From: Macrostomum lignano | Taxonomy: Eukaryota | Assembly: GCA_002269645.1 (NCBI GenBank) | Contig: NIVC01003975.1 | Location: forward strand, 2,957 to 66,956 | DNA length: 64,000 nt | Direction: 5' to 3' | Shown: piece after piece, positions 1-64,000 of the stretch | How the letters are laid out: each line of letters starts with the position of its first letter | How positions within the stretch are numbered: the stretch's first letter is position 1 | Program-made: the position numbers and the translations under genes | The notes under the pieces: generated by a model | What the model was told of the DNA's origin: nothing | Seen by the model: only the letters and a program-made list of their open reading frames with translations | Database searches by the model: none

Positions 1-471
1 GATTAGGCATTACACTTAAACTATAGTTGACTATTCTTTCTCCTTCCAAGACAGAAAGGTATTTCTCGCAGGCCTGGCTCCTACGAAAGTTTCAAACAGA
101 ATTCCTACAACAATTTGCAAGCAATCGAGATTACATGTAAGCCCATTGCCAAGATTCAAGAAATCAATGTTTTCAGTTTGTAACATATTAGTTGTAACGC
201 TGACGAATGTATGCTTTATATTCTCACAACATTTATCGCATCCAAGTAAGCCTTGGACTAGTTGAAATTACATTGAGCAGTCCTGAAGACGTAAGAGTGC
301 ACTGAGCGACTCGCTCTAGGAAGGAGGAGCACTGAAGTTGCCCCCCCCGAGAGTTTCCCGCAATACTTTAATTTTTACTGCAGTGCAGTTAGCTTCACGC
401 GGATTTTGTCTGCATTGCATTTTGCCCCCAGTTTTTATGAAAATGCTGAAAAATTCCTTAAGTCGGAAAAT

Positions 472-1730
472 TGTTTGACGCTTCATAAGAAAATACAGCT
501 CATACATATAGGAAACCTCTGTTTTGAGTTATTACCACAACCTAGTTATGCTATGGTCAACAATGGTTGTCTGGGCAGAGCCGCATGGTTCAAAGTATAA
601 TTAGTGATTATCTGCTCATCAGTAGCCCTTTAATCGTTGCTACATCGCCAATTTGTTGTTCTTCTCCTGTATTGATCACAAAACTAGCACTGCTTAGATG
701 CAGTTGTCGTGGCTGAAGTGAGCCAATGGCTTCAACGATCCTTTAAAAGCCTTTAACTGGCTGGCCGATGATTTTTCCCTCAAAAGCCACAAGATACGGA
801 CAAGCTGAAGGAATTTCTAATGAAGGAAACAAATACAATCGCATAGTCAAGACTTGGCCTATCGGTACGCTTTCCACCATCTGAAGCAAGAAGCAAGAAG
901 CAAAAGCAAGTTTGTATTTAGCTTTGCCAACATGGAGACTGTCAGAAAGCTTCTGACCGAAAAAAGGAAGGACCTCACTCGGGAGAAGGTGACGTCCGTG
1001 GCCAGTGCATGTGAAGCCGCGACGCCAATGTGAAAGAAAAAATGAAAGAAGTGACGCTTTTCTGATCAATAAAACGGCTCCACAACACAAGCTGGATACA
1101 AGACAGAAAGATCACAAAACATCCACTTTAGTCTCGTCGGAAGTATAACCAACGGAATCAAGGAGACCAAGTAAACTGCTTCTGCTGTGACAGGAACAGA
1201 CACCACAAGGACGTGTGCCGACATCGTTCGAAAATGTGCTTGACCTTTGGAAAGACAGGTCATTTCAAAGCTGCGTGCAGATCAAGTATCTCCAGAACAG
1301 TTGAAGTGGAGTGGAGTTGAGACACTTTGAGGAAGGCACGGAAAGACACTATTGATACTAAAAAGAGAGAAACGTAACTGAAGTATCTGGCAGAACTGAA
1401 TAGACAGAACTGACTGAGATCAGAGTCATCAGAGAGATGATCGCAGTCAGCGCACATGAAATGCAACTGACTGACTGCGCTATTCTACCCCTAGGAAGAC
1501 TAGGTGACACACGAACTATTGCGAACTCTTGGACGGTACCAAGGTCTATTTGGGAGGAGTGTTTGACGCCTTGTAAGAATAAAGAGCTCATATGCTAAGT
1601 TATCCATTTAAGTTATTCCAACGGCCTAGTTAATCTATGGTTAATAATGTGTGAGCAGAGCCGCAGGGCTCAAAATATAATAAGCGTCTGCTCAAGCTAC
1701 ATCACCGCTCAAGCGTATTAGTGATGTAGA
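472..1730 (+). mobile_element. Decayed, internally deleted Ty3/Gypsy-like LTR retrotransposon (gag remnant between two diverged LTRs)
   Basis: Diverged direct repeats start TGTTTGACGC at 472 and 1560 and share further blocks (agttatt..cctagtta..ctatggt..gcagagccgca..tctgctca..gctacatc). Purine tract gggaggag lies just before the 3' copy. Internal fragments read ETVRKLLTEKRKDLTREKVTSVASACEAA (~935-1021) and a double zinc knuckle CFCCDRNRHHKDVCRHRSKMCLTFGKTGHFKAACRS (~1177-1287), typical of Gypsy gag. Stops and frameshifts are present; LTR right ends are approximate. Confidence 0.7.
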
Positions 1731-2551
1731 TATGCACGAGTGTATAAGCACTGGAAAAGCGCTTACATCGGAGTGAAAAAAACAACGACCTCTTCTCGTC
1801 TCGAACAGAGCTATCCAAGCAGACCAGCTCCAGGCTAGCCGATCTCAATGCCCAATAACGAAGCAGTAGAGGTTTGAGGGCCAATCCAGCAGCCTGCATA
1901 TGCGTGACAAAGAAAACTGGCAGCAAATGCTTGGGGAAATTGATGGTTGCCTAGCGCTAAAGCCTTACCCCGCTAAAACAATTCAATTTTTTTATATGGT
2001 GCCTGCGTTATTTTTGACCATAAAATACACTGCCTTAAATAGATACTCAGTTCTGCGAATTTTGAGATGTGAGCCTCACCTCACCTCACCTTTGGAGGCC
2101 AGTGCGTCTGAAAGTCTTTCTGTCTTGTATGCATATAAGATAACAGAAAAATAAAACCTGTTATAAAACCTGATGATAGCTTTTGCTGGAATAGAAGAGT
2201 TTTTGGTAATACGAGTAAGTAGAAACTGGGGGAAGAGGCAAACCTTTAAAGAAAGACTCAATTTTTTACTTTTGGCTCATAATGTACTTCATTTTCATGC
2301 TATAAGAGTAGCGTTTTGAACAACATGCTGGTTACTAGAAGTGGAGTTGACAGTTTTAGATCCGGCAGCACTTAAATCGGCTCTGCTTCCATCGGACTAT
2401 CAGGGTGAATCTCATCACTCTAATAGAGACAGTGTGAAGTTTCTTCGTCGAAAGCTTTTAGAAGCCACTAATCAATGTCTGTCTCTTAATTCGCCTGCTA
2501 ATTTCAGATATTCTTAGACAGACAGGTTAGTACGCTGGTATTGTAGATTTA

Positions 2552-2667
2552 GGGGTAGTACTATAAAGCTGTCGTAGCGTAAGTTCGATCGCACGTCAGA
2601 ACTTTTACACTGCGGAGATCGGACCTAAGAACGATCTTATCTTACGATGGCTTTATAGAACGAGCCC
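2552..2667. mobile_element. Tourist/PIF-Harbinger-like MITE (116 bp)
   Basis: Left end GGGGTAGTACTATAAAGCTGTCGTA versus reverse complement of right end GGGCTCGTTCTATAAAGCCATCGTA; TTA on both flanks (2549-2551, 2668-2670). Confidence 0.65.
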
Positions 2668-5600
2668 TTAGGGTTCTTGATCTTGTAGCTAATTTATGTA
2701 TCAATCTATAAAAATCGCATTGGTATTTTTACTATACTGTTTGCCTTAAATTTACTGTCCTTTCTTCTAAGCAACCGACAAATACAGTTAAATCTTACAT
2801 TTAAAGCATTGTTTTTTATGGTTCGCGCACCCATGCATTGATGGTATTGCTGCATGGCATTGTACCAGGACGCGCAATAAGCGCTATTGTGAAAGCGTGC
2901 TTAAAAGGCTTGTGATCACGTATTGGCTAGTGTAATGTTGTGCACTAGAAATTTAGCTACAAATATCGTGATTACAATATAGCTTTTTGCAGCCCATTTA
3001 GGGCTTACGCCCATTGAATTTAATCCAAGATACGTTTTTTAGTGCTATGGAGTTTTGTCCATGGTAGCTCGTAGGTCGTAGCACAGCGGATATTAATTCG
3101 GTCCAACGAGCATCAATTTAGTCCGTAGCTTCATTTGCAACTGCTGCGGAGGAGCAAGATCAGCCCCAGAATTGTGGACCACATGCTAGGCTGTCGAACT
3201 CGAGCGAATGCCATAATCGGCGCGCTTGACGGAGATGAACACCCAAAGGACATTGCAAGGTTGTTGAATGTAAAAGAAAAGATAGGTTTACAGCATCCAT
3301 CAGCGCGCTTAAACTACTGCCAGCATAAGTCGCCTGCGAAAGGGTAGCAATCGCCAAGGCAAGTTGCTGGAGCCTCAGGTCCAATACTCAATGGAATTGA
3401 GAAACCCTTTGTTGACGCTGTAGAAAATACAGTAGAAGTTAATTAGGAACAGCTCCAGTTGGTTATCAGATTTCGACTATCAGCAGAGCTCTGGAAAAGT
3501 GACTGATAATTGTTGTTAGAGACGCTGAAATTCCAGCGTTACGCGACAACCTACTGACGGTTGCGAGAAGGCAAGAGTTCGCCAAATGGCTCACGGACGT
3601 TTGGACCAAATTGTTGTTGGACCAAATTAAATGCCGCGGTCATCAACGATGGTAATCACGCACTGGAACATGGATGAAGTAATATCATGGATTTGCTCAT
3701 CTGGGAAATGTCTCCCCCCCATCTTGGGTAGTCCCCCGCTTCAATTGCATTGGCTGAGTGAGTCTATAAATACTTTCCTCGTTTCAAAGTTATTGGTTTT
3801 AGCTTATGTTGGGGCCACAGACAATTTGCAGATGAACAATCCATGCATTTCCTTAAACTATGGGCTGTAGGCAGGGATGGGAGGTCACTAGGTGCATTTC
3901 ACTTGGGTGAATTTGGACAATAGCGCGGAGGTTGGGGTGGGTAGGGAATGAGTCATCGGGGGGGACCTGAGTATCGGGTATCGCTGGTTGGGATCGGGCA
4001 TGGACGGCGCATTGGGAAAAAAGACATTTAAACTTTTGTAAACAACTGTACATTGATTTGAGCAATCCTGGACCTGCGGAGCTTTCAGCGGTAATGCTAA
4101 TCAGCCTTAAAGTGTTCGTTCCTACCGCCATCGAGCTAGCTTTATTACATCAGAGTTGTGTGATTTGATAGCGATGGCTTATCAATTTTGGGAAGCAAAC
4201 ATCCGAAATCCGGACGACTCTGATGACGGCAGAGGACGAGAGGACACGGCAGAAGATGCAGCGACAATGCAGCTGCTGTACAAAAGCAGTTTAAGGATTT
4301 TGGAGCAGCCGACCTTACCCAGGAGGGTCGACTTTCAAATCGAAAGCAAGTCGTCTGTAGATCCAGCTGTACGTAAGCAACTCAGGTACTGTTTGGCACG
4401 CTGCTACGTTATTATTATGCATATCTACTGTTTTTTTCAGGTGCACTTTACTTCTTTTAATTCCCCATTTAAGGTTTGTAATAGCGCCGGGTGCTTTATT
4501 CATTACTAGGCATTAGACTCATTTTTATCAATGCTCTGCATCATTAAATTGTATTTGTCAAAATGTTTTGGCTTAAGATCTACGAGTAATCTGATCGACC
4601 CTTGCTAGATCATTTGGTCCATTTGGCCAAGTTCCCTTATTTACTGCTTTGTGGTCCCTGTGTGTGTGTTTTCAGCGCGTCATTGATAACATGCGTGTTT
4701 AGTGATAACCGAAATCATTGGTCAATATCATAAATTCACACTGATTTATACGAGCGTACAGCTTAAATCGACTTAGATACAACAGATGCGATTCAGGATA
4801 GTACTCAACACAAATCCACTTACACTCTACTGTACTGACGTTGAGTTTTAGGCCAGTCTCTGTGAGTCCGGTCTATGATATCCGTATGCGCGGAGAGCTC
4901 TCGTGCACTCTAGGAGGATCGACTCGTATGACTATCGCGACCCCATTGTTCGATTCCGTGTGCGCCCACATTGATCTGGGGCTGTCGTGCAGTTCACAGC
5001 CGTGAGGGCCAACCCCCAAGGCTCAGAGAGTGTACATGCCTGACGATTAGACAGTCAAAGGGCAGTCGAATGGGCGGAATTGCCTCAGGAAGAAATTATG
5101 AAACGATATCACCGAAGGCGTCCTGCAATTTTTTGTATTTCCTAACAGCTTTTCCCAAGCGCCCAGCCAACTCCAACCCTCTATCTGTCCGTGCAGCTCA
5201 AGAGCTAGAGTGTTGCTCAGTGCATCTTTTAGTTAAAATTGGTTTGACCAAATTGAGTTGGGCCGTACGCGCGTTCCTCGCCAATAAGGCTGACAATATC
5301 AGTAGGCAATTTCATTTTTAATATATTTGATTTGATTTCGATCATGGCGTATCCGGCTTTAAAAGCTTTTTAAACTTGGGGTTGAATTGACTACAGCGGG
5401 GATAGGGATCTATCAATAATATACGACTCGTATATACTTACTCGTAGTAAGGCTCGTGTGTAAGCCTTCACTCGCCACTCCATCAGCAACCACAAATGAA
5501 AGTCGCAGATCTAATCTTCTTTTTCGTGCTTTAATATTGAGTAAAATTTTTACCAGTTCGACCCTATTTCGTACAGACCATATTTCACAGTCGTTTGATT

Positions 5601-6316
5601 TGCTAGATAGAAGAGCAGCTAATCAAGCATCGGGGACTACGACTGTGGATGCACTCTACAAAACAGGGGGTGCTTTTTCTCTAAATGCAACGTCGAGATA
5701 AATTTTCAGCTGTTTAGCACTAAAAATTCACAATATCTTATCTTCAAGACTTCCGAATTGGAAACAGAGCACGCATCGTACTAATATCGAATTATATCGA
5801 ATTTGCAAGAAAATGTACTCTTAGGCTTACTTTTTGGCGATATACGGTACTTGTAGATAGTCACTACCCAGCTAAGTGAACTAAACAGCTTATTATTGCT
5901 GAAAAATTTTGATTTATATTTATATAGAAGACTCGCGAAAAATGAAGTAAACATAGTGAAGAATATTTAAATTATTAGCACAAGAAAAGCTGCATAAATT
6001 TAGTAAAAACTACCGGATAGATTTGTTCTCAAGCTATTAATTTGGGCAGTGCAGTCGCAATTGACTTATGGTTTGGTTTTTTCACACGAAAGGAACAAGC
6101 ACTAAAATTGAATTTGAATGACAATGCTACAAATAGAGATTAAGGAACGCACCGTAAAATATTTATTAGTGTTAATATTTGAGTCTTTAAGTCTTCGACT
6201 TTGTATTGATTTAGCAAAAATGTTTTTTTGACGTGAGGTGGAAAGTCATTGGTCAGTATACAGTATAGTCGTCTTCTGCGTTAATGGAATTCTCTATTGT
6301 CAGCACGTCTCGCAGT

Positions 6317-8134
6317 TTAGCTTCTGTGGTTGAGCCTGATTGACAGATAGGTTAGCAGAGCCAAAAACAGAACAAACCCCAGGCAGCTGCACACAACGAT
6401 GATGATCAGCAGGTGCTCGGAGGTCAACCCGCTTTTTTGGAGAATCGGCGCAGCCGGCAGCGCCTCGATGAGTTTCGTTGGAGCTGGAGCATTCAACAAA
6501 TTGATCTCCTGCTCGCAGAAGCGCTGTCCATACAGAGTACGGGCGATTGTTTCGTGATTAGATGACGGTACCATGCCCAAAGCCATGGCTTCAGCCATCT
6601 GTCTCGACCTTGTCGGGTCGTAGCAAGCATTTAAGGGCCACAGAGTGAAGTTCAGGTAGTTTCGACAAGCTGGATCGCATCCAGTCCGAGCAAAGCAGTT
6701 GTTGGCGGCCATTTCCGACATCACTCGATTCGGCATTTCTCCACTCCTCATCGACGTGATGTTACAGTCTCGTTCCACATGCGGAACTATGTTGCTTGCA
6801 ACCCAGCACAAGTTGATTGCAGCTATAGCCATACACTGGGTCAGTCTCTCTGACGCAGGAACCCTGGCCTTATTTGGATACAACCACAGAAATGACAGGC
6901 ACATTTCGTCATTTTTAGCGGCTCCAGAAAATACCGTCCGGTCATTCTTCAGTGTGGTAAAGTAGCACTCTGTTTTCAATTCATCTCCGGGTTGATACTC
7001 AACCGTTTGGTTCAAGAAAATAACTTTTGGAGAGTTGTAACTGTATTCCTGGAGCGGCCAGATGTCCCTCACTAAAGTTTCATTCCTCCAGAGAGAAATG
7101 CGTCCTCTAATACCGTTGGTGTGCATGTAGATGCCTACTCCTGTGATGTAGCGAGTCTCAGTGTGGTACCGGTTAGTGCACACCGAAGGGCACGTGTGGT
7201 TCACGCTGATCAACGGCTGTCGCGGTGGGAGAACGAGATTTCCCTCGCCATACATCACAGTTCCCAAGTCGGATGGTCGCAGGTTTTGTGTAAAGTAGAG
7301 AGCGAAGCCAGAAGCGTCGGTGTAGCCTGAATGCCTCGCCGGGTTGTTCCAGTGAAGCTGCAAAACTCCGTACCGAAAGCCATCACCGCCGATTCGGAAC
7401 CCCGCGTTGCTATTGATGCACTCGCCTTCGAGTCCGTAGGCCCAAAGGTTCATCATCTGGGTGCAGTTTCTGTGGCCCATTAAACACTGCCGTGGATTAT
7501 CGAACAGCGTCTGTTCTGGCTTGACACTGCAGGCGTACATAATCATGTGGTGCATGACGTTCTTGTTGTCGATGATCGGCCTCGATCCGATCAGGTGAAC
7601 CGGAGAGGCAGTGTTGTTCAGCTCGAACGCCTGACAGACGTATGTCGTCTCAGTGGCGGGCACGGGAGTCGGTTTGAGGGTGAAGTTTCTCACGAAAACA
7701 CCGGGCTCTTCGAATGCTGGACAGCTGAAGGCCTTCGGACACACGGTCCACGAGTTCTTGCACGTCGCGGAGTCGAGCGGGCAGATGCCAGGGTGGGACA
7801 GTCCAGTCGTTCGCGCCGGAGCCGCACCGACCTTCCACACGCAGTCGGGGTCTCCGAGCTCTTGGCCGTTCGTGATTCCGTCGCCGTCCGAGTCCTTGCG
7901 GCACAGGTCGATTGTCCAGCTGAAGCTGGCGGCCTTGAAGTCCAAGCCGAAGGGATTTATAGCGTCAGCACCGGCGGGACTCTGGTGTCCGAGTCCGACC
8001 CAGATGTCGCCTTGCTGGCACGGATTCGGGACCCGGTCGCCGTTCGGTATTCGGGACTGGAACATTCTGTACGCGTGAGAGCAGCTGAGCAGTGCGGCCA
8101 GAGCCGCATATATTATCAGCGCATTTTTTGTCAT
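6317..8134 (-). CDS. Copper type II ascorbate-dependent monooxygenase (DBH/MOXD1-like) with N-terminal temptin-like domain, signal peptide and C-terminal TM helix; intronless, 605 aa
   Basis: Signal peptide MTKNALIIYAALAALLSCSHA; temptin-like segment (RIPNGDRVPNPC...NPFGLDF...W..DLCRKDSDGDGITNGQELGDPDCVW); CuH ligands MHHM and QLHWNNP; CuM region YMHTNG and DEMC; hydrophobic tail LLIIIVVCSCLGFVLFLALLTYL. No DOMON domain is evident. Confidence 0.9.
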   Translation of the reverse strand: MTKNALIIYAALAALLSCSHAYRMFQSRIPNGDRVPNPCQQGDIWVGLGHQSPAGADAINPFGLDFKAASFSWTIDLCRKDSDGDGITNGQELGDPDCVWKVGAAPARTTGLSHPGICPLDSATCKNSWTVCPKAFSCPAFEEPGVFVRNFTLKPTPVPATETTYVCQAFELNNTASPVHLIGSRPIIDNKNVMHHMIMYACSVKPEQTLFDNPRQCLMGHRNCTQMMNLWAYGLEGECINSNAGFRIGGDGFRYGVLQLHWNNPARHSGYTDASGFALYFTQNLRPSDLGTVMYGEGNLVLPPRQPLISVNHTCPSVCTNRYHTETRYITGVGIYMHTNGIRGRISLWRNETLVRDIWPLQEYSYNSPKVIFLNQTVEYQPGDELKTECYFTTLKNDRTVFSGAAKNDEMCLSFLWLYPNKARVPASERLTQCMAIAAINLCWVASNIVPHVERDCNITSMRSGEMPNRVMSEMAANNCFARTGCDPACRNYLNFTLWPLNACYDPTRSRQMAEAMALGMVPSSNHETIARTLYGQRFCEQEINLLNAPAPTKLIEALPAAPILQKSGLTSEHLLIIIVVCSCLGFVLFLALLTYLSIRLNHRS

Positions 8135-10278
8135 TATTTCTGCGCTATTGCAAGTTAAACTAAAATTGTATTGAGCTAATTAATGCATTAAATACTTATG
8201 TCAAGATTTAGAGAGAAAGGCATGTGCAGAGCTCTACGTGAAGACCACTGTGAGAAATTAGTAAATTTAGTATACAACGTGCGTAGGCTTTAAGCGGGCA
8301 ATTATAAGTAATAATAGTGTGCACAATGAAACGTGCGCAATTTAATTAGATTACGCGGATAATTACGCGGTTAATTAACAAAATTCAGCATCAAATGACC
8401 AGCGGGGCATCACGCTAACAGTGCAGTCAACAATAAGAGAATATAGGGCATGGTGCATCATTCCAGTGGCAGTTGGCAGATCCGGCTTCAAAAATCTTCA
8501 AAGCAACTAGCAACGAATCGTTTCACCATGAATTCTTTGGTTACCACCTCTACCGTTATGCTTAAAGTAACTTGCCTGACACAGGGCATTAGCGTTTACA
8601 CTATTCTTGATTTCAAAAGTAAGTCCAGTACAGTATTGGACTACTGAGCATTTGAAATTTTACTGCCAACTTGACTGATTAAGCATTAGGATTTAAACTA
8701 GAGTTAGAATTGTGGTGGTAGTAAGAAAATCTATGTTAGGGTTGTGGCCCGGCAGTTGTGTGACCAAACTGTCGAATTCAGCATTTTTGTCGAATTCAGC
8801 AGTCAAAAATAAAAAAGGCAGTCAAATGACATGGAGTCGTCGATAGGTCCCTATCCCAGCTATAGTCAGCCTAAGCCAATTTCGAAATTGCTCGCTCGTA
8901 TCCCATTGGCGGTTCCCATTGGGCGGCAAAAGCACGGACGAACTGAAATTGGAGCGCATGACTTCTTTGGCTCGCAATTGAGGCACTGAACTGCACAGAC
9001 ATATGGAGGGCAATCGAGAAGGGTTGGGTGGTAGGGTAGTTTGGGCGTTAGTAGGGAAGCGCTGTTAGCTCCTCTGACTTACTGTCTTACAATATACCCC
9101 GGGAGGCTATTGGAGAACTTTGTGCACATAAAGATATTATATACCAGGCGAAATAACTGAGCACAAGTGGCGGACGGATCCACTCAACGTCAGCACAGGA
9201 GAGTGGGTAGCTAATTTCTAGTTCGCCTCCGAATCGAGACTGTCGCTTGATAACTAAAAATTGGTTATACCAAAATAACCCATTGGTAACATATATCCAT
9301 ATATTAAAAATTATAAGCTAATATTGTAATATTCACTGAAAGGGGGAATAAACTTTCAGCAGAATTTGCGGTAAGTTCTTTATTTACTTTTTATCATACG
9401 TGGATCGGTTTTGACCGCAAAATAAAGTAGTTTCTGCATACGATATTGCAAAGGTAGATTTAAACGTACAAGATATCGTTACATACAAAAGAATGATAAA
9501 AAGCATCAAAAGATACGAGTATACATGCAGCCGAACTATGTAAATTACGAGTGTATATACATGTACAGGCAAAAGTTTAGGTCAAAGACCGAATGATCTA
9601 CAACATTAGTTCGTTCAATGACCAACGTCATACACCAAGAATCAAGGTAATAGACCATAGACTAAACTACGCTTGTAGTTGCCATATACCGCAGACCCAG
9701 GGTCTTGGACATAGACAATTGTTTGTTTCAGTCATGTTGATAAAATAGCCAGTCAATTTGATAATCCCATTTCGCTGCAACAACAGTCTACTGCTACAGA
9801 ACTGCACTTGACCATAGACAATACACACAATAAAGCAAATTGATTGGAAGATTTCGTTAAAAATCACTAATTTTAGAAATCAAGTTGCGTAGCCAGAATT
9901 TATGCTGTGACATTTTTTATTTCATTGTCTTTTTAGTCATTAAATTGCCGATGCATTTATGGAATCACAAAGGAAAAAATTCATAAAAATGAAGCTCAGT
10001 CATGTAACTGCTCTTATCAATTAGAAAAATCTGCCAGTGGAGTCGCTGAATGGCGTAATAATTGCCCTTTTAACTCGTCATTGTGTCCGGGTAAAAGTTC
10101 TTTACAATGCCAGCCTTTGCGATTTGAAACTTATCTGAACTTTACTATTGACGCTTTAATAAGTTACATATTGTCGAAAGCTCTCTGGTCATTGATGTTT
10201 GAACAGTATATTGCTCTCTCTTCACAGATCATCGCCCTCAACTCGAGGACCTTGCTACAGCGGCTACAAATATACGCG

Positions 10279-11391
10279 ATGTTACTTTCAACCCTGTCAA
10301 AGGGTCTCCTTCGGCCAGGAACAGTGATAGCCGTTGCCGTGGTAATGCTCCTGAGCCTGTACTTGTTCAGCCAATTTCACCAATGCTGCAATGGCGATCC
10401 CCAGCTACTGGGCAGCTCGTTGTGGGGCATTGACAGCGATTCGAAACTGATAGAGCCAACCGTCAGCGACGCTTGTTACCATAGTAACCTGCTGAATCGT
10501 CTAGCAGAGGTGACCGCAGATCAGGCTGAAGTGCGCAGACAGCTGCCAATCAAGCCGGGCTTCTACGCTACGCTGGAAACGCCAGTCGACCTGGCCAATC
10601 TGACGTCAGAGTCGTGCGCCAACGCTGTTGCGCCAATAACTGTCAACAGAATTTTGAATGATTCCAACTGCTTCAGGCATTTCGCCAACTCAAGAGACAT
10701 GGCCGAGGTGTACAGGCAGCTGGGCCACCTGTTCTCCAATTTCACCAGTAGGGGCTTGGAACTTTTCCTACTTGATGGTAGCTTGATCGGCTCGGTGCGG
10801 CACTTCGGCCTGGTGCCGTGGGACGACGATTTCGACTTCGGCATCAGAGTGGATCAGAAGTCGCAGGTTCGCTACCTACTCGAGGAGCTTTCTAAAAGCT
10901 CGACGTATTTATTTCTGGACACCGAGGCGCTGAACATGCACTGGAAGCTCGGGATCCGGTGCGAATTGGTGAACGGCACCAAGTCCTGCCTACTTGCTGT
11001 CGACCTGTTTCTAATCCGAAACTCCGGTCGCTGGTTTATCCGACTGGAACAGCCCAGGGTATTTTCTATTGAGGATGTCTATCCGCTCAGCTGGAGGCCT
11101 TTCGGCCCCGGTCTGCTGCTGCCCTCCCCAAGGCGGCCTCTGCGCTTTCTCAGGCGGCAGTACAAATCCGACGTGATGCGGCAGTGCCACTATCAGCCTC
11201 ACACCAGCACCGGGTGCTCGAAGCCCACCATGACGTGTCAGGCCATTCGAGCTCTTGGCCGGCATCCGTTCGTTGAGTTCGTCCGCTTGCCGGCACCCTC
11301 GACAGGCTGGCCAGGAGAGAAGAACATCACTTTGGAGCTGTTGCTATGGAAACGGTATTTGATTTCAGTGTTTCTGCCTTACGGCGACTGA
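10279..11391 (+). CDS. LicD/fukutin-related nucleotidyltransferase-fold protein, type II membrane anchored; intronless
   Basis: Motif LFLLDGSLIGSVRHFGLVPWDDDFDFGI matches the LicD family GSLLGAxRHxGxIPWDDDxD. N-terminal TM VIAVAVVMLLSLYLF. First plausible ATG is 10279 (ORF track starts at TTG 10081). Confidence 0.85.
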   Translation: MLLSTLSKGLLRPGTVIAVAVVMLLSLYLFSQFHQCCNGDPQLLGSSLWGIDSDSKLIEPTVSDACYHSNLLNRLAEVTADQAEVRRQLPIKPGFYATLETPVDLANLTSESCANAVAPITVNRILNDSNCFRHFANSRDMAEVYRQLGHLFSNFTSRGLELFLLDGSLIGSVRHFGLVPWDDDFDFGIRVDQKSQVRYLLEELSKSSTYLFLDTEALNMHWKLGIRCELVNGTKSCLLAVDLFLIRNSGRWFIRLEQPRVFSIEDVYPLSWRPFGPGLLLPSPRRPLRFLRRQYKSDVMRQCHYQPHTSTGCSKPTMTCQAIRALGRHPFVEFVRLPAPSTGWPGEKNITLELLLWKRYLISVFLPYGD

Positions 11392-11864
11392 TGCGGGCTT
11401 TTAGGAGTTTTGCGTTGGACAAATTCTTCAGGTTTATTTCTAATAATTTGCTATAAAGTTGTAATTAAATTGCTTTTCCTTGAGGAATTTTAATGCTGTT
11501 CTTTTCTGTTATTTTCTTTTTATTTGTTTCATCAGCTGAATCAGTTTTGCCTTGCACTCACTAGTTGTATAAGTTTCATTGTTTTTAGTGCACTTTTGAC
11601 AGACGACCTGTTTTCCTTGAAAAAAAGTACTTTATTTCATTCATGTACTCCTATTGCAATTGAAACTGGCTTTGAAATGTTGCAAAATACTTCACTCTGT
11701 TCCTATGGGCGACAATGTTTAGTATTTAATAAACATAATCTGCGAGACTAGTTCAATTGTGTAAAATAATAATTAATAATTTCCTTTTCTAATATCTCAG
11801 CATCAAACAAAGCCAGAATTTGTCATTTGAAGGCAGAGTTTTACCACTTTATTTTACTTTTAGT

Positions 11865-12300
11865 GAGACAGGGCGCCCGCCACGAGACAGGGGCGACAAC
11901 CAAGAGACAGGAGTGCCCATCCAAGATACAAGGGGCACCCAGCAAGAGACAGGGGCGCCCACCAAGAGACAGGGGGCACCCACCAAGAGACAGGGGCGCC
12001 CACCAAGAGACAGGGGGCGCCCAACAAGAGACAGGGGCGCGCACTAAGAGACAGGGGCGCCCAACAAGAGACAGGGGCGCCCAACAAGAGACAGGGGCGC
12101 CCACCAAGAGACAGGGGCGCCCACCAAGAGACAGGGGCGCCCACCAAGAGACAGGGGGCGCCCAACAAGAGACAGGGACGCCCACCAAGAGACAGGGGCG
12201 CCCAACAAGAGACAGGGGCGCCCACCAAGAGACAGGGGCGCCCACTAAGAGACAGGGGGCCCATCAAGAGGCAGGGGTGACAACCAAGAGACTACCTAGA
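11865..12300. repeat. ~20-bp GC-rich minisatellite (CCAAGAGACAGGGGCGCCCA)
   Basis: About 20 degenerate tandem units, intergenic between the LicD-like gene and PiT. Confidence 0.95.
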
Positions 12301-12399
12301 GGCAGGGCGCCCACTAAGATTATTATTCTTTTAGTATCAGGTTTTCTACTAGTATTGTATTTTGCACTGCAATCTAAGTGAGACATAGGCAAGTTAGGT

Positions 12400-12760
12400 G
12401 TTTTCCGGTCCATAGGTTGTCGGCAGTCCTGTCAGTGAATAAAATTCTGCCGCGCCTGGCTTCCATCACATTTCGGGCATTCACCAGCAAGCCAGCAAGC
12501 CCTAATGTACGTCTCTGGTAGCCATTTTCAGAGCAATCATCATGATGCTCAACGTCCCGTGCTGCTGTGGGTTCAGAAATGACCCAGCTTTTGAGGCAGT
12601 TCTGTTGTAGCCGGATGTGACGTACGGAGTTCGCTGCACAATATGATCAATCGTCCAGCGTCCATGCAGCTTTTGTGAGCCGGCCTTCTGTCAGCCACGA
12701 GTTATTTCATGCATGTGGCCGGTTCCACTGTACTTGTTCCATATCCTGTAAGCAATGACA
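12400..12760 (-). mobile_element. Degenerate Tc1/mariner-like transposase fragment
   Basis: Frame-broken translations YRIWNKYSGTG (12730-12750 region; resembles the Tc1 N-terminal HTH end) and ARRGRILFTD (12431-12460; resembles the W.xVLF[ST]DES first catalytic Asp motif); several stops. Confidence 0.45.
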
Positions 12761-13531
12761 CTCCTATCAACCTAAGAGTAAAATTTATCCCTTGAAATCT
12801 TAACTAGGAGTTGGGAGCTAGAAATGTAAGTCGCTCCTTCTTTATATCCTTCTAGGACACGCGCTCCTAAAATCTACTCTTGAAAACGGCAACTCCTAGC
12901 TCCTACTCCCCACTCCTTATTCAATAGCACGCGACAAACCTTAATCATAGAAGCTAGGAGTTAGAACACTCTTAAGGATTTAGGAGTTAAGAGTATTCTT
13001 TAGCACGGGACCCATGCGCTGAAGTCATTTCCGACGAGGGTTTTCTTTAGGGAAACTTTAGTTAAAAAAGAGTCTGTCACTTTGCCATAGACCGTACGGT
13101 TTTGACCATAGACATGCGTATCTACTCGGTACCCGGTATTTCAGATTGCTGGAAAGAAGTGTCTGCCTTAGCTCGCGAAAACCCTATACTACGCCTAACT
13201 TTGGCGCGAGTGTTCTTGCTCGGGCTTGTCACGATCTGGCCGAGTGCAAAGTGCGATTGCAAACAGCGCGTCAAGCAGCGCGTGTCATTTTGACCGACCC
13301 TCCCCGCTTGTAGAGCCGCTAGAGCTGCTCTTTATCGATTGTTATTTTTTTATCTATCTGAGATTCGAGCCCGACCTCTGATACACGCGGCCTCACCCAT
13401 TGGTCAAATAGGTAGCTAGATTTTGTACCGTTTGCAAAGTGAAACATAAAACAACGTTGTGTTTGAGCTTTTCCGCTTCTTCTCTCTTTAGACTAGAAAT
13501 TTTTTCGGCTAGAAGCCACCATTGAGAAACA

Positions 13532-21058
<7,527 letters not shown>

Positions 21059-21164
21059 AGGTGCTCCAAAATCAGCGCGGTCTGCGGCCTCGTCGAGATT
21101 ACCTGCGGAACGAAACACTTGCGACAGAAGCAGTTTTTCCTGTAGTTTTAAAGTTTTCACAGAT

Positions 21165-22090
21165 TTGACTGTAGATTCGGGAGTTTTGACTGTAGATTTG
21201 AGAGTTTCTACCGCAATTTTAAAGAGTTTTGACTGTAGATTTGAGAGTTTCTACCGCAATTTTAAAGAGTTTTGACTGTAGATTTGAGAGTTTCTACCGC
21301 AATTTTAAAGAGTTTTGACTGTAGATTTGAGAGTTTCTACCGCAATTTTAAAGAGTTTTGACTGTAGATTTGAGAGTTTCTACCGCAATTTTAAAGAGTT
21401 TTGACTGTAGATTTGAGAGTTTCTACCGCAATTTTAAAGAGTTTTGACTGTAGATTTGAGAGTTTCTACCGCAATTTTAAAGAGTTTTGACTGTAGATTT
21501 GAGAGTTTCTACCGCAATTTTAAAGAGTTTTGACTGTAGATTTGAGAGTTTCTACCGCAATTTTAAAGAGTTTTGACTGTAGATTTGAGAGTTTCTACCG
21601 CAATTTTAAAGAGTTTTGACTGTAGATTTGAGAGTTTCTACCGCAATTTTAAAGAGTTTTGACTGTAGATTTGAGAGTTTCTACCGCAATTTTAAAGAGT
21701 TTTGACTGTAGATTTGAGAGTTTCTACCGCAATTTTAAAGAGTTTTGACTGTAGATTTGAGAGTTTCTACCGCAATTTTAAAGAGTTTTGACTGTAGATT
21801 TGAGAGTTTCTACCGCAATTTTAAAGAGTTTTGACTGTAGATTTGAGAGTTTCTACCGCAATTTTAAAGAGTTTTGACTGTAGATTTGAGAGTTTCTACC
21901 GCAATTTTAAAGAGTTTTGACTGTAGATTTGTGAGTTTCTACCGCAATTTAGTGAGTTTTGACTGTAGATTTGAGAGTTTCTACCGCAATTTTGTGAGTT
22001 TTGACTGTAGATTTGAGAGTTTCTACCGCAATTTTAAAGAGTTTTGACTGTAGATTTGTGAGTTTCTACCGCAATTTTGGGAGCTTTGAC
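21165..22090. repeat. 43-bp minisatellite, ~21 mostly identical copies, just downstream of the PiT stop codon
   Basis: Unit GAGTTTTGACTGTAGATTTGAGAGTTTCTACCGCAATTTTAAA; degenerates at the 3' edge. Confidence 0.97.
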
Positions 22091-22571
22091 TGTAGATTTG
22101 GGAGCTTTGAATGTAAATTTAACAGCTTTGACTGTATTTTTAAAATTTTGACTGGAGATTTTGAAGATTTGACTGTGGATTTGAATGTTTTGACAGATTT
22201 CGGGATATCCATAAACCAGCCATAAGATTATTCAGGTTATATGTAGCGGGCCCATAATTTAGCTTGCAGCACCTGCAAATGACAGTCCGGGAACAAACAG
22301 GAAATCGTCTTTTAACATGTGAGCAGGCTTGCTTGAAGGAATTTACGAGTGAGGTTACGAGTTCTGCAATTACAATCCCTCTTGTACCGATTTTCAACCT
22401 AAAATTAGCTCCGGCAGTATCTATCCATTGCTAAATATACATGTATTTGCATTCTGCGCACGGAATAAAGAGCAACATTCTGTACATTGCGCTCGATTGT
22501 GAACAATAATAGAATCTGCTTTTCTGCGCTTGCAACTTTTTCTGGACAGATTATTGACATTCACAAATACT

Positions 22572-22647
22572 CCTGTCTGTCTGTCTGTCCGTGTGTCTGT
22601 CTGTCTGACTGTGTGTCTGTCTGTCTCTCTATCTGTTTGTCTTTCTT

Positions 22648-22701
<54 letters not shown>

Positions 22702-22705
22702 CGTG

Positions 22706-22756
<51 letters not shown>

Positions 22757-22841
22757 GTCCGTCTGTCTGTCTGTCTGTCTGTCTGTATCCGTCTGTCTGT
22801 CTGTCTGTCTGTCCGTGTGTCTGTCTGTCTGGCTGTGTCTC

Positions 22842-22878
<37 letters not shown>

Positions 22879-23057
22879 GTCCGTCTGTCTGTCTGTCTGT
22901 CTGTATCCGTCTGTCTGTCCGTGTGTCTGTCTGTCTGTCTGTGTCTCTCTGTCTGTCTGTCTGTCTGCCTGTCTGTCTGTCTGTCTGTGTCCGTCTGTCT
23001 GTCTGTCTGTATCCGTCTGTCTGTCTGTCTGTCCGTGTGTCTGTCTGTCTGTGTCTC

Positions 23058-23103
<46 letters not shown>

Positions 23104-23243
23104 CGTGTGTCTGTCTGTCTATCTGTGTCTCTCTGTCTGTCTGTCTGTCTGTCTGTGTCCGTCTGTCTGTCTGTCTGTCTGTCTGTCTGTATCCGTCTCT
23201 GTCTGTCTGTCTGTCCGTGTGTCTGTCTGTCTGGCTGTGTCTC

Positions 23244-23280
<37 letters not shown>

Positions 23281-23625
23281 GTCCGTCTGTCTGTCTGTCT
23301 GTCTGTATCCGTCTGTCTGTCTGTCTGTCCGTGTGTCTGTCTGTCTGTCTGTGTCTCTCTGTCTGTCTGTCTGTCTGCCTGTCTGTCTGTCTGTCTGTGT
23401 CCGTCTGTCTGTCTGTCTGTATCCGTCTGTCTGTCTGTCTGTCCGTGTGTCTGTCTGTCTGTGTCTCTCTGTCTGTCTGTCTATCTGTCTGTCTGTCTGT
23501 CTGTCTGTCCGTGTGTCTGTCTGTCTATCTGTGTCTCTCTGTCTGTCTGTCTGTCTGTGTGTCCATCTGTGTGTCTGTCTGTCTGACTGTGTGGCTGTCT
23601 GTCTCTCTATCTGTTTGTCTTTCTT

Positions 23626-23691
<66 letters not shown>

Positions 23692-23695
23692 CGTG

Positions 23696-23732
<37 letters not shown>

Positions 23733-23746
23733 GTCTGTCTGTGTCC

Positions 23747-23780
<34 letters not shown>

Positions 23781-24021
23781 ATCCGTCTGTCTGTCTGTCT
23801 GTCTGTCTGTCTGTGTCCGTCTGTCTGTCTGTCTGTCTGTATCCGTCTGTCTGTCTGTCTGTCCGTGTGTCTGTCTGTCTGTCTGTGTCTCTCTGTCTGT
23901 CTGTCTGTCTGCCTGTCTGTCTGTCTGTCTGTGTCCGTCTGTCTGTCTGTCTGTCTGTATCCGTCTGTCTGTCTGTCTGTCCGTGTGTCTGTCTGTCTGT
24001 GTCTCTCTGTCTGTCTGTCTA

Positions 24022-24054
<33 letters not shown>

Positions 24055-24120
24055 GTGTCCATCTGTGTGTCTGTCTGTCTGTGTGTCCATCTGTGTGTCT
24101 GTGTATCTGTCCGTCTGTCT
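22572..24120. repeat. Complex (TCTG)n microsatellite, 1.55 kb
   Basis: TCTG array with recurrent interruptions (gtccgt, gtatccgt, ctctct) in duplicated blocks. Confidence 0.97.
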
Positions 24121-25073
24121 AGCAAAAGCAACACTAAAAAGCGCAACACACTGGGAAGGCACTAACAAGTTTGAACAATGCAAGTAAAATCTGACTCCAG
24201 CCGATGGGTTGGGCTGAAAAATATTCCTTTATATTGTTAGCCGTGGCTCTGATGCCCAAGCTAATTACAAATAGAGCGCAGAGGGAAATTCTAAGAAATA
24301 TACACCTACAAAATGAATAATCTTTGAAAACAAAATATTCAATCTCTGGTCGAACAACACAAATTTCTGATTTGGTTCCAGCAATTAATCAGTGTTCATT
24401 CTACACAGAGAATACGCAGTGAACTTTGCTCGCCAACAAAAATATGTCAATTTGTTCTGCCTAATCGGGAACACCAAAGCTCCGAGAGAAAAAAATCTGC
24501 CAGAAAATGTCGCCAAAAATATAGTTTTAAAATCCTTCAGAAAAAATGTAATGCGCAGAAACAAGCAGCTTTAGCAAAAAAAAATAATATTTGTAATAAG
24601 CGACAAGGCTTCACAGAGGAACAGTGTGACGACAAAATGAGAGCTGACAAAATTAAATGTAAGCATAAATTTTTACATCCATACGCAGCGTATACTACTT
24701 ACAATATATCAAGTGAGTAGTATGAGTATGACGCAATCGCGAAAAGTAAATGATAGAAAAATAAATAAATATATCAGAACTATACAAAACAGCCGCAGAA
24801 GGTAGAAGGCAATAAAATTCCTGCTCAAAAATTTAAACACCCTCACGAGACCCATAATTAAGTTGTAAAGTTGAAGAGATCAAAAATATAATAGGCACTC
24901 TCTACTGCTATAAGGCACTGACATGAAAATGATAAAATATTTTATTACCAAAGCGAGGGACGGAAAAAAGATAAGAAAATTTCATACATAAAACAGACCG
25001 TCACCTCAGATAATATTTAAATAGCTACTACTAACTACTTAGGGCAGTAGTGCAAGCGCGTGCGAGTGCAGTT

Positions 25074-32885
<7,812 letters not shown>

Positions 32886-33521
32886 CTGGGCAGCAGGACT
32901 AGCCGTGTCTGACACGGCTACCTTGGCTGTTGTCTGATTTTCAATGTTTGCGTCTTTGTCTTTATTATTGGCTTTTTCAGCAATCAGCTTTTGCCGCGGT
33001 CGCGAAGGCTGGACATCATAAAATGCAGAATTACAATGTAATTGTGCCTAGGAAAAAAGTGATAGCAACGATTCCTACTAAATTCTATAGTCTATTTTTA
33101 GAATCAAACCTGGAAAGCTACTAACGTCAGATTCTATTTTTAGAACCAACCCTGAAAAGCCACTGACGTCAGATTCTATTTTTAGAATCAAACCTGGAAA
33201 GCTACTAACGTCAGATTCTATTTTTAGAATCAAACTCCAAGTTATAGAATCGACCCTAGAAGTTATTGACTTCAGTATCTATGATGTATTTAGATGAAAC
33301 GCAGCTTATGAACATAAATTATGTTTATCAAATCAAAGGTTAAATTGAAAAAAATCACAGCACACATACTATTAAAGCTGGCGAGAACTTAAGATAATTC
33401 TTATAAATAAAATGCTTTGTATTTATTAATCGCAACTTTCGTAAAGAAACGCTGTTGGATATTAAATGAAATCAGAGGTCAGGATAACACATTAAATGTC
33501 AGTTTCAATAGCTGGTATAAT

Positions 33522-36500
33522 TCAAGCGTCCTCAGTGGCCACATTAGCCTGAGCAGGGGCATAATACAGGCCCTGTTTGACGTGCAGGCGCAGTCGCAGT
33601 TGATCCGGACCGCTGAACACGCCGCTAGCAAAGCCGGGACAACGGCAGGCGGCTTCAACTACGGCAAATTTGCTGACGGCCGATTCGTGAGTAGATTCGG
33701 TCCGACGGTCGAGTAGGAATTCTAGGAGGCTGGGCTCTGCTGCGATGAGGCTGGCAGCCCAGTCCTGTGTTGGCGATGGCATTTGAAACAGTAAGGATAA
33801 TAGTCGCTAGTCAATGTACACAATCTCAAATTACTCTATACTCTGTAATATAGAAAGAAGAAAAAATAATTTTATAACTACTTTATAGAAGCCTAAGACG
33901 TCAGCTTCTATTTTTAGAACTAACCTATACTATATGACGTCTGATTCTATTTTTAGAACTAACCAATAAAATATGTCGTCAGTTTCTATTTTTAGAACTA
34001 GTGGCCTATACTAGCTTTTATTTTTAGAACTAACCTATACTATATGACGTCTGATTCTATTTTTAGAACTAGTGGCTTATACTATATGACGTCAGTTTCT
34101 TTTTTGAACTAACCTACAATATATGACGCCAGTTTTTATTTTTTTAATTAACCTTTTGTGGCGGCCAGACTGTACGCGACCGGCAGCACCAGTGCAGCCG
34201 CACTGGAAACCCTCCAACCTCTGTCTAGCTGAGGTGGGGTGGTTGCGCACCAGGCTAGCCGGCTCGCTAAGCCAAGGGGGTTGGCGTAGCCTATCACGCC
34301 ACGCCACCTGTTCGCACCTTCCTTGGGCCCTCATGAATCTCGCGCAGTTTGTGTGAATATAAATATATGCGCAAAGCAGCACAAAACTCTTCGCTGCCAT
34401 TCTATCTATTGAACTAATTAAGGCCTTACGCCTCACTATACTATATGACGTGAGTTTCTATTTTTAGAACTAACCTACATTATATGACGTCAGTTTCTAT
34501 TTTTAGAACTAACCTACACTATATGACGTCAGTTTCTATTTTTAGAACTAACCTACACTATATGACGTTAGTTTCTTTTTTAGAACTAACCTACACTATA
34601 TGACGTCAGTTTCTATGTTTAACAATAAAAAGGGAATCTACAACCGACACAACAGGCAATATATATTAATAATGAATCTAACCTGTTCCGCAATAGCAGC
34701 CAGCAGCCCGAACGCTTCTAATCGAATTTCCGGAAACGGCACCCGCGCAAGTTTTTCAATCTCGGCCAAACGCAAACTAAGCGGACCGGACCAGAGTCGC
34801 TCGGCCACCGTGGCGGCTTCTGATCGCTCGGCAGCGGACCAGTCGCCGTTCACCTTGAGAAGGTCTCGAATGGCCGCCAAAGCTCGGGCGCGCGGCTCCG
34901 AACGAGGCGAACGCCGGAGAATCTCGGCCAGTGGCCGCACCAGCTCCGGCCGGGCCAAAGCGGCCGATTTTCCGGCGACCGAGCCGGCGCCAATGTGTCC
35001 GACGGTTGCCATGGCAACGAAAGCATCCTGATCGGTCGAGGAGTTCGAAGCTAGTCCGTCCTGCAGGCTGGCTAAAAATCCCGGACAGGCAGACAGGACA
35101 GCGTCCGGGTTGGGAGCGGCGGCGGTCACGTGACCAAACAGACGCATCAGCTGCGGCCTGAGCAGCGAGGCGATGACGTCACCGCCGCTGGGTGACAGGA
35201 GTCGATCAAGGCGAAATAGAAGGCCTGATCTAAAGATAACAAGACTGACTACTCAGAGATGATGATGTTAATCTAAATCTTAAGATTTACTACAATCATT
35301 CTAAAGGGTTCCCGATTATTCATGTAACTCTTTAGATGATAAATTTAAGTACCTGAATTATCTATACAATTTCCTAGATTATTAACCTAAATTCCCAGAT
35401 TATCAACCTAAATCCCTAGATTATAAACCTAAATTTCCAGATGATCAACCTAAATCCCCAGATTATCAACCTAAATTCCCAGATTATCAACCTAAATTCC
35501 CAGATTATCAACCAAAATTCCCAGATTATCAAACTAAATCCCCAGATTATCAACCTAAATTCCCAGATTATCAACCTAAATTTCCAGATTATCAACCAAA
35601 ATTCCCAGATTATTAACCTAAATTCCCAGATTATCAACCTAAATCCCCAGATGATCAACCTAAATTCCCAGATGGTCAACCTAAATCCCCAGATGATAAA
35701 CCTAAATACCCAGATGATCAACCTAAATTCCCAGATTATCAACCTAAATTCCCAGATTATCAACCTAAATTCCCAGATGATCAACCTAAATCCCCAGATT
35801 ATCAACCTAAATCCCCAGATTATCAAGCTAAATCTCTAGATGGCGAATCCCGGATCCCCAGTCTCACCTCTGCAGCCAGGCCAGCCCGTGATGACACATG
35901 GCCAGCAGCCCCAGCACCTCTAGACAATTAACCGCCAGCAGAGGATCAGAGCCGATCCCAGATCCGCCCTCCGTTCCAACAGCGTCTTCAACTAATCGTC
36001 CCAATAGGCCAGCCGTTTCCATAGCAACCAACGCGGCCGGATTTCTAACCGCCAATCTGGCCGCCAATTCCAAGCCGCGCATTCGAACAACCGGGCTCTC
36101 GCGGCGGCACACCCGATCGGCGAATACGTTGGACAGGTCGCCGGACAGCAGCCGACAATCCAGCCCGTTGCTGCGGCCGCCGGAGGCTGCGGCCAGCCAA
36201 AATTTTGACGCAGACACGGCTAATGAAACTCCTTCATCATCGTCGCCTTCGCCTTCGCCGAGCAGATTGGCGAGGCAGCGGAGTAGGCCGTGATTCCAGG
36301 CTATTTCGGAATCTGAATCCGACTGAAATCATTGGATTAATGAAAACCGATATAATAGATGCTTTGTTGAGATCCCACATCCTGGAGTGCTGAGATCCCA
36401 CATCCTAGTGTTGAGATCCCCCATACTGGAGTTTTGAGATCCCACATCCTAGTGTTGAGATCCAACATCATGGAATGTTGAGATCCCACATCCTGGAGTG

Positions 36501-38115
36501 TTGAGATCCCACATCCTGGAGTGTTGAGATCCCCCATACTGGAGTGTTGAGCTCCCACATCCTAGTGTTGAGATCCCACACCCTGGAGCGTTGAGATCCC
36601 ACATCCTGGAGTGTTGAGATCCCACACCCTGGAGCGTTGAGATCCCACATCCTGGAGTGTTGAGATCCCACATCCTAGTGTTGAGATCCAACATCATGGA
36701 GTGTTGAGATCCCACATCATGGAGTGTTGAGATCCCACATCCTGGAGTGTTGAGATCCCACATCCTGGAGTGTTGAGATCCCACATCCTAGTGTTGAGAT
36801 CCCACATCCTGGAGTGTTGAGATCCCACATCCTGGAGTGTTGAGATCCCACATCCTGGAGTGTTGAGATCCCACATCCTAGTGTTGAGATCCCCCATACT
36901 GGAGTTTTGAGATCCCACATCCTAGTGTTGAGATCCAACATCATGGAGTGTTGAGATCCCACATCCTAGTGTTGAGATCCAACATCCTGGAGTGTTGAGA
37001 TCCCCCATACTGGAGTGTTGAGATCCCACATCCGAGTGTTGAGATCCCACATCCTGGAGTGTTAAGATCCCACATCCTGGAGTGTTGAGATCCCACATCC
37101 TGGAGTGTTGAGATCCCACATCCTGGAGTGTTGAGATCCCACATCCTGGAGTGTTGAGATCCCACATCCTAGTGTTGAGATCCCCCATACTGGAGTTCTG
37201 AGATCCCACATCCTAGTGTTGAGATCCAACATCATGGAGCGTTGAGATCCCACATCCTGGAGTGTTGAGACTTGAGATCCCACATCCTAGTGTTGAGATC
37301 CAACATCATGGAGTGTTGAGATCCCACATCCTGGAGTGTTGAGATCCCACATCCTAGTGTTGAGATCCAACATCGTGGAGCGTTGAGATCCCACATCCTG
37401 GAGCGTTGAGATGCCACATCCTGGAGAGTTGAGATCCCACATCCTGGAGTGTTGAGATCCCACATCCTGGAGTGTTGAGATCCCACATCCTGGAGTGTTG
37501 AGATCCCACATCCTGGAGTGTTGAAATCCCACATCCTAGTGTTGAGATCCCCCATACTGGAGTGTTGAGATCCCACATCCTAGTGTTGAGTGTTGAGATA
37601 CCACATCCTGGAGTGTTGGGATCCCACATCCTGGAGTGTTGTGATCCCACACTCTGGAGTGTTGAGATCCCACATGCTAGAGTGTTAAGATCCCACATCC
37701 TAGAATGCTGAGATCCCACAGCCTGGAGTGTTGAGATCCCACATCATCCCACATCTGTGATTATTATTCTAAACTAAATCTAAACCACAATCGCATAACC
37801 CAGACTCCACACCTGAGCAGTCTTCTCGGCAGCTTCAGTCAGTCGGTGCACGCAAAACACCCGAGCCTCGATGCTTTTGCAGCCGTCTAGAGCGCGCAGG
37901 AACTCCGCCTGCCGTTTGGCCGACAAGGAGCCACCTTTGGGGTCGAGCGGCGGCCTACTGGTCAACAGCAGGCTGCCAATGTCACGCAGCGTGTCCACCA
38001 GTGTCGACTTTGACAAATCAGCTGATGTAGAATTCAACAGACAAGCCTCAACGCAATGAGCCAAATCGAATAAATCGATTCTATCCAGGCAGGTTCGAAC
38101 CTGGGACCTATCCAT
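33522..38115 (-). CDS. PSMD5: 26S proteasome non-ATPase regulatory subunit 5 (S5b, base assembly chaperone), 4 exons, 515 aa
   Basis: Exons 38115-37813, 36322-35868, 35229-34683, 33764-33522; GT-AG, phases consistent (1548 nt). C-terminus ARVPFPEIRLEAFGLLAAIAEQDWAASLIAAEPSLLEFLLDRRTESTHESAVSKF...LRLRLHVKQGLYY matches PSMD5 (QPW..KLMF.SPGFVEY.VDRSVE.DK.SK.AKY...YLRL..YL.EGPYY). Confidence 0.88.
33890..34620. repeat. ~39-bp AT-rich repeat (CTATATGACGTCAGTTTCTATTTTTAGAACTAACCTACA), PSMD5 intron 3; related copies at 33090-33280
   Basis: Degenerate units interrupted by a GC-rich island at 34158-34350; TGACGTCA at 34087, 34485, 34524, 34601 and 33164. Confidence 0.85.
35370..35840. repeat. 21-bp minisatellite (CCTAAATTCCCAGATTATCAA), PSMD5 intron 2
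   Basis: About 22 units. Confidence 0.95.
36370..37745. repeat. 21/23-bp minisatellite (GAGTGTTGAGATCCCACATCCTG), PSMD5 intron 1
   Basis: About 60 units filling nearly the whole intron. Confidence 0.97.
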
Positions 38116-40208
38116 TTCGACTAGCTGTCTGTTAAATTGAGTAAATATCGATTATAACAGTATTGAAACTAATTTAAATAATGGCGATATGCATGGCAAC
38201 ACAAGTACTGAATATCTTGCAGAGACTCACTTGTACAAAACAATTGCCTCATCAGCATTGTTCGAATTGTTGCCATGCAAAACAAGGCTCTTTAAGCGGT
38301 CACACAGATTGTCTGTTTCAGACATGAGTGCTGAAGGTGGTGGACAAATTAATTTGTGCACATTTTGTATCGATTGGCCTATAATCTGATATTAATAATA
38401 TATTACATTTATTCAAAAACCTATATTAAACACAATATAAACAGGCATCTAGATATCAAACTGTATATAAATTAAATAAAAACATTGAAATTTTAGTATA
38501 TTGGATGGTCTAATCCTCTTCAAAATTACAAATGCTAATGTTTACAAATGTAGAAAGCCATAGTAAGGAAGGTGGCACAGTGTGAATCAAAACATTTTTT
38601 ATGTACCATCTATGCATTGTTTATTATGTTCTAAACTGTAAAATGATAAACTGGTTAAAAACCATAAAAAACTAGACACCTTGGTTAATTATTGGGTTTA
38701 GATTAAAGATGAAAAATAAGACAAACAAAAAATTTAAAACAAAAATAGAGCTCCATAGCAAAAAATTGCATAAAGTGTTATACTCTACAGAGTTCCATAG
38801 CTTACACTTTTTGAAATTTCAATACTTTTTGGCTTTGTTTAATTGTTAGCTTTGCACAATATTTAAATTTAATTGTTTTTTCTAATAATTTACTAGTACA
38901 ATTTTATTTACTTTATTATTTTTTCAATGAGCCCTTTACTGAAAAACCACTTTTTATTGATAATGAAACATCCATTCACTAAAATGTCTCAATGTAATCT
39001 ATAAACATATAAAAATTATACATTTGGATATGCAAGTTAGAATAAGAAATAATTATATGTTTTATATCAATTATGCCCAAAAAATTGTGCAATACATATA
39101 TTAAAGATGTTTTGCGCCAAATGCACCAAGGACCTCTTGTATGCATTGTGATTATATACAGAGTATGATTGTGTACTAAGTGCATCTTGGACCCCTTGTG
39201 TAGACTAGAATTTTCTCTGGCAAAGGCCATCTTTCTGACTATAGGTAGAAAGTATAGGAGCACATGCAAGAGAGGGGTTGCAGCCCCTACGAGCAAGGGA
39301 AAGAATAGGTAGATGTCTAGTCCAAAAAGAAGGTTCTTAGTATAGTTGATATTGGCTATAATCTATAATCTGAAAGATAGGGCCTAGCCTTTATGTTGAA
39401 AAAGTCTAGTATATTTTTGCCCTTTTTTGACAATCTTGGTATATATACTTTTTAGGTCCTATATTAGTCTACACATGGCATACAAAAATAGCCAAGTTTA
39501 GGCTTAGTGTATATGGTGCAACTAAATTAAATATTAATCAAAGAAAGCTCTTTAAAACTAAAAAGAAAACTAAAATAAAAAATAATAATGCAACTTATAA
39601 GGAAAAAATAAAATAAAGAGTAATAGCTCTCAAAAATAGACATTTTAAGGTTTATTAAAACTCTTTTTTGAAAGAATATACTGTACACAAAGTTGGCTTA
39701 TAAGCAATTTTACTTTGATATATTTTTTATTAAATTTACATTGGTGCAGATTAAAAACTAGGATTTTCACTATAGTATATGCTGCCTTTCAAGTTTCAAG
39801 TTGCTGGATTGGGTGATGAGCCTTAATGAATTCCAGTTTAAATATTGAACATAGAAATGGCACAAAGCTCACTAGGCCTAGCAGACAGTTGACTGACAGA
39901 AGTTGTTGAAGCAACTATAGAGAAGATGGCATAAGTGCCAACAAAGAAGGCGTGAAAGCCAGTGAATCTGACTATAGTCTATAGAAAGTTTGAATACTAA
40001 GGAAGATAGTGTGAAGCCAAGCAATAGTGAATGTTAAAGAAGGTATAAGTGGTATGGAAAACTATGATAATGAAGAGATGTAGGCTTTGCATCTTACTGA
40101 TTCAGAATCTAGGATTGATTCATTAGTCTTAAGAAAGGAAGGAGTGAAGAGTAGAGTAGATGTGTCAACATAGAGTTCAAGCTTTATCTTATGCAACCAA
40201 ACATGCTT

Positions 40209-40368
40209 GGGCGCAACCTAGGGATTCACCTGGCCACTTCCATTGGCAACACACACATGAAAGTTGCTATTGGATGGAATAGTTAGTCACGTGACTACTT
40301 TCAAGCCAATAGCAACTTACATGTGTGTGTTGCCAATAGAAATGGCCAAGTGATTCCCAAGGTTGCCC
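40209..40368. mobile_element. Palindromic MITE-like element (~160 bp)
   Basis: Arms GCAACCTAGGGATTCACCTGGCCACTTCCATTGGCAACACACACATG..AAGTTGCTATTGG and its imperfect reverse complement; central palindrome TAGTCACGTGACTA. No clear TSD. Confidence 0.7.
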
Positions 40369-40390
40369 ATGTATACAACCAAACCTAGGG

Positions 40391-40679
40391 GGCAATGGCT
40401 AGAATTCCGGCACTGGAACCCATTTTCTAATGGCTACAGATCCGGCAGTGCCATTATAATATAGATGGAACATTATATTTTTCTTTCTAGATGGGGCTAA
40501 TATTGAGATTTTGTTCTAGATAAAAATTTAAGACAATATGATAAGATTTGGGCCGAGATTCTTCTAATATCCAGACTTCTTAGATATGTTCTTAGCAGTC
40601 TTTATATGCTTCTATACGGCATTGCCGGATCCCTAGCTATTAGAAAATGGGTTCCAGTGCCGGAACTCTAGCCATTACC
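40391..40679. mobile_element. MITE with ~60-bp TIRs and a perfect 9-bp TSD (Mutator/MULE-like)
   Basis: TIR GGCAATGGCTAGAATTCCGGCACTGGAACCCATTTTCTAAT versus reverse complement of right end GGTAATGGCTAGAGTTCCGGCACTGGAACCCATTTTCTAAT; AACCTAGGG duplicated at 40382-40390 and 40680-40688. Confidence 0.85.
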
Positions 40680-43600
40680 AACCTAGGGCATAAATATGTT
40701 ATACTTTATATTTTTGTTTTGGGATATTTTCATATGAAATAAAAGTCTGTTGGCATAGTACATTGGCATACATGAACTAGGGAAACAATTTTTGCTCTGG
40801 CATTCAATGCTATGTTACATGATCCTAGTATATAAGGTCTAGGGCCCTTATCATAAAAAACTCAAGTCAAATTAACAACTGCAAAAATGAATATGTTTGG
40901 ACAAATCTTATTTTACTTAAGTAGTTGAAAAACTTGTCAAATTGCAAATTGTTGGTTTTTTGCTTGTAATCAAAGACATTATACAAGATAACAAGTACAA
41001 CTATATCAAAATTTGCATTTGCATAGGCCTATTGTTATATCACAGTCAATGACATTGTCATTTGCACCTACAGTCAATGACAATGTCGATCTCATTTAAA
41101 TTAAAATTGTCTAAATCACTTGTCTAAATTACTATATTACTAAAAAACAAAACTTCTAACTTAAACTTATCCAACAAAATGACTCGCACTTCTGGGCATT
41201 AGGCAAAATGACACGGAAAGTCTTTAGGACAATTGTTAGTAGTATAGCGATATAATCTCGCCCGTTAGTAACCCAACCAAAGGCAAAAAGTACTGGGCAG
41301 CTGCAGACTCCGCTATCTGATAGAATTCCAGCAAAATCTAAATGAAACACAATACACAAAGCCGTTAGATAGGCTTATGAAAGGCAAGGGGGTGCCACCG
41401 AATTCGTCAACATCTCGTCATCTCGTCAATTCGTCAACGTCAGCAAGGAACAGATATTCTGTATCGCAATCTCGTACGTATCAAATAAGATAATGAAAAC
41501 CGAACTTGAACTGCTTAAATGATACTGAACTTACTCATTTGTTCCAACTTCGCAGAAAATACCTTTTTTAAAATTAGGCTAATCATAAGATGCAAGTTTT
41601 TTTCAGAATAATCTATTAAAACTGGAATACTCTACTTTAATAATTAATTTACTTTTTGCATTTTTTATTTTATTTATATTTTTTGTATTAAGTTTTGTTG
41701 TTTTACTTTAATGTTAAAAATTTAAATACACAATCTTCCTAGAAGAAATGTCATTACACGTCGCGTCACCGTCACATCATTTCTACCAGAAAATTATTGG
41801 TGTGGTTATATAAGTAAGGACCGTGAACAGAAGAATCTTTGTTATGTTATTCGTTCTAAACCTACTATCCTTTGAGAATTAAGTGAAACTGAGTTTAAGT
41901 CACACAACGTTTTATCTACTAGTTATTTACAACAAAAATAGGCCTATGTTTTTAATTTAATCTTGTCTTGGGAAGGGAAGCTAACTTTTTGAGCAGTGTG
42001 GCGTGCGTTCTAATTCTAATTCCCCACCGCATTTTGTGGCCACTATTGGCCGTCGAGTGGTTTATTCTTTTATTTTTTAGAACTTTAACTTAGTCAGTTC
42101 TACTTCTAATTCTAAATTCTAGACCTGGGCATGGTTAGGAACAGGAAGGGCAGGGCAGGGGCGCCTTGTGCCAAGTAAAAAAGTGCATGTGGGCCAAGAA
42201 ACAAGTAACGCGCACCTTGTATTACTATTAGGCTTAGTGCGTCTAGCTATAATATGGCAGTATAATAAGTTCTGGGTTTTGCAAAATGCATCAGTCATAA
42301 ATAAAGGCAAAACAATACAATAGATAGTCACAATTCTAAAAAAATTATGAATTAATTAAATTTATGAGAACAATGCAATTTAGAAATTTATATATTTTTG
42401 AGTTTTTTCTTTAACATTAATACAATAATGATTGTTGTAATATTTTAAACTTTCAATGCAATTTGTATCATTTGTATATTTGGAAATAGGCCTTATATAT
42501 TCGTGCTATTTGAATTGAATTAAATATTTGAAAAAGTAGCTAGTACACATTTACATGTCATACATTACATGTGAACTAAGAAGATTTTACTTTATAGACT
42601 ATGTTTTAAGTATGGTCTTTTTATTAACATTTAAAACAAAAAATAATTACCGAAAATAATTTGCTTACTTAAACAAAATAGAGTAGTGTTTCCTAGTTTT
42701 TTGCACTAATTTAATTTGACAAAAGTTCAATCTATTTTTGCGTGTAAAGCATTGTCACTACAATATAGAAATAAAACAAACTATTATAGATTTTATGAAG
42801 GCAGTTATGATAGGCACTAGTACATATTATTACTTTATTCATTATAATAACTTTTCTACAAGTTGGAAAGTTGGTGGAAATTGCAGATAAATAAATAAAA
42901 AATTATCATATTTAAATTTGTCATAATATGATATTGACTTCACCAAATCAATAAAACTTTAAAATTTAAATATGACAACTTTGACTAAAAGCAAGGGCAT
43001 ATATTACATATTTATGTAATACAATGAAATTAATATATATATTTGAAATTTGTTCTGCTATATTTGATTTTTGTCTATCGGTGTATGTATTCCATTGTAC
43101 TAGGCCTATTAATTTAATTAAGAATATTCCTAGAATTCTAAGCAGATGGTTGCCCCTATGAGTTGAGATCCTTGCATAGCCCATGCAACACAATATGATT
43201 TAGTGAATGCTATACTCATTATACTTGTTTGATTCATAGATGATGAAATAACCAAACTCATTAAGTGCCATTATTGATGGATAATAGAGTGATAAATGCT
43301 AGGTAATAGATGACAAATTGTTCGGATAACAAAGTGTCTAGGAACCAATTCTAAGTCATTTTGTTATTTACCATTTTATCATCTAGGATATTTATGGGAC
43401 TATTTTGGTTCTATTCAATTTGTAATTTTACTTAGTAGGCATAGCTGTGATTCTTCTATATCTCCCATTATAAATTCCAAAAACTTCTGCAATCAGTTAA
43501 ATTAGATGATAGTATATTAGTGCTCATAAGATAAAAATAGGAGAGATATTTATTTCATTTTATGATCACATTCATGTTAAAATTACATTTAGAGGACTGT

Positions 43601-44198
43601 TAGCACAAAAGGAGAAAAATAAATGTACTAACAAAGGCTTTATACCTAGGGCTATATGTATTACATCCTTCAATTTGTAGAATAGGTTAGAAAATTGTCT
43701 AAAGATATCATTCTCAACAATATAAATGGATATTTTAAGGCTTGTATAAAGGTTGCTTATCAAATAATAAATGAACTTTTTACTATGCCAATAAATTAAC
43801 CCTATAATGATTTTGTTATATTTTAATTTTTTAAAATGTGTTAAAAATCAGGCTATTTTCCTAGGTAACTGAATAGATAGACTAATGCTTATTATTGTCC
43901 TATTAGAGCTAAAAACCTATTTTTAGAATATAGCATATACTGGTAATATACAGTTGGTAAAAATTTAAAACAATCTGTAGGTCTAATTGAAGATACATAA
44001 GTGTCTGTGACTTATCTAAGGTTTCTTATATTTTCTGTAAATAAAAAGTTCAAGGTTTAATTATCATCAGGGGTCATTAACATGCTAAATTTTACTTATT
44101 GAATAGTTTTGAATTCAATAATTGTGTAAAATATATAAAGCACTAATATTTATTTGCATTTGTGGGTGTTATATCACTGTTACTGATATTGCATGTAA

Positions 44199-45626
<1,428 letters not shown>

Positions 45627-45858
45627 CTGAGTGAGTAGTATATGCTTTGTTCTGTTTCTATTAAATACCTATAGAAAACATTTTGAAGTTTCCACCACAC
45701 GACCATTGTGGTCAATACGTGGGTATTTGATAATCTATTTCTAAGTGTAAAGTGTGTTTTTTATTTTATGGCAAAATTCAATAAATCCATCTCGCTATTG
45801 TGCCGCTTCGCAGATGTCATCAAGGTTTCTATTTTTATTCCTCGGCAAAAATTTTCAA

Positions 45859-45915
<57 letters not shown>

Positions 45916-45916
45916 C

Positions 45917-46810
45917 CAGGGGTCGGCAAACTCCGGCCCGCAAAGCTTCTCTATTCGGCCCTCGGGTCATTTGAAACTTCACAGTAGCAATCCGGACCGC
46001 TAAACGTACGTTTACATCTCTTCTCAGCGTTGCTCTCTTTAATCTTCTCTCCTCTCCTCTCCTCTTCTCTCTCGCGTCTCTTGCCTCTCCTCTCTCTCTC
46101 CTCTCCTCTCGTCTCTTCTACTCTCCTCTTTTCTCCTCTCTTCTCTCTCCTCTCTCCTCTCTCCTCTCCTCTCCTCTCCTCTTCTCTCTCGCCTCTCTTG
46201 CCTCTCCTCTCTCTCTCCTCTCCTCTCGTCTCTTCTACTCTCCTCTTTTCTCCTCTCTTCTCTCTCCTCTCTCCTCTCTCCTCTCTCCTCTCCTCTCTCT
46301 CTCCTCTCCTCTCGTCTCTTCTACTCTCCTTTTTTCTCCTCTCTTCTCTCTCCTCTCTCCTCTCTCCTCTCCTCTCCTCTCCTCTTCTCTCTCGCCTCTC
46401 TTGCCTCTCCTCTCTCTCTCCTCTCCTCTCGTCTCTTCTACTCTCCTCTTTTCTCCTCTCTTCTCTCTCCTCTCTCCTCTCTCCTCTCCTCTCCTCTCCT
46501 CTTCTCTCTCGCCTCTCTTGCCTCTCCTCTCTCCTCTCTCCTCTCCTCTCTCCTCTCTCCTCTCCTCTCGTCTCTTCTCCGCTCCTCTCCTCTCCGCTCC
46601 TCTCCTCTCCGCTCCTCTCCTCTCCGCTCCTCTCCTCTTCTCTCCTCTCTATGTTATCTCCTCTCCTCTTTTCTCTTGTATTCCCTCGTCTCTCCCTTCC
46701 CCTATATCCCTTCTCTTCTCAATTCCCTTTCCTCTCTCCCCTGTTCCGGCCGGCAGTCATGCTTTAGGCTCTCTGTCTGGCCCTTTAAGTAATAATTTTG
46801 CCAAACCCTG
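45917..46810. mobile_element. Non-autonomous hAT (Charlie-like) element with an internal CT-rich expansion
   Basis: Ends CAGGGGTCGGCAAA / TTTGCCAAACCCTG; internal CGGCCC subterminal motifs; 8-bp flanks TTATATAC (45909-45916) and GTATATAC (46811-46818); (CTCTC)n tract 46040-46680; sits next to (TTA)n at 45860-45910. Confidence 0.8.
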
Positions 46811-47426
46811 GTATATACAATATTTACGTGTTGATTTTGAATTAAGGTAAACATTTTTATAAACATGCCATGCATTGTCTGTTTTGACTTTCTTAATTAA
46901 TAACTTTATACTATTTTCCTGTTACGGTTATAATGCCTAACCTGTTTGCAGTTTATACAGAAATTGCGATTATGAATAAATTAATAATCTCAGTAATTTT
47001 ATATTGTAGTATTTGAAAAACAATAAACAACTATAAACATATAAGTAAGATGCGCTGCTTTAAGTGTATACATTATGCCAATAATGCGAACGTTATTAAC
47101 CTTAAATGACTGAAGTCATTCTTATTCTTTTAAATTGAAAATTTTAAATTTGAAAATAGTGCCAGAAATTTATTTAAATTCTTTAAAAAAGATAGATTAT
47201 AATAATAGTTTTTTATAGTGGTATATTAGTCATAGTAAAAGAGGAACCGCGATTTTGTTTGGATTATACGCTATCATGAATTAAATCTTCTTAAACACGA
47301 GCATTTATATTAGTACACACAAAAATATCCGGCAGAACTCCATGCGCAATTTATACTACTTAATCGAAATTTGAGTCAGCAGTAGTCAGATAAGAGTTTT
47401 GTTTATAGTCTGCCCGGGTATTGTAA

Positions 47427-50400
47427 TTACTTGGTGTGCACCAGGGCGGGGAAGGTGCGCATTCGAAGCCGTTCAACTTCAGCTCTGAGCACCGCCACCT
47501 CTTTGGCTTGAGCTTTGGCCAGGTCAACAAGTCGCTGGCGTTGCAGAATCTGCTCGTACCGCTTCTTGGCGGCGTGCGACTCGTCACGTTTCTCCGCTGC
47601 AATTGGCGGCCAGTTGCAGTTGCTCTTTTTATAATATCGGTTTACGAGTAGATCTCTCCCTCTATGCGTTCTTAATCTCTCCCTTTGGATCATTTCTAAC
47701 TTCTATCTCCTCTCCCCTCTCTCATCTCTCTCCCCTCTCCCCTCTCCCCTATCCTCTCTCTTTTCAACCTACTCTCCTCTTTATCCTCTCCTCTCTCTTC
47801 TCTCTCCTCTTCCCTCCTGTCTCTCTCTCGTCCCATCTCCTCTCGCCTCTCCTTTTTCCTCATCTCTCCTGTCTCGGTTTCTCTTCGTATCCCAATTCTT
47901 TCTCATTCCCCTGTGTCTGCAAAACTTTATAGCAGCTTGGCACACAGTCTAGCTGAATCCTTATGCAGCCGTCAGCATTCCCAATGCACTCTCACCATTA
48001 GTCTCCTCGATGTGCACTCGCTCGTTAACGCCAACATTCATTTCCTCCAGCTCAGCGTCTAGTCGCTCATTTTTCTTGGCCAATTGTCCAGATTTCACCT
48101 CGGACAGTTCCTTCAGCCTGGCTTGTTTCATCTCAATCATTTTGGCGTGATGCTGGAGCAGATATTTTTGTAGGTTTGAAGAAATATTTTATTCGTTAAT
48201 AGTAGTCAGTCTAGCTAAATGTCCTCTATATTTTATAACCAACCTTTTTCATGAGCTCGATTGCCTGGTCCAGCTTCTGAATCTCGCTGTTGATCAAGCC
48301 GTCGTAATCCTCAGTTGACAGGTACTGAAATTGGGTGTAAATAGGTGAATTAAAACTGAGTTTAAAACTGTCCCTGGATATTGGTGTCAGGAAGGGCCAC
48401 TGGAGCTTAAAACAGTCACAGGATATTGGTGTCAGGAAGGGCCACTGGAGCTTAAAACTGTCACTGGATATTGGTGTCAGGAAGGCCCACTGGAGCTTAA
48501 AACTGTCACTGGATATTGGTGTCAGGAAGTCCCACTGCAGTATAAAACTGTCACTGGATATTGGTGTCAGGAAGTCCCACTGCAGTATAAAACTGTCACT
48601 GGATATTGGTGTCAGGAAGGGCCACTGCAGTATAAAACTGTCACTGGATATTGGTGTCAGGAAGGGCCACTGCAGTATAAAACTGTCACTGGATATTGGT
48701 GTCAGGAAGGGCCACTGCAGTATAAAACTGTCACTGGATATTGGTGTCAGGAAGGGCCACTGCAGTATAAAACTGTCACTGGATATTGGTGTCAGGAAGT
48801 CCCACTGCAGTATAAAACTGTCACTGGATATTGGTGTCAGGAAGGGCCACTGCAGTATAAAACTGTCACTGGATATTGGTGTCAGGAAGTGCCACTGCAG
48901 TATAAAACTGTCACTGGATATTGGTGTCAGGAAGGGCCACTGCAGTATAAAACTGTCACTGGATATTGGTGCCAGGAAGGGCCACTGCAGTATAAAACTG
49001 TCACTGGATATTGGTGTCAGGAAGGGCCACTGCAGTATAAAACTGTCACTGGATATTGGTGTCAGGAAGGGCCACTGCAGTATAAAACTGTCACTGGATA
49101 TTGGTGTCAGGAAGTCCCACTGCAGTATAAAACTGTCACTGGATATTGGTGTCAGGAAGGGCCACTGCAGTATAAAACTGTCACTGGATATTGGTGTCAG
49201 GAAGTCCCACTGCAGTATAAAACTGTCACTGGATATTGGTGTCAGGAAGGGCCACTGCAGTATAAAACTGTCACTGGATATTGGTGTCAGGAAGGGCCAC
49301 TGCAGTATAAAACTGTCACTGGATATTGGTGTCAGGAAGGGCCACTGCAGTATAAAACTGTCACTGGATATTGGTGTCAGGAAGGGCCACCGGAGTTTAA
49401 AACTGTCACTGGATATTGGTGCCAGGAAGGGCCACTGCAGTATAAAACTGTCACTGGAAATTGGTGTCAGGAAGGGCCACTGCAGTATAAAACTGTCACT
49501 GGATATTGGTGTCAGGAAGGGCCACTGCAGTATAAAACTGTCACTGGAAATTGGTGTCAGGAAGGGCCACTGCAGTATAAAACTGTCACTGGATATTGGT
49601 GTCAGGAAGTCCCACTGCAGTATAAAACTGTCACTGGATATTGGTGTCAGGAAGGGCCACTGCAGTATAAAACTGTCACTGGATATTGGTGTCAGGAAGG
49701 GCCACTGCAGTATAAAACTGTCACTGGATATTGGTGTCAGGAAGGGCCACTGCAGTATAAAACTGTCACTGGAAATTGGTGTCAGGAAGGGCCACTGCAG
49801 TATAAAACTGTCACTGGATATTGGTGTCAGGAAGGGCCACTGGAGCTTAACAATGAGACTGGATTATATGCATTTTGCGTAACATCAGATAAGTCTTGCT
49901 CTGTCCAAATGTAACTACTCAAATCAAAAGATTCTAGTAAGTAGTATAACTTTTAAATGCACTAAGATCTTAGTCCTACCCTCTGAATTTCGCGCGTTAT
50001 CTTGAAGCTATTAATATCGCGCAGCTTATTAATGAGATCCTCGGCGTCCATCCGCATGCCGCGGAGTTCCCATTCGAGTCGGCGGAACGTCTTCTTGGAG
50101 TCTTTGGCCTCCTCCATGAACCGCACCTTGGCCTCGCCCAGGGTCTTGATCTTGCTATTGAGGTCCTCCACTACACCGCGGCTGAGCAGAAGGCTGTCGG
50201 CGAAGTCAATGATAAAGTCGTCGCGCGGTTCGACCTCTACTTGACCCTGCTTGACCAGCAGCTGCACCTCCAGGTTGTTAGCGAACTGGGCTCGCTGATT
50301 GGCTAGTTGCTCCTGGAAGCAGATTGTTACAATTGCTTGGCGGCTAAGAAGCTATACTGTATCTATTGTATTGTCCTGTATCTTATTAGTCTCTCTCTCC

Positions 50401-53400
50401 CTTTATCTCAGTCTCTCTCCCTTTATCTCAGTCTCTCTCCCTTTATCTCAGTCTCTCTCCCTTTATCTCAGTCTCTCTCCCTTTATCTCAGTCTCTCTCC
50501 CTTTATCTCAGTCTCTCTCCCTTTATCTCAGTCTCTCTACCTTTATCTCAGTCTCTCTCCCTTTATCTCAGTCTCTCTCCCTTTATCTCAGTCTCTCTCC
50601 CTTTATCTCAGTCTCTCTCCCTTTATCTCAGTCTCTCTCCCTTTATCTCAGTCTCTCTAACTTTATCTCAGTCTCTCTCCCTTTATCTCAGTCTCTCTCC
50701 CTTTATCTCAGTCTCTCTCCCTTTATCTCAGTCTCTCTCCCTTTATCTCAGTCTCTCTCCCTTTATCTCAGTCTCTCTCCCTTTATCTCAGTCTCTCTCC
50801 CTTTATCTCAGTCTCTCTCCCTTTATCTCAGTCTCTCTCCCTTTATCTCAGTCTCTCTCCCTTCATCTCAGTCTCTCTAACTTTATCTCAGTCTCTCTCC
50901 CTTTATCTCAGTCTCTCTCCCTTTATCTCAGTCTCTCTCCCTTTATCTCAGTCTCTCTCCCTTTATCTCAGTCTCTCTTCCTTTATCTCAGTCTCTCTCC
51001 CTTTATCTCAGTCTCTCCAACTTTATCTCAGTCTCTCCAACTTTATCTCAGTCTCTCTCCCTTTATCTCAGTCTCTCTCCCTTTATCTCAGTCTCTCTCC
51101 CTTTATCTCAGTCTCTCTCCCTTTATCTCAGTCTCTCTCCCTTTATCTCAGTCTCTCTTCCTTTATCTCAGTCTCTCTCCCTTTATCTCAGTCTCTCTCC
51201 CTTCATCTCAGTCTCTCTCCCTATCTCGTTCTCTCTCTCTTATGGTACTTTAGCGTTAATCGGAGACCAAGCACTCACCTGCAGCAGTTTCAAGTTCTCT
51301 GCATCAGACTGCATCTGGTTGTACTCAGACTCGCGCTTAGTGACAAACGCTTGAAACTCGGACAGCGCCAGGGTCATGTCGCCAATCAGCAGCTCTTTCT
51401 CGCGCTTGGCCCGCCTCAGCTGGCAGAAGCGCTGCCACACGTGGGCGTCGAGGCCCGACGGCATGTGCCTCTCGTCGTCCTGCTCGCGAAGCACCTGTTG
51501 TTATTTGATCAAAGTATATCGCTTATTGGATGCTGCGAAATCCCACTTGACATCGTTCCACAACCAGTGCTGATGATGCAATTCTGCACATTCCGCAGAG
51601 TCCTGAGCACATTCAAGTGTGCCAACACTGTACGCAGGCACGCGCTCATAGAGGATGTACAGTGGCCCGTTGACTTCCTAACCATCAGGCATGTCTTGGG
51701 GGTTGGCCCTCGTAAGCCTCAAATTAATTAGTAATCGAACTAGGGTCAACTAGGTCAGGTGACGCGACAGTCACACAAAAATTGTCTGAATGATTCTGTG
51801 AACTTATTCATTCATGAACTCATCAGCTAGTGCAGAAAAACACCTTGTCAGTTTCTCAGAATATTCGTCTCTTTAAAAAGCATTATTCACCTGTCCCAGA
51901 GCCTGTCGGGCGCCCTCCTGTCGGCTGGCCGTTGTCGGCCGGTTTCCGTACGGATTGAACGGCGCTTCGCCCAGACCGGCTTTGATCTTCAATCTGCAAA
52001 TTGAGTTGTTTTGATAAGAATTTGGGTATCGACTATTAATGCTAGCATTATATTATAAGTTCAAAATAAGAGATTAGAGGTGTCGGGACATCAAAAGTAT
52101 TCCGCTGTTAACAAGTTAAAATGATAAATATGGATTATTGTCGAGACATCAAAGGGTCTTACCGCCCTTTTTAAGTTTAAAATGAGAGATAAGAAACGGT
52201 GTCGGAACATCAAAGTGGCCGCCGTTATCAAGTTAAAAATGAGAGATAAGAAACGGTGTCGGAACATCAAAGTGGCCGCCGTTATCAAGTTAAAAATGAG
52301 AGATAAGAAACGGTGTCGGGACATCAAAGGGGCCGCCGCCTTTTTTAAGTTAAAAAAAGACATAATCAAGGTAACGCTACTATTTATATTGTAATAATGT
52401 GTTGGCAACACTTACTGGGGCAATTTCTTCTTGTACATTTTGTGCAGCGTGTCGGCCATTGCTGCGGAAATTTCTGGAAATTCTTTCTTGAAAGCGGAGA
52501 AGTTCTTCTCCATGTACTCGTTGTCGGACTTGGCGTATTGAATCTGCTCGTCTTGGGTCTTCACCAGCTTGCGACTGCGGTCGATCAGGGGTCCGAGATC
52601 CTCTAGGGCGGCTCGACGCTTCGTCAGTTGGCTAGCGAGCTCCTGCTCGCGAACGCTGAGCTCCTCCTCGATGAGCAACGCCAGCCTCAGCCGGTAGATC
52701 TTCAGCTCCTCGTGCACCACAGCAGACTGGGTTTTGACTTTGAGGGAGAACAGCTGTCGGAGCTCCTGATCGAATGACGTCATGTTGTCCTCCGTGAGGC
52801 CCTAGAAATCGGTGCGCGAGGTGAGCGTTTTGGGTGAGTCTGGCTTGTTTGGCGCTAATTAAAAACATCTGAGAAGCTAGCATTTAAAATCAAGTTGGCG
52901 GTCTGTGAGACACCCAAAGCGGCGCCTAGAGGCACACAAATTTGGCGCTTGTGAGCCACCCGATTTGGTGCTGTGAGACACCCAAATTAGCGCCGTTGAG
53001 ACACCCAAATTAGCGCCGTTGAGACACCCGAATTAGCGCCTTTGAAACACCCTAATTGGCGCCTTTTTGAGACATCCAAATTGGCGCCTTTAAGACACCC
53101 AAATCGGCGCCTTTGATACTCCTAAATCGGCGCTTATGAGACATACAGATCGGCGCCTTTAAGACACCCTAATTGGCGCCTTTGAGACTCCCAAATCGGC
53201 GCCTTTGATACTCCCAAATCGGCGCTTATGAGACACACAAATCGGCGCCTTTGAGACACCCTAATTGGCGCCTTTAAGACTCCCAGATCGGCGCCTTTGA
53301 GACACCCTAATTGGCGCCTTTTTGAGACACCCAAATCGGCGCCTTTGATACTCCCAAATCGGCGCTTATGAGACACACAAATCGGCGCCTTTGAGACACT

Positions 53401-56400
53401 AAAAATTGGCGCCAGTGAGCCACACAAGTTGGCGCCTTTAAGACACGCAAAACGGCGCCTTTGAGACTCCCAAATCGGCAACTTTGAGATTCCCAAAACG
53501 GCGCCTGTGAGACAGCCGATTTCAATGATCACCTAAAGTCGATAATCCAAATCTGCAGTCTTGTTTCAAACATCAAGTGGTTTGGCGTATCTACAAGGGA
53601 GAAATTTCTCACCTGCAGCTTCTTCAATTCGGCCTCGAGCTGCTTGCGATATTTCTCCCGCTCCTCTTGCAGTTCCCGAACCCGGCGCTCGTAGTCTTCG
53701 GCTGCTTTTCGTTCCTCTTCGTTCCATTCGGTTTCCTGGAATTGCAGTGGACATTGGGACGTGATCGTGGCTATCCATGTACATTTTCACAGATTCATCA
53801 ACGGTTCACCGACGTTATCCACGTTCACAAATTCAAAAAATTTGCAGATCCACCCATTCACAGGTTCACCCATTTACAGGTTCACTATTTCACAGTCTGA
53901 TCAATTGACATATACACATATTCACTTGTTCACGGTTTCCTAAGTTTATCCATTCAAAGATTCACACACCCACAGATTTAACAATTTACAGTTTTATCCA
54001 TTCACAAGTTTGTACCCATTTACAGGTTCACCCATTCACAGGCTCACCCGTTCACAGGTTCACCCATTCACAGGTTTATCCATTCACAGGTTCACCCATT
54101 CACAGGTTCACCCATTCACAGGTTCACCCATTCACAGGTTCACCCATTCACAGGTTCACCCATTCACAGGTTCACCCATTCACAGGTTCACCCATTCACA
54201 GGTTCACCCATTCACAGGTTCACCCATTCACAGGTTCACCCATTCACAGGTTCATCCCTTTAAGAGGTTCATCCATTCACAGGTTTACCCATTCACAGAT
54301 TCTCCGATGTATGCACCTGTTCACCAATTCCCTCACCTGCTTATTAATCATAAACGCCGGCTTAGGAATGTCCTTCTTGAGCTCGTCCTCCTTGTGCACC
54401 TCCAGCACTCCGCCCATCATCTTGTCCAGGCCGCGCTCTCGCCAGTTGTCCAGCCTCTCCCGTCTGAGTCGATCCTCCTCAGCTTGACGCTCCTCTACGA
54501 GCTTCTTCTGCTGCTCCGGCGTCAAGTATTTCTCAACGGTGACCTCGCTGTCGCTTACAGTGAACAGCAGCTCGGGCTTCTCAACGGCCACAAAGTTCGG
54601 ATCCGACACGGCGGTTGGCAAGCCCAGATCCGATACGATCTTCTTTACTCGCAAATTTCTTTCGCGAATTTTGCTCATCTCCTGGTCTTTCTTCTTGTAA
54701 ACTTCGTTGAATGCCTTGTTGAAGCCGGTCTTGATGTGCCGGATCGAGTCCTGGTTCGAGTTGTTGTTTGGCGAGTTTGAGGTTTAGTTCATTGCTTGTG
54801 TCGTCTCAGGAAAATTTAGTGGGAGAAAAGTAGTGAAAGATCCGAGAAATACTTTTTTTAGTTTTGGAAAATACCAGTGTGAGTCTTGAGAACTCTGTGG
54901 GATCTCGAAAATCCCTGGTGTGAGTTCTGGGAATCCCTGGGTGAGTTCCGGGAAATCTCTGGGGCAATTCCGGGAAATCCCTGTACAAGATTTAGGAAAT
55001 CCCTGTGTGAGTTCTGGGGAATCCCTGTGAGAATTCCGGGAAACCCTTGTGTGAGTTCTCGGAAATCTGTGTGGAATCTCAAAAATCTCTGGTGTGAATT
55101 CTAGAGAATCCTTGTGTGAATTCTGGGAAGTCTTTCTTGTGCGAGTCTATGGAAGTCTTTCTTGTGCGAGTCTATGGGAAGTCTTTCTTGTGCGAGTCTA
55201 TGGGAAGTCTTTCTTGTGCGAGTCTATGGGAAGTCTTTCTTGTGCGAGTCTATGGGAAGTCTTTCTTGTGCGAGTCTATGGGAAGTCCCGTTTGACAAAA
55301 TGCGAGATATGCAGGGAAACCCAGAGTGAATTCTGGGAAATCCCTGTGCAATATTTGAGAAATCCCTGTGTGAGTTCTGGGGAATTCCTGTGCCAAATTC
55401 GGGACATCATTGTGTGAGATCTGGGAAATCCCTGCGGGAAATTCGTGGAATCCTGGAAATATACAATGCAATAGAGGGAAATCCGTACATATACAATGTA
55501 CGGCAATGACAGAATATTCCTCTATATTTTGGTTTCACTGAGACACCAAATATGAAATCCGGAAAATTCTATTTTATTTTTAGGGAAATCCAACGACGAC
55601 CCTGCAGGGAGTTCCATAAGTGCGATTTTTAGGAAAGAAATCGTAAGAATGCAAGCTTCAAATGTCAGACCTGTTATTAATAAATGGCGTATTTACTAAT
55701 TAGAAACAATTGGCTCACCTGCAGAAGCACAATCTGGTTAATCTTCTGCTCCCGGGAGTGCAGCTCAAACTGCGAGTAAAACATCGACTTGAGAATGCCG
55801 AATCGCTCAGCTAAAAATAAAAAATAATAACGGTGTTACACTGTCCGTAACTTGCTAGCTGTTTAATTTTGAAAAATATTTAATTGCAACATTGTCAATA
55901 ATAAAATGGCATACAGTATTTTTTTTGAAAACTTTTTGGCATATTTGCATTTACTATGAGCTCGTTGATAAATGGTTTTCAGTTAGTACACGCTTTGATA
56001 TCACTCAAAACGAGGTGATTCTTTAACGATGATGTTTTAATGAACTTTATCGTAAATATATTTGTTATACTTCACATTTTAAAAAGTGCTAATAATTGTT
56101 TTACTTTAAAACTTGTCTTATTTACTTACTGAGTGGTCTGTTAATTTTAATAGTAAAAATCGACTTTTTAGTAACAACAGGTTAGTATTTAAATGTACTT
56201 TTCTCGTGAATTTTGCAATTTTCTAAGAAATCCAGTAAAGCTATTCCGAAGCAACGTAAAAATTAAGAGCTGCCGGCTTTAGTAACGTATCTTTTTTCTG
56301 ACGAGCAAAATTTTCCGGAATATTTTAGAAATGCATTTTAAAGCAAAGAAAAAACTTGAAATAGCATTGTTAGTTAATTTTCCAGACTTATTAATTTGTT

Positions 56401-59400
56401 AATAGATTTACCTGAAGCCTTGTCTGTGATGACTGTTGACGATTCGAGAAAAGAGTCGAGTTTGAATATTTTTGTTAATAATAGTGGGCTATTTGCATAT
56501 TTTCATATCATTAAAATTTGATTAAAATTGTTTAAGCTGGCAAGCTTAAATGCACACTATATAGAATATTGCTACTCCCCCCAATCTTTAATAAGCGATG
56601 CAAAGGTTTTCAGTTAGGTAAGGCTGAGAAGTTGAAAATTTCCATGACCCAAGAAATTGAACTAAAAAATATGATTCAAATTTAAACTGATAGTGTGATA
56701 TTTAGATAAATCTTTTATACATGTATTAGTCTATTTTATCATTCAAGCGAAATTAAAACTGCTTACTAAAAGCGATTGCAGATTAGTGCATGTAAAGGAC
56801 TTAATAGTGGCGCAAGGGACTTCTGAGGTGAACAGGGATGTCAGGGACTTCTGGGGGAGAACAGGTGTGTCAGGGACTTTTGGGGGAGAACAGGTGTGCC
56901 AGGGACTTCTGGGGGGGAACAGGTGTGCCAAGGACTTTCTGTGGAGGAACAGGGGGCACAAAAGTATAAAAGTACATGTAAACAATGTAGAATACAAGCA
57001 TCAAAGCGGATTATTAAAAGCCAAAAAGCACCAGAGTTTGAACCGCATGTACTTGTAATGCATGCTACTCGTAACACAGATATTAATTAAACTTCAACCA
57101 TAACAGCTATTGTCACCTGCACTGCCCTGCAGAGTGATAGAATCCTGCTCCTCCTGCTGCTCCTGGGTCTCCTCATCGGCGCCTTCGGCCTTCAAATAAA
57201 TTTAGCAATTAAATGCGTGAAAATATTAAACTTTTTATGACGCTGAAATATACTTAGAGAAGATTAGTCATTTACAAGTGTATCATAGACATAAACGCCA
57301 ATTATATCTATTGTCATCGTTGCAATAATAATCGTGATTTATATAAAGTTTCTTTCAATCCAAGTAGTATAGAACGCACTTTTATCTTAAGGAGAAAACA
57401 GCGACAAGAGTTTTGTGCACCCATAACAGCACCAGTGCGTGCGGAACAGTAATAACTGCCTTTACTTCGAATATAAATTAATATTCCATAAAACATATAA
57501 ATTAAATGCATTGAGTGCAACACAAAGAAGAAAGTATAAACTAAAAAAGTGCCTTATAAGTACTCTTCCAGTCAAAAAATTCTAAGAAGTTAACCATCAT
57601 TGATTCGTTTACCTTCAGGTTGAATCGCGTTTTAATGCATCTTCCAGCGGCTTTAAATTGTAACGAATTGTTGTTAGCAATTTCATGTAAACTACTACGA
57701 TTTAGCTTTATGTCTGAGGAATACTACTCGTCACTAGACTCGTAAGTAAAAATATTAGCAAAAGGCAACCGAGACTATATCATTTTCTCATATTTTTAAG
57801 TAATAATTAATATGAAATTCTTTAAAAACCTGCGGAATACTGCTTGTCACTGACTCGTAAGTAGGAGCATATGAAAAAAGCAACAAAAATGTGTTGATTA
57901 GAATTTTTCCAACGCTTTAGTTACCTGCTGATCCTTGCTATGAGAGTCCAGCAGCTCGCGCCTGTCTTTGGCCTCCTGAATCTCTATCACTCGCCGCTTG
58001 GCAACCTGATCGAGTCGATCCTGCTCTTCTTTAGTCTGCGGTCTCAGCGGGTAGTTCGACACCTCTAGGGGGGCGCCGAACGTTACAATACTGCGACCTT
58101 TGACCTCCATTTCTTCCCAGCATTCGCGTTTTATGACCTCGCGAGGAACTTCTTGGCCAGATTTTCCAGCCCGATGCGCTTGCGAACGCTGGCCACCTGC
58201 GTTAGCGGATGAGCCATGCGATAATCATTCATATTTTCCCTAATCCACATCGATGGGATTCTCCCGTCTTTTCAAAATCCCTATCAAATGCGATTCTGTA
58301 ATTCCTAGAAAATCTCTAATGAGATTCTCGCATTCCTATAAAATCCCTAATAAGATTCCTACATTCCTAGAAACTCTATAACAAGATTCTCCCATTCCTA
58401 TAAATCCCTAATGAGATTCTCGCATTCCTATAAAATCCCTAACAAGATTCTCCCATTCCTAGAAAATCCCTAACAAGATTCTCCCATTCCTAGAAAATCC
58501 CTAACAAGATTCTCCCATTCCTAGAAAATCCCTAACAAGATTATCCCATTCCTAGAAAATCCCTAACAAGATTATCCCATTCCTAGAAAAGCCCTAACAA
58601 GATTATCCCATTCCTAGAAAATCCCTAACAAGATTATCCCTTTCCTAGAAAATCCCTAACAAGATTATCCCTTTCCTAGAAAATCCCTAACAAGATTATC
58701 CCATTCCTAGACAATCCCTAACAAGATTATCCCATTCCTAGAAAATCTATAACAAGATTCTCCCATTCCTAGAATCTCCCTAATGAGATTATCCCATTCC
58801 TAGAATCTCCCTAATGAGATTCTCCCATTCCTAGAAACTCCCTATCCATTGGATCCTCTGTATTCCTAGGAAATCCTCATCAAAAACATTCCCTTAAATA
58901 AAATCCTCTGAACTTTGAACTTGAAAACACGGTGAATGCTTTCGCACCTCACTATCAGTCTCCTGACCGAACTTGGCCTGCTCGTCCAAGTCGAGCTCGA
59001 ACTCGTGCGGATCGAGCCTCTCCAACTCGTCCGATTCGGCAGCATTTTTATCCACCATGGCTTTGATGTGGCTGCGCATCTCCGACAGCCTGTCGCGCAG
59101 TTCGGTCTTCTTGTCGGCGTATTTTCTATCCTCCTCTGTCAGGGCTTCGCGCTCCTGATCGTGCAGCCAGGTCGAGTTCGAGACCCGGCGAGCTGAGGAC
59201 GTTCCAGACGCCGCGCCGTCGTCATCGCACTCGGAAACTCGTCGTTCAGGCCGTTCGGTCGGCTGGGTCCACGTCGGCATTCCGGCCGATGCCTCGTTCT
59301 CGGCGGTGATGGCACTCATCCGGTCGGAGCTGAAGGCCAGCTCCCAGTCGGTAAATTTGGCGGAGAGCTCGTCTGGCAGCCTGCGGGGGTGCGAACGTGG

Positions 59401-62400
59401 ACGAGGTGCGATGTGCGGAGATCGCTATTGGCTACAGGCTCTTTCTATCTTTCTTTCCCACCTTCCTTCCCCGTCTTGCTTCTCTATCTTCCTTCCCAAT
59501 CACCATTCTCACCTGACAGAAAATCGGCACAGGCTGCCGTCGTATCCGGTAGTTAGTAGAGACTTGCCGTCAAGCGACAATGCTGCGGATAGCACACCAC
59601 CGTTGGTGTAGCTGTGGGCGCGCACTTTGACGGCGACTTCCTGCACGTAAATATTATAATAGTAACCAAATGAAGGTGTGAGGTGGGTGTCGGAGTGAGA
59701 GCGGGAGAGAAGTTATCTAGGGCAGAGGGGCAGAGGCGTGGGTGGATATCAGCTGGTGTACGTGTAAGAGCGGGAAAGAAGTTATCTAGGGCAGAGGGGC
59801 AGAGGCGTAGGGTGGATGTCAGCTGGTGTACGTGTAAGAGCGGGAAAGAAGTTATCTAGGGCAGAGGGGCAGAGGCGTGGGGTGGATGTCAGCTGGTGCA
59901 CGCGTAAGAGCGGGAAAGAAGTTATCTAGGGCAGAGGGGCAGAGGCGTGGGTGGATGTCAGCTGGTGTAAGAGCGGGAAAGAAGTTATCTAGGGCAGAGG
60001 GGCAGAGGCGTGGGTGGATGTCAGCTGGTGTACGTGCAAGAGCGGGAAAGAAGTTATCTAGGGCAGAGGGGCAGAGGCGTGGTGGATGTCAGCTGTGTAT
60101 TTCCAGATCAACGGTCAACAGAAAGCATCACTTGCATTCTTCTCTAAGTCGACCACCGTCACGTGACCGTCGCAACCGTACACCAGCAGAGCCAGCTTAG
60201 ATAGATGAATTTTCAGCTGCATCTCGGAGTCCTCGGCAAAAACTTCGGGAGAAGCGGCAACGTTGGCAGATAAAATCTGGTCTTCGGGCACTTCGTCCTG
60301 CGATTTTATTATATACGAGTATGTTTTGCATTAAATTCAAATTAAAGTTAAAATCAAAGTACATTTGATCCAACATTCGCGTGCGATTTGAGAAGATACT
60401 TCAAGCAAATCAAAATGCAAAAAAACGATAAATCAAAATCTGTTGCTTCTAAAATTTGCGTGATATTGCGTATGCATTTGTTTAAATAAATAAAAAGCAA
60501 CACGTGAAAAAGAGATTGTAAAAAAATAATAAGCAAAATTTCAACAGCCCGCAGGTCCATTGCAGTAAATAAATTTATGGAAAACGTTGATTTGTTATAA
60601 ATTGGTTGCTTAAATACAATTGTTCCATCCCACAAATTTGAAGTTTTGCAATCAAGGCTCATCAAAGCTTAACTTTGCTTTAATTAGCTTGTAAATAAAT
60701 TGGATCGCCTAAAAACAGAATTTTGTAAGGGCTGCTGGGGACACCTCATCTGGGCGCTGGTTCACTGCCTCCTCAATAGCTCTCTGCTGAGCCAAGTGCC
60801 TGCTGACACTGGCCATGCTGAGCCTCCACAGGGCCGTGCCCTGACGCCCCTGCAGCTGCTGTCGTTGCGGCAGAGAGGCAGTCAAGTCAACGGAGGACTT
60901 CGGGCCTCTGCTAGTGAAAGCGACCTCAGATTCGGGTGTCACAGATCTCTGAGACTCAAAGTGCTGCTGAGGTTGCTGTCCCTTCTGTGTGGATCGAGTT
61001 TTCATTTTTGTATTAAATTTTACCTTTTTATAACCTTTTAAACATACGACGCGATCGACAAAAATGGTGACAACAAAATAAAGCAGTTGCGGAGATGGAA
61101 AAAATGCCTGTGATTTTCATTAAAAAACGTTTTAAACAAACGAGTGACATACGTGAGTATACAGAGCTAAATAATTGCTTTTCGAGTTCGATTAAAACAA
61201 ACCTCATCAACATTTCGAACACTTCTTGAGCCTGCTCAGCTATTGGTTGATCCACTATCTAAACATGATTTTTAACGATAGAGAAGGTTTTTCAGCGATA
61301 TTTCCCCTGCGCCACTTTAAGTAGCGTATAAAGTGCATGCTGGTTAGATTTATTTACCGATTCTTCCTCGTGTTTGCGATGAATCTTCGCGGTGGCAGAA
61401 TTAATTGATGCGTTGATGCGGTACGGTGGTTTATAAGTAATTTCAATTGTAGAATTAGTTTAACTGTATAAAATACCTGACGTAGTTTGCTGTACTTTTC
61501 AAGCTTTAGTGACAAACGTACATACATATACACATGTAGCAAAAGAGTACATAGTACATGTACTTTAGAGTTCCAATTTGTGATCGTTATTATAACATTT
61601 AGATTTAACTCCGCGCCGTTATTCTCAACTATTTTAACAAAAATTGGTGTCTTTGTGATGACACTTTTTGCGACTTGATTCAAGCATTTTTTCTTTCGTT
61701 TAATTATGCTTGACTACACACACGAAACATAAATTCAGAACAACAGAATTGGAGTTTTGAACACTAAATCCCAGCAAATTCATTTAACTAATATTGATTT
61801 GGCACTTAATTCAAACAAAAACGTGCAGTTCAATACGTAATATTATAGTTACCTGGGCGACTTGGGCATATTCTGAACAAACATTGACATTCTTCGTTTA
61901 GCCTAAACGAATAAAAATGAGAAATCGTCCAGATATTTTAGTTAGCGTGGGAATTAAATTCTGTACACTAACTACTTTGAATAATAAATTGTTGGCATGC
62001 CTCAATACGTATACGTATACGTTGTACTTTACTGAATAAGTTTTGCAAATTTAAACATGCACTGATTAAAAAAATAATCAACAAAAACAAATTTAAACGG
62101 TTTTTATAAATATTTTACCTTCTTGTAAAGTTCCATGAACTGAAATAATATTATTGTCACATTTTTGATCGAATAATTTTTTGCAAGTAAAGATCCGTCT
62201 GAAGTGTTCGAATGAATTAAAACAAATCTAACTACATGTAAGTGCTCGTAGTTTGTTAATATTTTCCGTGATTTTCTTTAATCTAGTTCTGCTTGAATTG
62301 GCATTCAATTCTGGGCAGTAACTTACCGACTGTTGCGCCAAACTGCTACCAATGTCCACTGATAGTCTGCGCTGAGTCTTACAATTGTTGAAAGTTACAG

Positions 62401-63706
62401 TGAAGTTGACGTTAATTTTTATTACTCGTAATTTTTTTATTTTCAAGCAAAAACGCCTGTGACATGCTTCCAGTAGTATTTCCAGCATTTTAGCCCGTTG
62501 AAGAAAAAATAAAGAAAAGAGCTAGCTACTAAAATACCTCCGTCCGTTGCAGAGTTGCTTGTTTGATTCGAAGCTAAAAAGAAGTTTTAAATTATTAAAA
62601 GGACGACGCTTGATAAAATATCAAGAAATCAAAATCAGAGCCAATACTTCTTTTACTAAATATGATTTTCAAAACTGACTTGTGCAAGTGAAAATAATCT
62701 AATGGTATACCTGTCGTTTTTCTTCCTCGGAAATATCGGCCTGGTTTGAAAAATTGGCACCGATTTGAAAATAAACAACTTAAACAATTAAAATTTAATT
62801 AAATAACTTTGTCTTCGTGAATTCGACAGAGAAATGCAACTATAACAAAAAATCAACTTCAAACTCTAAGAAAAGTTACTAAGGAAATCAAAATTTGGCA
62901 ACAAAAATACCTTCTTTAATTCTTCAAGAAAGTTTTCCTACAAAATTGGGAGGGGTAAAATAAGAAACATCAAATGTGCCTTTAAAAACTAAGGTTAAAA
63001 CTGTGTGACGCACGCATAAAAAACGGACAATAGAAGAACTTAAAAGAAAGGGAATTAAAGTACGCATTGTACCTTGGCTCTCTGGCGGCCAAATCCGCCA
63101 TACCCGCTAGAGAGGCTTGGTCTTTTGCTGCTGAAATTCAAACAGAATTTAAGAGGGAGATGCCTCTAGCTGGTTTCGTGGGACACTGACAAAATATAAG
63201 CGTCATGGTATGAATTGGAATCCATAGTCTATGGCAGAGAGCCTGTGGTATAGTGTCTATGGTAGAGAGTCTATGGTAGAGAGTCTATGGTAGAGAGTCT
63301 ATGGTATAGTGTCTATGGTAGAGAGTCTATGGCTGAGAGCCTGTGGTATAGTGTCTATGGTAGAGAGTCTATGGTAGAGAGTCTATGGCTGAGAGCCTGT
63401 GGTAGAGAGTATTTGGCAAAGAGCCTGAGGTATTCTATGGCGGAAAGTCTATATCAATTAGCTAAAGCTAATAGTTAGTACAAACCTGATTAGTTGGCAG
63501 CGGGTACAGCAGCAGCTGGCGAGTGCTCTTGCCGATGGTGTAGAACCGGCCGCTCGCCGCCGAACAGGGTGCAGCCGTAGCCGCTGGCGTCCAGCCTGTA
63601 GGCCTGGCGCTTCACGGCGCTGTCTTCGAACAGGCCGCGATTGGGCCATAGAACTGAGGGGGATCTGGGAGATAGATTTGGGAGAACATGAGCTGCGATT
63701 TCTGAC
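47427..63706 (-). CDS. CFAP43: Cilia- and flagella-associated protein 43 (WDR96), 3' 16 exons; 5' part lies beyond the window; contains apparent frameshifts
   Basis: Exons 63706-63486, 60297-60136 (GC donor), 59640-59513, 59380-58948, 58196-57925, 57189-57117, 55810-55719, 54750-54337, 53735-53613, 52801-52416, 51993-51891, 51494-51279, 50312-49980, 48324-48244, 48152-47996, 47596-47427. Diagnostic segments [76 protein letters not shown]. Frame breaks at ~58143 and within 63550-63640. Confidence 0.9.
48370..49850. repeat. 45-bp minisatellite, ~33 copies, CFAP43 intron
   Basis: Unit GGATATTGGTGTCAGGAAGGGCCACTGCAGTATAAAACTGTCACT, highly homogeneous. Confidence 0.98.
50388..51225. repeat. 20-bp minisatellite (CTTTATCTCAGTCTCTCTCC), ~42 copies, CFAP43 intron
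   Basis: Near-perfect tandem array. Confidence 0.98.
52160..52350. repeat. 57-bp tandem repeat, ~3 copies
   Basis: AAGTTAAAAATGAGAGATAAGAAACGGTGTCGGAACATCAAAGTGGCCGCCGTTATC repeated. Confidence 0.9.
52900..53520. repeat. ~22-bp minisatellite (AAATCGGCGCCTTTGAGACACCC), CFAP43 intron
   Basis: About 27 degenerate units, each with a GGCGCC palindrome. Confidence 0.92.
53850..54300. repeat. 16-bp minisatellite (CACAGGTTCACCCATT), CFAP43 intron
   Basis: Homogeneous core at 54020-54250 with degenerate flanks. Confidence 0.93.
54880..55450. repeat. Compound minisatellite: degenerate GAAATCCCTGTGTGAGTTCTGG units with an embedded 27-bp array (GAAGTCTTTCTTGTGCGAGTCTATGGG, 55127-55285)
   Basis: Two repeat types visible; the inner one is near-perfect, ~6 copies. 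Confidence 0.88.
56412..56432 (-). CDS. Candidate 21-nt symmetric micro-exon of CFAP43 (adds VITDKAS)
   Basis: tcgtcaacag|TCATCACAGACAAGGCTTCAG|gtaaat; phase 1 to phase 1, matching the surrounding CFAP43 intron (57116-55811). Confidence 0.45.
56810..56945. repeat. 27-bp repeat (CAGGGACTTCTGGGGGAGAACAGGTGTG-like), ~5 copies
   Basis: Short degenerate tandem array in an AT-rich intron. Confidence 0.85.
58290..58860. repeat. 30-bp minisatellite (ATTCCTAGAAAATCCCTAACAAGATT[C/A]TCCC), CFAP43 intron
   Basis: About 19 units. Confidence 0.95.
59695..60095. repeat. ~60-70-bp purine-rich minisatellite, CFAP43 intron
   Basis: AGAGCGGGAAAGAAGTTATCTAGGGCAGAGGGGCAGAGGCGTGGGTGGATGTCAGCTGGTG repeated ~6 times. 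Confidence 0.93.
60709..61005 (-). CDS. Unassigned GC-rich exon-like ORF inside the CFAP43 intron (98 aa)
   Basis: Open frame [15 protein letters not shown]...[29 protein letters not shown] with exon-like GC content against AT-rich flanks; possible acceptor acacag| and donor GAG|gtgtcc, both phase 0. No recognised homology. Confidence 0.4.
   Translation of the reverse strand: MKTRSTQKGQQPQQHFESQRSVTPESEVAFTSRGPKSSVDLTASLPQRQQLQGRQGTALWRLSMASVSRHLAQQRAIEEAVNQRPDEVSPAALTKFCF
61203..63130 (-). CDS. Chain of micro-exons (nested gene or CFAP43 cassette exons), product unrecognised
   Basis: AG/GT-bounded exons 63130-63073 (58 nt), 62937-62911 (27), 62740-62711 (30), 62573-62538 (36), 62377 or 62371-62327 (51/45), 62139-62119 (21), 61902-61853 (50), and weaker 61503-61477 (27), 61258-61203 (56). 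They splice into an open frame: [50 protein letters not shown]-(TQ)[38 protein letters not shown]. Confidence 0.6.
63225..63440. repeat. 14-bp minisatellite (GTCTATGGTAGAGA)
   Basis: Degenerate tandem units just 3' of the CFAP43 donor at 63485. Confidence 0.88.
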
Positions 63707-63769
63707 CTGTAAGTAGCTCGTATCTCTGCCCACACTCCTATATAGAAATTATAATCTACCCCATCTATA

Positions 63770-64000
63770 CCCCTCTCTATACCCTCCTCCCTTTACCTCC
63801 TCTTTTTTTACCTTCCTCTCAATACTCTCCTCTCAATACCCTCCTCTCAATACCCTCCTTCCAATACCCTCCTCTCAATAACCGCCTTTTAATACCCTCC
63901 TCTCTTTACCCTCCTCTCTTCACCTTCCTCTCAATACCCTCCTCTCAATACTCTCCTCTCAGTACCCTCCTCTCAATACCCTCCTCTCAGTACCCTCCTC
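63770..64000. repeat. ~15-bp pyrimidine-rich repeat (CCTCCTCTCAATAC), runs off the window end
   Basis: Degenerate tandem units. Confidence 0.88.

Follow-up and report, generated by a model that had tools for sequence, protein, structure and literature searches.

Does an intron of the CFAP43 gene of Macrostomum lignano conceal a run of very small exons, and, if so, of which gene would they be part? The stretch of DNA analyzed here (the window) comprises 64,000 nucleotides of contig NIVC01003975.1, and all positions refer to it. On the minus strand, the intron contains seven short segments, A to G, which a sequence-only reading of this DNA had proposed to be a hidden chain of micro-exons. Their coordinates, lengths and donors proved exactly as claimed, with B to F open in phase 0. 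To these can be added a candidate first coding mini-exon upstream, a candidate H and another short candidate downstream (Table 1). That reading left the choice between a nested or interleaved gene and a cassette of CFAP43; a nested gene and a cassette both stay in contention below, whereas interleaving with a start outside the window is disfavored.

Table 1. Features of the CFAP43 intron and its flanks, in the order of minus-strand transcription; a slash marks an exon boundary.
Feature	Position	Strand	Description
CFAP43 exon (WD40 region), 5' of the intron	63486..63706	-	ends in phase 0, ...LYPLPTNQ/
14-bp minisatellite	63226..63410	.	sole tandem array of this CFAP43 intron
Candidate first coding mini-exon (putative)	63191..63225	-	35 nt; ATG 63225-63223; weak donor TT/gtcagt
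Segment A	63073..63130	-	58 nt; acceptor tttcag; donor AAG/gtacaa; frame 1 open
Segment B	62911..62937	-	27 nt; ENFLEELKK; donor AAG/gtattt; phase 0 is its only open frame
Segment C	62711..62740	-	30 nt; donor CAG/gtatac
Segment D	62538..62573	-	36 nt; donor GAG/gtattt
Segment E	62327..62377	-	51 nt (45 from acceptor 62371); donor TCG/gtaagt
Segment F	62119..62139	-	21 nt; FMELYKK; acceptor atttcag; donor AAG/gtaaaa
Segment G	61849..61902	-	50 nt up to donor-like CAG/gtaact at 61853
ATTAAA, possible poly(A) signal	61699..61704	-	~145 nt past the stop of the nested model
Candidate H, new here	61477..61503	-	27 nt; LEKYSKLRQ; phase-0 symmetric; donor CAG/gtatttt
Another 27-nt candidate	61358..61384	-	IHRKHEEES; donor TCG/gtaaat; poor acceptor
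CFAP43 exon, 3' of the intron	60136..60297	-	starts in phase 0, /DEVPEDQ...

CFAP43 is a tether/tetherhead protein of the axoneme. The identity of the host gene is clear: CFAP43 proteins from molluscs, cestodes and mammals match both the exons flanking the intron and the coiled-coil exons further downstream, and the exon matches include the PDB chains 9fqr_H8, 9d2f_Y and 8j07_i6 as well as Pfam PF25828. Two claims about the intron itself also hold. It is in phase 0, at LPTNQ/DEVPED, and it consists of AT-rich unique sequence except for a single 14-bp array; most other CFAP43 inter-exon gaps within the window contain a minisatellite. Orthologues run contiguously over LPTNQ/DEVPED (P0010, E 1e-11; P0008, E 3e-6), and the micro-exon chain is thus extra, canonical CFAP43 needing none of its segments. 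The junction lies in a variable-length loop between WD40 blades, where one orthologue, P0009, has ~110 extra residues. While the flanking exons are those of CFAP43, the micro-exon peptides align with no CFAP43 orthologue, and a tblastn comparison with 11 full-length orthologues returned no credible match to any segment. In addition, a 1-nt frame break near 63564-63537 within the upstream CFAP43 exon means that at least one indel is present in the contig.

As an array, the segments are exon-like, specific to one strand and not random. Between 63183 and 61300, the minus strand carries 11 copies of GGTA and the plus strand 3; none of 300 dinucleotide shuffles reached 11 (mean 4.1, maximum 10), and the enrichment of these donor-like sites, about fourfold, is limited to the sense strand. 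AGGTA is found 7 times versus 0 (shuffles: mean 1.4, maximum 5), and among the non-minisatellite windows of the whole 64 kb this region ranks top for G/GTA-type sites. Candidates that are open, in phase 0 and a multiple of three in length form a chain of 7, compared to a maximum of 4 in the shuffles; with thresholds set from lenient to moderate, no more than 0 to 4 among 485 control windows, both strands considered, equal this region. When GGTA donors are combined with the nearest plausible acceptor by rule, 7 of the 11 resulting segments have lengths divisible by three (binomial estimate, p ~0.04). The segments also differ in composition from their surroundings, with 26-53% G+C and 51-67% purines versus flanks that are mostly T-rich and of 15-35% G+C.

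What exceeds chance in these seven to nine very short exon-like segments is their arrangement, and not how good each site is by itself. Under strict thresholds the region no longer stands out from the 485 control windows. The donors had been described as good, a description that does not survive scoring: only one of nine, that of segment E, fits GT[GA]AG, the motif reported for 65% of the donor regions in M. lignano (PMC8629364), and on a generic matrix they score 0.4-4.8 bits. Acceptors, also scored on a generic matrix, range from -6.2 to +6.0, that of segment B being among the two best of the set. Segment A has further options, namely an alternative donor at 63104 (GCGG/gtatgg) that would shorten it to 27 nt and an alternative acceptor at 63165 (ctag/A, 9/16 pyrimidines), weaker than that at 63130, that would extend it to a 93-nt open exon, symmetric in phase 0. 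Open reading frames are likewise of limited value one by one: openness is weak evidence when three segments (C, D and F) can be read through in every frame and two more (E and G) in two of them.

The spliced chain of 273 nt has one frame open throughout, for 90 codons, whereas the other two hold 4 stops and 1 stop. The internal repetition previously noticed in the spliced peptide is genuine, its repeat score being reached by 0.1% of 2000 shuffles, and the repeat spans the proposed exon junctions. Three-base periodicity is absent from the 273-nt chain (chi-square 3.5, df 6, p 0.75), although power is low with 91 codons in which R, K, S and Q abound; by comparison, real CFAP43 exons give chi-squares of 29.9 (162 nt) and 68.8 (417 nt). 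Placing the mini-exon in front of A to G yields an uninterrupted 312-nt coding sequence from the ATG at 63225 (context agactATGG, in phase with A) to a TAA at 61851-61849. The stop arises because G, if left unspliced, ends the frame at once (CCC AGG TAA), so that G would be suited to act as the last coding exon.

The predicted product has 103 residues, mainly S, R, K, Q, E and L, and is basic (pI 10.1) and hydrophilic (GRAVY -1.03). It consists of two copies of a [K/R]RxS[L/V] ... F[L/M]ELxKK-A unit plus a third RRMS site, and its coding frame contains three [KR][KR]x[ST] sites versus one in each of the other frames. Judging from these features, it would be a cytosolic phosphoprotein, helix-prone or disordered, that PKA or other basophilic kinases might phosphorylate. 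Searches of a collection of 5.8 billion proteins that includes NCBI and UniRef, and of Pfam, PHROGs and PDB sequences, returned nothing similar. These protein collections are also without M. lignano CFAP43, and the absence of the chain from them therefore says nothing about its transcripts.

How, then, might such an array be read? Tentatively, and with confidence short of an even chance, the segments are taken to be real, spliced, unannotated exons outside canonical CFAP43, for which the simplest model is a small same-strand nested gene. Such a gene would have eight exons, namely the mini-exon, A, B, C, D, E, F and, as last coding exon, G; it would start at ATG 63225, terminate at TAA 61851-61849 and be followed by the ATTAAA at 61704. 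Its introns would measure 60-216 nt, and its donors would be of the exon-side-dependent type (AG/GTA). Computationally, a complete open reading frame with start, stop and poly(A) signal thus lies within the host intron, with a weak first donor. We infer its splicing, its choice of first and last exon, its translation and any function. Some details fit the nested model poorly, as the donor-like site ending G would be left unused and two more AG/GTA-type sites, at 61477 and 61358, go unexplained.

A somewhat doubtful, though serious, alternative is that the segments are non-functional, being either cryptic pseudo-exons within a local tandem duplication that is old and decayed, or what is left of a gene fragment. 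Duplication would have multiplied a unit bearing AG/GTA, and the multiple-of-three lengths and open frame would be part chance and part selection by eye. That decayed duplication could multiply the motif without function counts against the exon reading, and several traces are consistent with it: donor spacing is roughly regular (119-376 nt, mostly 160-270 nt), the end of F and its intron retain 70% similarity over 79 nt to the intron between B and C, and AGGTATTTT is present three times. The missing codon periodicity, donors atypical of M. lignano, weak single-site scores with an enrichment lost at strict thresholds, segments open in more than one frame and the lack of a homologue in any database searched all point the same way. 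Neutral decay, however, is expected to randomize lengths modulo three, yet the segments vary from 21 to 51 nt and are mostly multiples of three. Moreover, the motif enrichment is limited to one strand and to 1.9 kb that share the exon-like islands of composition, and the long open frame of the spliced product, with its significant peptide-level repeat, is likewise hard to reconcile with relics.

It is unlikely, but worth considering, that CFAP43 itself uses the segments as alternative exons. As loop cassettes, the phase-0 micro-exons (A from 63165, B to F, H and perhaps more) would extend the variable surface loop between WD40 blades; as an alternative 3' end, the exon 63706-63486 would be joined to the 93-nt A and then to B, C, D, E, F and G with its immediate stop, so that the isoform would consist of the propeller alone and a basic tail of 103 residues. 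In favor of this proposal, the phase-0 host intron is matched by six open segments symmetric in that phase (B to F and H), as well as by the longer A, and the extra residues of P0009 lie at this very loop. Phase cuts the other way for A from its better acceptor, 63130, which clashes with the CFAP43 frame, and for G, which at 50 nt as assembled shifts or ends it. Given at least one indel in the contig, it is conceivable that G is really 51 nt long and ends in CAG, as C and H do. Frame-preserving alternative microexons, such as the neuronal ones of 3-27 nt in bilaterians, lie in surface loops of conserved proteins and, where known, are usually single and conserved. The present segments resemble them in their multiple-of-three lengths, their phase match to the host intron and their place in a variable loop, whereas six or more of them in a chain would lengthen the protein by 60-90 residues, and conservation is not seen. 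A charged insert of 64-86 residues in the beta-propeller region is unprecedented among the aligned orthologues, save the unrelated insert of P0009, and no orthologue aligned carries similar sequence.

Far less probable than any of these is the preference of the sequence-only reading for an interleaved gene, a rare arrangement for genes on the same strand, whose first exons would lie out of view beyond the contig end at window position 64000 and splice into A at 63130 in phase 2, where A does open with one codon-completing base: the supposed lack of a partner for A inside the intron was mistaken, because the ATG mini-exon contributes, in phase, the two bases that A lacks and opens a complete frame, or else acceptor 63165 provides a phase-0 solution, and with the entire coding sequence fitting inside the intron, a gene start outside the window is unnecessary.

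Returning to the nested gene, its closest parallel in layout are the micro-exon genes (MEGs) of Schistosoma, which the sequence-only reading had invoked. Exon skipping varies the proteins of this family. Most of the coding sequence of a MEG is divided among 10-20 exons, typically multiples of three and most often 15 bp in length (range 6-81 bp), separated by introns of 100-5000 bp, and their secreted, 'sticky' hydrophobic products carry an N-terminal signal peptide followed by a FLφφFX6Wp(K/H/R) motif (PMC10526429). This gene organization was proposed to be a gain of parasitic flatworms (PMC4398949). The M. lignano chain is similar in being a predicted run of very short, mostly multiple-of-three exons with introns of a hundred bases or more, in which skipping would keep the frame; its exons are also likely to be missed by automatic annotation, and its small product is without detectable relatives. 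Its predicted segments number 7-9 and measure 21-58 nt, five to seven being multiples of three, with introns of 60-216 nt; a typical MEG has more and shorter exons. The resemblance ends at the protein level. No start within the window gives a signal peptide or hydrophobic N-terminus (by eye and by hydropathy), the MEG motif is absent from the 103-residue product, its composition is not of the 'sticky' apolar kind, and searches of the 5.8-billion-protein collection and Pfam gave no match to known MEG proteins. Judged by its predicted sequence, the chain shares no more than a layout with schistosome MEGs and does not belong to that family.

Gene organization in M. lignano itself offers another comparison. 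In this species, 30% of genes are trans-spliced, with a leader that ends in ATG, and ~7% of assembled transcripts serve as precursors of at least two genes (PMC5730564, PMC8629364). Acceptor 63130 fits the trans-splice motif [T/C]TNCAG best, yet a frame opened there by the leader ATG would meet a stop after 8 codons. The predicted small open reading frame, complete with start, stop and poly(A) signal on the strand of its host, is in these respects like same-strand genes nested in introns and like the multi-gene units that M. lignano resolves by spliced-leader trans-splicing.

The 3.2-kb CFAP43 intron carries an array of short exon-like segments, labelled A to G, as a first, sequence-only reading of this DNA had observed, and their arrangement exceeds chance. 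At 63183-61300 the minus strand carries 11 copies of the donor-like motif G|GTA and the plus strand 3; none of 300 dinucleotide shuffles reaches 11 (mean 4.1, maximum 10). AG|GTA is present 7 times on the minus strand vs 0 on the plus strand (shuffle mean 1.4, maximum 5). With one minisatellite excepted, the region tops all windows of the 64 kb, whichever the strand, in G|GTA density; an AT-rich comparison stretch at 38-44 kb has only ~1.3 GGTA per kb per strand. Among candidates scored with a generic splice-site matrix, open phase-0 segments of multiple-of-three length form a chain of up to seven members, compared with one on the opposite strand and at most four in 300 shuffles. Across a grid of thresholds, only 0-4 of 485 control windows matched the target when settings were lenient to moderate; under strict ones the region no longer stands out against these windows, because most of its sites are individually weak. 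Assigning each GGTA donor the nearest plausible acceptor by a fixed rule yields a segment length divisible by three in 7 of 11 cases (binomial estimate, p ~0.04). The segments contain 26-53% G+C and 51-67% purines, and are flanked mostly by T-rich sequence of 15-35% G+C.

All seven segments lie where the first reading had placed them, with its lengths, donors and translations, and B to F are open in phase 0 as it had stated; H is an additional candidate of the same symmetric kind (Table). Spliced together, A to G form a chain of 273 nt in which a single frame, 90 codons long, is open, the other two being interrupted by four stops and one stop. Openness by itself is weak evidence for coding; C, D and F have no stop in any of the three frames, and E and G are open in two of them. 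The coding frame of the chain contains three [KR][KR]x[ST] sites vs one in each other frame. The peptide is indeed internally repetitive, as had been noticed, with two similar 16-residue stretches spanning the proposed junctions A-B-C and E-F-G, and its internal repeat score was reached by 0.1% of 2000 shuffles. DNA-level duplication within the intron was rejected as the origin of this repeat: no long repeats were found, exon-by-exon DNA alignments of A/E, B/F and C/G gave nothing significant (D/H, p 0.026), and the sole other match is weak and partly intronic. That match, 70% over 79 nt on the minus strand, pairs 62125-62050 (the end of F and the start of its intron) with 62819-62746 in the B-C intron, where the copy of the F 3' end is decayed and has lost its GT. 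It suggests an old local duplication of an exon-bearing unit, which fits a gene built by exon duplication and could also have multiplied the motif without any function.

Table. Candidate segments in the CFAP43 intron and neighbouring features (window positions)
Feature	Position	Strand	Length	Remarks
Upstream CFAP43 exon	63706-63486	minus		
Host intron	63485-60298	minus	3.2 kb	
Minisatellite array in host intron	63226-63410			14-bp unit
Candidate mini-exon	63225-63191	minus		ATG GAT … ATT TT|gtcagt; provides A's two missing bases in phase
A	63130-63073	minus		phase 2 at start
B	62937-62911	minus	27 nt	
C	62740-62711	minus	30 nt	
D	62573-62538	minus	36 nt	
E	62377-62327 (or from 62371)	minus	51 or 45 nt	
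F	62139-62119	minus	21 nt	
G	61902-61853	minus		
H	61503-61477	minus	27 nt	LEKYSKLRQ, phase-0 symmetric
Hydrophobic segment	61107-61024	minus	84 nt	phase-0 symmetric, open
GC-rich island	61005-60709	minus	300 bp	
Downstream CFAP43 exon	60297-60136	minus		
WD40 exon	59640-59513	minus		donor gtgaga
Temptin_C/monooxygenase gene	6317-8134	minus		intronless, 605 residues

That the candidate segments are real exons is plausible. Our first choice, held tentatively, is that they belong to a same-strand nested gene, which is ranked first because it relies on the stronger of the acceptors available to A and needs nothing from outside the intron. The sequence-only reading had held that A has no partner in this intron; two were found, namely the mini-exon and an acceptor at 63165, with which A becomes a 93-nt phase-0 symmetric exon. 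From the mini-exon through G runs a predicted complete coding sequence of 312 nt for 103 residues (pI 10.1, GRAVY -1.03). Read beyond its donor-like site, G meets an immediate stop (CCC AGG TAA), and an ATTAAA lies at 61704, 145 nt 3' of the predicted stop. Joining the spliced leader, which ends in ATG, at acceptor 63130 gives MQQKTKPL and then a stop, and was rejected as a productive start.

Second in rank, and a possible reading, is that the segments are a non-functional relic or chance, in favour of which stand the weak sites and the absence of both periodicity and a homologue. Three-base periodicity is absent in the chain (chi-square 3.5, p 0.75; power estimated modest with 91 codons) and pronounced in real CFAP43 exons of the window (chi-square 29.9 over 162 nt and 68.8 over 417 nt). 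This removes the usual positive sign of coding; since the estimated power is modest for a 91-codon chain in which R, K, S, Q and E abound and third-position bias is lacking, coding is not thereby disproved. GT[G/A]AG is found at 122,399 of 187,627 cis-splice regions of M. lignano (PMC8629364), and among the segment donors only in that of E (gtaagt). The others read AG|GTA followed by A or T, and make up a coherent, exon-side-reliant class atypical for M. lignano.

No homologue of the spliced chain was found in a collection of 5.8 billion proteins, Pfam, PHROGs or PDB sequences; the best Pfam match (GGDEF_GdpP, 16.8 bits vs a cut-off of 30) was taken as chance, and the best PDB-sequence match had an E of 0.15. 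The protein collection is without M. lignano CFAP43 itself, so its silence is uninformative on M. lignano transcripts. A scan of 60000-64000 against Rfam, at E up to 1, gave no match, and known families of intronic snoRNA or miRNA thus do not account for the unique sequence. One CFAP43 locus, the only nearer one found, lies on a 36-kb metagenome contig (ENA ERZ25878582, contig ctg82254). Its residues agree with those of the window at 50-65%, rising to 79% where conservation is best, and it begins 3' of the WD40 region, which makes it unsuitable for a conservation test. This locus is eukaryotic and compact, with short introns; the gene caller took the contig for a bacterium and split the gene into ORFs.

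The host gene was compared with eleven full-length CFAP43 orthologues. The minus strand of the window holds its last WD40 exons and its entire coiled-coil part, and the exons at 59319-47430 match CFAP43 of snail, cestodes and mammals, including chains from solved axoneme structures. A minisatellite occupies most gaps between these exons; the first reading correctly described the host intron as unique sequence (32-39% G+C) outside its sole array. The joined translation of the upstream, downstream and WD40 exons is contiguous with residues 609-742 of one orthologue (P0010, E 1e-11) and 598-735 of another (P0008, E 3e-6), and the junction …LYPLPTNQ|DEVPEDQ…, which aligns with LPS-ETPDGK and LP-DEPPKKE respectively, falls in a variable-length loop. 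Canonical CFAP43 is therefore without any missing part here, and the intron is in phase 0.

With this phase the symmetry of the segments agrees, as it should if they were alternative exons of CFAP43, the upstream exon continuing in frame into the 93-nt form of A and on through B to F, which would act as loop cassettes or lead to G and an alternative 3' end; we consider this unlikely. That they are lineage-specific phase-0 cassette micro-exons used in varying combinations is quite improbable; such combinations would insert a helical loop with RRxS phosphorylation sites between WD40 blades of an axonemal tether/tetherhead protein. A gene starting outside the window, as the first reading had preferred, is most improbable of all, being unnecessary given the partners of A inside the intron. 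Upstream sequence ends with the contig at window position 64000 (adding 2956 gives positions on NIVC01003975.1, 66,956 bp). This contig of GCA_002269645.1 is the sole record of the 605-residue intronless ORF (Table), and it belongs to the Mlig_3_7 assembly, NIVC00000000, of this free-living flatworm (PMC5730564). Our order among the readings, drawn from sequence alone, is nested gene, relic or chance, CFAP43 exons, outside start.

The earlier interpretation is supported in part: the exon-like array is beyond chance, and kinship with schistosome micro-exon genes (MEGs) is rejected. The chain resembles these in its short exons, mostly multiples of three, its resistance to annotation and its orphan product. 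It differs in lacking their defining signal peptide, hydrophobic motif and sequence similarity, and is therefore not a member of the MEG family. As a same-strand nested gene it would be of an ordinary kind in M. lignano, which trans-splices 30% of its genes and has many multi-gene transcripts (PMC5730564, PMC8629364); a set of cassettes in a propeller loop would be out of the ordinary. The parasitic Neodermata have been proposed as the group that gained micro-exon gene organisation, with a possible deeper 'turbellarian' history flagged (PMC4398949), and one confirmed Macrostomum case would bear on when it arose. Should transcripts confirm the array, it would be a new unannotated orphan gene or CFAP43 isoform made almost wholly of symmetric micro-exons in a free-living macrostomid, and a concrete example of what escapes standard annotation in a repeat-rich, hidden-polyploid genome. 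If not, it would be a cautionary case of a decayed intronic duplication that looks exon-like. Were the cassette reading true, an early-branching, free-living flatworm would use a MEG-like layout for intracellular control of motility in cilia or sperm, and micro-exon organisation would be older than parasitism.

Several further features of CFAP43 were observed. At the exact loop of the M. lignano intron, a third orthologue (P0009, 1891 residues) has an unrelated insertion of ~110 residues (about 690-810), rich in Ser, Thr and His, which may be a real lineage-specific loop or an intron retained in the gene model. The upstream exon needs a one-base shift within 63564-63537, in TTCGGCGGCGAGCGGCCGGTTCTACACC: the frame that aligns with orthologues is a up to …CTLFGGE and then c from a 22-residue stretch onward, with a TAA closing frame a just 5' of the donor and a TGA mid-exon in frame c. 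Its cause is either an indel in the assembly or damage to this copy of the gene, the genome being polyploid. The third frame of this exon is fully open and in phase with A; a dual-coding exon was rejected because its Arg-rich product resembles that of a GC-rich exon read out of frame and it is frames a and c that match the orthologues. Resemblance of a 23-residue stretch to the CFAP43 motif …LDxxxxxPEGxDxxVWxRxC was treated as chance (E 0.5-0.7, 5-kb search). The WD40 exon, encoding 42 residues that align with the last WD repeat of CFAP43 orthologues, sits between a 70-bp minisatellite (59698-60099) and the exon starting at 59380. To stay in frame with it, the downstream exon must end at AAT|gcaagt (60136/60135), which would make a GC-AG intron.

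The GC-rich island in the AT-rich host intron has long ORFs on both strands. Its sense ORF opens with the ATG at 61005 and reaches a donor-like GAG|gtgtcc at 60745, which makes 87 codons in phase with exon 60297; alternatively it spans 98 residues up to a stop at 60709, with ATTAAA at 60684. It shows weak codon periodicity (chi-square 12.6, p 0.049). No homologue of this ORF or of neighbouring candidate peptides was found, Pfam and PHROGs included, and no gene with its exact product is on record. The island might provide a short CFAP43 isoform with an alternative first exon, or be a second nested ORF. The nearby 84-nt segment encodes 28 residues, hydrophobic unlike the other segments, and its end GGTTATAAAAAG|gtaaaat copies that of F, TTTACAAGAAG|gtaaaat, at 15 of 17 bases.

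Between 47000 and 64000 the inter-exon minisatellites of CFAP43 all differ in unit (14, 16, 20, 23, 26, 29, 31, 45, 57 and 70 bp), and several span 0.5-1.5 kb. Elsewhere in the window some minisatellites yield long spurious ORFs, such as 14014-16149 and 22487-24187. A distant intronless gene (Table) combines Temptin_C with copper type II ascorbate-dependent monooxygenase domains (PF24784, PF01082, PF03712).
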